A DNA stretch of 64,000 nucleotides from Candidatus Magasanikbacteria bacterium RIFCSPHIGHO2_01_FULL_33_34 (GTDB taxonomy: Bacteria; Patescibacteriota; Patescibacteriia; Magasanikbacterales; UBA922), in NCBI GenBank assembly GCA_001782825.1, contig MFPS01000008.1, positions 9,012 to 73,011 on the forward strand, written 5' to 3'. This document shows positions 1 to 64,000 of this stretch, in pieces. The stretch's first letter is position 1; the number at the start of each line of letters is the position of its first letter. Below the pieces are notes generated by a model. That model was not told the DNA's origin. It did no database searches and saw only the letters and a program-made list of their open reading frames with translations. A program made the translations under genes and the position numbers.

Positions 1-2
1 TG

Positions 3-1019
3 GTGACTGGGGCTATGATCTTGATCACAGAATATTATACATCTACTAAATATCATCCAGTAAAAAGCATAGCAGCTGCTTCAAAAACTGGTCATGGTAC
101 TAATGTGATTGCAGGTTTGGCAGTGGCAATGGAGTCAACTGCTTTGCCAATATTTGTGGTAGTGGCAGCAATGTTAGGTGCGCATACATTGGCTGGTATT
201 TATGGTATAGCAATCGCTGCGATGAGTATGCTTTCAATGGCTGGTATTATTGTGACTATTGATGCTTATGGTCCGATTACAGATAATGCTGGCGGAATTG
301 CCGAGATGGCTGGAATGGATGAAAGTGTTCGTGCTGTGACTGATCCATTGGATGCAGTAGGGAATACTACCAAAGCAGTTACCAAAGGTTATGCTATCGC
401 CTCAGCTGCTTTAGCAGCATTGGTATTGTTTGCTGATTTTACTTATAGTATTCCGGGTAGTTTTGAATTTTTGATAAACGATCCTAGAGTATTGGCAGGA
501 TTATTTATTGGTGGTTTGTTACCATATTATTTTGCAGCTTTGGCTATGCAAGCAGTCGGTAAAGCGGCTGGCTCTGTAGTAGAAGAAGTTAGAACTCAGT
601 TCAAGGAAAAACCAGGAATTATGCAGGGGACTGAAAAACCAGATTATGGTAGAACAGTAGATATAGTGACAAAAGCCGCTATCAAAGAAATGAGTCTGCC
701 AGCAGCAATCCCTGTAGTCGCTCCGATAGTGGTTGGTGTTTTACTTGGGGTACAAGCTTTGGGTGGTTTGCTTGTTGGTTCAATTATTACTGGTATTTTT
801 GTAGCAATTTCTATGACATCAGGTGGTGGAGCATGGGATAATGCCAAGAAATATATTGAAGAGGGTCATCATGGTGGCAAAGGTAGTTTTGCGCATCAAT
901 CAGCTGTGACTGGGGACACTGTCGGTGATCCATACAAAGATACAGCGGGTCCAGCCATTAATCCGATGATCAAGATTGTGAATATTGTGGCATTGCTGAT
1001 AGTGGCGTTGTTGGTATAA
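3..1019 (+). CDS. hppA: membrane-bound H+/Na+-translocating pyrophosphatase, C-terminal ~340 aa (5' end cut by window edge)
   Basis: ORF open to window start; polytopic Gly/Ala-rich membrane protein with V-PPase-type conserved segments ([35 protein letters not shown]); followed by hairpin+T-run. Confidence 0.85.
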
Positions 1020-1035
1020 AAAATAAAATTAAAGA

Positions 1036-1068
1036 AGTCCTGATGTTATTTTATCAGGACTTTTTTTA
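1036..1068 (+). terminator. rho-independent terminator after hppA
   Basis: AGTCCTGAT-8nt loop-ATCAGGACT followed by TTTTTTT. Confidence 0.7.
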
Positions 1069-1097
1069 TTGACAAAATATAAAAAAAATGATATTAA
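1069..1097 (+). promoter_or_regulatory. sigma70-like promoter (TTGACA-17nt-TATTAA) upstream of Nudix-like gene
   Basis: Consensus -35 hexamer and near-consensus -10 with 17-nt spacer read directly from sequence. Confidence 0.4.
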
Positions 1098-1171
1098 AAA
1101 AATGTACGTTTTAGACAGAGGTCTAAAGTAAGCGTACAAACCTAACCGCAGAGGCGGAAAGGAAAAGTAAA

Positions 1172-1897
1172 ATGAGAGACCAGAGGGAAGTACAGAGGAA
1201 AGAGTTCCTCGATCAAGTCAACAACATGTTGACTGAAAGAAACTTGAAGGCATTGCCGAAGCTTGGTGATGTTGACAAGGGTGAGATTGAACTCACGGCT
1301 GTCGAGGAAGTTCTCGATGGTATGAGTCGGTTTCACACGGACGTGCGTTTTAAGTGTATCTTTCCGGGCGGGGGCACCGGAAGTTTCCAGATACGTTGGA
1401 ACGCCAATAGTGCCGTGTCAGATGGTGCGGTTTTTTTGCCAATTATCAATGGGAAAGTCGCTGTGGTAAAGCAGTGGCGTCCGACCATGGGTAGGTGGAC
1501 ATATGAGGTACCTCGGGGGTTTGGTGAAGCGTTGGATAAAGCAAAGGTCAATGGCCAGTACGGTCAGATCAAAATTGCGGATCTTCCGCTTAACAACCTC
1601 TTTCGGGAGCTTGGAGAGGAAGTCAAGAAGGGTGCAGAGGTATCCTCGATTGTTTTCCTTGGCAATGTCGCCGAAAACACTGGTACACATACTGCTATGC
1701 CATCCTTCTACATTGTCAACTTCAAGGTTGACGAAGACGTTCTAGAGCAGAGACTCAAGGGTGCTGAAGAAGGCATCAAGGTTCAGTTGTGGACCATCGA
1801 CAAAGTTAAGAGTGAACTTGGTGGCAAGTTGAATGACTTGCATACCATCGGGGCAGTAGCCCTGGCGCTCAAGCATATGTCCGAGCTTCCGCGCTAG
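1172..1897 (+). CDS. Nudix-family hydrolase-like protein (divergent; Nudix helix RELGEEV preceded by GRWTYEVPRGFGE)
   Basis: 241-aa ORF with strong G-rich SD (GGAAAGGAAAAG); Nudix-box-like motif with an unusual insertion between the G-x-E loop and the REx2EE helix; markedly higher GC and GC-ending codons than surrounding genes. Confidence 0.5.
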   Translation: MRDQREVQRKEFLDQVNNMLTERNLKALPKLGDVDKGEIELTAVEEVLDGMSRFHTDVRFKCIFPGGGTGSFQIRWNANSAVSDGAVFLPIINGKVAVVKQWRPTMGRWTYEVPRGFGEALDKAKVNGQYGQIKIADLPLNNLFRELGEEVKKGAEVSSIVFLGNVAENTGTHTAMPSFYIVNFKVDEDVLEQRLKGAEEGIKVQLWTIDKVKSELGGKLNDLHTIGAVALALKHMSELPR

Positions 1898-1925
1898 TCG
1901 CGAGCAGGATAATGCCAGTTGTATC

Positions 1926-1951
1926 GGGCACCGTTTCGGCGGTGCTTTTTT
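1926..1951 (+). terminator. rho-independent terminator after Nudix-like gene
   Basis: GGGCACCG-loop-CGGTGC followed by TTTTTT. Confidence 0.65.
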
Positions 1952-1964
1952 AATTAAATTAAAG

Positions 1965-2004
1965 AAGGCCTCTATGCGAGTAGCACGAGGCCTTTGTGTT
2001 TTTT
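1965..2004. terminator. second hairpin (GGCCTC...GAGGCC), probable bidirectional terminator between Nudix-like and nhaA
   Basis: 6-bp GC stem with 14-nt loop, T-rich tract on + side (TTTGTGTTTTTT); lies just 3' of the convergent nhaA stop. Confidence 0.5.
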
Positions 2005-2031
2005 CCTCCTTGTCGAACTTTGTTTGTCCGA

Positions 2032-3213
2032 CTAGTTGTTTTTTTTGATCCGCAGAACTTTGCCTGCGATAATGGATACGATTGCCATGCCGGCAGAGAA
2101 CAGCGCGCCCATTTTGGCAGAGCCAGTAATGGTGGCGTCTGTAAAAGCTACTCCAGCCACAAACAAGGCTACTGTTAGTCCAATGGATGCAATCATGCCT
2201 GCAACTACCAAGTCAATCTTGCTCATACCTGTTGGCAATGGTGAACCTAGGAGTTTATCTGCAATCAATGATAACAGAGTGACTCCAAAGGTCTTGCCAA
2301 TTACCAGAGAGATCAGGACTGCCCAAGTAGCACTCCCAACATTTGAGAAGACAACCCCAGCATTCGCCAGCCCAAATGCGAATAGGCCGATGTCAACTGG
2401 AAGTTTGAACACCTCCTCAAATCTGTTTAGAGTATCTTTGTGGCCTTTGCCATGTTCAGCGAATAGTCCTTCATCTCGCTTGGGCCCCGGCATGCAGGGC
2501 ACAATCGGTACAAGGGCTAAGGCTGGATGAAGTCCAGCGAAGTACAGACCTATCCAACTGATAACTCCCGCTACTAGGTGGGGTTTGAAGCTGTTGTTAT
2601 TGTTTTTGATTGCGATGTGTTTGAACATCACAACAGAGAATAAAGCTACAGCTACTAGTATTAGGTAGTTTACTTGCACAGGGTGCTTGGGGTCTGGATA
2701 GAAAATAGCAATAATACCCAGTCCAATGGCATCGTCAGCGATTGCCAAAAGCAGTAGGAAACTCACTGCTGGGTGTTTGGAGCCAAATACTACTTTAGCG
2801 ACCAACCATGCGATTGCTATGTCTGTAGCAGTCGGGATACCCCAACCATTTTTTATGCTTATGTCGCCATTGAAGTGAACATAAGTAAAGTACACACAAA
2901 TTGGGCCAACAACTCCACCAAGGGTAGCAAGAAGCGGGTTCACCGCTTTCTTTATCGGATTTAGATTGCCTCCAGGCAGAAATGACTCAGTAATTTCTTT
3001 GGTAGCAATGCCAAAGAAAAATACCATAAAGATGTCATTTACTAGAAAGTGAAAATTGAATTCACCGCCAAATGGTGACCAGTGTATAAAGTTATAATAA
3101 CTATTGTGACCAAGATTGGCCCACAACAATGCTGTTACTACACCAGTAATCAATGGAATGGCAAACTGTTGAAGGGTTGCTATTGGATTTCTTTTGGACA
3201 TCTTCTCCCCCAA
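2032..3213 (-). CDS. nhaA: Na+/H+ antiporter NhaA
   Basis: 393-aa polytopic membrane protein with NhaA-type conserved blocks (e.g. GGNLNPIKKAVNPLLATLGGVVGPI, ALFSVVMFK); GC-rich relative to neighbours; strong SD (GGGGGAGAAG) unlike native genes. Confidence 0.85.
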   Translation of the reverse strand: MGEKMSKRNPIATLQQFAIPLITGVVTALLWANLGHNSYYNFIHWSPFGGEFNFHFLVNDIFMVFFFGIATKEITESFLPGGNLNPIKKAVNPLLATLGGVVGPICVYFTYVHFNGDISIKNGWGIPTATDIAIAWLVAKVVFGSKHPAVSFLLLLAIADDAIGLGIIAIFYPDPKHPVQVNYLILVAVALFSVVMFKHIAIKNNNNSFKPHLVAGVISWIGLYFAGLHPALALVPIVPCMPGPKRDEGLFAEHGKGHKDTLNRFEEVFKLPVDIGLFAFGLANAGVVFSNVGSATWAVLISLVIGKTFGVTLLSLIADKLLGSPLPTGMSKIDLVVAGMIASIGLTVALFVAGVAFTDATITGSAKMGALFSAGMAIVSIIAGKVLRIKKNN

Positions 3214-3315
3214 TGGTTGTTTGTTTTTCTATGCGCAAAATGTGCATAGTCGCATATTCTAACAATAAATTATTAAGTTTGTCAAGATATAAAAAGATTT
3301 TTATTATTGATTTAG

Positions 3316-3344
3316 TTGACTTTTTGGCTTAATTAATATATAAT
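3316..3344 (+). promoter_or_regulatory. sigma70-like promoter (TTGACT-17nt-TATAAT) for infB
   Basis: Near-perfect -35/-10 hexamers with 17-nt spacer ~30 nt upstream of infB ATG. Confidence 0.5.
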
Positions 3345-3373
3345 CTACTCATTAAATTATTATTCATATATTC

Positions 3374-5395
3374 ATGAATGTAACTGAATTGGCTAGACAG
3401 CTTAGAATAAATACAAAACAAATGTTGGAAATATTACCTGCACATGGTTTTGATATTGGTGCAAAAGCGGTAAAAATTGATGATAGGGTTGCCAATCAGA
3501 TAATGCGTCAATGGAAATACATTAAAAAAGCTATTGAGGATAAAGAAAAAAAAGCCAAGGCAGAACAATTGTTGAAAGAAAAGGAAATGCGTAAACAAGT
3601 TGGCGAGTCTGTTGCTTTGCCTAGTTTGATTACTGTTCGTGATTTTGCCAGTAGATTAAATTTACCAGTAACACAATTGATTACTGAACTTATGAAAAAT
3701 GGCATTTTAGCCAATCAAAATCAAAATATTGATTATGATACCGCGGCTATTATGGCAGAGGAACTTGGTTTTACAGTTTTGAAAGAAACTGGGGATAGAA
3801 TGGTAGAAGACGACAATAGTCATGTATTGGAAAATGCATTACAAAAAGGTGAAAATAAAACTAGAAGAGCTCCGGTAGTTGTAGTTATGGGACACGTCGA
3901 TCATGGTAAAACTAAGTTATTGGATAGTATAAGACAAACAAATATAGTTGATACTGAATCAGGTGGAATTACTCAACATATAGGCGCATATCAAACTATT
4001 TGGAAAGATCCAAAAACAAAAGAAGAAAGACCAATGACTTTTATTGATACTCCTGGTCATGAAGCTTTTACAGTGATGAGATCTCGTGGGGCTAAAATTG
4101 CTGATTTGGCTATTTTGGTAGTGGCAGCCGATGATAGTGTAAAACCACAAACAGAAGAAGTTATTCAGATTATAAAAGCGGCTAAGCTTCCGTTTGTAGT
4201 GGCTATAAACAAAATTGACAAAGAAACAGCCGATATCCAACGAGTAAAAACAGAGCTTTCACAACGTGATGTCTTGGCAGAAGAATGGGGTGGATCAGTC
4301 CCAATGGTAGAGATTTCTGCCAAAGAAAAATTAAATATTGATAAATTACTTGATGTATTACTTTTGGTTTCTGATATGAATGCCGATAGTATGCAAGCAG
4401 ATACGAGTATTCCAGCTGTTGGTACTGTGATTGAGTCGCATGTTGACAAAGGTACTGGGCCGGTAACCACTATATTGGTTCAAGCAGGTACCCTTAAAAA
4501 AGGTGATCCACTGGTATTGAATGGTGAAATATATGGCAAAGTTAGAGCCATGCATGATTATAAAGGTGAAGAAATTTTAGAAGCAGGACCAAGTGTGCCA
4601 GTGCAAATCATTGGATTTAAAGTGGCCCCTGAAGTTGGTGATATAATGGATGTTGGTCTTGCAAAAGGTGCTCAAAAAATTGATGCAAAACAAAAATATT
4701 CACAACAAACCGGTGCAGAAAATAGGTCTGCCTTTCAATCAAATGAAAGTGAAGAAGATGGAAAAAATAAAAAATATTTAAATATTGTTATAAAAGCCGA
4801 TGTATTGGGTTCACTTGAAGCTATTATTGGTGCTCTTGAGAATATTCAGCATGAAGAAGTGCGGGTAAAGATTATTGGTAAAGGCCTTGGAAATATAAAT
4901 GAAAATGATATTGCCAAAGTTGAAAGTTCTGGTGGCGCGATTCTGGCTTTTAAGGTTGGGGCAACACCAATGGCAGGGGAGAGTATTCGTGACAAGAAAA
5001 TACAATTTTTAAAGTTTGACATAATTTATGATTTGATTGATTGGGCAAAAGACGAGTTAGAAAAAATGTTGGAAAAAGAATTGGTGACAACAGAAATTGG
5101 CAATTTAAAAGTATTAGCAATTTTTAGAACTGATAAAGGCGCTATGACATTGGGTGGTAGAGTGGAGATAGGTAAAGTTATAAAAGATGCTTTGGTCAGA
5201 ATAAAAAGAGAAAAAGAAATTGTTGGTATAGGCAAGGTATCAAAATTACAAACTGGACAATCAGAAACAAAACAAGTGCCACAGGGATCAGAATGTGGTC
5301 TGCGTATTGAAAGTAAAACAAAAATAGAAGCGGGTGATATTTTAGAATTTTATACAGAAGAACTTGTGGTTAGAAAAATGAATTTAAAAAAATAA
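3374..5395 (+). CDS. infB: translation initiation factor IF-2
   Basis: G-domain motifs GHVDHGKT, DTPGHEAF, NKID; IF-2 N-terminal segment and C-terminal beta-barrel domains; 673 aa. Confidence 0.95.
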   Translation: MNVTELARQLRINTKQMLEILPAHGFDIGAKAVKIDDRVANQIMRQWKYIKKAIEDKEKKAKAEQLLKEKEMRKQVGESVALPSLITVRDFASRLNLPVTQLITELMKNGILANQNQNIDYDTAAIMAEELGFTVLKETGDRMVEDDNSHVLENALQKGENKTRRAPVVVVMGHVDHGKTKLLDSIRQTNIVDTESGGITQHIGAYQTIWKDPKTKEERPMTFIDTPGHEAFTVMRSRGAKIADLAILVVAADDSVKPQTEEVIQIIKAAKLPFVVAINKIDKETADIQRVKTELSQRDVLAEEWGGSVPMVEISAKEKLNIDKLLDVLLLVSDMNADSMQADTSIPAVGTVIESHVDKGTGPVTTILVQAGTLKKGDPLVLNGEIYGKVRAMHDYKGEEILEAGPSVPVQIIGFKVAPEVGDIMDVGLAKGAQKIDAKQKYSQQTGAENRSAFQSNESEEDGKNKKYLNIVIKADVLGSLEAIIGALENIQHEEVRVKIIGKGLGNINENDIAKVESSGGAILAFKVGATPMAGESIRDKKIQFLKFDIIYDLIDWAKDELEKMLEKELVTTEIGNLKVLAIFRTDKGAMTLGGRVEIGKVIKDALVRIKREKEIVGIGKVSKLQTGQSETKQVPQGSECGLRIESKTKIEAGDILEFYTEELVVRKMNLKK

Positions 5396-5490
5396 TGTGT
5401 ATTATATTGGCTTGGCATAAGGGCTTGCTAAAATAATTCAGAAATAATATAATAATGAATGCTAAATCATTATTTTTTTAATTAAATAGT

Positions 5491-5814
5491 ATGAATGAAT
5501 TAAAGCTTACAGATGGAAATTTTGAGGGAGAGGTATTAAAGTCAGCAGTACCAGTATTGGTTGATTTTTGGGCACCATGGTGTGGTCCTTGTCAAATGAT
5601 GGGTCCTATTGTGGAAGAATTATCAAGTGAATATGACCAAAGTAAAATTAAAGTTGGTAAACTTGATGTTGATCAAAATCAAGCAGTAGCAGGAAAATAC
5701 CAAGTAATGAGTATTCCTACTTTTTTGATATTTAAAGGTGGAGAAGTGGTTGATAAAATGGTTGGTGGAGTACAGAAAGAAAAATTAAAGGAAATGATGA
5801 ATAAATACGTTTAA
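5491..5814 (+). CDS. trxA: thioredoxin
   Basis: 107 aa with WAPWCGPC active site. Confidence 0.9.
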   Translation: MNELKLTDGNFEGEVLKSAVPVLVDFWAPWCGPCQMMGPIVEELSSEYDQSKIKVGKLDVDQNQAVAGKYQVMSIPTFLIFKGGEVVDKMVGGVQKEKLKEMMNKYV

Positions 5815-5823
5815 TGTAAATTT

Positions 5824-7092
5824 ATGTCAAATCCTTTTAGTAATGCAATGAGACAGTTGGATAAGGCTGCTGATATCATCAATTTGGATAAAAATATTCA
5901 TGAAATATTGAAGTCACCTGATAGGGTAGTTTCTATTTCTATACCTGTAAAAATGGATAATGGGGATATAAAAGTATTTGCAGGGTTTCGTAGTCAATAC
6001 AATAATACATTAGGTGTGTATAAAGGTGGTATTAGATATCATCATGGAGTAACTATTGATGAAGTAAAAGCTTTATCATTTTGGATGGCAATCAAATGTG
6101 CGGTTGTAAATATTCCAATGGGCGGTGCTAAAGGCGGGGTTATAGTTTCTCCAAAAGAATTATCTGAAGGTGAGATTGAAAGATTGTCTCGTGGTTATAT
6201 ACAAAAAATATGGCGATTAATTGGATCAGATAAAGATGTGCCAGCGCCGGATGTATATACAACTCCACAGATTATGGCTTTGATGCGCGATGAATATGAA
6301 AAATTAGTCGGACATACAGATCCAGGTGTTATTACTGGTAAACCGATTGAAAATGGTGGTTCTGAGGGTAGGTCTTTTTCAACTGCGCAAGGTGGGGTAT
6401 ATTGTGTAGATGAATTAGCCAAGAAAATGAATTGGGTTTCAGAGAATACAACGATTGCAATTCAAGGGTATGGTAATGCCGGGTCTCATATGGCTCGTAT
6501 TTTACATGGATTAGGTTATAAAATTGTGGCGATTAGTGATTCAAAAGGTGGTGTCTATAATGAAGATGGGATTGATCCAGCCAAAGCTGAACAAATAAAA
6601 AAATCTGGTGGACGACTTGGTTGTTATTGCGTGGGTACGGTTTGTGATATTGTTGATATCAGTACCGATGGCCCATGTAGAGCCATTAGTAATGATGAGA
6701 TTCTTGAATTGGATGTTGATATTTTAATTCCAGCTGCGCTTGAGAATGTTATTACTATTGAAAATGCTGACAAAATAAAAGCAAAGACAATCGTAGAGCT
6801 TGCAAATGGACCAACTACGCCAGAAGCCGATGAAATTTTGAATAAAAATGGTGTGGTAATTGTTCCAGATGTATTGGCAAATGCTGGTGGTGTAACAGTA
6901 AGTTATTTTGAATGGGATCAAAATGTAAAAGGTGAACATTGGACTGAAATGGAAGTTTTGAATAAGTTGGAAAAAATAATGAAAAATGCTTTTGATGATG
7001 TGTGGAGTATAAAAGAAAAATATAATATTGATATGAGAACATCTGCGTTTGTTTCGGCAGTTGAAAGAATTGCTAAAAAGATAAAAATTTAA
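5824..7092 (+). CDS. gdhA: NAD(P)-dependent glutamate dehydrogenase (Glu/Leu/Phe/Val dehydrogenase family)
   Basis: Catalytic lysine motif PMGGAKGG, Rossmann GYGNAGSH; 422 aa. Confidence 0.9.
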   Translation: MSNPFSNAMRQLDKAADIINLDKNIHEILKSPDRVVSISIPVKMDNGDIKVFAGFRSQYNNTLGVYKGGIRYHHGVTIDEVKALSFWMAIKCAVVNIPMGGAKGGVIVSPKELSEGEIERLSRGYIQKIWRLIGSDKDVPAPDVYTTPQIMALMRDEYEKLVGHTDPGVITGKPIENGGSEGRSFSTAQGGVYCVDELAKKMNWVSENTTIAIQGYGNAGSHMARILHGLGYKIVAISDSKGGVYNEDGIDPAKAEQIKKSGGRLGCYCVGTVCDIVDISTDGPCRAISNDEILELDVDILIPAALENVITIENADKIKAKTIVELANGPTTPEADEILNKNGVVIVPDVLANAGGVTVSYFEWDQNVKGEHWTEMEVLNKLEKIMKNAFDDVWSIKEKYNIDMRTSAFVSAVERIAKKIKI

Positions 7093-7099
7093 ATTTTAT

Positions 7100-7130
7100 T
7101 TAAAAAATAGTTTATTTAAACTATTTTTTA
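7100..7130. terminator. AT-rich perfect palindrome between convergent gdhA and sigma-factor gene (weak bidirectional terminator)
   Basis: AAAAAATAGTTTA-tt-TAAACTATTTTTT; overlaps stop codon of the minus-strand gene. Confidence 0.3.
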
Positions 7131-7739
7131 TTCCTCAAATATATTACGTAGTTTTTGTTTTATTCTAAAAATAATACTAGCTACTGTATTGCTTTTTATA
7201 CCTTCTTCTTGTGCTAGTTTAGCGACACTTTTCCCAGCCACTCTTCCTTTTATTATAGCCTGTTCTCTCTCGGTAAGAGTTTCTATTGCTTGATTTATTT
7301 TATCTCGTATTCTAGCTTCATCAATAGCATTATCAAATAGTTGATCATTATTTGGAATTGTGCTTGTATCTGGATAAATATTTTCCTTAAATTCTTCATA
7401 TTCTTTTTCTTTTGTTCTTTTTTCTTTTCTAAAAGTATCCATAATAGTATTATATGTAATTGAAAAAAGCCAAGATTTAAAGTTGACTTCATCTTTAAAT
7501 GTATCAAGTTTATTCCATACTTTTAGCCATGTACTTTGTAATATATCTTCAGTTTTTGATGGAGAATGTGTTTTTGATATTATAAAAGCATAAAGATCAC
7601 GATTGTATATATTGTATAGTTTTGTGAATGCTTTTTTATCTCCATTTTTTGCTTGTCCTATTAATTCCGTTATGTTCTCTTCTGATTCGCTTGGGTTTAT
7701 TTGTTTTTCTGGATTATATGTGATTTTTTCATTAGACAT
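7128..7739 (-). CDS. ECF-type RNA polymerase sigma-70 family factor
   Basis: Region 2 (YNRDLYAFIISKTHSPSKTEDILQSTWLKVW) and region 4 HTH (EREQAIIKGRVAGKSVAKLAQEEGIKSNTVASIIFRIKQKLR). Confidence 0.8.
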   Translation of the reverse strand: MSNEKITYNPEKQINPSESEENITELIGQAKNGDKKAFTKLYNIYNRDLYAFIISKTHSPSKTEDILQSTWLKVWNKLDTFKDEVNFKSWLFSITYNTIMDTFRKEKRTKEKEYEEFKENIYPDTSTIPNNDQLFDNAIDEARIRDKINQAIETLTEREQAIIKGRVAGKSVAKLAQEEGIKSNTVASIIFRIKQKLRNIFEE

Positions 7740-7840
7740 AAAAATAAATAATGATTTATATAATTAAATCATTATAAGGATATATTGTCAAAAAATTTAA
7801 CTTGATTCTTTCTAGCTATTTTGTTAATATAGGGTTTATT

Positions 7841-8602
7841 ATGCAAGATTTTTTGAAAGAGACAATCAGAGAAGCCGGGGGTATTGCCAAGGAATATTTT
7901 TATCAAGGAGTTGTTCATAGGATGAAAACTTCTTTGGGTGATTTGGTTACAGACGCTGATATTGCAGTCAGTAATTTTTTGATAGAAAAAATACATGAAA
8001 AGTATCCAGATCATCAAATTCATACAGAAGAAGAGGGCGATGATATAAATCCTGGAGCTCAATATGAGTGGGTACTTGATCCGATTGATGGTACGCGTAA
8101 TTTTGCCATGGGAATATCTTTTTGGTGTATTATGGTAGCCGTACTCAAAGATGGCGAATTGTATATGTCAGCTATATATAACCCTTTGGCAGATGAATTG
8201 TTTTTTGCTGAAGCAAATAAAGGGGCATTTATGAATGATAAAAAAATAAAAGTAAATGATGTTGATGTTTTGGATCATGGTAATGGTGTATTGATGCGTG
8301 GTATCAATACTGATCGTGAAGAAGAATATAAAAATATGTTAGCAAAAGTGTCGGTTGGTAGTAATATGTGGATGCTTAATTTTGGCACGATGTTGAGTTT
8401 GTGTCATTTGGCAATGGGTGGTATGGAATATTTTGCAGTTAATGTTGGTTTTGATCATGATTATTTGCCGGGAGTGTTAATTGCCAAAGAGGCTGGAGCA
8501 GTCGTGACTGATAGTCAGGGTGAACCATGGACTCGATATAAGCGTGATATAGTAGTATCAAATTCAAATTTACATTCAAAACTTTTAGAACTATTCAAAT
8601 AA
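7841..8602 (+). CDS. suhB: inositol monophosphatase family protein (SuhB-like)
   Basis: Motifs WVLDPIDGTRNF and metal-binding EEEGD; ATG at 7841 preferred over upstream in-frame ATG at 7802 (AGGG 9 nt upstream). Confidence 0.8.
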   Translation: MQDFLKETIREAGGIAKEYFYQGVVHRMKTSLGDLVTDADIAVSNFLIEKIHEKYPDHQIHTEEEGDDINPGAQYEWVLDPIDGTRNFAMGISFWCIMVAVLKDGELYMSAIYNPLADELFFAEANKGAFMNDKKIKVNDVDVLDHGNGVLMRGINTDREEEYKNMLAKVSVGSNMWMLNFGTMLSLCHLAMGGMEYFAVNVGFDHDYLPGVLIAKEAGAVVTDSQGEPWTRYKRDIVVSNSNLHSKLLELFK

Positions 8603-8603
8603 T

Positions 8604-11600
8604 ATGCAGGAATATAATCCAAATAAAATAGAATCAAAATGGCAAAAAGAATGGGAAAAAAACGGCCTTTATAAAACGCCAGAAGATGTTATTATAGAAA
8701 ATAAAATGTATATATTGCCACAATTGCCATATCCATCAGGATCTGGTTTGCATGTGGGTCATGCAGAAGTATATTCGGCATGTGATATATATGCGCGATA
8801 TCAGAGAATGCAAAAAAAGAAAGTTTTGCAAGTAATAGGCTGGGATAGTTTTGGATTGCCAGCAGAAAATTATGCAATAAAAAATAATGTGCACCCAAAA
8901 ATAAGTACAGACAAAGCCATTGATAATTTTAGGAGTCAAATTAAGTCATTGGGTATTTCTGTAGATTGGGATCGTGAAGTTGGGGCGCATAATCCTGATT
9001 ATTACAAATGGACACAGTGGTTTTTTTTGCTTATGTATAGACGTGGTCTTGCTTATCGTAAAAAACAAAGTGTCAATTGGTGCGATAGTTGTAAGACTGT
9101 GTTAGCAAATGAACAAGTGGTTGAAGGTCATTGTGAGCGTTGTGATACAGAAGTAGTCCAAAGAAAAATGGATCAATGGTTTTTGAAAATTACTGATTAT
9201 GCAGATCGGTTAGCAAAAGATTTGGATAAAGTAGATTGGCCAGCAGAAACAAAACGAAGACAAAGGCAATGGATAGGTCGGAGTGATGGGGCTGAGGTTG
9301 ATTTTAAAATCAAAGATTTTGATTATAAGATTTCAGTATTTACTACTCGTCCAGATACGCTTTTTGGGGCGACATATTTGGTATTGGCTCCAGAAGGTTT
9401 GATCGTGCAAGAATTAAGAGGGCAAGTAGAAAATTGGTTAGAGGTTGAAAAATATATTGATGAAACAAAAAAGAAAACAGAACTTAATCGTCAAACACAA
9501 AAAGAAAAAACTGGGGTAGAATTGAAGGGTATTAAAGCGATTAATCCGGTTAATGGAAAAGAGATGCCTATTTGGATTGCTGATTATGTTTTATCAACTT
9601 ATGGTACAGGGTCTATTATGGCAGTGCCGGCGCATGATGAGAGAGATTGGGAGTTTGCTAAGAAGTTTGGTTTGGAAATAAAAGTTGTCGTAATTCCGGT
9701 GATAGATAGTAGACCAGATGAATTGTTGAATGAAAAAATAAATTTTTATACAAATGAAACGTTACAACACGGCAGTTATTCTAAAGAAGGCTTATCAGTA
9801 AATTCCAATTTTTTAGATGGTTTAAAAAGTGAAGAAGCCAAAGAAAAAATGATAGCTTGGCTTGAAGAATATAATGTTGGCAAAAGAAAAGTCCAATTTA
9901 AACTTCGGGATTGGTCAGTGTCTCGCCAAAGGTTTTGGGGAGCTCCAATTCCAATGGTATTTAATGAAACAAGAAAAAACAAAAAATATGAATATATTTT
10001 TATTCATGGGTATGGTGGGGACAGTGAGTCAAATTATTTTCCAAAATTAAAAAAAGATTTAGAAGCAATTGGCCATACAGTGATTGCTTTTGATTTGCCA
10101 AATACGGAAAAGCCAAATATTTGTGAACAAATGCAGTTTTTGCTTGAAAATATTAGTATAAGTGAAAATACTGTTATTTTGGCACATAGTCTTGGTGGGG
10201 CTGTAGCCATGAAGATGTTAGAACATGAAAACAAAAAAGTTGCTAAAGTGATTTTTTCTGATTGTTTTTTTGAGCCAAAGTTTGCCGATGTTGCACGACC
10301 AGTTGTTGAGAGTAGCTGTGATTGGAATTTTGATTTTGAAAAATTAAAGACATTGTCAGAGGAGTTTGTAGTTGTTTTTGATTCTAATTGTCCGGTAATT
10401 CCTCGTGAACATAGTGAAAAGTTTGCCAAAAATTTGGATGCAAGAATAGTATTTGCGCGGGCTAATGGACCTCATTTTATGAGTATTCACGAACCAATAA
10501 TTTTAGAAGAGTCATTGGTCAATGGTTTAAAACCAGTTAAATTTGATGATTTGCCGGTGAAATTGCCTGATGATGTAGATTTCAAACCTACTGGACAATC
10601 TCCTTTGACATATTCAAAAGATTTTCAAAAAGGTATTGAAGATAAATATGGTTTGGGTTGGGAGAGAGAAGTGGATACACTGGATACGTTTATGTGTTCT
10701 AGTTGGTTTTATTATCGTTATCTTGATCCAAAAAATGATGATGAGTTCGCCTCAAGTATTGCCTTAAAAAAATGGATGCCAGTAGATTTTTATCTGGGTG
10801 GTGAGGAACATGTTAATGGACACTTATTGTATTCAAGGTTTTTCACCAAAGTTTTATTTGATGCTGGATATATTGATTTTGATGAACCATTTATGATGCA
10901 TAGGCATCAAGGTATGATTTTAGGTGAAGATAGCAAAAAAATGAGCAAACGTTGGTCAAATGTTATAAATCCATCTGATGTTGTAGATGAATTTGGAGCA
11001 GATACTTTTAGAGTATATGAGATGTTTATGGGTCCACTCGAACAAACTAAACCATGGAATACTGATGGTGTTCGTGGGGCGCGTAGATTTCTAGATAGAG
11101 TGTGGAATTTATACAAAAAAGTAAATTCTACAGAAAATTTAGAAGTTGAATACGATTCAATTCTTCACAAGACTATAAAAAAAGTTGGTGATGATTTGGC
11201 TACTTTTAGATTCAATACGGCCATTGCAAAGATGATGGAATTGACAAATGAATTTGTAAAAAGTGATAAAATTAGGCATACAGATTTTGAATTATTTTTA
11301 AAGATATTATCTCCATTTGCTCCACATATGACAGAAGAATTGTGGTCTGATATGGGTAATAAAAAATCAATATCATTAGAAGTTTGGCCTCAATATGATG
11401 AGAATAAAGTTATGGATAGCAAAATTATAGTGGTGGCGCAAGTAAATGGTAAAGTACGGGCAAGTTTTGAAGTGGATGTTGATATTTCAGAGAGTGATAT
11501 TAAAAAGATAGTGTTAGAAGATGCTGTTGTCAAAAAATGGTTAGCTGGCAAAGAGCCAAAGAAAGTAATTTATGTTAAGGGAAAGTTAGTATCAGTTGTA

Positions 11601-11606
11601 GTTTAG
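8604..11606 (+). CDS. leuS: leucyl-tRNA synthetase with inserted alpha/beta serine-hydrolase domain
   Basis: HIGH (HVGH), KMSKR, CP1 editing domain (TTRPDT, AVPAHDERDWEFA), WGAPIPMV and LPVKLPDDV motifs; ~190-codon in-frame insertion (9964-10545) with FIHGYGG / AHSLGG / FDSNCPVIP / NGPHF hydrolase motifs; 1000 aa versus ~800-860 typical. Confidence 0.95.
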   Translation: MQEYNPNKIESKWQKEWEKNGLYKTPEDVIIENKMYILPQLPYPSGSGLHVGHAEVYSACDIYARYQRMQKKKVLQVIGWDSFGLPAENYAIKNNVHPKISTDKAIDNFRSQIKSLGISVDWDREVGAHNPDYYKWTQWFFLLMYRRGLAYRKKQSVNWCDSCKTVLANEQVVEGHCERCDTEVVQRKMDQWFLKITDYADRLAKDLDKVDWPAETKRRQRQWIGRSDGAEVDFKIKDFDYKISVFTTRPDTLFGATYLVLAPEGLIVQELRGQVENWLEVEKYIDETKKKTELNRQTQKEKTGVELKGIKAINPVNGKEMPIWIADYVLSTYGTGSIMAVPAHDERDWEFAKKFGLEIKVVVIPVIDSRPDELLNEKINFYTNETLQHGSYSKEGLSVNSNFLDGLKSEEAKEKMIAWLEEYNVGKRKVQFKLRDWSVSRQRFWGAPIPMVFNETRKNKKYEYIFIHGYGGDSESNYFPKLKKDLEAIGHTVIAFDLPNTEKPNICEQMQFLLENISISENTVILAHSLGGAVAMKMLEHENKKVAKVIFSDCFFEPKFADVARPVVESSCDWNFDFEKLKTLSEEFVVVFDSNCPVIPREHSEKFAKNLDARIVFARANGPHFMSIHEPIILEESLVNGLKPVKFDDLPVKLPDDVDFKPTGQSPLTYSKDFQKGIEDKYGLGWEREVDTLDTFMCSSWFYYRYLDPKNDDEFASSIALKKWMPVDFYLGGEEHVNGHLLYSRFFTKVLFDAGYIDFDEPFMMHRHQGMILGEDSKKMSKRWSNVINPSDVVDEFGADTFRVYEMFMGPLEQTKPWNTDGVRGARRFLDRVWNLYKKVNSTENLEVEYDSILHKTIKKVGDDLATFRFNTAIAKMMELTNEFVKSDKIRHTDFELFLKILSPFAPHMTEELWSDMGNKKSISLEVWPQYDENKVMDSKIIVVAQVNGKVRASFEVDVDISESDIKKIVLEDAVVKKWLAGKEPKKVIYVKGKLVSVVV

Positions 11607-11608
11607 TT

Positions 11609-13060
11609 ATGAATTACAATATAATAAATTCCAAAAGCAAAACGTTTATAGCGTTTTGTTTTTCTTTTCTTATTGGTGTTGTAATAGCCTCAATATTTAA
11701 ATTTAATTTTGATTATGTAGTCTGGGGTTTTGTGTTTGTAATTTTGATTGGATTATTAGTTGCATTTAGAAAAAGTAAAAGTAAAGTATTTATTTTTGTA
11801 AATGTACTATTGATTATACTAGGAATTTGTAGATATAATTTTGCCTTGCCAAATGATAATGAAAAATATATTAGCCATTATAATGGCAATAAGTTTAAAT
11901 TTGTTGGTTATATTAGCACTGAGCCAGATGTACGAATTGTTGATATTCGTTATGTAGTTCAAAGTGATGATTTAAAAGGCAAAGTCTATTTTAAAAGTAC
12001 TTTATATCCAAGATATGATTATGGAGATAGAGTTGAGATTGAATGTGATTTGGTAACACCAGAGGCATTTGATGATTTTAGGTATGATATGTATTTGGCA
12101 AATATGGGTGTATTTTCATTGTGTGTGAATCCTTATGTATCCAGGTTAGATGGATATGGTGGTAGTATATTTTTTCGTGAAATAATGAAGTATAAAAATA
12201 TTTTTGCTGGGCAAATAAATAAGTTATGGCATGAGCCATATGCTAGTTTTATGGCTGGACTTTTGTATGGTTATCGTGGTGGTTTGGGAGATTTGCAGGA
12301 ACATTTTAATAGGACTGGTATTACTCATATCGTGGCAATTTCTGGATATAATATTTCAATTATTTCAATAATGTTGATTACAATATTTGTTCGATTATGG
12401 ATTCCAAGAAAAAAAGCATTTTGGATTATTATTTTTTGTATTTTTTTGTTTGTAATATTTGCTGGGGCAAGCGGGTCTGTTGTCCGAGCTGGGATTATGG
12501 GGTCAATAGTTCTTTTGTCCAAGTATTTGGGTAGGAAAAATAGAATGGCGAATACTATTATTTTTACAGCCGTATTGATGACAATTTATAATCCATTTGT
12601 ATTGGTATGGGATATTGGATTTCAATTGTCATTTTTGGCTACAATTGGGTTGGTTTATTTGTTGCCAATTTTAGAAGATAAATTTAAAAAATTTCCTAAT
12701 TTGTTTTCAATAAAGACATTATTTTTATCTACTATTTCGGCTATTATACTGACATTTCCATTGACATTGTATCAGTTTGGTAGATTTTCAATCGTAGCTC
12801 CAGTCGTTAATATATTGGTTTTGTGGTTGATTCCATTTATAATGTTATTTGGTTTTATTAGTGTTTTATTGAGTTTTCTTTTTTATCCAATTGGGCAAAT
12901 GTTCGCTTGGCTTACTTTTTTAGGTTTGAAATATATAACATTTATTACAGTTTGGTTTTCTACTTTTGAATATTCTTCTGTTGAATTTCAAGTACCATTA
13001 TTTTTTATCTTTGTTATTTATTTTGTAATCTTTTTTATTATTTATAAATTAAAAAAATGA
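11609..13060 (+). CDS. comEC: ComEC/Rec2 DNA-internalisation protein, N-terminal membrane (competence) domain only
   Basis: 483-aa polytopic protein with ComEC competence-domain architecture (N-terminal DUF4131-like region, TGITHIVAISGYNISII block); the MBL domain is encoded separately downstream. Confidence 0.75.
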   Translation: MNYNIINSKSKTFIAFCFSFLIGVVIASIFKFNFDYVVWGFVFVILIGLLVAFRKSKSKVFIFVNVLLIILGICRYNFALPNDNEKYISHYNGNKFKFVGYISTEPDVRIVDIRYVVQSDDLKGKVYFKSTLYPRYDYGDRVEIECDLVTPEAFDDFRYDMYLANMGVFSLCVNPYVSRLDGYGGSIFFREIMKYKNIFAGQINKLWHEPYASFMAGLLYGYRGGLGDLQEHFNRTGITHIVAISGYNISIISIMLITIFVRLWIPRKKAFWIIIFCIFLFVIFAGASGSVVRAGIMGSIVLLSKYLGRKNRMANTIIFTAVLMTIYNPFVLVWDIGFQLSFLATIGLVYLLPILEDKFKKFPNLFSIKTLFLSTISAIILTFPLTLYQFGRFSIVAPVVNILVLWLIPFIMLFGFISVLLSFLFYPIGQMFAWLTFLGLKYITFITVWFSTFEYSSVEFQVPLFFIFVIYFVIFFIIYKLKK

Positions 13061-13088
13061 TGATTGACTAATCATTATTTTTTTGATA
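13058..13088 (+). terminator. terminator after comEC N-terminal gene
   Basis: ATGATTgactAATCAT hairpin followed by T-rich tract. Confidence 0.45.
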
Positions 13089-13120
13089 TTTTAATATGAA
13101 CTATTTATTAGGAGGTTATT

Positions 13121-13654
13121 TTGTCCAGACAACGCATATTTAGGCATAATCAATTGTCTTTGGGGTTAACAGATCATAATGTTAAGGTAGGTGTACGAGA
13201 TAATTCAGGAGAAACTATTGTTATAAGTAATCCAACATTACTTTCAGAAGTTTGTCAAAATTATACTCAAATGCCATTTAGGCTTGGTTATAAATATCCC
13301 ATAGATGAGATACTAGATTGTTGGCTAGAAATTTTTGATGCTAGTAGTAATAGCATTGGTCGGATTTATAGGAATGGTATCTTCTATTTTATGGAGATAG
13401 ATACACTCAAAGAAGCTTTGGGGTGGCTTATTTTGACTAGTCTTGGTAGAGAAGTAGAGGTGGATACACTATATAATTTAAACAATGTGATTAGAGTACT
13501 TCGATCTAAAATCAATAATGGTAATTATTTAACAGATGAATACTTACTCAGTATATTAAATTATAGTTGTAGATATAAAGTTGATCTATCTGTTGCTCGT
13601 GATCTGTTTATTATGGTTAATAATAAAGAGAATGATAAAATTTGTGATAAGTAG
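13121..13654 (+). CDS. hypothetical protein (TTG start) inserted between the two ComEC gene halves
   Basis: 177-aa ORF; strong SD AGGAGG 5 nt upstream of TTG; own downstream terminator; no recognisable motif. Confidence 0.55.
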   Translation: MSRQRIFRHNQLSLGLTDHNVKVGVRDNSGETIVISNPTLLSEVCQNYTQMPFRLGYKYPIDEILDCWLEIFDASSNSIGRIYRNGIFYFMEIDTLKEALGWLILTSLGREVEVDTLYNLNNVIRVLRSKINNGNYLTDEYLLSILNYSCRYKVDLSVARDLFIMVNNKENDKICDK

Positions 13655-13658
13655 TTTT

Positions 13659-13700
13659 GGTCGCCATATGTTAAATATTCATATGGTCGACCTTTTTAAT
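13659..13700 (+). terminator. rho-independent terminator
   Basis: GGTCGCCATATG-9nt-CATATGGTCGACC (12-bp stem, one bulge) followed by TTTTTAATTTT. Confidence 0.6.
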
Positions 13701-13769
13701 TTTGACAACTATGGTTTATTGTACAAGTATTTTGGAGTATAATGTGTATAATATCTTTAATAAATATTC

Positions 13770-14678
13770 ATGAAAAAAACATTTTTTATAGTTTTGGCAT
13801 TTTTAGTAGTAGTTATTGTAATGTTGATTTATATAAAAATTGATAAAAAAACTATTATTAAGAGTGTGGAAAATACTAGTATTTCTCCACAGGATAAAAA
13901 TGAATTTAAAAGTTATTTGAAAGTAAGCTTTTTGGATGTTGGGCAGGGTGATGCGAGTATGATTGAGTGGCCTAGTGGCAAGCAAATGCTGGTGGATTGT
14001 GGCAGGGATGCGAGTGTTTTGTCTGGTCTGGGAGATTTTATGCCTTTTTATGATAAATATATAGATTATTTATTGATCACTCATCCAGATTATGATCATT
14101 TTGGTGGATGTATTGATGTTTTGAAGAGATTTGATATCGGAGAGATTGTATATAATGGTTTAGTTGCGGATAATAAGGCTTGGGATTATTTTTGGGATTT
14201 GGCGATTTCTGAAGGTGCAACTATAACTCGCATTAGTAAATTGGATACATGGAAGATTGAAAATTCAGAGTTGAAATTTTTGTACCCAGATTCAGATATT
14301 TCTATTAAGGGTATAAATAATAATGATAGTTCAATTGTGTTTCTTTTATCATTTGGAGAAATGGATATTTTGTTTACAGGGGATGCAGAAGAAGGGTTGG
14401 AAGAATATTTGGTAACTACATATGATAATATTCTTGATTCAGAAATATTAAAAGTTGGACATCATGGTAGCGGGACATCATCAATTACAAAGTTTATTGA
14501 TGCTGTTAAACCAAAATATTCTGTGATTTCTGTTGGTGAAGATAATAATTATGGACATCCTTCATTGAGAGTATTAAAACGATTAGAAAGGGTTCAAAGT
14601 GAAGTTTTTAGGACTGATTTATTGGGTAATATTAGCTTTAATATTTATGAAAATCGTATTGAAAGAGTGTTTGAATGA
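13770..14678 (+). CDS. ComEC-type metallo-beta-lactamase domain protein (C-terminal half of ComEC)
   Basis: N-terminal TM anchor; SFLDVGQGDASMIEWPSGKQMLVDCG, HPDYDHFGG, TGDAE, KVGHHGS motifs typical of the ComEC MBL nuclease domain. Confidence 0.8.
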   Translation: MKKTFFIVLAFLVVVIVMLIYIKIDKKTIIKSVENTSISPQDKNEFKSYLKVSFLDVGQGDASMIEWPSGKQMLVDCGRDASVLSGLGDFMPFYDKYIDYLLITHPDYDHFGGCIDVLKRFDIGEIVYNGLVADNKAWDYFWDLAISEGATITRISKLDTWKIENSELKFLYPDSDISIKGINNNDSSIVFLLSFGEMDILFTGDAEEGLEEYLVTTYDNILDSEILKVGHHGSGTSSITKFIDAVKPKYSVISVGEDNNYGHPSLRVLKRLERVQSEVFRTDLLGNISFNIYENRIERVFE

Positions 14679-14689
14679 AATAATATATA

Positions 14690-15043
14690 GTGTATAATAT
14701 ATTTATGAAAGACCCTTTTATAAAGTTTATTGTTCTGGCAATTGTGCTTATAATAGTATTATTGTCTTTTGTAGTTTTTGGTTCAAGAGTAGACTATATT
14801 ACTAATACGCCAACATCATTATATAAGAAAGTTTCTGGTAATTATGACAAAAATGAACAGAAGAAAATTATTAATAGTATAGTAGGAGATAGTGAAATTA
14901 ACGATTTGACTGAAATGCAAAAGTGTTTAATTTCGCTTTTAGGCTCAGAAACAATTTTAAAAATTCAAAATGATATTATGGAGATTACACCAGATGTTAA
15001 TGCTGTTATAGAAGAATGTAATGAGCGTATAGCCAATTTATAA
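14690..15043 (+). CDS. hypothetical small membrane-anchored protein
   Basis: 117-aa ORF, single N-terminal TM helix (alternative ATG at 14705); no known motif. Confidence 0.45.
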   Translation: MYNIFMKDPFIKFIVLAIVLIIVLLSFVVFGSRVDYITNTPTSLYKKVSGNYDKNEQKKIINSIVGDSEINDLTEMQKCLISLLGSETILKIQNDIMEITPDVNAVIEECNERIANL

Positions 15044-15064
15044 TTAAGTTTAATTAAATAAAAT

Positions 15065-15403
15065 ATGACATTAATAATTAGGTGGTTAGTTAATGCGATT
15101 GCTTTATTAGGTATTTCTTATTATCTACCAGGAGTTTTGGTAGAGAGTTATTATACGGCTTTGGTTACAGCATTAATTTTAGGATTGGTAAATGTTGTAA
15201 TTCGTCCAATTATATTATTTTTTACATTACCATTGAATTTTATTACTTTAGGATTGTTTACATTGGTAATAAATGGTTTTCTTTTTTGGTTTGTAAGCAC
15301 TATTGTTGATGGTTTTACAGTGGTTGGTTTTATGACGGCTTTTTGGGGCGCATTGATTATGACAGTGGTTGGTTGGGTTTTGAGTGTATTACTTAAGAAA
15401 TAA
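15065..15403 (+). CDS. phage-holin family IV-like / DUF360 membrane protein (YvlD-like)
   Basis: 112 aa, 4 TM; RWLVNAIALLGISYYLPGV...ALILGLVNVVIRPIILFFTLPLNFITLGLFTLVINGFLFW pattern of DUF360. Confidence 0.6.
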   Translation: MTLIIRWLVNAIALLGISYYLPGVLVESYYTALVTALILGLVNVVIRPIILFFTLPLNFITLGLFTLVINGFLFWFVSTIVDGFTVVGFMTAFWGALIMTVVGWVLSVLLKK

Positions 15404-15417
15404 TTATCTAATAAATT

Positions 15418-16107
15418 ATGTATAAAATACTTTCAGTTGGTGGATCAATTGTTATTCCAAAAACAGGTTTCAATGTTCCTTTTTTGAAAAAGTTTAAAGC
15501 CATGATCTTACGACGGGTTTCCCAAGGAGAAAAATTTATTTTGGTTATTGGTGGTGGTGCGACTGCTAGATTATATCAAGCTGGAGCCCAAAAAACATCA
15601 AAATTATCCAATGATGAATTGGATGAATTGGGGATTTATACTACAGTTTTGAATGCGCAGTTTGTGCGGTATATGTTTAAAGACTTTGCTTATAATGAAG
15701 TTGTAAGTAATCCGACCAAAAAAATTAAGACAGACAAAGCCATAATAATTGCTTCTGGTTGGAAACCGGGTTGTTCTACTGATTATGATGCAGTTTTGTT
15801 AGCCAAAACTTATGGCGCAAAGGAAGTTTTAAATTTATCAAATATTGAGTATGTGTATGATAAAGATCCAGCAAAGTTCAAGAATGCCAAAAAGATTGAG
15901 GAGATTGGCTGGGAGGCATTTAGGCGGGATATAGTAGGGGATAAATGGGTAGCAGGCAATAATGCTCCATTTGATCCAATTGCTAGTCGCGAGGCGCAAA
16001 AGTTGGGTTTGGTGGTATCAATATTGAAAGGCAGTGATTTGGCAGAAGTACAAAAAGCTTTGAGTGGAAAAAAATTCAGAGGTACTGTGGTTGGTAAAAC
16101 TTTGTAA
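15418..16107 (+). CDS. pyrH: amino-acid-kinase family protein, archaeal-type UMP kinase-like
   Basis: 229 aa; SVGGS..., VIGGGATAR glycine-rich kinase motifs; length and architecture match short archaeal-type UMP kinases. Confidence 0.55.
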   Translation: MYKILSVGGSIVIPKTGFNVPFLKKFKAMILRRVSQGEKFILVIGGGATARLYQAGAQKTSKLSNDELDELGIYTTVLNAQFVRYMFKDFAYNEVVSNPTKKIKTDKAIIIASGWKPGCSTDYDAVLLAKTYGAKEVLNLSNIEYVYDKDPAKFKNAKKIEEIGWEAFRRDIVGDKWVAGNNAPFDPIASREAQKLGLVVSILKGSDLAEVQKALSGKKFRGTVVGKTL

Positions 16108-16118
16108 AATATATATTA

Positions 16119-16150
16119 AAAAATATCCAGATTAATCTGGATATTTTTTT
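16119..16150. terminator. bidirectional rho-independent terminator between pyrH-like and tsaE
   Basis: AAAATATCCAGAT-ta-ATCTGGATATTTTTTT perfect hairpin with T/A tracts on both sides. Confidence 0.6.
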
Positions 16151-16574
16151 ATTCTGTAATTATTTTTCTGCGTTCTGAATCTATATATTCAATTGATATT
16201 TTTTTATTATTTTTGCCTGTAAATAGATGACTGACTTTGTCTGGCCATTCAATTATGCACAAAGTATCTGGTTTGTATAAATAATCTGTAATGCCCACAT
16301 CTTCTAAATCATTTTTGTCACGAAGTCTGTATGTATCACAATGAACCACTTTTTTTATTTTTGGGTGGATTGCTTTGTAAACATTCATCAGGGCAAAAGT
16401 TGGACTAGTAGCAATTTCTTTGACGCCTAATTCTTTGACTAATCCTTTCGTTAGGGTAGATTTACCAGAACCGAGTTCACCATATAATAAAATAACATCA
16501 CCACCATTGATACTTTTGGCAATTTGTTTACCAACTTGTTCCATGTCTTCTGATGTGACAGTTTTGTATTCCAT
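16149..16574 (-). CDS. tsaE: tRNA threonylcarbamoyladenosine biosynthesis ATPase TsaE
   Basis: 141 aa; Walker A GELGSGKSTLTKG, TsaE-type SPTFAL motif. Confidence 0.85.
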   Translation of the reverse strand: MEYKTVTSEDMEQVGKQIAKSINGGDVILLYGELGSGKSTLTKGLVKELGVKEIATSPTFALMNVYKAIHPKIKKVVHCDTYRLRDKNDLEDVGITDYLYKPDTLCIIEWPDKVSHLFTGKNNKKISIEYIDSERRKIITE

Positions 16575-16582
16575 ACTATATA

Positions 16583-17851
16583 TTAATTTGGAAGTGGAAA
16601 AGATTTACACATTTCTTTTACGCTTTCTTTGATTTTTGCTAATTCATCGTCATTATCAATATTAATTATAGCAGAATTTATAAAATTAGCAACGGTTTTC
16701 ATTTCTTGTTCTTTCATTCCTCGGGTGGTTAATGCTGGAGTACCGAGCCTAATTCCTGATGGATCAAAAGCTTTGCGTGGATCATGAGGGATGGTATTTT
16801 TGTTTACTGTTATCCCAGCTTTACCGAGGGCTTTTTCAGCTTGGGTTCCGGTGACATTTTTATTAATTAGATTGATTAATAATAGGTGAGTTTTTGTTCC
16901 ACCTGTAACTAGGTTGAATCCTTTTGACAATAATTCTTCTGCCAATGTTTTGGCATTTTTGACAACTTGTTCGGCATATACTTTGAATTCTGGTTGCATT
17001 GCTTCTTTGAGAGCAACTGCAATGGCAGCAGTTTGGTGATTGTGTGGACCGCCTTGAAGTCCAGGTATAATAGCTCTGTCAATTAAAGTTGGTATATCTT
17101 TTTTAGTTCTTTCAACTTTTTTAAGTGGCGTAGAAGGGTTACCATTGGCCATTATTATTGCGCCACGAGGACCGCGTAAAGTTTTGTGAGTGGTCGTAGT
17201 AACAACATCAGCAATACCGACTGGATTTTGATATACTCCACCAGCAACAAGTCCGGCAACATGAGACATGTCAGCTAATATAAAGGCGCCAACTTCATCA
17301 GCAATTTCTTTGTATTTTGCCCATTCATAAATTTGCGGATAAGCAGTTCCTCCAGTAACAATAAGTTTTGGTTTGTGTTCATGAGCTAAGGCGCGCATTT
17401 CATCAATATCTATAAATCCATCTTCACGACAACCATATTGAATACTATTATAAAAAACTCCTGAAAAATTTACTTTGAGACCATGAGTCATATGGCCACC
17501 ATGGAATAAATTCAAACCCATTACTGTATCGCCAGGGTCTACAAGGGCAAAATATACTGCAAAATTGGCTGGACAGCCAGAGTGGGCTTGAACATTGGCC
17601 CAGTCAGCTCCAAAAAGTGCTTTAGCACGGTCACGGGCAAGATTTTCAACTATATCTACATTTTCACAACCGCCATAATATCTCATGCCAGGGTAACCTT
17701 CTGAATATTTGTCAGTCAAACGTGAGCCAAGGGCTTCCAAAACTGCCCCAGAGGTATGATTTTCTGATGGTATCATTTCTAATCCTTCAGATTGGCGTCC
17801 TATTTCTTTTTTGATTAATTCAAATATTTGTGGGTCTTGGTTTTGAAGCAT
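16583..17851 (-). CDS. glyA: serine hydroxymethyltransferase
   Basis: 422 aa; PLP-lysine motif TTTTHKTLRGPRGA and SHMT-wide conservation. Confidence 0.95.
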   Translation of the reverse strand: MLQNQDPQIFELIKKEIGRQSEGLEMIPSENHTSGAVLEALGSRLTDKYSEGYPGMRYYGGCENVDIVENLARDRAKALFGADWANVQAHSGCPANFAVYFALVDPGDTVMGLNLFHGGHMTHGLKVNFSGVFYNSIQYGCREDGFIDIDEMRALAHEHKPKLIVTGGTAYPQIYEWAKYKEIADEVGAFILADMSHVAGLVAGGVYQNPVGIADVVTTTTHKTLRGPRGAIIMANGNPSTPLKKVERTKKDIPTLIDRAIIPGLQGGPHNHQTAAIAVALKEAMQPEFKVYAEQVVKNAKTLAEELLSKGFNLVTGGTKTHLLLINLINKNVTGTQAEKALGKAGITVNKNTIPHDPRKAFDPSGIRLGTPALTTRGMKEQEMKTVANFINSAIINIDNDDELAKIKESVKEMCKSFPLPN

Positions 17852-17870
17852 ATTATTTTATTTGTATAAT

Positions 17871-18716
17871 TTATTCAGGTTTTGTATATTTTTTAAGAAT
17901 ACCATCTTTATCATAATACCAAACTTGGTTTCTAGATGGTTCTTTTTCATGACCCGGTTCAATATTTTCTCCCTCTAGTACAGATGCTCCAAATTCACCT
18001 TTAGCTGCATAAAGTGCTTTATCTGATTTTATTTTTAGTGCCTCTAAATCAGCCACTTCATTTTGTGGTGCGTTTACTCCAGCGCTGATAGTGACATCAA
18101 TTTTTTTTCCTTCGTATTTAAATTCGTATTTTGCAACTGCTCTTCTTAATTTTTCTGCTACCTCCGGTCCACTACCATTTGCATTAGCTGCTAATACTAC
18201 TAGTTCTTCTCCGCCGTAGCGAGTAACAATGTCTCCTTCACGTAATGTATTTTTTAGAACTTCTGCCAAGGTCTTGAGCACATAGTCACCACCGGCGTGT
18301 CCATAATTGTCATTAATACTCTTAAATTTGTCCACATCAATCATAATAAAAGAAAATTCTTTATTTTCTCTTTTTCTTCTCTCTAGGTCTTTCTCTAGAG
18401 CTACACGATTTGGTAGTTTGGTAAGTGAATCAGTTTGACCTTTTATTCTTTCAAGTATGGTTTCTTTTATGGATCTTTCTATAACTTTGCTACCAGGACC
18501 ACTTTCGTATATAGAAGTTGGTTCATCTGGTTCTTCAGAACGCAAATTATCTTCCTCAACTGCATAGGATTGAATAATTGTTTCTTTTGACACACCTAAT
18601 TCTTCGGCAAATTTTTCCATTCTTTTATCAAAAGCTTCACGTTCAGCTTGCATTTTTTCTTCGTATGATAATTCTGGCATATTATTTGGATTATATCCAC
18701 CACTTTCTATACTCAT
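17871..18716 (-). CDS. GGDEF-domain diguanylate cyclase (GGEEL variant) with coiled-coil N-terminus
   Basis: LTKLPNRVALE..., FIMIDVDKFKSINDNYGHAGGD, I-site REGD, active site RYGGEEL. Confidence 0.85.
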   Translation of the reverse strand: MSIESGGYNPNNMPELSYEEKMQAEREAFDKRMEKFAEELGVSKETIIQSYAVEEDNLRSEEPDEPTSIYESGPGSKVIERSIKETILERIKGQTDSLTKLPNRVALEKDLERRKRENKEFSFIMIDVDKFKSINDNYGHAGGDYVLKTLAEVLKNTLREGDIVTRYGGEELVVLAANANGSGPEVAEKLRRAVAKYEFKYEGKKIDVTISAGVNAPQNEVADLEALKIKSDKALYAAKGEFGASVLEGENIEPGHEKEPSRNQVWYYDKDGILKKYTKPE

Positions 18717-18762
18717 ATATTATTTATTTAGTATATGTTTTTAAATTATTATGGTCAAGTAA

Positions 18763-20439
18763 TTATATTGATTTTACCATATAGCTTCCTTTTTTTGAAT
18801 AACCCACTTTTTTGTAATAACCTTTGACGCCAACTCCTGAAATAACGCTAATTTTTTTGAATTTATTTTTTTTAGCAATTTTTTCCGCTTCAAGTAATAG
18901 TTTTTTACCCATACCTTTGTGTTGACTGGCTTTTTTATCACTTTTGCCAATTTCTAGGAGTTGTCCATAGGTGTGAAGTTCGCGGACAAAAGCAGTATTT
19001 TTTATCTCGGGTATCAATTCGTATAATTCTTTTGGCGCTTTTATTGTTGGGATTCGGAGACGCAAAAAAGCATAAACTGCAATTCTGTCTTTGTCTTCAA
19101 AGGTTATAAAATATTCTGTACCACCAATTGTTTCATAAGTATCTATAAATAATTGTGGTTTGGCATCGGCTGGTAGGTTTTTGAATTGACGAGATATTTC
19201 ACGACAGCGCAGACAAACACAATCTTTGCCTTTTTTGAGTATTTCTTTTTTTAATGATTCGCGTAGGTTTGTAATTGAGTTGCCGGCAGTTATTTCTTCT
19301 GATGGAATATCACGGATAAGGCGAGAGATTCTACAATAACGTGGAGTAGTTAATTTCATTTGTATAAGAGCTTCAAATAATTCATTTTCACCATATGGAG
19401 TATATCTACCATCTTTGAACCATTCATAAAGTTCAGCCGAAGCAATGACTGTATTTGGATAAATTTTTACCATATCTGGACACAAGCCAATGTCTGTGAA
19501 TAAACTAGCATACATTTCTACATCATGTTTTGGGGTTGTACCAGGCAAGTCTGGCATAAAATGGAGGTCAACCTTAAAACCAGCTTGACGCAGGAGTAAC
19601 ATAGCATCGCGAAATTGCTGTACAGTGTGTCCGCGTTTTACTAATTCTAATATTTCATCATCAGGTGCTTGGAGGCCAAGTTCAATGCGAGTACAACCTT
19701 GTTGACGCATATGGAAAATAGTTTTTGGGGTGATTGCGTCTGGTCTGGTTTCTAGAGTTAAACCAATAATACGATATTTTGCTTTTTCGTTTTTTTTCTG
19801 TTCTTTTGCCACAGCCTTTTGTAATTCTTCTAGTGGTGAATTTTGATTAATTGTATGTTTAAATGTTTGTATGTTTAAATGTTTAGATGCTAGTTCATTG
19901 CAGGCGCGAAAAGATTCCAAAATAAACCAATATTGGTATTTGAGTGGATAAGAATTCCAGGTTCCACCTTTTATTATGTATTCGATTTTTTCAGTTGGGT
20001 GGCCGTTGGCTTCGAGCATTTGGATTCTTTTTTGCATTTGTACATATGGATCAAATTTGAGCCCAAGGGCGCGGGCGGCCGCTGGTTCAGAAGCAATATA
20101 GCTTTTTGGCATTCTAGTTTCTGTTGGACAGTAGACACATTTTCCTGGACAAGCGTATGGTTTTACTAGAGATGTGACTATAGCAATACCGGAAAGGGTG
20201 CGAATATCGGCTTTTCTTAAAAATAATTCTATTCTTTTATCTTTTTTGACTCTTTTATTTTTTAGCATTTTCTGATAGGCTTTTAGTAGGTCAGGATTTG
20301 ATGGTTGTTTCATTTTGAGTTTACCAGCCACTTGTCTGCGAGCACTATCAAATTGCGCCTTGGTTTGAGGCGATTTTGCAATAATTTCAATTATAATATT
20401 TTCAAGTAAGTTTTCTTTCATATATGGATAATAATTCAA
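18763..20439 (-). CDS. Elp3-like radical-SAM/GNAT tRNA wobble-uridine modification enzyme
   Basis: Radical SAM cluster motif CPGKCVYCP, C-terminal GNAT acetyl-CoA site (KGMGKKLLLEAE); ORF track uses a TTG at 20439, first ATG is at 20421. Confidence 0.8.
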   Translation of the reverse strand: MNYYPYMKENLLENIIIEIIAKSPQTKAQFDSARRQVAGKLKMKQPSNPDLLKAYQKMLKNKRVKKDKRIELFLRKADIRTLSGIAIVTSLVKPYACPGKCVYCPTETRMPKSYIASEPAAARALGLKFDPYVQMQKRIQMLEANGHPTEKIEYIIKGGTWNSYPLKYQYWFILESFRACNELASKHLNIQTFKHTINQNSPLEELQKAVAKEQKKNEKAKYRIIGLTLETRPDAITPKTIFHMRQQGCTRIELGLQAPDDEILELVKRGHTVQQFRDAMLLLRQAGFKVDLHFMPDLPGTTPKHDVEMYASLFTDIGLCPDMVKIYPNTVIASAELYEWFKDGRYTPYGENELFEALIQMKLTTPRYCRISRLIRDIPSEEITAGNSITNLRESLKKEILKKGKDCVCLRCREISRQFKNLPADAKPQLFIDTYETIGGTEYFITFEDKDRIAVYAFLRLRIPTIKAPKELYELIPEIKNTAFVRELHTYGQLLEIGKSDKKASQHKGMGKKLLLEAEKIAKKNKFKKISVISGVGVKGYYKKVGYSKKGSYMVKSI

Positions 20440-21119
20440 AGCTAATTATACGTCAGAACAGGGAAGTCTACAATAAAATTGCCGACCATTTTTCTGATAC
20501 CCGATCATTTTTATGGCGTGATTTAGAACCATTATCAACCTTTGTCCATGATAGAGATAGTATATTAGATATTGGTTGTGGTAATGGCAGATTATATCAG
20601 CTTTTTACAGATTTGTCCATAGCTTTTACTGGCATTGATATTGCAGAGGGTCTTATTGAAATTGCCAAGGAAAAGTATCCAAAAGCTAGGTTTGTGGTGG
20701 GTGATATGGTTAGTCTTCCTTTTGAAGATCAAGAATTTGATGTAGTTTTTAGTTTGGTGGCATTTCATCACTTACCAGACGAGGAATCTCAATTAAAATC
20801 ATTGGCAGAGATGGGCAGAGTATTAAAAAAAGGTGGAAAAATAATATTATTGAATTGGAATGCTTATAGTGATTGGGTTAGCGAAAAATTAAAAAAAGGG
20901 GATTATAAGGAGTTGGGGGATCATTTGTTTGAAGTTCCTTGGAAAACACAAAAGAAAGAAAATTTGGGAAATAGAATATATTATGGTTTTACTTTGGAAG
21001 AATTAGAAAAATTATTTGAAAAAACTGGCCTTAATTTAGAAGATCAATATTATTTGCGTCATGGTGAAAAAGTTGGGGTTGATAAGGGGATGAATATTGT
21101 GAGTATTTTGAGTAAATAA
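20424..21119 (+). CDS. Trm9-like class I SAM-dependent methyltransferase
   Basis: VYNKIADHFSDTRSFLW...LDIGCGNGR closely parallels the yeast Trm9 N-terminal/motif I pattern (VYNEIAPHFSQTRYKPW...LDIGCGNGKY); acidic motif II VVGDM, HHL. Confidence 0.7.
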   Translation: MDNNSKLIIRQNREVYNKIADHFSDTRSFLWRDLEPLSTFVHDRDSILDIGCGNGRLYQLFTDLSIAFTGIDIAEGLIEIAKEKYPKARFVVGDMVSLPFEDQEFDVVFSLVAFHHLPDEESQLKSLAEMGRVLKKGGKIILLNWNAYSDWVSEKLKKGDYKELGDHLFEVPWKTQKKENLGNRIYYGFTLEELEKLFEKTGLNLEDQYYLRHGEKVGVDKGMNIVSILSK

Positions 21120-21124
21120 ATTGA

Positions 21125-21988
21125 TTATTTCCCAGTAATCAAACAGACAATTGTTCCATTCCATTTCCAATTATTTTTAATAGCTTTTTGGAGTCCAGCG
21201 ATTGAGAGGGCGCTGTTTGGGGATATGTCTATATCAGTCTTTTCTTTTACTAGTTTGATTGCTTTTCTAATTTCTTTGTCAGTTGCAATCCAACCAAAAC
21301 CTTGGCTTTTTTTTATTAATTCAATAATTTTTTCCTTTCTGTGGGCGACTTTGTCCACGATTGCGCCAGCGATTGATCGGTCAGTATTTTCAAAATTTTT
21401 GTCAAAGTTTTCTGCAATTGGGTGGCAGTTAGTTGTTTGAATTATATGAATTTGTGTATTTATAACTGCTAATGCTTGTGCGGTTGTTCCAGATGAAGTT
21501 GGAATAAAGATTGCTTGTAAATTTTTAATTTCTTTTAATTCTTTGGTGAGAGATTTGTATCCGGTAAGTGCAAGGTCATCGGTTGATTGGCGTAAGTTTA
21601 CGGCTATTTTTTCTTTGTCCATTTTGAAGGCTGTTTGTTTAGGGTTATGAACTTGTTCAATAATTATATTTTCATCTGTAATTTCATTTTGCAGGAGCCT
21701 GTATTTTATTTGTTCAATATTTTTTCCTATTAAAATTTTAAGAGTAACTTTTGTGTTCACTTTATTATTTTCTTGAATATATCTAATGGATGCTAGAGCG
21801 GCATTACCAGAGGATGAAATGACAAAATTGGTTGTACCTTTTTTAATATAAGTTTCAATCATCAATGGAATTGAACGGCCTTTGTGGGATCCATATGGGT
21901 TCAAGTCTTCTCTTTTGAGGATTATATTGGATACTCCAAGTGCTTTGGCTAATTTTGGGTATGAATTTTGGGGTGTTTTTGTTTCCAT
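21125..21988 (-). CDS. PLP-dependent fold-type II (TrpB/threonine-synthase-like) enzyme, short form
   Basis: ILKREDLNPYGSHKGR (PLP-lysine region), SSSGNAALA glycine loop; only 287 aa. Confidence 0.5.
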   Translation of the reverse strand: METKTPQNSYPKLAKALGVSNIILKREDLNPYGSHKGRSIPLMIETYIKKGTTNFVISSSGNAALASIRYIQENNKVNTKVTLKILIGKNIEQIKYRLLQNEITDENIIIEQVHNPKQTAFKMDKEKIAVNLRQSTDDLALTGYKSLTKELKEIKNLQAIFIPTSSGTTAQALAVINTQIHIIQTTNCHPIAENFDKNFENTDRSIAGAIVDKVAHRKEKIIELIKKSQGFGWIATDKEIRKAIKLVKEKTDIDISPNSALSIAGLQKAIKNNWKWNGTIVCLITGK

Positions 21989-22127
21989 ATTTACAATGTT
22001 TTATTTTTTTGTTATACTAATAAATATCTGTTATTTATATGTAAGATATAATAGTATTGTTTATACTTTAAACTAATACTTAATTATAAATAATGCTTTT
22101 AATTCTTACAACTTATATAATATACAT

Positions 22128-22292
22128 ATGAATTTAAACTGTCCAGAATGTAAAAATGATGTAGATTTGTCCGTGTTTCCAAATTTAGAAAAGGATCAGG
22201 TTATTGAGTGTAATACTTGTGGTATTTCTTTGCTTGTGACAGAAATTAATGGTGATGCTGTGACTGCAGAAGTTACTGACGAAGGCAAGTAA
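22128..22292 (+). CDS. small zinc-ribbon protein, LysW-like architecture (not in ORF track because <60 aa)
   Basis: 54 aa MNLNCPECKNDVDLSVFPNLEKDQVIECNTCGISLLVTEINGDAVTAEVTDEGK: two CxxC pairs spaced as in amino-group carrier LysW; 3' end overlaps convergent mpl stop by ~20 nt. Confidence 0.3.
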   Translation: MNLNCPECKNDVDLSVFPNLEKDQVIECNTCGISLLVTEINGDAVTAEVTDEGK

Positions 22293-23661
22293 TCAATTGT
22301 TCAATCATACCTCGGAAGCCACGCGAACCCAGAAAGACGACACAATCGTCTTTTTTTGTATTATTAATTAAGTATTGAATTAATTCTTTATCATTTTCAA
22401 TGTATTTTACATTGTGATGTGTTTGTCCTATTATTTCAGCAAGTTTTTTACCGTTAGCTGGAGTTTCAGTATCATTTTGGTCTATTTTAATTTTGGATAA
22501 ACGTGGAATTATAATTTGATCAGCATTTTCAAAAGCATCAGCATATCCAGAGAAAGAAGCGGGTTTTCTATTGCCGGTATTGGGTTCAAAAATTGCAATT
22601 ATTTGTCCGTGGTAAATTGATTTGAGAGTTTTTAAAACGGACATAGCTTTTTGGGGTGAGTGAGCAATGTCGTCAATTATGGCAATATCATTTTCATATC
22701 TTTTTTCTAAGCGTCTTTTTATACCTTTGAAAGATTTAATTGATTTTATAATTGTATCGGTTTTTATGCCAGCAATTTGGGCCATTGCAAAGCAAGCTGT
22801 TATATTAGCTACTTGGTAATCGCCCAAAATATTAGTTTCAATCTTATACTTATTATCTTTATTTGAAATAGTAAAAGATAGTCCATTTTTGTTTAATTGA
22901 ATATCAGAATAATAATAATCATTTTTGGTATCTTTTCCGTATTTGATAATATTACAAGTTGATGAGGCAATAATTTCATTGACTTTTTTGTCGTCAGCAC
23001 AAGCAACAATTGTGCCATTGTTTGGGATTGATTTTGCAAGTTTTTCAAATGCTTCAAAATATGATTTTTCAGTCGGGTATACATCTGCATGGTCCCAAAT
23101 CACTGATGTAAGTAATAGGTGGGTTGGTTGATAATGTGTGAATTTGGCAGAATTATCCCAACGACTGCTTTTATATTCATCACCCTCAAGGATTGACCAA
23201 TGGGAATTACCTATATATGCGGCATCAATATTATTCTGGGAAAGTCCACCAAACATATAGCTAGGGTCTAGTCCAGACTCTAAAAAAATAAATGATAGTA
23301 GTGAGCTGGTGGATGTTTTGCCATAAGTACCAGCACAGACAATAGAATTTTCTTTGACAAAATATTTGGCGATTGCTTCAGGATATGATTTGTAGGGGAT
23401 ATTATTTTTTTGAACATATAGCCATTCTGGGTTGGTGGAACTAGCAACATTTCCAACCACCACCAAATCTGGTTTTCCTATTTTTTCTGGATGCCAGCCA
23501 GGATAAAAATCAATTTTATTTTTTTCTAAATGAGTTGAAATTGGCGGAAAAAAACCAGCGTCAGATCCGGTGACGCGCCAACCTTTTTTTTGGAAGGCAA
23601 TGGCAAGTGCGCTCATAGCTACACCGCATATACCTATAAAATGTATGTGTTTATTTTCCAT
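22273..23661 (-). CDS. mpl: Mur ligase family protein, Mpl/MurC-type (UDP-MurNAc peptide ligase)
   Basis: N-terminal HFIGICGVAMSALA...GWRVTGSD (Mpl/MurC signature), central ATP-binding GTYGKTSTSS; 462 aa. Confidence 0.75.
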   Translation of the reverse strand: MENKHIHFIGICGVAMSALAIAFQKKGWRVTGSDAGFFPPISTHLEKNKIDFYPGWHPEKIGKPDLVVVGNVASSTNPEWLYVQKNNIPYKSYPEAIAKYFVKENSIVCAGTYGKTSTSSLLSFIFLESGLDPSYMFGGLSQNNIDAAYIGNSHWSILEGDEYKSSRWDNSAKFTHYQPTHLLLTSVIWDHADVYPTEKSYFEAFEKLAKSIPNNGTIVACADDKKVNEIIASSTCNIIKYGKDTKNDYYYSDIQLNKNGLSFTISNKDNKYKIETNILGDYQVANITACFAMAQIAGIKTDTIIKSIKSFKGIKRRLEKRYENDIAIIDDIAHSPQKAMSVLKTLKSIYHGQIIAIFEPNTGNRKPASFSGYADAFENADQIIIPRLSKIKIDQNDTETPANGKKLAEIIGQTHHNVKYIENDKELIQYLINNTKKDDCVVFLGSRGFRGMIEQLITCLRQ

Positions 23662-24331
23662 TTTGTTTTAAAATATTTTTTAATTCATCTAAATCAGTTC
23701 TCCATTTTGTACCATCAAACCATTCAAGTCCTGTGAATTGTAATTTGTATACATCTTTTGGTCTCTGAGCTGAACCCAAATAAATATATTGCATATCGTT
23801 TTGTTTGGCAGCAGTAATTGCCATAATCATCATACCCATACCAATATTGTTTATTTTTTCAGTAGATAAACCTAGTTTATAAAACGGGTATGAGTAGTGA
23901 GTAATAGTTGGATTTGCGTAACTTATAGTATAGCCAATGATATCTTTTTCGTTATGTTCATTGGATAAATTATATATAAACAATGTATTAAAATTATTTT
24001 TTTTATTTGTCAGTAGCTCTTTTATTTTATTTGCCGAAAAAGTTCCTTTTTTGAATTTTGTGTCATAAAAATCTTTGGCCATTTTGCCTATAGACCAGTT
24101 GTATTTTTCATAAGGGATAGATTCTATATTCAAATTTAGACCTTCAATTTTTTTTAATATTCTTCTATTTTCACTAGATAATTTAAATTTTGACAAATTA
24201 ATTCGGAGGCTTCTGGTTTGGTGCATAATTCCATACCCAAGTCGAGTAAAAACATAGCCCTCAGAGTAGAGGGAATTTATATTATTGTCAGCAAAATCTG
24301 TAATTGTTTTTTCATTCCATTTTAAGTACAT
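23651..24331 (-). CDS. ATE/Bpt-like aminoacyl-tRNA-protein transferase family protein (GNAT/Fem-like fold)
   Basis: C-terminal block YIYLGSAQRPKDVYKLQFTGLEW matches ATE_C pattern Y-x-G-x4-P-K-x2-YK-x2-F-x3-E; 226 aa; overlaps mpl start by 11 nt. Confidence 0.45.
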   Translation of the reverse strand: MYLKWNEKTITDFADNNINSLYSEGYVFTRLGYGIMHQTRSLRINLSKFKLSSENRRILKKIEGLNLNIESIPYEKYNWSIGKMAKDFYDTKFKKGTFSANKIKELLTNKKNNFNTLFIYNLSNEHNEKDIIGYTISYANPTITHYSYPFYKLGLSTEKINNIGMGMMIMAITAAKQNDMQYIYLGSAQRPKDVYKLQFTGLEWFDGTKWRTDLDELKNILKQNGK

Positions 24332-24332
24332 A

Positions 24333-25502
24333 TTAGTATAATGCTACCCAAAGACCCAATAAAACAACGGCTGCATGGATTATCCAGAAGCGCATGACGG
24401 TTTTCTCTTCGCTCCAGCCACGTAATTCAAAGTGATGATGAATTGGCGCCATTTTGAAAATACGTTTTCCAAGTATATGTCTGCCAAAAACTTGTATAAT
24501 GACTGTTCCCAATTCTACATAAAATATAAAGGCAATAAATGGTAACAATAGCATTCTATTGATTACAATTGCATTGATGGCTAGAAGCGCGCCCAAGCCA
24601 AGCGAACCAACATCTCCCATTTGAAAACGCGCTGGTTTTATATTGAAATAAGTATAGGTGATAAGAGCGCCAACTACAGTTGCATTCAAAAAAGTGATTT
24701 CAGAATATCCTTGAATCCAACTGAGTAATGTAAGGGCAGAGAAGGTGATAATGAGTGATCCGCCAGCGAGCCCATCCATTCCATCAGCAATATTGACTGC
24801 ATTAGCTGTTAACATTATGAAAAAAATAATCATTGGGATAATCCAAATACCAAAATTTACAAAACCATCAAATGGAATAAATATTTCTTGCCATGATTCA
24901 CCAAGTTTAAAATATATCCAATAAGCGGCAGCAAATCCAGCTAAAAATTGTAAGAGTAATTTTTCATGTACATGTATTCCTTTGCCTGGATCGCGAGAAA
25001 GCCATGTAGACATTCGTTTGAAAATCCACCATGGTAGAGTAATCAGGTAAAATAATCGCATATGCCAATTTTTGTGTACTCTTATTAATGTAAAAACTTG
25101 TTTCAATTTTCGGCTTCTGCGTCTTTTGCCATATATGTTGAGCAGATCATCAACTCCGCCGAGTAGTGCAGCCATCAGCATAACGCCAATTGGTACCCAG
25201 GTGAAGCTTCTTTCCCAATTAAAAAAATAAGTAATTAAGGCCACTGTTATTATTACGAGTAGTCCACCCATAACTGGTACTCCGCGTTTGCTACGTCTGG
25301 CTCCCATCGCTAGAGTGGCATCATATTCGGCATGTCTGGTGATATTGTATTTGTATAAAAATTTGGTGAGAGCTGGCGCCCAAAGGAAAGCAATAATACA
25401 AGAAATAAGACCAAATTGAATAGCGGTCTTAAGTAGGTCTAGTTGGGCTGTACCTATATACATAGTGATAGTTATAATAACAAAGAAGAGCCTGAATTTC
25501 AA
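24333..25502 (-). CDS. mraY: phospho-N-acetylmuramoyl-pentapeptide transferase
   Basis: NAVNIADGMDGLAGG and C-terminal KMAPIHHHFELRGWSEEKTVMRFWII, essentially identical in pattern to E. coli MraY C-terminus. Confidence 0.9.
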   Translation of the reverse strand: MKFRLFFVIITITMYIGTAQLDLLKTAIQFGLISCIIAFLWAPALTKFLYKYNITRHAEYDATLAMGARRSKRGVPVMGGLLVIITVALITYFFNWERSFTWVPIGVMLMAALLGGVDDLLNIYGKRRRSRKLKQVFTLIRVHKNWHMRLFYLITLPWWIFKRMSTWLSRDPGKGIHVHEKLLLQFLAGFAAAYWIYFKLGESWQEIFIPFDGFVNFGIWIIPMIIFFIMLTANAVNIADGMDGLAGGSLIITFSALTLLSWIQGYSEITFLNATVVGALITYTYFNIKPARFQMGDVGSLGLGALLAINAIVINRMLLLPFIAFIFYVELGTVIIQVFGRHILGKRIFKMAPIHHHFELRGWSEEKTVMRFWIIHAAVVLLGLWVALY

Positions 25503-25530
25503 GCTTTTGTATTTTTTATTTTGTATTAGC

Positions 25531-25712
25531 TATAATAGCTAGGGTTACATCTTAAACTATCATTGCACAGGTTTCAATTATTTATTTTTACTCCCTGCCT
25601 GCCGGCAGGCAGGATTCTCGCTTTGGCTCCGAGGGTGATGCCTGTTGTGGCATCAAATCCGTAAAAACAAATAATTGAAACCAATGTTTAATTATAAATA
25701 TCGCTTTTAATT
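25531..25712. repeat. structured palindromic intergenic repeat, copy a
   Basis: 17-nt inverted repeat CAATTATTTATTTTTAC...GTAAAAACAAATAATTG enclosing perfect 20-bp palindrome CCTGCCTGCCGGCAGGCAGG and hairpin GATGCCtgttgtGGCATC; near-identical copies at ~38395-38575 and ~49075-49262. Confidence 0.8.
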
Positions 25713-27779
25713 TTTTTCATCTAATGCATTTAATCTGCGTATTTCAAGTGTTTTTGCTTGTGTTGCGCGTATATAAGTTTCGTTTTCTTGATTTGTTTTG
25801 CATTGTTCTGTCCAGAGTTGGTCTAATAATCCCGCATTTTCATTGATTATTTCAATTTCTCCTTCACGAACACCATGATTGTATTTGCCATCTTTATTCC
25901 AGGCAAATGAGTGGACATATGAGATTTTTTTGATAGATAAGTTGTTGGTTGAATCAGGTGTATTGTATTCACAATTGGTTTTGGTGATTACAATGATATG
26001 ATCACGGTCTTGTTTTATGCCAGCATTTATCATTACTATAAAATCACCAGGTTTAATATTTTTTTTGAGTATAGAGTGACTATTTTCATCTTGTGCAAAA
26101 GTTAAAACATTTACATTTTGTACAATTCTTAATTTGGCTATTAATTTTCTAAAAATATTTTTTATTGTAGGGAATTTGATTACAGATTGTAAGGATTTAT
26201 TAGTCTTTGCTTTTAATTCCGCATTCAATATATAGTAGGCAAGACCAGAGCAATCAATACCTATATTATTGTCTACTAACAATTGTTTGGTTTGTTCCTG
26301 ATTGAATTTGTCTAAGTTTATTTTATTTTTTTGGGCGATGATAGAGATTTCTTCTATAATTTCTTTTGGATTACCTTTGCCAGTAAAAACTTTCAAGCCA
26401 CCGCGTATTTTTTGACGCGCATTATTAAAATAAGGTACAGAAATAAAATTATTTTTGATTGGTAAGTTCAAATAAGCATCAATTACTTTTTGGGCTTCAT
26501 TACTTAAAAAAGCAATATTTGGACAAATTATGTGTAGAATTTTTTTGCCAATATCACTTAGTCTATTGTGATCTGTCATGACTGATTGGTTGCTTTGTAT
26601 TCTCAATAGTTCTGTACCAATATTTTTATTATTGTAACCAATAACATCTAGATTATTTTTCTTTAAATCATTTATTATTTTTGTAATCTGTGGTGACCAA
26701 TCATTGTTGTGAATAATTCGTTTTATAATTTGTGAACCATTGGATATTGGTATTAATTTTTCTGTTGATGTATCTATATTGAGTAATCCTGCTAGATGAG
26801 CTTCAAAAATATTTATGCCATCATACTTAACTTTATTTTGTAGGATTGATTCAAAAGTAGTTGAAGCTGGCTGGCGAGCATTGACTTCTATCAAATACAT
26901 TTTTTTGGTTTTTTGGTCCATTATAATATCTACCCCAAATAGTCCTTTCCAGCCAAGCTCTTTTAATTTTTCAGATACTGATCTGACTATATTTTTAAAA
27001 TTTTCAATATCTACTTGAGTAAGTAATTTGTTTACTAATCCCCAGTCATTACCAATAGTTGAAAATGGCTTGTCAGTAAAATATTTAATACCAGTTATTT
27101 GATAACTAATGTTCCCGATTATTAAATCATTACCACTTAATGCATTATTATTTGTAAATATTGGACCTTCTACAAAATCTGAAATTCTAGCTTCTCTTTC
27201 TGGAAATTGTTTTTTAATTGTATCTAATTTTTCTTGACTATCAATCAAAACAGTGCCACTGCCAGTATGTGAATAATTGAATTGTAAGATAAATTTTTCT
27301 TTATTCCATTTTATATCTTTGCATTTTTCTATTTTGTAATTTAAAAAAAATTCGTTCAATGATTTGAAAATTTCAACTTGTGAAATTTTTTCTTCAATTT
27401 TATTTGATATTTTAGATGGTGGATTTAGTAGATTCCATTTATTTTCTTCACATATTTTTTCAATTTGTGCTGTATTTTTAAAAACCAAGATTGATGGATT
27501 TGTAAATTTTTTAATAAATTCTTTTGTGTCAGTATGCTTTAAAAGTTCTGCGGTACTTAATATTTCTTTTTCTTTTATTAAAAGAATATTTTTTTTGTTG
27601 ACGCTTGATTGTTTGGCAAAATCATTATTGTTTGAGATAATAAAATAACCCTCTGTGTCAGGATCAATGCTCATAGCCCTTTCAATATCACGAGTTACAT
27701 AAATTATCGGGTTTGATTTGAGTTTGTCAGTTAGGCTTTTCATAAATGTGATTATACTGTAAAATGTATGTGATTGCAA
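25707..27779 (-). CDS. ATP-grasp ligase fused to C-terminal NlpC/P60 (CHAP-like) cysteine peptidase domain
   Basis: ATP-grasp core (SHTGSGTV..., GLFGVDIIMDQKTKKMYLIEVNARQ); C-terminal GIDCSGLAYYIL ... KPGDFIVM ... DHIIVI ... YVHSF matching NlpC/P60 Cys-His-His arrangement; 690 aa. Confidence 0.65.
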   Translation of the reverse strand: MQSHTFYSIITFMKSLTDKLKSNPIIYVTRDIERAMSIDPDTEGYFIISNNNDFAKQSSVNKKNILLIKEKEILSTAELLKHTDTKEFIKKFTNPSILVFKNTAQIEKICEENKWNLLNPPSKISNKIEEKISQVEIFKSLNEFFLNYKIEKCKDIKWNKEKFILQFNYSHTGSGTVLIDSQEKLDTIKKQFPEREARISDFVEGPIFTNNNALSGNDLIIGNISYQITGIKYFTDKPFSTIGNDWGLVNKLLTQVDIENFKNIVRSVSEKLKELGWKGLFGVDIIMDQKTKKMYLIEVNARQPASTTFESILQNKVKYDGINIFEAHLAGLLNIDTSTEKLIPISNGSQIIKRIIHNNDWSPQITKIINDLKKNNLDVIGYNNKNIGTELLRIQSNQSVMTDHNRLSDIGKKILHIICPNIAFLSNEAQKVIDAYLNLPIKNNFISVPYFNNARQKIRGGLKVFTGKGNPKEIIEEISIIAQKNKINLDKFNQEQTKQLLVDNNIGIDCSGLAYYILNAELKAKTNKSLQSVIKFPTIKNIFRKLIAKLRIVQNVNVLTFAQDENSHSILKKNIKPGDFIVMINAGIKQDRDHIIVITKTNCEYNTPDSTNNLSIKKISYVHSFAWNKDGKYNHGVREGEIEIINENAGLLDQLWTEQCKTNQENETYIRATQAKTLEIRRLNALDEKN

Positions 27780-27856
27780 TATGTTAATTTGGGGTTATAT
27801 TGGTAAAAATTTGCTTATCTTAGGTTAATTTTATAATCAATTGTGTTGATTAATTT

Positions 27857-28798
27857 ATGGAAATATATAAAAAATTGAAGGAATTTGGCAAAGTTAAATT
27901 AAATGAGCCATTATTTAAGCACACTTCTATTAAAATTGGTGGTGTGGCTGATTTTTTTATTTTTGTGGATTCTGTTAGTCATTTGGTGGATTTGTTGAAT
28001 TTTCTGCGTAAAGAGGATATCAATTATATTGTTTTAGGTGGTGGAACCAATACCTTGCTTGTTGGTGAAAGATTTGAGGGCGTAGTTATTTCTACTGTAA
28101 ATGTTAGACAAATTAAATTTGATGAAAATAAAGTTACGGCTGATGCGGGTAGTTCAACGGCTGAGATTGCCAGAATGTCTATTAAAAATAATCTGACTGG
28201 TTTTGAATGGGGAATTTGTGTACCCGGAACAATTGGTGGAGCGACTTGTGGCAATGCTGGGGCTATGGGATATGATATGCGAGATTCTGTGGAAAAAGTG
28301 GAAGTATATAGAGATGGTGAAATTTTGGAGTTGTCGTATGATGAATGTGAGTTTGGGTATAGGGATAGTATTTTTAAGCATAATACAGATATAATTTTGC
28401 GTGTTTTTTTGAAGTTGGAAGTCAACAAAAATAAAGATTTGGCCAAAGAAGCGATGAATAATATAACTCACAGAAATAAAACTCAACCGCAAGGCTTTCC
28501 ATCAAGTGGTTGTGTTTTGAAAAATGTAGCAATTGATAAAAACATAAAGATTAAAGATTTGCCTGAACAGTTTTTGCAAAGAGGTATAATCTCTACTGGT
28601 TGGTTGATAGATCAAGCTGGCATGAAAGGTGAGAGTTTGGGTGGGGCAAAAGTGAGTGAAACGCATTGTAATTTTGTGATAAATGCTGGTGGGGCAACAA
28701 CTGATGATATCGTTGATTTGATTGAAAAAATTAAGGATAAAGTGTATGATAAATTTGGGATTAAATTAGAGGAGGAAGTGAGAATTATTCATTTATAA
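27857..28798 (+). CDS. murB: UDP-N-acetylenolpyruvoylglucosamine reductase
   Basis: FAD-binding domain (IGGVADFF..., LGGGTNTL) and MurB C-terminal domain; 313 aa. Confidence 0.9.
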   Translation: MEIYKKLKEFGKVKLNEPLFKHTSIKIGGVADFFIFVDSVSHLVDLLNFLRKEDINYIVLGGGTNTLLVGERFEGVVISTVNVRQIKFDENKVTADAGSSTAEIARMSIKNNLTGFEWGICVPGTIGGATCGNAGAMGYDMRDSVEKVEVYRDGEILELSYDECEFGYRDSIFKHNTDIILRVFLKLEVNKNKDLAKEAMNNITHRNKTQPQGFPSSGCVLKNVAIDKNIKIKDLPEQFLQRGIISTGWLIDQAGMKGESLGGAKVSETHCNFVINAGGATTDDIVDLIEKIKDKVYDKFGIKLEEEVRIIHL

Positions 28799-28810
28799 TA
28801 ATTTAAATAT

Positions 28811-29161
28811 ATGTCAATGAGTATAAAAGGGACAGGGATTGAGCTTACAGAAGCTATAAAACAATATGTGGAGGAAAAGTTTGGTGATTTGGATAAATTT
28901 TTTGATAATATCCAAAAAATTGAAGTTGATGTTGGTTTGCGTAGCCAACATCATAATAAGGGAAATATTTTTTATGCAGAAGTGAATGTGCATGTACCTG
29001 GACGATCTATCAGGGTTGTGAAAGAGACTGAAGATTTGTACAAAGCAATTGATAAAGTACGTGATCATTTGAAGAGTGAATTAAAAGAATTTAAGGATAA
29101 ATTGAATAGAGTGGACAAACAAGAACTACGCGATACAAAAGAATATGATATTGAAAATTAG
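28811..29161 (+). CDS. hpf: ribosome hibernation promoting factor / RaiA family
   Basis: 116 aa; MSIKGTGIELTEAIKQYVEEKF...AEVNVHVPGRSIRV...DLYKAIDKVRDHL pattern of sigma-54 modulation protein family. Confidence 0.85.
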   Translation: MSMSIKGTGIELTEAIKQYVEEKFGDLDKFFDNIQKIEVDVGLRSQHHNKGNIFYAEVNVHVPGRSIRVVKETEDLYKAIDKVRDHLKSELKEFKDKLNRVDKQELRDTKEYDIEN

Positions 29162-29180
29162 CCTTGTGGCTAATTTTTAA

Positions 29181-29210
29181 ACCTCGCCTAATTGTGTATT
29201 TGGGCGAGGT
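29181..29210. terminator. GC hairpin between hpf and convergent small ORF
   Basis: ACCTCGCC-14nt-GGCGAGGT; no immediately adjacent T-run, so weak. Confidence 0.35.
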
Positions 29211-29220
29211 CTGTTGCTAA

Positions 29221-29427
29221 TCATTTTTTGTTTTTAGGAGGTATTTTATTTTTTAAGTAATCTATTAAATTAATTATATTGCTTTTTTTAGCTTCTTCTT
29301 TTGGTTTATTTTTGAAAATATTTGAGAACCATGAGGTGTATTTTTTGAGAGTTTTTTTGAGTTTTTTGTAGTATATATAAATTACACCGAGAAGAAATAG
29401 TATAATTATTAATTGGAAATAAAACAT
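29221..29427 (-). CDS. hypothetical small membrane protein (single TM, Lys-rich tail)
   Basis: 68-aa ORF in otherwise empty gap; hydrophobic N-terminus; no homology recognised. Confidence 0.3.
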   Translation of the reverse strand: MFYFQLIIILFLLGVIYIYYKKLKKTLKKYTSWFSNIFKNKPKEEAKKSNIINLIDYLKNKIPPKNKK

Positions 29428-29586
29428 GATTTTACTCCTTTTTGAAAAAAAAGATTGATTAGTATTATGTAGATTAGCAGATATAATGAGTTATGTAAAA
29501 AAAGAAGTCCGCTTTTGTCAAGCTATAGACAAAGAGCTGTAAATAAGCTAAAATACGGGTCAGTTATAAAGTAAATTAATAGACTT

Positions 29587-32340
29587 ATGTCATTTTTAAC
29601 TAAATTGCTAATAGGAGATCCGAATGCTAAAGTATTGAAATCATTACAAACCAATGTAGACAAAATTAATAGTTTGGAGTCAGAATATGAGAAGTTATCT
29701 GATGATAAATTAAAATCCAAAACATTGGAGTTTAAAAAACGTCTTGAGGCGGGTGAGACATTGGATGATATTCTGGTGGAGGCATTTGCAACTGTTCGTG
29801 AAGTTTCCAAGCGGACCACAGGTATGCGTCATTATGATGTACAGCTGGTGGGTGGAATGGTGCTTCATTCTGGAAAAATTGCTGAAATGAGAACTGGTGA
29901 AGGTAAAACTTTGGTGGCAACTTTGCCAATATATTTGAATGCACTAGCAGGGAAAGGTGTTCATTTGATTACAGTCAATGATTATTTGGCCAAACGTGAT
30001 GCTGTTTGGATGAGTCAAATTTATGATTTTTTGGGTTTGTCTGTGGGGATTATTCAAAATCAAAGAGTGAGCTATATTTATGATAGTTCAATTTTGGGTA
30101 ATAATATTGAGGGAAGTGATATTGATCAAGAAAGAGATGAAAGTGGAAGTTACAAAGTTGAGGAAGTATTTTTGCGTCCATCAAGTCGGCAAGAAGCGTA
30201 TAGGTGTGATATCACTTATGGTACCAATAATGAGTTTGGTTTTGATTATCTTCGTGACAATATGGTACAAAAACTTGATGAAATGGTAATGCGACCTGGT
30301 AGTGAGATGACTTATGCAATCATTGATGAAGTTGATTCTATTTTGATTGATGAGGCGCGTACGCCATTGATTATTTCAGCGCCAGCAGAAAAAGCAGCTG
30401 ATCAATATTATCAATTTGCCAAGCTAGTTCGTAATTTGAAAGAAAACGAAGACTATAATATTGATGAAAAATTGCGGGCAGCGACCTTGACCGAAGAAGG
30501 TGTAAATAAATTTGAGAGTTGGCTTGGAGTAGAAAATATTTATGTTGAAAGTGGAATGCGCACAATTCATCATATTGAGCAGTCTCTCAAAGCAGAAGTT
30601 TTGTTTAAACGAGATAAGGAGTATGTGGTTGAAGGAAATAATATAGTGATTATTGATGAATTTACTGGACGCAAGATGCCTGGTCGTCGTTATTCTGAAG
30701 GATTGCATCAAGCAATTGAAGCCAAAGAAGGAGTTGAAATTCAAAGAGAAAGTCAGACTTTGGCGACTGTAACTTTTCAGAATTTATTCCGTATGTATGG
30801 CAAATTGTCTGGAATGACTGGTACAGCTATTACTGAGGCTGAGGAATTTGGTAGTATATACAATCTAGAAGTAGTCACGATCCCAACCAATAGGACAGAT
30901 GTTAGAATTGATAGACCAGATAGAATATACAAGAATGAAAAAGGCAAAAATAAGGCTGTTCTTGAAAAAATAAAAGAATGTCAAGCTAAAAATCAGCCAA
31001 TTTTGGTTGGTACGATTTCGGTGGAAAAAAATGAAGAGTTGTCAGCTTATTTGGATTTGCAGGGTATTAAATATGAAGCTTTGAATGCCAAAAATCATGA
31101 ACGCGAAGGTGAAATAGTTGCTCAAGCCGGTCGTCCTGGGGCTGTGACATTGGCTACCAATATGGCTGGTCGTGGAGTAGATATTAAACTTGGTGGTGCA
31201 GAAATGGATGAAACGATGGCAAAACAGGTGAGAGAGGCGGGTGGTTTATTTGTATTGGGTACTGAGCGTCATGAGTCTCGTCGGATTGATAATCAGCTCC
31301 GTGGTCGATCAGCTCGTCAGGGAGATCCAGGAGAGACTCAATTTTTTGTGTCCACCGATGATGATTTGATGCGAATTTTTGCCGGTGATAGGCTTAAAGC
31401 TGTTATGACCAAGCTCAATGTGCCGGATGATATGCCAATTGAGCAAAAGATGATTACCAAAATGATAGAGACTGCTCAAAAGAAAGTGGAAGGTCATAAT
31501 TTTGATATTCGTAAACATCTTTTGGAATATGATGATGTATTAAACAAGCAGAGAACTATAATTTATAAAAAAAGAAAAGAAATATTAGAATCGGCTAATG
31601 AAAAAGATAGAAAAAAAATAAAAGAATTGGTATTAACTTTGATTGAACAAGAGATTGAGTTTATTGTTTCATATCACACAAATTTTGATGATAAAAAAGA
31701 ATGGAATGTTCAAGAAATTTATGAGACAGCCAAAACTATTTTTAATTTTACAGACAAGGAAAAAGAAGAATTGTTGAGAATGAATAAATTTAATGATAAT
31801 AAATTGGATGAAATCAAAACCCGAGAGATGATGGTAAAATTTTTGTTGGATAAATCAAATATTGAATATGAAAATTTGGAGAATAGCATCATGCAATCAG
31901 TTGGAGATGAAAATAATAATAAAGATGAAGTGATGAAGGATATTGAAAAAAGTATATTGCTTCGGGCAATTGATACACTTTGGGTGGAGCATCTTGTGTC
32001 TATTGATCATTTGCGTACAGGTATTGGTTTGCGTGGTTATGGTCAACGTGATCCATTGATTGAGTACAAAAAAGAAACTTATGATATGTTCAATGAGTTG
32101 CAGTCTGCAATTCAAAAAGAAGTAGTATATTCATTTTTCAAAATTGGCGCTGGTCTCCAATTAGCGCCGACTATTATGGCATCAGACAAAATGACTTTGC
32201 AAGGTGCCAAGAAAAGTTCAACAGTAAATTTAAATTCTGGTTCTAGTAAGCCACGAGATGGTGAAGGAAAAAAAGTTGGTAGAAATGATATGTGTCCTTG
32301 TGGTAGTGGAAAGAAGTATAAGAAGTGTCATGGAGTGTAA
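29587..32340 (+). CDS. secA: preprotein translocase ATPase SecA
   Basis: DEAD-like motor motifs (MRTGEGKTLVAT, DEVDSILIDEARTPLIIS), C-terminal zinc finger CPCGSGKKYKKCHG; 917 aa. Confidence 0.95.
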   Translation: MSFLTKLLIGDPNAKVLKSLQTNVDKINSLESEYEKLSDDKLKSKTLEFKKRLEAGETLDDILVEAFATVREVSKRTTGMRHYDVQLVGGMVLHSGKIAEMRTGEGKTLVATLPIYLNALAGKGVHLITVNDYLAKRDAVWMSQIYDFLGLSVGIIQNQRVSYIYDSSILGNNIEGSDIDQERDESGSYKVEEVFLRPSSRQEAYRCDITYGTNNEFGFDYLRDNMVQKLDEMVMRPGSEMTYAIIDEVDSILIDEARTPLIISAPAEKAADQYYQFAKLVRNLKENEDYNIDEKLRAATLTEEGVNKFESWLGVENIYVESGMRTIHHIEQSLKAEVLFKRDKEYVVEGNNIVIIDEFTGRKMPGRRYSEGLHQAIEAKEGVEIQRESQTLATVTFQNLFRMYGKLSGMTGTAITEAEEFGSIYNLEVVTIPTNRTDVRIDRPDRIYKNEKGKNKAVLEKIKECQAKNQPILVGTISVEKNEELSAYLDLQGIKYEALNAKNHEREGEIVAQAGRPGAVTLATNMAGRGVDIKLGGAEMDETMAKQVREAGGLFVLGTERHESRRIDNQLRGRSARQGDPGETQFFVSTDDDLMRIFAGDRLKAVMTKLNVPDDMPIEQKMITKMIETAQKKVEGHNFDIRKHLLEYDDVLNKQRTIIYKKRKEILESANEKDRKKIKELVLTLIEQEIEFIVSYHTNFDDKKEWNVQEIYETAKTIFNFTDKEKEELLRMNKFNDNKLDEIKTREMMVKFLLDKSNIEYENLENSIMQSVGDENNNKDEVMKDIEKSILLRAIDTLWVEHLVSIDHLRTGIGLRGYGQRDPLIEYKKETYDMFNELQSAIQKEVVYSFFKIGAGLQLAPTIMASDKMTLQGAKKSSTVNLNSGSSKPRDGEGKKVGRNDMCPCGSGKKYKKCHGV

Positions 32341-32341
32341 T

Positions 32342-32866
32342 ATGCAAATAATAGTTGGTTCTCAAAACAAAGCTAAGTTAGATGCGGTTTCAGAAATAAT
32401 CAAGGATTATCCGAATTTAAAAGATTTTTCAGTTTTTGGTGTGGAAGTTGAATCTGGTGTATCTGATCAACCAAAAAGTTTAGAAGAAACTGTGCAGGGT
32501 GCAATGAATCGCGCTAAAGATTCGTTTAAGGATTGTGATTATAGTTTTGGTTTGGAGTCTGGTTTGATGTCAGTCCCAAATACAAAAACTGGTTTTATGG
32601 ATGTATGTGTCTGTGCAATTTTTGATGGGAGTGATTATCATCTCGGTCTTTCGTCAGCTTGGGAGGCGCCTAAGAAAGTTATAGATTATATGCTTGAAGA
32701 AGGTTTGAATATGACTGAAGCAAGTGTAAAAGCTGGTTTAACAGGTAACTCAAATATTGGTTCTGCAGAAGGTTTGGTTGGAATTATGACAAAAGGCAGA
32801 TTAAATAGAAAAGAATATACAAAAGAAGCTATAAGAACAGCTCTTATACATTTAGAAAATATTTAA
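32342..32866 (+). CDS. non-canonical purine NTP phosphatase, YjjX-like (inosine/xanthosine triphosphatase family)
   Basis: VESGVSDQPKSLEETVQGAMNRAKDS parallels YjjX [23 protein letters not shown]; start ATG immediately after secA stop (alternative ATG at 32330 overlapping). Confidence 0.65.
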   Translation: MQIIVGSQNKAKLDAVSEIIKDYPNLKDFSVFGVEVESGVSDQPKSLEETVQGAMNRAKDSFKDCDYSFGLESGLMSVPNTKTGFMDVCVCAIFDGSDYHLGLSSAWEAPKKVIDYMLEEGLNMTEASVKAGLTGNSNIGSAEGLVGIMTKGRLNRKEYTKEAIRTALIHLENI

Positions 32867-32896
32867 AATATTGTAAATATAGTAAAATTTGCTTAC

Positions 32897-32925
32897 TTGA
32901 CGATTTTATCTATATATTGTAAAAT
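32897..32925 (+). promoter_or_regulatory. sigma70-like promoter (TTGACG-17nt-TAAAAT) upstream of secD
   Basis: Read directly from sequence ~80 nt upstream of secD ATG. Confidence 0.4.
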
Positions 32926-33004
32926 GTGTCCACTGTCTATTTTCGCAATAATATTGTGAAAGTATTAAATTATCTAGATTAGAATGTAGAGAAAATAATA
33001 AAAT

Positions 33005-35050
33005 ATGGCATTAAAAACAAATGTTAAACAAAATATTCGTAATAAAATTAGATGGGGTGTAGTTGGGATTTTTGCATTAATTGTGGTAGCAGTGTCTTAT
33101 GATGCGCCAACTTTTTTTAATAATAAAATCAATTGGATAAATAGCGTTACATCAATCGGTATACCAAATATTCCTGAAAGTTCTTTTGCGCTTGGTCTAG
33201 ATTTGCAAGGTGGTGCCCATCTGATATATCAGGCTGATGTAGCTGGTATTTCAGAAGATGGAAAAGGGGATGCAGTTGAAGGTGTACGTGACGTAATTGA
33301 GCGTCGTGTAAATGGTTTGGGTGTTGGTGAACCAAATATTCAAACTACCAAAGTTGGAGAAGATTATAGAATTATAGTTGAGTTACCGGGTGTGACTGAT
33401 GTAAATGAAGCTATTAGTATGATTGGTGAAACTCCGATATTAGAATTCAAAGAATTGAATCAGGAACCAGAACGTGGATTGACCGAAGAAGAACAAAAAG
33501 AAATTGATGATTATAATGCTGATGCAGAATCCAGAGCATTGTCTGTGGTTGAAAAGTTAAATAATGGTCTTGATTTTTCAGATGCAGCCAAAGAATTTTC
33601 AGAACATGAAGTTAGTAAGAATAATGGTGGATATATTGGGTTTGTGAATGAATATGGTTATTATGCGCCAATCTATAATTGGTTATCTGGCGCTGGTGAA
33701 GGGGAGATATCAAAAGGTTTAATAGAGTCATTGGATAGTTTTAATATCTTGAAAAGAGGCTCTAGTAGGGATGGTGAAGTGAGGGCTAAGGCGAGTCATA
33801 TTTTGATTTGTTATCTTGGTTCATCACAATGTAATGAACCAATTTATACAAAAGAAGAAGCCAAAGCTAAGGCTCAAGAATTGTTTGATCAGGCCAATGC
33901 AGAAAATTTTGGTATTTTGGCTAAAGAAAATTCAGCAGACCCTGGTTCTCGTGAAAATAATGGTGATTTAGGATTTTTTGCAAAATCTGATATGGTAAAA
34001 GAATTTGCTGATGCTGTATTTAGTGCAGAGGTGGGTCAAATTATAGGACCAGTTGAGACAGAATTTGGTTATCATGTTATATACAAAACAGATGAAACAA
34101 TTCCTGTAGAATATGAATTTTCTGCAATCGTTATAAACAAAAAAACTGCTCAGGATGTTTTGCCTGTGCAAGATCAGTTTGTGTATACTGGTTTGACTGG
34201 TGCACAATTGGAAAGGACAGAAGTGGTAAGTGATTCACAGACAAGTGAAATGCAGGTATCTTTGCAGTTTGATTCTGATGGAAAAAATTTGTTTAAAGAA
34301 ATTACTACTAGAAATGTTGGTCAACCTGTAGCAATATTCCTTGATGGCGAAATTATCAGTGCGCCAACTGTACAACAACCAATAGTTGATGGTCAGGCAG
34401 TAATAACTGGTAATTTTGATTTGGCAGAAGCAAGATTATTAAGCCAAAGATTGAATGCGGGTGCATTACCAGTACCAATTGATCTTATTTCACAACAAAG
34501 TGTTGGTGCAAGTCTTGGGGCTGAATCATTGATGAAGAGCTTGAAAGCCGGAGTTATTGCGCTTGTATTGGTGATGATATTTATGATTTTGTATTATAGA
34601 TTACCAGGATTATTGTCAGTGATCGCTTTAGTATTATATTTAGCAGTCACATTAGCAGTATTTAAATTGATTGGTGTTACGCTTACTTTGGCGGGTATTG
34701 CTGGTTTGGTATTATCAATTGGTATGGCAGTTGATGCCAATGTGCTAATTTTTGAACGCTTAAAAGAAGAATTGAAAGATGGTAAAAGTTTGAAGGCATC
34801 TGTAGAAGAAGGATTTCTTCGTGCTTGGCCATCAATTCGTGATGGAAATGTTTCAACTTTGATCACTTGTGCATTATTGATTTGGTTTGGATCTAGCTTT
34901 GTTCAAGGATTTGCGATTACACTTGCACTTGGTATATTGATGAGTATGTTTTCTGCGATTACTGTTACTCGCATATTACTTAGATTTGTAATACCTTGGT
35001 TTGAAAATAAAGGAAAGTGGTTATTTACAGGAGCAAATAATGATAATTAA
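33005..35050 (+). CDS. secD: protein-export membrane protein SecD with two parvulin (PpiC-type PPIase) domains inserted in the periplasmic head
   Basis: SecD P1 motifs (LGLDLQGGAHLIY...) and C-terminal TM bundle; inserted ~235 aa contain ASHILI...NGDLGFF...FGYHVIYK (parvulin signature) and a second parvulin-like repeat (LDFSDAAKEFSE...NGGYIGFV); 681 aa. Confidence 0.9.
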   Translation: MALKTNVKQNIRNKIRWGVVGIFALIVVAVSYDAPTFFNNKINWINSVTSIGIPNIPESSFALGLDLQGGAHLIYQADVAGISEDGKGDAVEGVRDVIERRVNGLGVGEPNIQTTKVGEDYRIIVELPGVTDVNEAISMIGETPILEFKELNQEPERGLTEEEQKEIDDYNADAESRALSVVEKLNNGLDFSDAAKEFSEHEVSKNNGGYIGFVNEYGYYAPIYNWLSGAGEGEISKGLIESLDSFNILKRGSSRDGEVRAKASHILICYLGSSQCNEPIYTKEEAKAKAQELFDQANAENFGILAKENSADPGSRENNGDLGFFAKSDMVKEFADAVFSAEVGQIIGPVETEFGYHVIYKTDETIPVEYEFSAIVINKKTAQDVLPVQDQFVYTGLTGAQLERTEVVSDSQTSEMQVSLQFDSDGKNLFKEITTRNVGQPVAIFLDGEIISAPTVQQPIVDGQAVITGNFDLAEARLLSQRLNAGALPVPIDLISQQSVGASLGAESLMKSLKAGVIALVLVMIFMILYYRLPGLLSVIALVLYLAVTLAVFKLIGVTLTLAGIAGLVLSIGMAVDANVLIFERLKEELKDGKSLKASVEEGFLRAWPSIRDGNVSTLITCALLIWFGSSFVQGFAITLALGILMSMFSAITVTRILLRFVIPWFENKGKWLFTGANNDN

Positions 35051-35053
35051 TAT

Positions 35054-36094
35054 ATGGAAATTATAAAAAATAGAAAAATTCCGTTTACTATTTCTGGTAT
35101 TTTGTTTGTTGTCAGTGTTATAGCTTTATTTTTATTTGGATTAAAGCCCGGCATAGATTTTACTGGTGGTGCTTTGATGGAAGTCAGGTTTGGAAATGAA
35201 CGACCAGAAATATCAGAAGTGCAATTAGCCTTGTCTGAAATGAATCTGGGCGAAGTTTTGATACAACCAACTGGTGAAGATAATATGATATTGAAAATGA
35301 GATTTGTGTCAGAAGAAGAGCATCAAGCAATTTTGGGTGTATTGAGAGAAAAATTTCAAAATAGTACAGAAGAAATAATTGATGAAGATATTATTTCAGA
35401 AGACACAGTTGAGGATGTTGTTGGGGGTGATACAAATAAAGAGGAAATTAATTTTGAATTACCAACGATAGAGACAGAAGAAGTTATTGACAAACCTATT
35501 ATTCAAGTGCCAGATGTATTGGAAGAAAGATTTGAAACTATAGGTGCGGCAATCAGTTCTCATTTAAGAGAAAGATCTATGTATGCTGCTGTGGCTGTTG
35601 TGTTAGCAATAATTTTGTATATTGGTTATACTTTTAGAAAGGTTTCTAAACCAGTACAATCATGGAAATATGGTGTTACAGCTATTATTGCTCTTTTTCA
35701 TGATGTAATTATTACAATGGCAGTATTTGCAGTATTAGGACATTATGCTGGAGTAGAAGTTGGGATATCATTTGTGGTAGCATTATTAACTATTATGGGT
35801 TATTCGGTCAATGATACTATTGTGGTATTTGATCGTATTCGTGAAAATTTGATAAAACGTGGAAGTGATCAATTTGATGAAACAGTCAATATGGGTGTTA
35901 AACAATCAATTACTCGTTCACTTAATACTTCCTTGACTACTTTACTTGTATTGGTTGCTTTATTTGTATTTGGTGGTGAATCTATACATTATTTTTCGTT
36001 AACATTAATTGTAGGAATAGTCGTTGGAACTTATTCATCAATATTTTTGGCTAGTCCGTTATTAGTTGAATGGGCAAATTATAAGAAAAGATAA
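35054..36094 (+). CDS. secF: protein-export membrane protein SecF
   Basis: 346 aa; SecF TM-bundle motifs (HDVIITMAVFA, FDRIRENL). Confidence 0.9.
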   Translation: MEIIKNRKIPFTISGILFVVSVIALFLFGLKPGIDFTGGALMEVRFGNERPEISEVQLALSEMNLGEVLIQPTGEDNMILKMRFVSEEEHQAILGVLREKFQNSTEEIIDEDIISEDTVEDVVGGDTNKEEINFELPTIETEEVIDKPIIQVPDVLEERFETIGAAISSHLRERSMYAAVAVVLAIILYIGYTFRKVSKPVQSWKYGVTAIIALFHDVIITMAVFAVLGHYAGVEVGISFVVALLTIMGYSVNDTIVVFDRIRENLIKRGSDQFDETVNMGVKQSITRSLNTSLTTLLVLVALFVFGGESIHYFSLTLIVGIVVGTYSSIFLASPLLVEWANYKKR

Positions 36095-36103
36095 TAAAAA
36101 ATA

Positions 36104-36136
36104 AAAGAACTCTGCTATTCAGCAGAGTTCTTTTGT
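36104..36136 (+). terminator. rho-independent terminator after secF
   Basis: AGAACTCTGCT-attc-AGCAGAGTTCT followed by TTTTG. Confidence 0.7.
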
Positions 36137-36192
36137 GATATAATAAATTTGTCTAATTTATATTATTTAATCAAAGAATATAAAATTTTTGT

Positions 36193-36354
36193 ATGTCTGA
36201 AAGTTTAATGAAACATTTTGTAGCTTTGTCTGGTACACTAGTATGTTTGCTTGTGTATTGGGTAGGCTATGTTGGTGGTAAATCAGGTATTTGGTTGCCG
36301 GTCTTGGGTCTTATTGCGATTTATGTAATAATTTACAAACTGCTTGATATGTAG
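36193..36354 (+). CDS. hypothetical 53-aa two-TM peptide (not in ORF track)
   Basis: MSESLMKHFVALSGTLVCLLVYWVGYVGGKSGIWLPVLGLIAIYVIIYKLLDM; 14 nt upstream of next gene. Confidence 0.35.
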   Translation: MSESLMKHFVALSGTLVCLLVYWVGYVGGKSGIWLPVLGLIAIYVIIYKLLDM

Positions 36355-36368
36355 TAGTTTTTTAAGAT

Positions 36369-37829
36369 ATGGAAATTGGTCCTATAAATATTGATTTGTC
36401 ATACGCACAGACTTTTTTTCAAGGAAAAGGGACTTTTGAGGTTGTAATGTTGGTAATTGCATGGTTTGGTTGGATAGTTATTGTATATTTTTTACTTTTT
36501 ATTATGTTATTCCTATGGAAGGAATACAAAGAAGAACAGTACAAGAAGGATTGGAAATGGGTACTTTTGGCGATAGATATTCCACCAGAAAATATGCAAA
36601 CCCCAAAAGCTGTTGAACAAATGTTTTCTCATTTGGCTGGGGCACATGATAGTCCGAATATTGCTGATAAATTTAGAACTGGTTATAAACAGCGTTGGTT
36701 TAGCTTTGAAATTATTAGTATGGAGGGGTATATTCAGTTTTTGGTGCGAACTGAGGAAATGTTTAGAGATTTGGTAGAAGCAGCAGTTTATGCGCAATAC
36801 CCAGGAGCTGAAATTTTTGAGGTTGAAGATTATGTTGATCAAGTACCAGACAAATTTCCTTCAGATGAATATGATATGTGGTCAGCAGATTTTGGTTTAG
36901 CAGAAAATTTTGCTTTTCCGATTAGAACATATGAAGAATTTGAACATAAGCTTTTTAAAGATGAGATGTTGAAGGATCCAATGGGAACATTTTTGGAAAG
37001 TTTTAGTCGGATCGGAGCTGGAGAACAGGTTTGGTTTCAGATTTTATTGGAACCAATAGATAATAGTTGGAAAGAAAAAGTAATAAAAAAGATTAAAGAA
37101 TTGGTAGGTGATATGGCAAGTATGACTAGTAGTAATAGTAAAAAAGGCGGAGGCTTTACTAGTCTTATCACAGATGAACCCAAAAAAGCTATGGCAGAAC
37201 TTAGTGCTCAATTATTTGGTTCTGGTACTTCTGATGCGGATGGTAAGGTTGTAAAAGATACTAACAAAACTCCAAAATTGACTCCGGGACAATCAAAAAT
37301 ATTAGAAGCAATGGAGAAAAAAATAACTAAAATTGGATTTAAAACTAAAATGAGATTAGTATATGTTGCGCGAAAGGAAGTATTTAAACCAGAAAGAGCT
37401 GTTAATGCAATTATTGGGGCTATTGGTCTATATAATGTTCCGAGTTCTAATTCGATTGTGGCGACTTCATCTATTAGTACCAATTATTTTCTCAAAGAAT
37501 CAAGGAACCAAACTAAAAAAATTAAAGCAATGAGTGCATATAAGAAAAGAAAAATGAAAGTTGGTGGCAATTCTTTTGTGTTTAATATAGAGGAGTTGGC
37601 TACTATTTGGCATTTTCCATTATCTTATGTAAAGACTCCAAATGTGCAAAAGACACAAGGTAAAAGAGCTGAACCACCATCTGGCCTTCCGGTTGAAAAT
37701 ATTCCAATTGTTGCCAAGATTCCAGTAGATGAGAGTGATAATAAGACAGTCAAAAAAGGGCAAAATAAAACTATTATTACTGATGCAGGGGATGTGGCTT
37801 ATTTTAGTTCTGATGAAGAGTATGGTTAA
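36369..37829 (+). CDS. hypothetical membrane-anchored protein (N-terminal TM, large soluble domain)
   Basis: 486-aa ORF with AT-rich native codon usage; no recognised motif. Confidence 0.6.
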   Translation: MEIGPINIDLSYAQTFFQGKGTFEVVMLVIAWFGWIVIVYFLLFIMLFLWKEYKEEQYKKDWKWVLLAIDIPPENMQTPKAVEQMFSHLAGAHDSPNIADKFRTGYKQRWFSFEIISMEGYIQFLVRTEEMFRDLVEAAVYAQYPGAEIFEVEDYVDQVPDKFPSDEYDMWSADFGLAENFAFPIRTYEEFEHKLFKDEMLKDPMGTFLESFSRIGAGEQVWFQILLEPIDNSWKEKVIKKIKELVGDMASMTSSNSKKGGGFTSLITDEPKKAMAELSAQLFGSGTSDADGKVVKDTNKTPKLTPGQSKILEAMEKKITKIGFKTKMRLVYVARKEVFKPERAVNAIIGAIGLYNVPSSNSIVATSSISTNYFLKESRNQTKKIKAMSAYKKRKMKVGGNSFVFNIEELATIWHFPLSYVKTPNVQKTQGKRAEPPSGLPVENIPIVAKIPVDESDNKTVKKGQNKTIITDAGDVAYFSSDEEYG

Positions 37830-37835
37830 TTATTT

Positions 37836-38366
37836 TTAGATATTTATACTTTGTTTTGTACTTTTTTTGTTTTGATAGTATAGGACAGATTCTGTGGTTC
37901 CTACTAATATGAATGTATAGAAAATATCACCCATTAGACTATTTTTGAAGAAGGGAAGGGCCATATAGTAGGATTCAATTAATCCTGAAATTGAATGACT
38001 GTACATTGTACCAAAGATCCATACTGAGGCATTGGTTATAAGGAAGAATATTAGTGATCCCAATATTGTTGCTCCAGCAATTTTACCAAAGCTTTTGTTT
38101 TTTCTTGCAAGCAATCCTAGTAAGCCCATAATTACAAAACTGCCATAAACTGACAACATTATTTGCCAAGAGTAAAAGCCAATAAAAAAGTCGCTTATAA
38201 TAAGGGCGATCACTGGAATTATAATTGCATATTTTTTTGGGAAGTATAGTCCGCTAAAAATTGCAATAGCTCCAATTGGTACAAAATTGGCTGTATGTGG
38301 TAAGAATCTAAAGGTGATTCCAATAGCTAAAAGAAAGTATAAGATTATGTAGTTATTTTTGTTCAT
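37836..38366 (-). CDS. small polytopic membrane protein, ECF-transporter S-component-like (candidate vitamin/cobalamin permease)
   Basis: 176 aa, ~5-6 TM helices; size and topology typical of ECF S components; last gene of the riboswitch-fronted operon. Confidence 0.35.
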   Translation of the reverse strand: MNKNNYIILYFLLAIGITFRFLPHTANFVPIGAIAIFSGLYFPKKYAIIIPVIALIISDFFIGFYSWQIMLSVYGSFVIMGLLGLLARKNKSFGKIAGATILGSLIFFLITNASVWIFGTMYSHSISGLIESYYMALPFFKNSLMGDIFYTFILVGTTESVLYYQNKKSTKQSINI

Positions 38367-38394
38367 ATGTATTTTGTTGGAAATTATATGTAAG

Positions 38395-38575
38395 CTATAA
38401 TAGCATTATTTATATTTTTATCTATGACCGCATTATTTTCAATTATTTGTTTTTACTCCCTGCCTGCCGGCAGGCAGGATTCTCGCTTTGGCTCTGAGGG
38501 TGATGCATGTTGGGGCATCAAATCCGTAAAAACAAATAATTGAAAAAATGCTTAATTATAGATAATGCTCTTAAT
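38395..38575. repeat. structured palindromic intergenic repeat, copy b
   Basis: Outer TIR AGCATTATTTATA / TATAGATAATGCT, inner 17-nt IR CAATTATTTGTTTTTAC / GTAAAAACAAATAATTG (perfect), 20-bp perfect palindrome, GATGCAtgttggGGCATC hairpin. Confidence 0.8.
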
Positions 38576-38584
38576 TTTTACAAA

Positions 38585-40951
38585 TTATATTATATTTTTA
38601 AGGAATTTTAAACCCATATATAGACCAAGTCCAATGGCTCCAGAACCGGTAACTGCTATGACTTTTTCTATTATATTACGAGAGATTGGATTGGCTTGAT
38701 TTATTATATCATCCTCCAAATATTTTAATTCAGATATTTCAGTGGTTTCTCCTATTGGTTCTATGGTTTCATTTGGTTTATTATTAACCAAGTTTAACAT
38801 AGTATTGGTATCAGTAACAAGTGTAATATTATTTTCTTTTGTTATTTCTTGTGTTGTCGAAGTTATTATCGTTTCTTTGGTTGTATTTTGAACAGTATCA
38901 ATTTTGGTTATTGGTAAATTTTTTTCAATATTTTCTTCAATTAATTCTACAAAAATAGTTGATGTGACAAGCACTTCGGTTGATGTAACAAAAAGAGATT
39001 CAGTTGTGGTGTTAAAGTCTGTACCAATTATATTGCTGTATGAGTTTGAACTACTACTATTGGTTATAGTTGTAGGTATCTGTTCATTTGCTGTAGCAGG
39101 CGTAAATAATGGCTGTATAGGCCAGCTATAACCTAGTAGGGCTGGAATTGCATGTTTTGTATTGAACCAATCAACACCATCTACCCAGTCAGATGTATAA
39201 TAGCCATTTTCTTGTAAATTATCAATATATACAGACCATGGATTTTTGTCACCGATTGTCCATTCTTCTTGACCTTCACCTAGAGAATTTAAGCCCATCA
39301 AAACCCAGCTAGTGGTCAAGGTATCAGAAGTCAGATAACCCCAGCCACCATCATTATTTTGTTCATTTTTTAAATATTGCTTGGCTTTTGTAAATACACT
39401 ATTATCAATTTGAATTCCTTTTTCTTTTGCATAGTTTAATATATTTATAACTGCGCCAGTTATGTCTGCTCCGGCATAACCATCCCATGTGAATGCTCCG
39501 TCTGTATTTTGATCTGCTAAAATATCATTTAGTATATCAGTAATAATGTTTTCATTGATATTATTTTCAGATGTAAGCAATGCAAACAAAGCAAATACAT
39601 CATCATTAATTCCAGGTAATCCAAAGTCAGTTTCAGAATAACATTCGGTTTTTAGCGTATTAATTAGATTTATCATTGATTGATTATTGGTAGAAATTCC
39701 AGACGTATATAATGACAAATAGTGTCTTGGGTATGAAGCACAAACATTTAAATCAGTGGCATCAGTATAATTATAGTTTTTAATGTAGTCAGACAAGGAA
39801 GTAGAACTGGCAATAATATTAGCTGGATTTTTTCCATTGGCTACTAATGCCATTACAGACCAATCAGAAATCCCAGCATCTATGATTTTTCCAGTTTTGT
39901 CTTGGTTTTTTATTAAGAATTCGGTTAATTTATTGGCTGTGTTTGTAATTTGATTAGGTGAAATTAAATTTGTATAAGGTGTATTATTATCTGAAGATCC
40001 ACTACTTGAAGATCCGTTTGATGAATTATTTTCAGTAGTAGTAGAAATGATCGGTAGATCAAGTACATTTATGGTTATAGCGTTACTCCATTTTGAAAAG
40101 TCTGCCGGGGATATTTTTGCATAGTATGTCCCAGTCGCCGAGAACATAAAATCAACTATGCCATTTGTATCAGATACAAGCGTTGTAGTAGTTAAGGTTG
40201 TATCCCACCATCCAGTTGGGTTGGGATTGGTAATTGATATATCTATTGTATCATTGGCATCAGTTGACCATTCACTACTAGTAGTAGAAAAGTTATATTT
40301 GAAAGTTTGGAAGGTTGTAGTGGTACCAATTGGAAAGGTAGAAGTGCTAGCGGTAATTGACCATGGGTTTCCAAAGTATACATAAACATTTTCACCTCCA
40401 AATAATTCATATTTGTCCATACCGATATTTGGATATTCACCGTCTACAGCATATTGCCAATTGTAACAAGCTTCAGTGCTTGAATTAACTTCAATACAAT
40501 TTATCAAAAAACTATTAAAAGATTCATAATATACTAAATTTGAAATATTGAATGAAGCATTGTTTTGATTTTCTGTAAGGAGTGTAGTCAAAACATTATG
40601 GTTTTGTGATGAAGTTGTAAATATTTCATTGGTATTTGAATCTGTATAATCAAATGTTGTACTTGATGATAATTCAACTTCGCCTTGAAATATAAAATTA
40701 TCTTGATATCGCAAATTAAAGTTAATTGAAATTGGTTCATAAATTTCTTCTGTGGTGGTTGGTGTTTCAATAATATCATCTGTAGAGGTTGAAACTTCTT
40801 GTTCGGTTGAGCTAGTAGTTTGTGGGGTACTTGTAGAAGTGTCGCTATCATCAATAGCCCCAAAAGCAGAATTAACTGGTATGGTTATTAGTATTGAGAT
40901 AAACAGTATATTTATAAACAGTATAGGTGTATTAAAGATTTGATTTTTCAT
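38585..40951 (-). CDS. large cell-surface protein with prenyltransferase/terpenoid-cyclase-like alpha/alpha-toroid repeats; signal peptide, Ser/Thr-rich linker, C-terminal TM anchor
   Basis: Repeats such as QNTDGAFTWDGYAGADITGAVINIL, NEQNNDGGWGYLTSDTLTTSWVLMGL, GKIIDAGISDWSVMALVANG resemble squalene-cyclase/prenyltransferase-type repeats; 788 aa. Confidence 0.6.
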   Translation of the reverse strand: MKNQIFNTPILFINILFISILITIPVNSAFGAIDDSDTSTSTPQTTSSTEQEVSTSTDDIIETPTTTEEIYEPISINFNLRYQDNFIFQGEVELSSSTTFDYTDSNTNEIFTTSSQNHNVLTTLLTENQNNASFNISNLVYYESFNSFLINCIEVNSSTEACYNWQYAVDGEYPNIGMDKYELFGGENVYVYFGNPWSITASTSTFPIGTTTTFQTFKYNFSTTSSEWSTDANDTIDISITNPNPTGWWDTTLTTTTLVSDTNGIVDFMFSATGTYYAKISPADFSKWSNAITINVLDLPIISTTTENNSSNGSSSSGSSDNNTPYTNLISPNQITNTANKLTEFLIKNQDKTGKIIDAGISDWSVMALVANGKNPANIIASSTSLSDYIKNYNYTDATDLNVCASYPRHYLSLYTSGISTNNQSMINLINTLKTECYSETDFGLPGINDDVFALFALLTSENNINENIITDILNDILADQNTDGAFTWDGYAGADITGAVINILNYAKEKGIQIDNSVFTKAKQYLKNEQNNDGGWGYLTSDTLTTSWVLMGLNSLGEGQEEWTIGDKNPWSVYIDNLQENGYYTSDWVDGVDWFNTKHAIPALLGYSWPIQPLFTPATANEQIPTTITNSSSSNSYSNIIGTDFNTTTESLFVTSTEVLVTSTIFVELIEENIEKNLPITKIDTVQNTTKETIITSTTQEITKENNITLVTDTNTMLNLVNNKPNETIEPIGETTEISELKYLEDDIINQANPISRNIIEKVIAVTGSGAIGLGLYMGLKFLKNII

Positions 40952-41525
40952 ATTTCCATTCTATTAAATCGTTATTATTAATTATGTAATTAGATATGCC
41001 TATTTTTGCTGATTCTCCATTTATGTAGTATACCCAGTATTTACCAGCTCGATTATCATTTTCAATACCATTTAATTTTGTAATGAAATATCCGATATTA
41101 CTATAGTCTATTGCCTCAAATGTAATTAAGTTATTTTTAGAAAGTTTTTCCATTGCGTGGTATAAGCTAGTATTTTCTTGTGCTGATGATACATAAGTAT
41201 TGTTATCTATATTTAGAGTAAACTTAATTGGATATTCAATGGTTATTTTATCAGTTGTAGTTTCATTGAATGTGGTTTTATCAGTAGTAGTTACTATATT
41301 ATTTATATCTTCTATTATTTCAGAATTTTCAAATTTAATTTTTTCAACTTCATCTTCAATTTTTTCATTATTAATTATGGGGTTATTAGTAGTCGGTTTT
41401 TTATTCTCTATAAATATTTCTTTGTTTGAAGTTAACTGTAAATAGGTAATTCCAAAAATAGTTATGAATATTAAAATTATCATCAGAAATATTAAAGGTT
41501 TGTTTTTTTTGTAAAAATTATTCAT
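40932..41525 (-). CDS. DUF4430-domain protein (transcobalamin/BtuG-like B12-binding beta-domain), membrane-anchored
   Basis: C-terminal NGIENDNRAGKYWVYYINGESAKIGISNYIINNNDLIEWKYE matches DUF4430 signature; ATG at 41525 preferred, because the in-frame TTG at 41573 would place the riboswitch terminator hairpin inside the CDS. Confidence 0.65.
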   Translation of the reverse strand: MNNFYKKNKPLIFLMIILIFITIFGITYLQLTSNKEIFIENKKPTTNNPIINNEKIEDEVEKIKFENSEIIEDINNIVTTTDKTTFNETTTDKITIEYPIKFTLNIDNNTYVSSAQENTSLYHAMEKLSKNNLITFEAIDYSNIGYFITKLNGIENDNRAGKYWVYYINGESAKIGISNYIINNNDLIEWKYEKSNL

Positions 41526-41536
41526 AAAATTAAAAA

Positions 41537-41685
41537 ACTTTCCGGCAGGAAAGATAAGTTGATCAAAAATCAAAGGTCCTGCTCGGGTTACGCATTTATT
41601 TGAAGATCGGACTCGTTCCCTAAAGGGACATTACCGTTGCGGCACAGTGAGGGGATTTACCCTACTTCCACAAATAAATGGTTTA
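41537..41685 (-). promoter_or_regulatory. candidate cobalamin (B12) riboswitch with terminator-type expression platform
   Basis: Minus-strand RNA: P1 CAUUUAUUUG...CAAAUAAAUG enclosing GGGUAAAUCCCCUCACUGUGCCGCAACGGUAA (cf. consensus GGUGAAAAUCC...CCGCCACUGUAA) and GAGUCCG (start of B12 box rAGYCMG); followed by CUUUCCUGCCGGAAAG hairpin + UUUUUUAAUUUU directly before the DUF4430 ATG. Confidence 0.5.
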
Positions 41686-41784
41686 GTTGTATTGTCAGAT
41701 TATCATTGAATAGTAGTAGTGTCAAGTATTGATTTTAAGCTAAAATTAGTGTATAGTTTTGCCATATGTGGATAACTGAGTGAG

Positions 41785-41878
41785 ATTAATAGAAATTATT
41801 ATTCGCTCATTCTCGCTTTGGCTCCGAGGTGGTTGCCTGTTGTGGCAACCAAATCCGCTCGTAATAATTTCTATTAAT
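41785..41878. repeat. variant copy (d) of the structured repeat core, with different 19-nt terminal inverted repeats
   Basis: ATTAATAGAAATTATTATTCG...CGTAATAATTTCTATTAAT flank core TTCTCGCTTTGGCTCCGAGGTGGTTGCCtgttgtGGCAACCAAATCCG; hairpin shows compensatory change (GTTGCC/GGCAAC versus GATGCC/GGCATC in copies a-c). Confidence 0.7.
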
Positions 41879-41895
41879 GGTATTTTTGAAAAAGT

Positions 41896-42858
41896 ATGTG
41901 GATTGATAAAATTTTAAATAAAAACAAAAAAATAATGGCTTTGTCGCCAATGGCGGATATGACTGATTCGCCATTTTGTCGTATAGTGCGTCAAATTGGC
42001 GGAGTGGATATTGTGTTTCGAGAAATGGTGAGTAGTGAGGCTTTGGTTAGAGGAAGTGAAAAGACATTGAAAATGGCTGAATTTCACAAAACAGAAAGAC
42101 CAATTGTTCAGCAGATTTTTGGGGCAGACCCATTGATAATGGCTAGATCTGCAGATATCGTAATGCAACATTCTAATCCCGAAGGGATTGATATAAATAT
42201 GGGTTGTCCAGTTTATAAAATAACTAGTAATTTTAATGGTTGTGCTTTGATGAAGGACCCGGAGTTGGCTAGTAAGATTATAAAAGAAATGAAATCTGCA
42301 ATTGGTGATACGCCTTTGTCAGTTAAGATAAGGTTAGGTTGGAGTAATCCGGATGATTTTAAGATATTTATTCCGGCTATTGAGCGAGCTGGAGTTGATT
42401 TGATTACTGTTCATGGTAGAACAAAAGAACAAGGATATTCTGGAGTAAGTGATTGGCAGAGGATTGCAGAGGCCAAAAAAATTGCGACTGTGCCATTATT
42501 AGCCAATGGAGATATTCATGAACCTAGTCAGGTAAGTGAGGCGCTTGAAATTACTGGAGCTGATGGAGTTTTGATAGCTCGGGGCGCGCTTGGGAATCCT
42601 TGGTTTTTTGATATGATAGGAAAAAATGGTGAGATGGTCTCTTTAGATGAAAGAAAACGAGTAGTGCTAGAACATCTAAAATTGCATATTGAACATTATG
42701 GAGAACGGGGGATTGTAACTTTTAGAAAACATTTGTCTTGGTATTTCAAAACCAATAAAATAGGCCAGAATTTACCAAATATAAAAGAATGGAGATCAAA
42801 AATAGTACAAGTTAAAACTTTGGAAGAGGTGGAATCTCTGTTGGGTGAATTAAATTAA
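41896..42858 (+). CDS. tRNA-dihydrouridine synthase
   Basis: LSPMADMTDSPFCRIV, catalytic NMGCP, TIM-barrel Dus pattern; 320 aa (alternative ATG at 41935). Confidence 0.9.
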   Translation: MWIDKILNKNKKIMALSPMADMTDSPFCRIVRQIGGVDIVFREMVSSEALVRGSEKTLKMAEFHKTERPIVQQIFGADPLIMARSADIVMQHSNPEGIDINMGCPVYKITSNFNGCALMKDPELASKIIKEMKSAIGDTPLSVKIRLGWSNPDDFKIFIPAIERAGVDLITVHGRTKEQGYSGVSDWQRIAEAKKIATVPLLANGDIHEPSQVSEALEITGADGVLIARGALGNPWFFDMIGKNGEMVSLDERKRVVLEHLKLHIEHYGERGIVTFRKHLSWYFKTNKIGQNLPNIKEWRSKIVQVKTLEEVESLLGELN

Positions 42859-43058
42859 AATGGAATAGTATAGTAGACTCATTTTAGATCTTTTTAATAT
42901 TTTTGTTTATATGAAGTGATATAAATATAAAATTATATATGAGACTGAAGCTTGACAAAATAGCTATTTTAAAATATATTAAAATAAGGTCAAATATGGC
43001 ATTTTGCTATATTGTAGATTTGTGAGCAAATTATAAAAAAAGAAAGAGAGAATTTATA

Positions 43059-43421
43059 ATGAGAAGAATGAGTGATGATAGTAGTCTACCTATGGAAATG
43101 GTTGTTGGTGGTCGTAAATACAAGATTTTAGGATTCTTATTTGAAGATGAAGAGTCTGTGCTCGGTAGAACAATGATTGAACGTGCTGTTAGTATGGATG
43201 CTAATCCTGGAGAAGAAGATGGACAACACATATTGGATAATTATAAGGATATTCCTTCTGTTTTACATAATACAATGTTTGTTATAACAGGTTGGCGTAA
43301 GCCTGGATCTGCCGATGATGTTGCTTGTCTTTGCTGGAAAGATAACATTCTGGTTCTTGCATGGCTTTGGATTGGTGGTGCGCATTGGTCCAGAGGCGAT
43401 CGTGTTTTGCGTCGTGAGTAG
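43059..43421 (+). CDS. hypothetical protein (Trp/Cys-containing, locally GC-richer)
   Basis: 120-aa ORF with AG-rich RBS and putative TTGACA-17-TATATT promoter upstream; no known motif. Confidence 0.45.
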   Translation: MRRMSDDSSLPMEMVVGGRKYKILGFLFEDEESVLGRTMIERAVSMDANPGEEDGQHILDNYKDIPSVLHNTMFVITGWRKPGSADDVACLCWKDNILVLAWLWIGGAHWSRGDRVLRRE

Positions 43422-43561
43422 GTAATTATATTATCTTTGGTACATCTATTTTATTTTTTTAATCTTTTTTATTCTTGGTATTTGTTTGCCAAATTTGCTT
43501 ACTAACTCTTGTGTGTAAAATGCTTTTGAGCTTTTGACATATGAGGGTTTTTTTAATTATT

Positions 43562-45328
43562 TTACTCCCATTCAATAGTCCCTGGAGGTTTATTGGTTAT
43601 ATCAAAAAATACAAAATCAACTTTATCTATTATTTCAATTTCAGCTTGTATTTGTTTTATTACATTTTTTGGCAGTTTTGCAAAGTTTACTGTCATAGCT
43701 TCTTCTGATTCAACTGGTCGTATAACTATACTTTCTTTGTGATTGTATCCAAAAGGGATTAAAACTATTGGCATTTGCCAGATATGTGAACAATTTTTAT
43801 TGTTGTTAACAATTTTATTGATTTTATTATCAAGTTGACGTAACAGGCTGATTCTTTCTTTTGTTAGGTATGACTTTTTAAGTGTAGAATTTTTTATTTG
43901 CTCTTCATTTCCATAAATGGTTATTAAAACTCTATTTATATTTTTATATTTATTAGTTATTTTAGGAGATATTTTATGTAGTTTTTGCCAATTTATTTTT
44001 GTATTAGTTAAAACTAGAGGATGCTTGTAACTTCTTTCATCACCTTGTACGCCAACTGATTTTATAGGTAATTTTGTACCTTCAGATATAGTTATTGGTT
44101 TTTTATTGTTTCCTTCTGAACATAGACAACGAATTGCCAGACCAGGTCCAGGGAAAGGTTGTCTATTTATTAAATTTTTTGGAAGATTTAATTTTAATCC
44201 TATTTTTCTCACTTCGTCTTTGTATAATTCTTTGATTGGTTCAATAATCAAACCCTTTTGAATCATTTTTTGTATTCTATCAACTCGATTATGATGAGTT
44301 TTGATTTTATCAGAATTTTTTGTTCCACCGGATTCAATGGTATCTGGATAAATAGTACCTTGACCTAGTAACCAGTCTTTTTCATTAAAATTTAGTTTTT
44401 TCATTATTTTGTCAGTAATATCCAGAAAAAGATTTCCAATAATTTTTCTTTTTTCTTCTGGTTCATAAACTTTTTTTAAAGATTCAAAATATTCTTTTGA
44501 TGCGTTATATATATGCAAATCATCAAGACCAATATTTGTAAGAGCTTCTTTTACTTGTTCTGATTCGTTCAAGCGCATAAAACCATGATCAATATGAAAA
44601 CCATAAACTTTGTCTTTTCCTAAAGTTTTTTCAAGCAAAGTAAAACATATTGTTGAATCAACGCCACCACTAATTAAAAGAAAAATTTTTTTATTTTTTG
44701 CTTCTTTACGTATATTTTCTTGTATTTGTAGAAGCATATCATTTGTATTCCAGTTTTTTTCTGCATTACAAATATTCAAAACAAAATTTTCTAACATTGT
44801 TTTACCATCTATGCTGTGATTGACTTCTGGATGGAATTGAAAGCTATAGATATTTTTTTCTGATAAAGACATAGCTGTAATTGAATTATTTCCAGTTGTT
44901 CCAATTTGTTTGAAGTTTTTTGGTAATTTTTCAACATTGTCACCGTGGCTCATCCAAACCGTTGTTTGTTTTTTTATATTGTTAAATATTGGTGAGTCTG
45001 ATATTTTTAAAGATGCAATTCCGTATTCTCTTATTTTTCCAGATGAAATTTCACTTCCAAAATGTTGAGCAATTAATTGGTGGCCATAACATAATCCGAG
45101 AATTGGTTTATTTTGTTTAAAAATATTTGTATCGTATTCTAATTTTTCAGAAGAAGTAACACTTTTTGGTCCTCCTGATAAAATAATACCAACTGCATTG
45201 GTGAGTTTCTCAGCTTTTGTATCATTTGGGTATATGTGTGATATAACACCAATTTCTCGGATACGCCTAGCAATCAAATGGGTGTATTGTGATCCAAAAT
45301 CAAGTATAGCTATTTCATTATTTGACAT
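43562..45328 (-). CDS. guaA: GMP synthase (glutamine-hydrolysing), long form
   Basis: GATase CYGHQ/H-P-E triad, ATP-PPase P-loop SGGVDST; 588 aa. Confidence 0.95.
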   Translation of the reverse strand: MSNNEIAILDFGSQYTHLIARRIREIGVISHIYPNDTKAEKLTNAVGIILSGGPKSVTSSEKLEYDTNIFKQNKPILGLCYGHQLIAQHFGSEISSGKIREYGIASLKISDSPIFNNIKKQTTVWMSHGDNVEKLPKNFKQIGTTGNNSITAMSLSEKNIYSFQFHPEVNHSIDGKTMLENFVLNICNAEKNWNTNDMLLQIQENIRKEAKNKKIFLLISGGVDSTICFTLLEKTLGKDKVYGFHIDHGFMRLNESEQVKEALTNIGLDDLHIYNASKEYFESLKKVYEPEEKRKIIGNLFLDITDKIMKKLNFNEKDWLLGQGTIYPDTIESGGTKNSDKIKTHHNRVDRIQKMIQKGLIIEPIKELYKDEVRKIGLKLNLPKNLINRQPFPGPGLAIRCLCSEGNNKKPITISEGTKLPIKSVGVQGDERSYKHPLVLTNTKINWQKLHKISPKITNKYKNINRVLITIYGNEEQIKNSTLKKSYLTKERISLLRQLDNKINKIVNNNKNCSHIWQMPIVLIPFGYNHKESIVIRPVESEEAMTVNFAKLPKNVIKQIQAEIEIIDKVDFVFFDITNKPPGTIEWE

Positions 45329-45369
45329 ATTGTGTAGTTAATAATCGTTCTTGAATATTATCAGAAAGT

Positions 45370-46881
45370 ATGTTAAAGTTCAATTTATTTAGTATATTTA
45401 TTGGTATGTTTAAACAATTTCAAGACACTTTTACATTTGATGATGTGTTGCTGGTACCACAAAAATCAGAGATTTTACCGAAGGATGTAAAAATTCATAC
45501 ATATTTGACTAGAGAGATAAAGCTCAATGCACCATTTTTGAGTGCGCCCATGGATACTGTGACAGAACATGAAATGGCAATTAAAATGGCTTTGGCAGGT
45601 GGTATAGGTATAATTCATAAGAATTTATCAATTGATGATCAGGTAGCAGAAATTAGGAAAGTAAAACGTTTTGAAAATGGATTTGTCAAAAATCCAATGA
45701 CTGCACACCCGAGTGATCCGATGAGTAAAATAATTCAAATAAGAAATAAATTTGGTTATAAAAAAGTACCAATTGTCGACAATGATGGTGTGTTGGTAGG
45801 ATTTATTTCTGATATTGATTATTTGATGTTGCCTGATAATGATGAACATAAAGTATTGGATTTTATGTTTCCAGTCCAAAAAATGAATGTTGGATATGAA
45901 GGAATGAGCTTGAAAGAGGCTTATCAGATGATTCAAAAATTTCGTTTACGTACTTTATGTATTGTTGATAAGAATAATAAATTGGTAAGTATAGTAACTC
46001 GTCGTGATTTGGAAAAAAGTTTATTATATCCAAATTCTTCAAAAGATAGTACTAAACAATTGCTTGTTGGTGGAGCAATAGGCGTGGGTATAAATGGTAT
46101 TGAACGGGCAGAAAATTTACTGAAAGCCGGAACTGATGTTTTAATTGTAGATACTGCGCATGGTCATTCTAGAGGTGTTATAGATACAGTGAAAGAAATT
46201 AAGAGAAAATGGTCAGGTGTACAAGTTATTGCTGGGAATATTGCATCTTCTGATGCTGCAAAAGATTTGATTGATGCTGGTGTAGATGCCTTGAAAGTTG
46301 GTATTGGGCCTGGTTCAATTTGCACAACTCGTATAGTTGCAGGCATAGGTGTACCACAATTATCTGCTATTATGGAGGTGGTCAAGGGTGTATATAATTC
46401 ACAAAGAAAAGTTCCAGTCATTGCTGATGGTGGAATCAAGTCATCTGGTGATGTTGTAAAAGCTCTGGCAGTTGGTGCTATGTCTGTGATGATGGGTAAT
46501 ATGTTTGCTGGCACAGATGAATCTCCTGGAAGAATAGAATATACCAATGGTAGAATGTATAAAGTTTATCGTGGAATGGGTAGTATTGATGCAATGGAAT
46601 TTGGTAGTAAAGATAGATATGGGCAGGCAGAAATTAAAGAAAAACAAAAATTTGTTCCAGAGGGTGTGAGTGGACGGGTGGCATACAAAGGATCAGTTTC
46701 TACTATTTTATATCAATTGGAAGGTGGTTTACGAAGTGGTTTTGGTTATAATGGAGCTCGTAATATTTCAGAATTACAAAAACGAGCTCATTTTGTAAAG
46801 ATAACGGGGTCAAGTTTGAAAGAAAGTCACCCTCATGATTTAAAAGAAGTTAGTAGTGCTCCAAATTATAGTATTGATTAA
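45370..46881 (+). CDS. guaB: IMP dehydrogenase with CBS pair
   Basis: FTFDDVLLVP, catalytic loop GIGPGSICTTR, CBS domains; 503 aa. Confidence 0.95.
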   Translation: MLKFNLFSIFIGMFKQFQDTFTFDDVLLVPQKSEILPKDVKIHTYLTREIKLNAPFLSAPMDTVTEHEMAIKMALAGGIGIIHKNLSIDDQVAEIRKVKRFENGFVKNPMTAHPSDPMSKIIQIRNKFGYKKVPIVDNDGVLVGFISDIDYLMLPDNDEHKVLDFMFPVQKMNVGYEGMSLKEAYQMIQKFRLRTLCIVDKNNKLVSIVTRRDLEKSLLYPNSSKDSTKQLLVGGAIGVGINGIERAENLLKAGTDVLIVDTAHGHSRGVIDTVKEIKRKWSGVQVIAGNIASSDAAKDLIDAGVDALKVGIGPGSICTTRIVAGIGVPQLSAIMEVVKGVYNSQRKVPVIADGGIKSSGDVVKALAVGAMSVMMGNMFAGTDESPGRIEYTNGRMYKVYRGMGSIDAMEFGSKDRYGQAEIKEKQKFVPEGVSGRVAYKGSVSTILYQLEGGLRSGFGYNGARNISELQKRAHFVKITGSSLKESHPHDLKEVSSAPNYSID

Positions 46882-46910
46882 TAAAATTATATTTTAAGTA
46901 TAAGGTAATT

Positions 46911-48446
46911 TTAATGTTTGAAACATCTATTTCCAGTAAATACCATACTTATTTTGTATTCGTTACAAGCTTTGATTACTTCTTCATCTTTTATTGAGCC
47001 ACCAGGTTGGATTATGGCTTTGATTCCTGTTTGAGCAATTTTATCTATACTATCTCTAAAAGGAAAAAACGCATCAGAACATAATACAGAATCTTTTATT
47101 TTTTCACCACTTTTTTTAATAGCCAAATCAACTGCATCAATCCTTGAGACTTGTCCTGGACCAATACCAATGGTGGTATTATTTTTTGCTATTAAGATTG
47201 CATTTGATTTCACATGTTTGAGTACTTTCCAACCAAATAACATATCAATTAGTTCTTGTTCTGTTGGTTGTTTGTCAGTCACAAATTGCAGATCTTCTTT
47301 TTTGATTATTTTTGTATCAATATCTTGTACAAGTAGTCCACCTTCAATATAACGAAATTCTAATTTATCTTGATTTGGTAATATATTGCCTAATTCAAGA
47401 ACACGCATATTTTGTTTTTTGTCTAACACCCCTAAAGCTTCTTTGTCATAATTTGGCGCCAAAACTATTTCTACAAATACTTTTGTTATTTCTTCAGCAA
47501 TAGCTTTGGTGCAGGTTCTGTTAAGTGCAATAATTCCACCAAATGCAGACATTGGATCAGTATTGTAGGCCTGTTTGAATACTGTAGCTATGTTATCTCC
47601 AATAGCGACTCCACATGGGTTAGCATGTTTTACTATTACACAGGCTGGTTCTGTAAATTCTTTTAGGGTTGATAATGCTCCATCAGCATCATTTATATTA
47701 TTGTAGGATAATTTTTTACCTTGTAAAATTTTTGCATTCAATATATTACAACCTTTGTTATTTGGTTTTTTATAAACTGATGCCATTTGATGTGGATTTT
47801 CTCCGTAACGTAATTCATAATCTTTTTTGAAAGTTAAAGAAAAATTATAAGAAAATTTTTCTTCTTTTAGATGATTGTGGATTATGGTGTCATATTGTGC
47901 TGTATGACCAAAAGATTTTATAGCCATTTTTTTTCTGGTTTCAAAATTTATTCCGCCAGATTTTAATTCTTCGAGTAGGGGATTGTAGTCTTGTGGATCT
48001 ACAATTACTGTAACCCAACCCATATTTTTGGCAGCACTACGTATCATGGTTGGACCACCAATATCAATATTTTCAATTATTTCATCATAGTTTACGTTTT
48101 CTTTTAGAATAGTTTCAGAAAATGGATAAAGATTGCATACGACCAAATCTATCCATTTTATTTCATTTTGTTCAGCAATTACTTTGTGGGAGTCTCTAAG
48201 CCCTAAAATACCACCATGAACTTTTGGGTGTAGAGTTTTAACACGACCTTCCATCATTTCTGGAAATCCAGTAAATTCAGAAATATCTTTTACATTTATA
48301 TTTGCTTCAGTTAGTTTTTTGGCTGTTCCGCCAGTAGAAATTATTTCTATCCCTAATCTTTGTAATTCTTTAGCAAATTCTAAAATTCCATCTTTGTTAG
48401 AGACTGAGATCAAAGCTCTGTGGATTTGAGTACTATTTTTGTTCAT
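46911..48446 (-). CDS. purH: bifunctional AICAR transformylase / IMP cyclohydrolase
   Basis: MGS-like N-terminus RALISVSNKDGILEFAKELQRLGIEIISTGGTAK and AICARFT domain; 511 aa. Confidence 0.95.
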   Translation of the reverse strand: MNKNSTQIHRALISVSNKDGILEFAKELQRLGIEIISTGGTAKKLTEANINVKDISEFTGFPEMMEGRVKTLHPKVHGGILGLRDSHKVIAEQNEIKWIDLVVCNLYPFSETILKENVNYDEIIENIDIGGPTMIRSAAKNMGWVTVIVDPQDYNPLLEELKSGGINFETRKKMAIKSFGHTAQYDTIIHNHLKEEKFSYNFSLTFKKDYELRYGENPHQMASVYKKPNNKGCNILNAKILQGKKLSYNNINDADGALSTLKEFTEPACVIVKHANPCGVAIGDNIATVFKQAYNTDPMSAFGGIIALNRTCTKAIAEEITKVFVEIVLAPNYDKEALGVLDKKQNMRVLELGNILPNQDKLEFRYIEGGLLVQDIDTKIIKKEDLQFVTDKQPTEQELIDMLFGWKVLKHVKSNAILIAKNNTTIGIGPGQVSRIDAVDLAIKKSGEKIKDSVLCSDAFFPFRDSIDKIAQTGIKAIIQPGGSIKDEEVIKACNEYKISMVFTGNRCFKH

Positions 48447-49017
48447 AAGATTTTTTTTTAATTACTTCAATGAAGGCTTCACCTTCAAGTTTTTGGACTT
48501 TTGATTTTAAGGTTTCTGGCGTATCTTTTGAAGTTACAGGACAACTTTTTTGGATTATAATAGGTCCAGTATCTATTCCTTCATCTATAATATGGATTGT
48601 ACAACCAGTTTCTTTGACGCCAGCTTTTAGTACTTCTTCATGTACATTTAAATCCATCTTACCAGCAAATGCTGGTAAAAGAGATGGGTGTACATTTAAA
48701 ATTTTATTTCTCCATTTATTGATAAAGTTTATAGAAATGATACGCATATATCCTATCAGTAGTACTAAATCAATATTTTTTTTATCTAATATTTTCATTA
48801 TTTCTGCATCAAACTCTTTTTTGGTTTTATTTTTTGGGTTTATATATATGTTTTCTATATTAGCATTTTTTGCTCTTTCTAATATATATGCATCAGATTT
48901 ATCACTAATAACAATATCAAGTGAAGCATTTAAATCATCATTTTTTATAGCTTCTATAATTGGTTGCATACTAGTGCCTCGTGTTGATCCTAAAATTGCT
49001 ATTTTTAACTTATGCAT
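48433..49017 (-). CDS. purN: phosphoribosylglycinamide formyltransferase
   Basis: 194 aa; formyl-transferase core (NVHPSLLPAFAG), overlaps purH start. Confidence 0.9.
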   Translation of the reverse strand: MHKLKIAILGSTRGTSMQPIIEAIKNDDLNASLDIVISDKSDAYILERAKNANIENIYINPKNKTKKEFDAEIMKILDKKNIDLVLLIGYMRIISINFINKWRNKILNVHPSLLPAFAGKMDLNVHEEVLKAGVKETGCTIHIIDEGIDTGPIIIQKSCPVTSKDTPETLKSKVQKLEGEAFIEVIKKKSYEQK

Positions 49018-49074
49018 AAATGAATGATTTTATATTTATATAAGTATATAAGTAATGTGAATTAATTTGTAAGT

Positions 49075-49262
49075 TATAATAGCATTATTTATACTTTCAA
49101 TCACGACCATATTATTTTCAATTATTTATTTTTACTCCCTGCCTGCCGGCAGGCAGGATTCTCGCTATGGCTCCGAGGGTGATGCATGTTGGGGCATCAA
49201 ATCCGTAAAAATAAATAATTGAAAATAATGCTTAATTATAAATAACGCTTTCAATTTTTACA
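49075..49262. repeat. structured palindromic intergenic repeat, copy c
   Basis: Outer TIR AGCATTATTTATA / TATAAATAACGCT, inner IR CAATTATTTATTTTTAC / GTAAAAATAAATAATTG (perfect, compensatory A/T versus G/C in copy b), 20-bp perfect palindrome; left flank on minus strand reads TTGAAA-16nt-TATAAC toward purN. Confidence 0.8.
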
Positions 49263-49287
49263 ATTAATTTATAGTATTCACATATGC

Positions 49288-50598
49288 TTATTTTCGTAAG
49301 TCAGCCATCATTTTAATTCTTTTTTCTATTAATTCTTCTGTACCTATATCTTCTCTATGAAATAGTGGACCTTTTATTTTTTTTATTTCTGATTCTGCAA
49401 TTAATTCGGCATCAGAAATTGAATCAGACACACTTACAATGGCAATAGTACGAGAACCAGTTTCATACAATTCATTTTCTTTCATATCAACAGATGCATA
49501 GTGAATTAATTCTTTATTTTCTACAGCAGATACATCAATTATTTTATTTTTTATAGGATTATCTGGGTATCCAATTGGCACAGCATATTTACAGACACTG
49601 GCTTTTTTTGCAAATCTAGCATGATCTTGAGTCAGATTACCTTTAATTATTGCTAAACATAGTTCAACAAAGTCTGATTCTAAAAGAGATAAGATATTCA
49701 TACATTCTGGGTCGCCAAAGCGTGCATTGTATTCTATTAGGTTTACCCCGTTTTTTGTGGCCATAAAACCACCATAGATTATTCCTTTATATTCTTCATT
49801 AAATTCATCTTTTATTGCCTTTATAGTTGCTTGATTAATTTTATGCGCTTGCTCAATATCTGTATTTGTTAAAAAAGGAAGTTTGTGGTCAGAGTCAGAA
49901 TAACTGCCCATACCACCGGTGTTTGGTCCTGTATCGTTTACAAAGGCTCGTTTGTGATCTTGTATGGCTATCATGTGAGCAAGATTATTTCCATCAGAAA
50001 AACTAAGGAGAGAAAATTCTTGACCAATCAACTTTTCTTCTATCAAAAAAGTTCCGTCTTGTGCAATTAACTCTTCACAAAAAGCAATTCCGTCTGCAAT
50101 AGATTGAAGATGGTCTCCAGAAACTTTAACACCTTTTCCTCCCATTAATCCGTCTGCTTTTACTACATAATTACCGCCAAGGGAATCAATAAATTCCTTC
50201 ACTCCATTTATATCAGAAAAATATTTATATTTAGGTCCACCTGGTATATTGTATTTTCTTAAAAGATTGCGGGTGAAGGATTTGCTAGTTTCGAGTTGGG
50301 CAAGTTTTTTGGTTGGTCCAATGCTTGGAATATTTTGTTCTTTTAGTTTGTCTACTACACCTGCTTCCAAAGGTGCTTCAGGACCAATAATAGCAAAGTC
50401 AATATTATTATCTTTGGCAAAATCTGCAATCGTTTTAGTATCAGTAATTTTACCAATCTTATAATTAGAGGATAATTCCTTTATTCCAGGATTATTATTT
50501 GAGGCAAAACAAAAAATATTTGTAGGTTTTTTTGATCGTTTTATGGCTTTGGCAATTGCATGTTCTCTGGCTCCTGAACCGACTAATAATATGTTCAT
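49288..50598 (-). CDS. purD: phosphoribosylamine--glycine ligase
   Basis: ATP-grasp GAR synthetase; MNILLVGSGAREHA N-terminus; 436 aa. Confidence 0.95.
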   Translation of the reverse strand: MNILLVGSGAREHAIAKAIKRSKKPTNIFCFASNNNPGIKELSSNYKIGKITDTKTIADFAKDNNIDFAIIGPEAPLEAGVVDKLKEQNIPSIGPTKKLAQLETSKSFTRNLLRKYNIPGGPKYKYFSDINGVKEFIDSLGGNYVVKADGLMGGKGVKVSGDHLQSIADGIAFCEELIAQDGTFLIEEKLIGQEFSLLSFSDGNNLAHMIAIQDHKRAFVNDTGPNTGGMGSYSDSDHKLPFLTNTDIEQAHKINQATIKAIKDEFNEEYKGIIYGGFMATKNGVNLIEYNARFGDPECMNILSLLESDFVELCLAIIKGNLTQDHARFAKKASVCKYAVPIGYPDNPIKNKIIDVSAVENKELIHYASVDMKENELYETGSRTIAIVSVSDSISDAELIAESEIKKIKGPLFHREDIGTEELIEKRIKMMADLRK

Positions 50599-50708
50599 AT
50601 TTTTTAAAGTTAGGTGTATGGTATAACTTTGTTTATACGTTTAACTATGATTATATTAGTTTTAATTATAAGTAACCTTTTCTTTTTATAAGTTAGGTTT
50701 TAAATTAT

Positions 50709-52172
50709 CTATACTCTGTTAGCTCCGCGCATATCTTCTAATTCTTGTAACTTTTTTTCGTCTATATCATTAGTGATATAGATGCCATCAAGACAAGGCA
50801 TAGAAGGTCTATCAATATTGTGTTCACCGTATCGTGTAATTGCTTCAACTAAATCTTCAATGTCTTGGTATAATAAAATATCACAACCTATATATTCACG
50901 GATTTCTTCTATGCTTTTATTATGTGCGATTAATTCGGATCTAGTTGGTATATCTATTCCATAAAAATCTGGATATTTTACAGGAGGGCAGGCAGAAATA
51001 AGATATACTTCTTTTGCACCAGCATCTTTTACTAGTTTTACCACTTCTCTACTGGTTGTACCTCTCACGATTGAGTCATCTAGTAGCATTACTTTTTTAT
51101 CTTTTATTTCAGTTTCTTGTGGAGATAATTTTTGTAATACTGATTGTCGTCTTTTTTCTTGGCCGGGCATTATAAAAGTTCTACCTACAAATTGATTTTT
51201 GTATATACCCTCAGTATACCTAACCCCTAGTACACTGGCAGCGGATAATGCGGCTGTATTTGAGGTAAATGGTACAGGGATGAGTACATCTGGTTTTATA
51301 TTTGGATATTCTCTTAGCCATTTTTTGGCCAGATTTTGTCCCATGCGTAGTCTGGCTCTATATACACTGACATTGTTTATAATAGAGTCAGGTCTAGATA
51401 AATAAACGTATTCAAAAACGCAAGGAGTGAATTTTTCTCTTCGGAGTATTCGGCTACGCATTTCACCGTCATTATTAATAAAAATCACTTCGCCTGGCTG
51501 AACATTACCCATGTATTTAAAACCAAGAGGATAATACATTGTATTTTCTGAAGAAAAAATATAATCTTTTGTTTCGTCTGGGTTTATTCTCATTCCACAA
51601 ACAAATGGGCGAATTCCGTGTGGATCGCGAAAAGCAATCATACCTTTACCAGCAATTATACCAATTACTGAATATCCACCTTTTGCTCTATCAAATACTG
51701 ATTCAACTGCTTGGCAAATATTTTCAAATATATCATTAGTTGGATCTAATTTGTCTAATTTTGAAGCAAAAACATTCATTATTGTTTCTAGATCAGATTC
51801 TGAATTACAGTGGTATCTATCCTCTTTTTCTAATTCATCTTTTAATTCAGTATAGTTAGTTAGATTTCCATTATGAACCATAGCTATTCCATACGGTGAA
51901 TTTGTCATAAATGGTTGAGCATTTTCTACACTATGACTTGATCCATTGGTAGGGTAGCGTGTATGTCCAATACCCCAATTACCAGTTAGTCTGCTTATAT
52001 TTTGTTGGTCAAATATATCACGAACAAAACCAGATCCTTTTTTCAAATGAAATCTTTTGTTGTATGTTAAAATACCAGCCGCATCTTGTCCACGGTGTTG
52101 TAGATGTATTAAGCCATCATAAATTTCAGTTGCAACTGGTTTGTGAGAGAAAATGCCGATTATTCCACACAT
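50709..52172 (-). CDS. purF: amidophosphoribosyltransferase
   Basis: N-terminal nucleophile MCGIIGI, PRTase domain; 487 aa. Confidence 0.95.
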   Translation of the reverse strand: MCGIIGIFSHKPVATEIYDGLIHLQHRGQDAAGILTYNKRFHLKKGSGFVRDIFDQQNISRLTGNWGIGHTRYPTNGSSHSVENAQPFMTNSPYGIAMVHNGNLTNYTELKDELEKEDRYHCNSESDLETIMNVFASKLDKLDPTNDIFENICQAVESVFDRAKGGYSVIGIIAGKGMIAFRDPHGIRPFVCGMRINPDETKDYIFSSENTMYYPLGFKYMGNVQPGEVIFINNDGEMRSRILRREKFTPCVFEYVYLSRPDSIINNVSVYRARLRMGQNLAKKWLREYPNIKPDVLIPVPFTSNTAALSAASVLGVRYTEGIYKNQFVGRTFIMPGQEKRRQSVLQKLSPQETEIKDKKVMLLDDSIVRGTTSREVVKLVKDAGAKEVYLISACPPVKYPDFYGIDIPTRSELIAHNKSIEEIREYIGCDILLYQDIEDLVEAITRYGEHNIDRPSMPCLDGIYITNDIDEKKLQELEDMRGANRV

Positions 52173-52200
52173 AAATAAAAATAATTAGGATAAAAATTTA

Positions 52201-53559
52201 TTATATCAAATCTACTACATCAGTGGAAAGACCAATATAGGTATGAGGTGTTAGTTTAAGTAATTTATTTTTTTCTTCTTCTGGTATTTCCAGTGAATTT
52301 ATAAAATTATAAATTGTTTGTTTGTTGACTTTTTCTCCGCGAGTTAGCTCTTTTAATTTTTCGTATGGTTTTTCATACCCGACTTTACGCATAACTGTTT
52401 GGATTGCTTCTGCTAATACTTCCCAATGATTGTTTAGTTCTTCATCTAATTTTTCTTTATTTATAGTTAAACGTGACATACCTTTTAAAATATTTTTACA
52501 AGCAAGCAGTGAGTGGGCGAGTGGTATGCCTTGATTTCTAAGTACGGTGCTGTCAGTTAAATCGCGTTGCATACGAGAAATTGGAAGTTTTTGGGATAGG
52601 TGTACAAAGTAAGCATTTGCTATGCCTAGATTTCCTTCTGCATTTTCAAATTGTATAGGATTAATTTTGTGAGGCATAGCGCTTGATCCTATTTCATTGT
52701 CCTTCTTCTTTTGTCCAAAAATTCCACGAGATATATACATCCATATATCTCGTGTAAAATCTATTAATATTGTGTTTATCCTTTCAATTATTTGATAACT
52801 TTCTGTGATTGAATCATGTGATTCAATTTGAATTGTTATTATGTTTGGTTCAAGATTAAGAGAGGAAATAAAATTTTTACTAAAATTTATCCAATCTATA
52901 TTTGGATAAGCAATATTGTGCGCGCCCCATGTGCCAGTTGCGCCACCAAATTTTCCTTGTAATTTATGATTAGATAATTGTAGTATCTGTCTTTGGAGTC
53001 TATGGGCAAAAACTGCAAATTCTTTACCTACTGTAGTAGGGGTTGCGCTTTGTCCATGGGTTAAAGAAAGCATTGGTTGGTGTTTGTTTTTTTTGGCAAA
53101 AATTATAAATTTTTCTTGAACTTCTGATATTTTTGGTAAGTAAATATTTTTTATAGCAGAATTCCACATCAATGTGTATGCTAAATTGTTTATATCTTCA
53201 GAAGTTAAAGCAAAATGAATAAATTCTATGTATTTGTTGAATTTAGTATTTTGTAATTTTTCTTTCAAAAAATATTCAATGGCTTTTACATCATGATTAG
53301 TTGTTTCTTCAATTTTTTTTATTGATTGTGCATCTTCGTTTGAAAAGTTTTTATAATATGATTTGAGTTTATTTTGTTGCTCCAAAGTCAAAGGTTCAAT
53401 TTCATTAATATTTTTTTCTATAGAGAGAGCAATTAAATATTCTATTTCTACCATTAAACGATAGCGCATTAGCGCCATTTCTGAAAAATATTCTGATAGT
53501 TCTTCAACAGATGTTTTGTATCGACCATCAATTGGAGAAATGTTTGTGAGTAGATTCAT
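52201..53559 (-). CDS. purB: adenylosuccinate lyase
   Basis: Fumarase/lyase family signature (GSSAMPHKINP); 452 aa. Confidence 0.9.
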   Translation of the reverse strand: MNLLTNISPIDGRYKTSVEELSEYFSEMALMRYRLMVEIEYLIALSIEKNINEIEPLTLEQQNKLKSYYKNFSNEDAQSIKKIEETTNHDVKAIEYFLKEKLQNTKFNKYIEFIHFALTSEDINNLAYTLMWNSAIKNIYLPKISEVQEKFIIFAKKNKHQPMLSLTHGQSATPTTVGKEFAVFAHRLQRQILQLSNHKLQGKFGGATGTWGAHNIAYPNIDWINFSKNFISSLNLEPNIITIQIESHDSITESYQIIERINTILIDFTRDIWMYISRGIFGQKKKDNEIGSSAMPHKINPIQFENAEGNLGIANAYFVHLSQKLPISRMQRDLTDSTVLRNQGIPLAHSLLACKNILKGMSRLTINKEKLDEELNNHWEVLAEAIQTVMRKVGYEKPYEKLKELTRGEKVNKQTIYNFINSLEIPEEEKNKLLKLTPHTYIGLSTDVVDLI

Positions 53560-53566
53560 AGATAAT

Positions 53567-56233
53567 TTATGCTAAATCTATTATTCTTTTTATAGCCAAA
53601 GCAACATTGCCTGGTTCTAGAATTGTCATAACTGGCACATGGCTTGGCATTTGTAAAGTTGAGTGTATATTTACTAGCATATCCATTTTGTCTTTAAAGG
53701 GTGGGCAAGCAATTACAGGTTTGTTACTATTGCCAGCCATAAATCCTGATAAAGCATTTGATCGTCCAGCAATTGTAATGTATACAACTTTTTCATCTTG
53801 GTATTTCTCCAATAATTCTAATAGTTTTGTAGCTTCTTTGTGAGCTGATGCTACATGTTGAACGTATGTAATAGATTGTTCTGAAAGCGCTTGAGTTATC
53901 TTTTGAGCATGATCTTCATCTTTGGTTGAACCAAGTATGAGTACGGCTTTTATTTTTGTTGTGCCTGTTGGTTGGAGGTATTGTAATTTTTCTATTGGTT
54001 TTTCTTCATTTTTTACTTCTGTTTTTATTGCTGTATTTTCTACTAGTTTATCTTCAGGAAATTGAAATTTTTCTCCAGTAATCATTTCATACAATTTAAT
54101 ATACCGTTTTGATAGCTCAATGACAAGTTCTTCTGGTGCTTTTGGTAGTTCAGCATCATTGTATGGGTCACAATTATTTTTAAACCAGATCCTCAAAAAT
54201 TCTTTGTCTATATTTTCTGGTTCTTGTCCTTTTGCAAAACGTTCTGCATAACTTTCAGCAATCCAGTAACGACTAGAGTCTGGTGTATGTATTTCATCAA
54301 TCAATAATATATTTCCATCTTTGTCTTTGCCAAATTCGTATTTTGTATCAACTAATATAAGACCATGTTCAGCCGATATTTTTTGTCCAAAAGCAAAAAG
54401 TTCCAATGATTTTTTGGATACATAATCCCATTCTGCTTGTGTCATTAGTCCTTTTTCTACTATTTCTTTTGGTGTTATTGAACTGTCATGGTTATCGTCT
54501 TTGGTAGTGGGTGTAACTATTGGGGTAAAAAATTTTTGATTTTTTACTAATCCATCTGGTAATAAATTACCGCAAAAATTACGAACACCTTTTTCATAAT
54601 TAATCCAAGCAGAAGTGTCTGTGGTACCAGTAATATATCCACGTACAACAAATTCTACAGGGAAAACTGTACATTTTTTGGCGATAGTTACATTTGGTTT
54701 TGGAATCTGTAAAACATGATTTGGAATAATATGTGCGGTTTTTTTAAACCACCATGCACTTGTTTGGTTTAAAACTTGTCCTTTAAATGGAATGGCTGCT
54801 AATACTTTATCAAATGCACTCTGGCGGTCTGTGGTAATCAAAATCATTTTATCATCAAATTCATAACTATCTCTTACTTTTCCTATTCTTTTTTTACCAG
54901 CATTAAATGTGGTTTGTGTGATACATTTGTTTAATTGGTTTTTTATTTTGTCTGTATAATCCATATGTTTATTATAAATATAGCAATTTTGTGAGTATTG
55001 ATTGAATAGTATGTGAGTTTTTAAGATTTGTTGTAGTTGAGTATCAATACTATCATTTTCCACAGAGATTTTCCACAAAGTACCTTTATTTATATTTTTT
55101 ATACCTTTAATATTTAGTCTATGGTCTAGTGTTTCTTTCTTATATTCACCAATTATGTCGTCATTGTTATTAACCAATAAACAGATTTGTTTTGTACCAA
55201 TTGCATTAAAATTTTCAATTACATATTCTTTATTAGAATTATATAATTCTCCAGTTTCGGTAATTTGTTTATATATTTCATCTTTATTTATATTGTCATC
55301 AAAATTTATTTCCCAATGAGTATATCTTTCTATATTTGCGTTTATACCGGTTTGTCTAAGGGTATTTTGTACGGTGGATACAACATTATCAGTAATAATT
55401 AATTTTGTAATGATTTCTTTGCTGTTTTCTTTTGGTTTGTATTTATTTAATTTATATTGATTTGGGGTGTAGGTGAGTGGAGTAAGATTGATACTTTTTT
55501 CTTTTTCAATGTATTCTCTCATTGATGTAAAGATTGGTTGTCCCATAGGTGTTCTTTCAGGATGAGGCATCATTGCCATAATATTGCCATTTTTATTAAT
55601 GACTGCTGCTAGATTGTACACTGTACCGTTTGGGTTGGTGGGGAATTGAGATTCAGTTTTGCCTTCATTGTCGCAATATCTGAATATTGTCATATGATTA
55701 AGTTTCATTTCTTCTAACAGTCTTTCTGGTATTACAAATCTACCTTCCCCGTGAGCAATGGGTAGTCTTATAAAATCACCTTGTGCCATGTGTCTACTAA
55801 ATGCTGATCTTTTACTAGGTATATCTAGCTTAATATTCACCCAATTGTTATAGAAGCCCACTCCTACTATTCTTTCATTTTGTATTTGTTTGTTAGAATC
55901 AAGCGCCATACCAACCTCATTGTTTTTAAGTCCAGGTACTAATCCTGATTCTACTAAAATCTGAGCGCCATTACATACACCGAGCACTGGTTTGCCTTTT
56001 TTTGATTCGTCAGTAATAATTTTCATTATAGGATCAAGTGAGGCGATTATTCCTGCGCGTGATCTATCTTCGTATGAAAATCCGCCCACTATAAAATAGC
56101 CGTCATAATTTTTTAATTTTTGATAATCTTGATTCCACAAAAATTCTTCTGCATTCATTTGAGCATTGCGTACAGCGCGAATAGATTCAGATTCACAATT
56201 ATTTCCAGGGAATTGTATTATGGCTATTTTCAT
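53567..56233 (-). CDS. multifunctional purine enzyme: PurQ (FGAM synthase GATase) - PurS-like - PurC (SAICAR synthetase) - PurE (AIR carboxylase/mutase) fusion
   Basis: N-terminus MKIAIIQFPGNNCE...GVCNGAQIL (PurQ); middle PurS-like segment; GKVRDSY...LITTDRQSAFD and VRGYITG (PurC); C-terminus LILGSTKDEDHAQ...VASAHKEA...AGRSNALSGFMAGNSNKPVIACPP (PurE); 888 aa. Confidence 0.8.
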   Translation of the reverse strand: MKIAIIQFPGNNCESESIRAVRNAQMNAEEFLWNQDYQKLKNYDGYFIVGGFSYEDRSRAGIIASLDPIMKIITDESKKGKPVLGVCNGAQILVESGLVPGLKNNEVGMALDSNKQIQNERIVGVGFYNNWVNIKLDIPSKRSAFSRHMAQGDFIRLPIAHGEGRFVIPERLLEEMKLNHMTIFRYCDNEGKTESQFPTNPNGTVYNLAAVINKNGNIMAMMPHPERTPMGQPIFTSMREYIEKEKSINLTPLTYTPNQYKLNKYKPKENSKEIITKLIITDNVVSTVQNTLRQTGINANIERYTHWEINFDDNINKDEIYKQITETGELYNSNKEYVIENFNAIGTKQICLLVNNNDDIIGEYKKETLDHRLNIKGIKNINKGTLWKISVENDSIDTQLQQILKTHILFNQYSQNCYIYNKHMDYTDKIKNQLNKCITQTTFNAGKKRIGKVRDSYEFDDKMILITTDRQSAFDKVLAAIPFKGQVLNQTSAWWFKKTAHIIPNHVLQIPKPNVTIAKKCTVFPVEFVVRGYITGTTDTSAWINYEKGVRNFCGNLLPDGLVKNQKFFTPIVTPTTKDDNHDSSITPKEIVEKGLMTQAEWDYVSKKSLELFAFGQKISAEHGLILVDTKYEFGKDKDGNILLIDEIHTPDSSRYWIAESYAERFAKGQEPENIDKEFLRIWFKNNCDPYNDAELPKAPEELVIELSKRYIKLYEMITGEKFQFPEDKLVENTAIKTEVKNEEKPIEKLQYLQPTGTTKIKAVLILGSTKDEDHAQKITQALSEQSITYVQHVASAHKEATKLLELLEKYQDEKVVYITIAGRSNALSGFMAGNSNKPVIACPPFKDKMDMLVNIHSTLQMPSHVPVMTILEPGNVALAIKRIIDLA

Positions 56234-56246
56234 AAGCTAATTGCAT

Positions 56247-57287
56247 TTATATTAATTTTACATTTTTATTTCCTTCTACAACTTTGCCAATTTCATAAAG
56301 TTTGAATTTTGGGTATTTAGTAATTTGTTCAAAAGTTTTTACAATATTTTCTGGAGAAATAACTAAAATCATTCCGATTCCCATATTAAATGTACGGTAC
56401 ATTTCTTTTTCTTCAATATTGCCGATTTGTTGCATAACTTCAAATACAGGTAAATGTGGCCAGCTTTTTTTGTTTATTTCTACAGCACAGTTATTTGGGA
56501 GTATGCGTGGAATATTTTCTATAAATCCACCACCTGTTATATGAGCTATACCTTTTATTTCAATTTCATTATCTAATATTCTTAAAATAGGATTTGTATA
56601 GTTTGTGTGTGGTTCTAGTAAAGTCTCACCAACAGATTTTTCAAATTCTGCAATTTTAGTTTCTACTCCATATTTTTCAATTTCGAAAAATAATTTTCTA
56701 GCCAAAGAATATCCATTTGTGTGTAATCCATTTGAAGCAAAACCTAATATAATATCACCTGATTTTATATTTTTTCCGGTAATTACTTTGTCTTTTTCAA
56801 CTACACCAGTTATGCATCCAACAATATCGTGTTCACCAGTTTTGTATACTCCGGGCATTTCTGCAGTTTCACCACCAACCAAGGAAATATTGTTTTCTAT
56901 GCATTCATGAACCATACTTTTGACAATTGTTTCAACTTGGTTTGGATCCAGTCTTTCACTGGCAATATAATCAAGAAAAGTTAAAGGTTTTGCACCCATA
57001 GCGACTATATCTCCAGCACAGTTACTAACAATATCAATACCAACTGTATCATATTTGTCCATCATTCTAGCTATAATCAGTTTTGTGCCAACGCCATCAA
57101 CGCTTTGGACCATTAGTGGATGTTTATACTCAGCAAAAGCTTCTTTTATATCGTATACAGCCCCAAAACTACCTAATCCTGTAAGGACATGTTTTGAAAA
57201 AGTTGTTTTTACTTTTTCTTTTATTCGTCTAACTGTTTCTTCGCCAGCATCTATATTAACGCCAGCTTGTTTGTAGGTAATTGTCAT
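56247..57287 (-). CDS. purM: phosphoribosylformylglycinamidine cyclo-ligase (AIR synthetase)
   Basis: ITYKQAGVNIDAGEE start typical of PurM; ORF track extends to upstream ATG at 57353, giving a 22-aa leader not seen in PurM. Confidence 0.9.
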   Translation of the reverse strand: MTITYKQAGVNIDAGEETVRRIKEKVKTTFSKHVLTGLGSFGAVYDIKEAFAEYKHPLMVQSVDGVGTKLIIARMMDKYDTVGIDIVSNCAGDIVAMGAKPLTFLDYIASERLDPNQVETIVKSMVHECIENNISLVGGETAEMPGVYKTGEHDIVGCITGVVEKDKVITGKNIKSGDIILGFASNGLHTNGYSLARKLFFEIEKYGVETKIAEFEKSVGETLLEPHTNYTNPILRILDNEIEIKGIAHITGGGFIENIPRILPNNCAVEINKKSWPHLPVFEVMQQIGNIEEKEMYRTFNMGIGMILVISPENIVKTFEQITKYPKFKLYEIGKVVEGNKNVKLI

Positions 57288-57337
57288 ATTATTTGACTTT
57301 TGTATTTTACTATGTTTAAATTTGATGAGAAAGGGGA

Positions 57338-57805
57338 ATGATAATGTTAACATTTTTGGGATTGAAAGTAGGTTTTATTGCAAGAGATTCAGATATTATT
57401 TCATTGTTGTCATTGGAATACAATGTCGGAAAAGATTGTATAAGAAAGCTCACAGCAAACGAAGTCAGTGGAGTAATATCTACAATACATATATTGATAG
57501 ATTATGTCAACGATACAAGGAGTGATAGGAATATTACATTAATATCTAATAATTATTCAAGTATTTGTAGAGACATAACGTTTCTAAAGTTGTCTATAAA
57601 TACAGGATATTTAGGGATTACTTTAGAGTTTTCTAAAGAAAGAGAAAATCTCATAGCAGAATCTACAATATATGAGATAGATGCATTAGTTGATGCAATT
57701 AGGTTATTGGCAGATTATGTGAATATAGTGAATACTGAAAATGGTAAACGTATACATGTGTCTTGCGCAATTGACCCTGAGGCATCCTACAGAAATGAAA
57801 AATAA
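57338..57805 (+). CDS. hypothetical protein encoded on opposite strand inside the pur gene string
   Basis: 155-aa ORF filling a ~0.7-kb gap between purM and purL; followed by palindrome and hairpin/T-run terminator on its own strand; no recognised motif. Confidence 0.4.
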   Translation: MIMLTFLGLKVGFIARDSDIISLLSLEYNVGKDCIRKLTANEVSGVISTIHILIDYVNDTRSDRNITLISNNYSSICRDITFLKLSINTGYLGITLEFSKERENLIAESTIYEIDALVDAIRLLADYVNIVNTENGKRIHVSCAIDPEASYRNEK

Positions 57806-57832
57806 TTATCTTCTCGTCCGGTTATAGGAGGT

Positions 57833-57888
57833 GTCCACGGCGAGAATTATATATATAATTAATTTATATATATAATTCTGTCGTGGAC
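57833..57888. repeat. ~56-bp AT-rich imperfect palindrome
   Basis: GTCCACGGCGAGAATTATATATATAATT / AATTTATATATATAATTCTGTCGTGGAC. Confidence 0.6.
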
Positions 57889-57905
57889 TATTTTAAGGAG
57901 CGCTT

Positions 57906-57940
57906 AATCCAATCTTTGTTAAGGTTGGATTTTGCTTTTG
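57906..57940 (+). terminator. rho-independent terminator downstream of ORF 57338-57805
   Basis: AATCCAATC-8nt-GGTTGGATT followed by TTGCTTTTG. Confidence 0.5.
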
Positions 57941-58030
57941 TATGTGGTTTTATTTTTTGTTATAAATAAATTTGATAATTATCATATTTTTATTATTTTA
58001 TAAACAGTGCTTTATTTTTTTATAAATAAA

Positions 58031-60361
58031 TTATAATTTATTTCGTAGGCCATTTTTCCAAGCTCTTTTTGCTTTTTTTAAATCAATATTTATAAGGTTA
58101 TTTATTTTTAGTTGTTTATTTTCTGTCGTTTTACCAATTTTAAATATTTGAGTTACTCTACTTTTAAATATTTTTTCTACAGTTTCAAAATTTGAAATTT
58201 CAACTTCAAATACAAAGCCACCTGTTTCTGAAAACATTTTTTTATCATTATTTATTTCGCCTGGAATATTTACATCAAATCCAATTTCATTTTTGAAACT
58301 CATTTCTGCTAGTGTTGTTACTATCCCTCCATCTGAAATATCGTGAGCGCCGAGGATTAGTTTTCTATTTATACAATCTGTCAGAGCATAAACTTGATTT
58401 CTAACTTCATTTAGTTTTGGTTTGGGTATGTTTGCGCCAAGTTCATTGTGTAAATCATAATATACACTTCCGCCACATTCATCTTTTCTTTTTCCTACCA
58501 TAACAATTATAGAATCTATATTTTTGAAATGCATGGTAATTGCTTTATTAGTATCTTCTAGTTTTCCTAAACAGGCAATTATTGGGCTTGGAGCTATGGC
58601 TTTACCTTCAGATTCATTATAAAGAGATACATTTCCAGATATTATTGGTATAGGACTGCCATTTTCTTTGAGAAGTATATTTTTGCAGGCATCAGCTACG
58701 CCTTTTACACCTTCTGTAAATTCCCACATTTGTTCTGGTTTTTCAGGGTTTCCAAAATTGAGACAATCAGTAATTGCTTGGGGGGTGGCGCCAACACAAG
58801 CAATATTTCTTACAGCTTCTGCAACTGCATTTATTCCTCCCCAGTATGGATCTATTATGCTATAACGAGGATTATGATCAACAGATAATGCAACGCCTGT
58901 AGATTTTATTTCTTCTGGATATGTATCATCTTTAAAAGGCTGTATGACTCCAGCATCAGCTTCACCTGGTTCAATTACTGAAATGCCTTGAACATTTTTA
59001 TCGTATTTTTCATAAATAGGTGAACGAGATGCAACGTTTTCGTGAGATAATATTTTTAAAAGTATTGTATTATAATCCATTTCTGGAATATTTGGTTCAG
59101 AAAAATTTCTATTAGGTTTTTCGTAATTGCGATTATAGAGTAAGCCTTTGGTTATATCGCTTGCTCTGGCATGGACTATTTCTTGGTTTTTGTATTTTAC
59201 AATAAATTGGTCATCATCTTTTATTTTACCAATTACTGTTGCTTTTGCACCTTCCGAAACTTTTGGCAAGTCAAAAGTTTTATTATAATGATCAAGTACT
59301 AAATCAGTAATTTCTGGGGACACAACCCACATAAATCTTTCTTGTGTTTCAGAACACAACAATACAGAAGGGTGCAAATTTTCCATAGAGCGATGTGCTA
59401 AATCCAGATTAATTTCAGCACCTAGACCAGCTGAATCAGCTAGTTCAACTGCTGCACAAGCAATACCACCAGCTCCCAAATCTTTGAAGCCTACTTTATT
59501 TATTAAATTTTTTTCTTTTAAAATTTTAAAAAGTTCATTATTTGCTTTGAGTAGGTGTCTTTTTAGAAATGCATTTGGTTCTTGGACTGCTCCTTTATTT
59601 TTTTCTTTTTCTTTTTCATTTAATTCAAGAGATGCAAAACTGGCTCCTCCAAATCCACTATTGTCTGTTGGCTTGCCAATTAATATTAAATTATAGCCGG
59701 TTGAGTTTTTTGGGGCTTTGGAATGGATTATCTCATCTTCTCGCAATACGCCTAGGGTTACAACATTAACCAAACAATTGTCATTATATTTTTTATTATA
59801 ATATACATCTCCGCCTATATTTGGTACACCAATCGGATTCCCATATCCAGCAATTCCAGAAACTACGCCTTCATGTATCCATTTGGTTTTGTTATTTTTG
59901 ATTTCTCCAAAACGAAGAGGGTCGGCAATTGCTATTACTTTTGCTCCCATACAACTAACATCTCTCACATTACCACCGATGCCAGTAGCTGCGCCTTCGT
60001 AAGGTACAATTTGTGATGGATGATTGTGAGATTCATGGCTTATTACAATTCCGTATTTGTTGCCTTCATGGTCTTTGGCTATTTCTACGATTCCAGCATC
60101 TTCTGATGGTCCTAAAATTACATTGGGACCTTTGGTTATAAATTGTTCTAAAAAAGGCCGACTGCTTTTATATGAACAATGTTCTGATCCTTGGATTGAC
60201 CATAATATACATTCTGTAATAGAAGGTGGACGTTTTAAAATTTCATTCTGGATTTTTAGAATTTCATCTACTGTGAGGGCAATACGATATTCATTCAATT
60301 TATTTTTGATTTCTTGTTGATTCATTTTTGCAAAGTCAATTGTTTCAGTAGTAAAATTCAT
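58031..60361 (-). CDS. purL: phosphoribosylformylglycinamidine synthase II (large subunit PurL)
   Basis: PurM-like tandem domains of PurL; start at ATG 60361 (MNFTTETIDF) preferred because the track start 60448 would overlap purA by ~58 nt. Confidence 0.93.
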   Translation of the reverse strand: MNFTTETIDFAKMNQQEIKNKLNEYRIALTVDEILKIQNEILKRPPSITECILWSIQGSEHCSYKSSRPFLEQFITKGPNVILGPSEDAGIVEIAKDHEGNKYGIVISHESHNHPSQIVPYEGAATGIGGNVRDVSCMGAKVIAIADPLRFGEIKNNKTKWIHEGVVSGIAGYGNPIGVPNIGGDVYYNKKYNDNCLVNVVTLGVLREDEIIHSKAPKNSTGYNLILIGKPTDNSGFGGASFASLELNEKEKEKNKGAVQEPNAFLKRHLLKANNELFKILKEKNLINKVGFKDLGAGGIACAAVELADSAGLGAEINLDLAHRSMENLHPSVLLCSETQERFMWVVSPEITDLVLDHYNKTFDLPKVSEGAKATVIGKIKDDDQFIVKYKNQEIVHARASDITKGLLYNRNYEKPNRNFSEPNIPEMDYNTILLKILSHENVASRSPIYEKYDKNVQGISVIEPGEADAGVIQPFKDDTYPEEIKSTGVALSVDHNPRYSIIDPYWGGINAVAEAVRNIACVGATPQAITDCLNFGNPEKPEQMWEFTEGVKGVADACKNILLKENGSPIPIISGNVSLYNESEGKAIAPSPIIACLGKLEDTNKAITMHFKNIDSIIVMVGKRKDECGGSVYYDLHNELGANIPKPKLNEVRNQVYALTDCINRKLILGAHDISDGGIVTTLAEMSFKNEIGFDVNIPGEINNDKKMFSETGGFVFEVEISNFETVEKIFKSRVTQIFKIGKTTENKQLKINNLINIDLKKAKRAWKNGLRNKL

Positions 60362-60390
60362 ATGTGGTGTTCTATCTTTATAGAGAAAAT

Positions 60391-61695
<1,305 letters not shown>

Positions 61696-61698
61696 TTA

Positions 61699-62550
61699 TT
61701 ATTTAATATTATTGTTGTGTTCACAGCAGATTATTGTATTTAACAATAATCTAGCTACAGTAATTGGTCCGACACCGCCTGGTGTAGGAGTAACATAGGC
61801 AACTTTATCTAATATTTCTTTTACATTTACATCTCCAGACATTTTTTTTTGCTCAAAAGAAACACCAGTATCAATGACAATAACACCTGGTGAAACCATA
61901 TCTTTTCTTAAAATATTTTTTTTGCCAACGCCAGTTATTATGATATCAGATGCTAAACATTTTTCTTTTGTATCTTTTGTTTTGCTATTACATACCGTGA
62001 CGCTGGCATATTCATTCATCATCATAATAGCAAGTGGTTTACCAACCAATGGTCCGGCACCAATAATAGTGACATTTTTACCAATCAAATCAATATTTAA
62101 TTTGTGGATGATACTCATCACTGCTCCTGGGGTAGGTGGGACAAGAAAGTTTGTTTTCATTACTAGTTTTCCTAGGTTTACATTTGTTAGGCAATCAACA
62201 TCAATTTCTGGTTTTATGGTATTCAAGACAGAGTTAGTATTAATATGTTTTGGTAATGGTAGTTGTACAATTATTCCAGACAAGTCTTTATCATTTTGAA
62301 TTTCTTCAATTTTTTTTATTAATTGTTTGGTGGTAATAGTAGAATTGATTTTGTGCAATTTGAAGGCCATACCAGCTTTTTGTGCAGCTTGTCCTTTTTT
62401 TTTGACGTAAGTTTGGGATGGTTTATCTTTTCCAACTAAAATAACCGCCAGTTTTGGGGTAATTTTTTGTTTTTTTAGTAGAGAAACTTTTTCAGCAACT
62501 TTTTCATTTATTTTGTCCGCAATAGCCTTTCCATCAATTAATGCGCCCAT
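61699..62550 (-). CDS. folD: bifunctional methylenetetrahydrofolate dehydrogenase/cyclohydrolase
   Basis: IDGKAIA N-terminus, PGGVGP motif; 283 aa. Confidence 0.9.
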   Translation of the reverse strand: MGALIDGKAIADKINEKVAEKVSLLKKQKITPKLAVILVGKDKPSQTYVKKKGQAAQKAGMAFKLHKINSTITTKQLIKKIEEIQNDKDLSGIIVQLPLPKHINTNSVLNTIKPEIDVDCLTNVNLGKLVMKTNFLVPPTPGAVMSIIHKLNIDLIGKNVTIIGAGPLVGKPLAIMMMNEYASVTVCNSKTKDTKEKCLASDIIITGVGKKNILRKDMVSPGVIVIDTGVSFEQKKMSGDVNVKEILDKVAYVTPTPGGVGPITVARLLLNTIICCEHNNNIK

Positions 62551-62646
62551 AAGCCTATAATTTTATATTTAATTTTTTATTATAAACCAAAAATATTATA
62601 TCACACCGATAATATATAGCAAGTGAAATATTTGATTAATTTTTAA

Positions 62647-62673
62647 AGCTGCCTTGTTTGTGGCAAGGCAGCT
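62647..62673 (-). terminator. stem-loop immediately 3' of minus-strand gene 62691-63065 (putative terminator)
   Basis: AGCTGCCTTG-7nt-CAAGGCAGCT perfect 10-bp stem; flanking tract A/T-rich but not a clean U-run. Confidence 0.4.
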
Positions 62674-62690
62674 TGTGTCAAGGAGCTGTG

Positions 62691-63065
62691 TCAGAATCCT
62701 TGGTAACTAAGACCATAAAGCTTTTTATAGTCGATTGGTTCATTAAGGTTGTTTATGGTATCTAATACCATTTTATGTTCTGATAAAAGATCATTTAGCT
62801 CTTTTCTGGTTTTTTCGCCATGTTCATGGCGTTCTTTTTCAGTAGATTGGTCTTTTCCAAGTGTAATAGTGTCTTGAAACACCATATACACTATAATTTT
62901 ATTGGATTTTTTATTGAAAAAAACAATCAGATGAACTAGTTTTGTAGTGGTTTGTTTGGGTATTGCAACCACTCTTCCTACTTGGAAAGAGTCAAATCCT
63001 TGTCGGATTAGATCCTTTGTGCAGGTGTGAATTCTCTCAAAACATAAGTATTTTGGTTTTTCCAC
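62691..63065 (-). CDS. hypothetical protein
   Basis: 124-aa ORF; no motif recognised. Confidence 0.5.
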   Translation of the reverse strand: MEKPKYLCFERIHTCTKDLIRQGFDSFQVGRVVAIPKQTTTKLVHLIVFFNKKSNKIIVYMVFQDTITLGKDQSTEKERHEHGEKTRKELNDLLSEHKMVLDTINNLNEPIDYKKLYGLSYQGF

Positions 63066-63131
63066 AGTGCCCCCTTGGTTAAATTTACTCTAGCATAGAT
63101 TATTGTGTTTGTCAATACTATGTATAGAGCT

Positions 63132-64000
63132 TTAAATTTGATTGTTGTATATAGTATTGAGGATATTATGACCAACATTATTTTTAAAATGGGAGTCTTC
63201 ATAATAATTAGTCATATCTTTGGTATATTCATTTATACCAGAAAAATCATATATATTACTTTCACCAAAAATATTATTCAATTTTTTTATGTCTTTGTCG
63301 TTGAGTTTAATTTGATCATAAAGAGGCATAATGATAATCTTGTAATTTGTTTTTTGACTATTAAATATTGCTTTGATTTCTTTGAGTAATAATAATTGTT
63401 TTTGCTCAATGACGGGCGGATGAAAACTTTGTAAATTATTGCGCTCATAAAATATATTAGAGCGATTTTTGTAGTATAGTTGTCCTTCGGATTCAATTTG
63501 TTTGTTGAACCCGCTTGGTGTCCATTCATTGGTTTGAGGATCAAAAGAGACATCAGTTTTATTATCTATATTTTTCATATAAGGACGATAAGTATTGAAT
63601 AACTTGAAATCAATATATTCAATTGTGAATCGTCCTAGATAATCGTCTAAGGCTGAAAAATAGAATGGTAACCATTTTTTTGTAATAGCGGGATGTTTTT
63701 TGTTATGAAACTTGTTACTTTCTTTGGTTTGGTATAGGGTATTATAATCTAGTAAAACTAAGGCATTTTTGATTACACCGTTAGTATTATTAATAAAATT
63801 TATTTTTTTTGAAATTCCAAAAAGATTTTCACTAGAAGCTACAAAGTAATAAATCGAAGCGGTTGATTTAAGGTATTTTTGCCAGTCTTTAGATCTAAAT
63901 CCCATGGAACGGGAATTACCAAATACAAAAGAATCATATTGGTATTGTTTAACTTGATTTATATAAACTTCAGTTCCAAGGAAGTCATTATTTAATGGAA
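63132..64000 (-). CDS. hypothetical protein, 5' end beyond window (reading frame stays open from 63905 to window edge)
   Basis: Track ORF 63132-63905; checked codon by codon that no stop occurs upstream to position 64000; no motif recognised. Confidence 0.5.
   Translation of the reverse strand, partial: PLNNDFLGTEVYINQVKQYQYDSFVFGNSRSMGFRSKDWQKYLKSTASIYYFVASSENLFGISKKINFINNTNGVIKNALVLLDYNTLYQTKESNKFHNKKHPAITKKWLPFYFSALDDYLGRFTIEYIDFKLFNTYRPYMKNIDNKTDVSFDPQTNEWTPSGFNKQIESEGQLYYKNRSNIFYERNNLQSFHPPVIEQKQLLLLKEIKAIFNSQKTNYKIIIMPLYDQIKLNDKDIKKLNNIFGESNIYDFSGINEYTKDMTNYYEDSHFKNNVGHNILNTIYNNQI

Follow-up and report, generated by a model that had tools for sequence, protein, structure and literature searches.

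Nested fold-back repeats of Candidatus Magasanikbacteria probably form a lineage-specific MITE family

Bacterial MITEs, i.e. non-autonomous DNA transposons, are small, non-coding elements with terminal inverted repeats (TIRs) and a target-site duplication (TSD) of fixed length, whose copies are dispersed in intergenic DNA, present in some relatives and absent from others, nested, and accompanied by shorter, internally deleted variants. All of these properties are shared by the family of repeats described here from the window (the whole stretch of 64 kb of Candidatus Magasanikbacteria DNA that was analysed). Still, it differs from the described elements in that no cognate IS was identified, the observed copy number is low, the core-only members have different ends, and an internal core surpasses the ends in conservation and displays covariation. 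Correia elements (CREE) of Neisseria are fold-back MITEs of about 100-160 bp, with long and short classes that differ by an internal segment; like the present repeats, they are intergenic, often co-transcribed, bear promoter-like hexamers in their ends and form a long hairpin in transcripts. Unlike them, they have a TA duplication, 26-bp TIRs of unrelated sequence, an IHF site and hundreds of copies. To our knowledge, they are restricted to Neisseria, and we rejected this assignment on the basis of the 9-bp duplications, the unrelated TIR and the Magasanikbacteria host. Another resemblance is to the ERIC/IRU elements of enterobacteria, imperfect palindromes of ~127 bp in transcribed intergenic regions with size variants arising by internal indels; however, their sequence and host are unrelated and ERIC lacks clear target duplications. 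CPR/Patescibacteria have small, streamlined genomes, and the literature that we searched contained no paper naming MITEs together with CPR/Patescibacteria. We conclude that the family is real and not artefactual, that a nested MITE explains it best, and that it is new to this little-studied lineage.

Repeat search and alignment revealed three full copies of about 193 bp in the window, as well as one short copy of 69 bp and one divergent copy consisting of the core only. The full copies, 83-91% identical across 192-196 bp, all lie on the plus strand and each is placed between two minus-strand genes: c49k (49069-49261, 193 bp) between purD and purN, c38k (38390-38581, 192 bp, 91% identical to c49k) between a 788-aa DUF4430 gene and a DUF6580 gene, and c25k (25523-25718, about 196 bp) between an ATP-grasp/NlpC gene and MraY. 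A sequence-only reading of the same DNA had reported nearly identical elements of ~180 bp in these three places, each between co-directional minus-strand genes; their similarity and gene context hold, while the boundaries had to be redrawn to those given above. We set the boundaries by TIR and TSD, taking GTAAG...(T/C)TTAC as the arm tips; GTAAG is found at both tips of c49k, c38k and c22k. The outer repeat, previously taken to be 13 bp long, actually measures about 28-30 bp (GTAAGNTATAATAGCATTATTTATA...), and the 13-bp pairing is a part of these longer arms. Left arms align in register with the reverse complements of right arms, and 20-23 of the 30 terminal positions are complementary in c49k (20/30, GTAAGTTATAATAGCATTATTTATA.../...TATAAATAACGCTTTCAATTTTTAC), c38k and c22k, as compared with 16/31 in c25k, an older copy with decayed arms. 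The short copy, c22k (22041-22109, plus strand, 69 bp), consists of both arms without the core and is flanked by a minus-strand PALP-enzyme gene and a plus-strand LysW-like ORF. Its arms, complementary at 23/30 positions, align to those of the full copies, so that a supposed right-end fragment at 22079-22109 turns out to be the right arm of a complete short copy. The LysW-like ORF (22128-22292) encodes a 54-aa zinc ribbon with a weak LysW Pfam match and is divergent from the PALP-family gene, with c22k exactly between the two. The variant copy, which had been counted without a location, is the core-only c41k (41774-41894, plus strand, 121 bp; core at 41785-41878), inserted among the first codons of dus; its closing stem is a different one, the GC palindrome is lacking and the hairpin is compensated.

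The members, 69-196 bp long, harbor only spurious ORFs of 20-39 aa, and six-frame peptides of the element found no match in the protein collection searched. The copies fold much more stably than shuffled sequence (z-scores of -5.7 to -6.7), with a predicted -57 kcal/mol and z = -6.7 for c49k. A 19-nt pattern from the P3 part of the core occurs 4 times in the window against 0.01 expected. No additional copies were present in 17 kb of the same genome beyond the window ends, which gives five members over roughly 81 kb of the genome, all within 22-49 kb; so few members count against a MITE. A scan of species-representative genomes for the P3 motif, and of JGI metagenomes for a gapped P3-P4-junction motif, returned only chance or coding matches, and BLAST of the core or of the 20-bp palindrome against GenBank phages and PLSDB plasmids gave nothing meaningful. 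The core pattern was also matched once in a viral sequence (L113), within a 365-aa ORF, and we judged this match coincidental.

Decisive evidence of mobility comes from the flanks. An identical 9-mer borders c49k on both sides (AATTAATTT, 49060-49068 and 49262-49270), and the same is true of c38k (AAATTATAT, 38381-38389 and 38582-38590) and c41k (TATGTGGAT, 41765-41773 and 41895-41903). The match is thus 9/9 in these three copies, and it is 8/9 in a homologue in a related genome (L120, see below) and 7/9 in c22k (TATTTATAT/AACTTATAT). A 9/9 match at fixed spacing has a frequency of 3e-5 across the window, or of 0.5% for 9-mers made of A/T only. Short, non-coding sequences with inverted ends, a target duplication of fixed length and presence or absence among relatives together make up the signature of a MITE, and the TSDs, a test that the sequence-only reading had itself named, and the element-free sites in related genomes support its suggestion of a MITE-like mobile element. 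On the other hand, several observations count against it: c25k has no recognisable duplication at its ends, no strain without the purD-purN insertion was found among the other assemblies, and c41k bears non-palindromic tails of 11 and 16 nt between its duplication and its closing stem. Weighing all of this, we consider it probable that the repeats are a lineage-specific family of non-autonomous DNA transposons of Candidatus Magasanikbacteria, made of nested fold-back modules.

Alignment with three related genomes (L118, L119, L120) shows c41k to be a 121-bp insertion relative to their dus start, with TATGTGGAT duplicated around it. As TATGTGGAT was duplicated by the insertion, the dus start codon was regenerated: the left copy belongs to a relic start codon, and the right one holds the live ATG at 41896. 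The relic start (ATGTGGATAACTGAGTGA, MWITE*, 41766-41783) is followed by a stop upstream of c41k. None of these three relatives has a core upstream of dus, and the copy being an insertion, we rejected the idea of the core being a conserved leader of dus, such as a tRNA mimic for dihydrouridine synthase. Nearby, at 41593-41680 on the minus strand, there is an AdoCbl (B12) riboswitch-like aptamer (43.6 bits against an Rfam gathering score of 50, E = 7.8e-7) upstream of a cluster of DUF4430, 788-aa DUF4430-like and DUF6580 genes, which is likely a cobalamin uptake operon. A promoter-like TTGACA-17-TAATCT site lies at about 41725-41697. The sequence is conserved in the relative L118 (about 9790-9910). 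We did not retain the possibility that c41k is a part of the leader of this operon, as the TTGACA-17-TAATCT match, found by eye, lies between c41k and the riboswitch.

At matching loci of other relatives, the element is missing as well. The spacer upstream of MraY measures 116-120 nt in 84-85% relatives (L121, L122) and lacks the element, as do the corresponding spacers of L074-77, and in a 91% relative this spacer is longer and has an unrelated insert, with no copy. A search of about 140 kb of related loci yielded no copies besides one core homologue, found at an unrelated locus in a related species (83% Dus identity; L120, 3499-3638). It is flanked by AAAATGGT(T/C), which is the 9-bp duplication matching at 8/9 positions. 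A covariance model (R1) built from four window copies scored 126 bits for c49k, 124.7 bits for the c38k core, 80 bits for c41k and 42 bits for the L120 homologue, for which a model R2 gave 61 bits. Directly downstream of the L120 element, at 3640-3760, a GC-rich and apparently structured stretch without an Rfam match precedes a TTGACA-17-TATAAT promoter. It may be added that in an 85% relative (L072, 13348-13716) a gene with bAvd and 23S rRNA IVP Pfam matches, absent from the window, adjoins the Mur ligase gene; by these matches, it is possibly an accessory gene of a diversity-generating retroelement.

The core itself is predicted to be a 105-nt three- or four-way junction. In c49k, MFE folds, a consensus structure and the covariance model place it on the plus strand at 49118-49222. 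Its AT-rich closing stem P1 (49118-49135/49205-49222) extends to about 49110/49230, the palindrome described below forms P2, and the two further stems are P3 (UCUCG/CGAGG, 49160-49164/49174-49178) and P4 (GAUGC/GCAUC with a UGUUG loop, 49180-49185/49194-49199), followed by the joining strand AAUCC (49200-49204). The corresponding cores, also on the plus strand, are at 38439-38543 in c38k and at 25574-25678 in c25k. The inner inverted repeat of 17-18 bp noticed earlier is real, one of its pairs being A:T in c49k, G:C in c38k and an intermediate A.C in c25k, and the GATGC...GCATC hairpin likewise reappears in the folds. Identity among the three full copies is 96% in the core and 69-85% elsewhere (Fisher p of 1e-2 to 3e-7); for c25k, the remainder is only 69-71% identical. 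All six variable columns of the core fall in loops, are compensated or give G.U pairs. When five sequences from three independent lineages were compared, 98.8% of cells were paired and 17 pairs had changed on both sides, including 12 of 18 pairs in P1 and 4 of 6 in P4, and no variation was seen in the stem of P3, in the UGUUG loop or in AAUCC across the core sequences. None of 500 shuffles reached the observed covariation, and no slid register came near it. Stems that covary and a slow divergence suggest that the core is constrained as a folded single strand, be it RNA or DNA, and a role at the level of RNA or of single-stranded DNA is possible on such sequence grounds. A core better conserved than the TIRs would be unusual for a purely selfish, decaying MITE and so counts against that reading. 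The strand signal is mixed, as several G.U pairs exist on the plus strand only and the A.C of c25k and L120 becomes G.U on the other strand. At the gathering level, Rfam gave no matches in the window and three related loci, and with E <= 10 the copies and related loci had only generic hairpin-type matches. A hammerhead-type junction, compared by hand, was rejected because neither strand lengths nor sequences fit.

Taken together, the copies are composed of three layers. The outer one is a ~193-bp unit with imperfect TIRs of ~28 bp starting with 5'-GTAAG, which integrates into AT-rich intergenic DNA and duplicates 9 bp; in its 69-bp version only the two arms are present. The middle layer is the 105-nt core with its closing AT-rich stem of 18-27 bp. 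It is an insertion unit in its own right, since the core-only copies c41k and L120 have their own 9-bp duplications, although their end sequences differ from the GTAAG arms, which again speaks against a simple MITE. The inner layer is a 20-bp GC palindrome (P, CCTGCCTGCCGGCAGGCAGG), added at the junction of the core in the lineage from which the three full copies derive. The junction reads TTTTTACTC|ATTCTCGC in L120 and TTTTTACTC[P]ATTCTCGC in the full copies; L120 thus equals the full-copy junction minus P, which makes P a base-precise extra layer. In L120, the P3 loop is enlarged by an insert of 41 nt that holds two other GC hairpins. A small GC hairpin of the form CCGAC-N3-8-GTCGG occurs in intergenic DNA of related Magasanikbacteria (L072 1181-1193, L074-L077, L119 2832-2844, L120 3546-3560), once inside the P3 loop of L120 and nowhere in the window.

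The presence of P, noticed already in the sequence-only reading, was verified at 25594-25613, 38459-38478 and 49138-49157; it is an optional arm, absent from c41k and L120. The exact 20-mer was also encountered at 42 sites in 35 stretches (L078-L112) of unrelated IMG/VR contigs with a GC content of 38-68%, one contig of 29.5 kb carrying six copies, and in these viral contigs it often has other local repeats around it or short direct repeats on either side. A control palindrome of the same composition and design had no matches, the inner 18-mer of P with other outer bases had one and a (CCTG)3 version had none. In one phage (L102, 2239-2330), P forms the long variable arm of a 92-nt tRNA-Met that is otherwise intact, and its placement is base-precise; a related phage (L079, about 8570-8650) has the same tRNA with P and a 13-nt deletion in the T-arm, so this tRNA is probably a pseudogene. 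P was likewise found in the MraY-upstream spacer of the 85% relative (L072, 9833-9852), within an unrelated hairpin. At the end of another viral contig (L111, 3918-4142) there are at least ten tandem 21-bp units, CCATGCCTACCGGCAGGCAGG, each a near-copy of P. The exact 20-mer was not found in 2.3 Gb of GenBank phages, among the best 25 of 51 PLSDB plasmid records or in the literature searched, and three well-defined insertion points of P have no flanking duplication. We tentatively propose that P could be an ultra-small mobile hairpin of invariant sequence that some still unrecognised enzyme would copy, with no duplication of the target, into loops or junctions of DNA or RNA genes that are already structured. 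In this speculative scenario, copies would have gone to the junction of this MITE core, to the variable arm of a phage tRNA-Met and into the middle of other repeats, in hosts as unrelated as an AT-rich CPR bacterium and phages whose contigs have 38-68% GC. Yeast mitochondrial GC clusters and Rickettsia palindromic elements are short GC-rich hairpins in AT-rich spacers and structured RNA genes. They offer an analogy for P only, and differ from it in that P has just 20 bp, is invariant across hosts of 38-68% GC and occurs in phage-like contigs.

IS66-family target duplications are 8-9 bp long. The inverted repeats of this family begin with GTAAGCG (GTAAGCGTCC...; PMC12888890), and in ISDge4, an element of the ISBst12 group, the ends are GTAAC/GTGAC and the direct repeat measures 8 bp (PMC12898284). 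Our elements share with these systems ends that begin with 5'-GTAAG and inverted repeats of about 20-30 bp, and their 9-bp target duplication is of similar size, one base longer than the 8 bp in both of these reports (PMC12888890, PMC12898284). However, the similarity of the tips ends after 5-6 bases, and no TnpA/TnpB/TnpC or ISBst12-type transposase was found in the sequences examined; we thus treat IS66/ISBst12 as a possible source of the ends, i.e. as a lead and not as a classification. No transposase of any kind was detected in the 64-kb window or among the genes called in some 200 kb of related loci, which leaves the mobilising enzyme hypothetical, and the TIR pattern had no matches in viral contigs. 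In the mechanism that we propose, a DDE transposase encoded elsewhere would bind the inverted ends, make staggered cuts 9 bp apart and paste the element; the GTAAG termini would fit an enzyme of the IS66/ISBst12 type. Once inserted, the element would add a very stable hairpin of ~190 nt to read-through transcripts of the operon, and inward sigma-70-like hexamers in the arms could start transcription toward the downstream gene. An integron attC origin was considered and rejected, as the ends do not fit RYYYAAC...GTTRRRY and the neighbours, about 10 kb apart, are genes of housekeeping operons in place of an array of promoterless cassettes beside intI.

As to these hexamers, the right arm read inward on the minus strand has TTGTAA-17-TATAAT, a 10/12 match to the sigma-70 consensus, and the left arm read inward on the plus strand has (T/A)TGTAA-17-TATA(C/T)T; outward, the left arm reads TGCTATTAT in two copies. 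They are not statistically distinctive: c49k has 4 promoter-like matches versus 4.3 expected in shuffles, and the other three regions have 4-7 versus 2.2-2.6. Conservation of the hexamers among copies follows from common descent, and promoter donation by the arms is possible, judging from their sequence. A left-flank promoter suggested earlier (TTGAAA-16-TATAAC) proved weak, as it is not conserved between copies and its final base is C. The genes around the copies in the window include MraY, MurB, Mur ligase, SecA, SecDF, the pur operon and dus; of these, MraY, MurB and SecA show the host to be a bacterium, and an archaeal TATA-box in the arms was therefore dismissed. Their closest named proteins belong to Candidatus Magasanikbacteria (Patescibacteria) of the Rifle aquifer data set, the host being an uncultured groundwater bacterium. 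At 25707-25720, the right arm of c25k overlaps the last codons and the stop of the upstream ATP-grasp/NlpC-P60 gene, whose product ends in ...LDEKN*, as compared with ...AFFD* in the L121 orthologue.

As an alternative to a mobile element, the 105-nt core might be a functional structured RNA, be it an sRNA gene, a cis leader or an antisense RNA, transcribed from the arm promoters, with mobility being incidental or the MITE its vehicle. On one hand, this would account for the three independent versions of P1 and P4 that keep their pairing by double changes around a constant P3 stem, UGUUG and AAUCC, for the 96% identity of the core against 69-85% outside it with all six variable columns being loop, compensated or G.U, and for G.U pairs present only on the plus strand; moreover, TTGTAA-17-TATAAT and TATACT hexamers face the core from both sides, and c41k, placed in the leader of dus, is followed by UAUUUUU. 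On the other hand, the core fits no Rfam family even with a threshold of E <= 10, it has no consistent orientation toward the adjacent genes (three copies are antisense to both neighbours, whereas c41k and L120 are sense), 81-85% relatives do not keep it at the corresponding loci, and a target duplication accompanies every well-preserved copy. Furthermore, promoter-like matches are about as frequent as in shuffles (4 versus 4.3 for c49k), no terminator was found in the regions scanned around the copies, and the A.C mismatch common to c25k and L120 favors the other strand. The covariation in P1 could also stem from co-evolving transposon ends or from selection of a DNA hairpin. We consider a functional core RNA conceivable but doubtful, and a new class of functional RNA riding on a transposon seems to us less likely than a mobile P.

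The remaining explanations fare worse. The repeats had also been suspected to be a conserved operator, duplicated together with its promoter; in this scenario the palindrome would bind a dimeric regulator, and purN, MraY, the DUF6580 gene and the PALP gene would belong to one regulon. The palindrome is indeed a perfect one of 20 bp, the arms are palindromic too, with hexamers 10/12 to the sigma-70 consensus, and the distance from the end of each arm-bearing copy to the minus-strand start codon downstream is 20-68 nt. We nevertheless find a regulatory cassette improbable, because the downstream genes are functionally unrelated, the same spacers of close relatives do without it, MraY has its own conserved promoter (TTGAAA-17-TATTAT) outside c25k, two family members lack the palindrome, the same palindrome appears in unrelated phage contexts, even inside a tRNA, and duplication of a promoter would not give target duplications. 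Even less probable is a REP/REPIN element moved by a RAYT (Y1 HUH) transposase, or a palindromic element derived from IS200/IS605, a REP-like element having been another of the original suggestions. Nested hairpins in intergenic DNA, the insertion of P without duplication and a CCGTAG preceding P in L072 and L098 would agree with it, but the 9-bp target duplications of the outer and core layers contradict it there, there is no conserved GTAG beside the palindromes in the window, copies are few, and no RAYT or TnpA gene was seen in the window. An artefact of assembly or sequencing, with collapsed or duplicated repeats or an adapter palindrome, might be suspected from the perfect palindrome of P, which is of an adapter-like kind, and from assemblies that break inside the element. 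Several other assemblies end contigs within it, and same-species contigs start inside it (L049 1-86, L050 1-78, L126 1-186). Such breaks are a typical effect of a dispersed repeat on assemblers. The copies differ from each other at 9-17% of positions and have different, unique flanks; the same copies, with P in the same place, recur at the same loci in at least five independent assemblies and samples, which excludes an assembly duplication, one of the outcomes by which the sequence-only reading was to be refuted, and P sits base-precisely in an otherwise intact tRNA, so we regard the probability of an artefact as practically negligible.

A nested MITE family has several implications. It shows that a streamlined genome tolerates fold-back transposons inside essential operons, namely in the pur genes, the vitamin B12 uptake cluster and the cell-wall genes, and even an insertion into the initial codons of a gene, whose start codon was restored by the target duplication. 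There are also two practical warnings, as the element breaks metagenomic contigs and as a mobile element can mimic a structured RNA, with strong covariation signals. Finally, the conservation of the core and the 20-bp palindrome shared across hosts are leads that could point to new biology.
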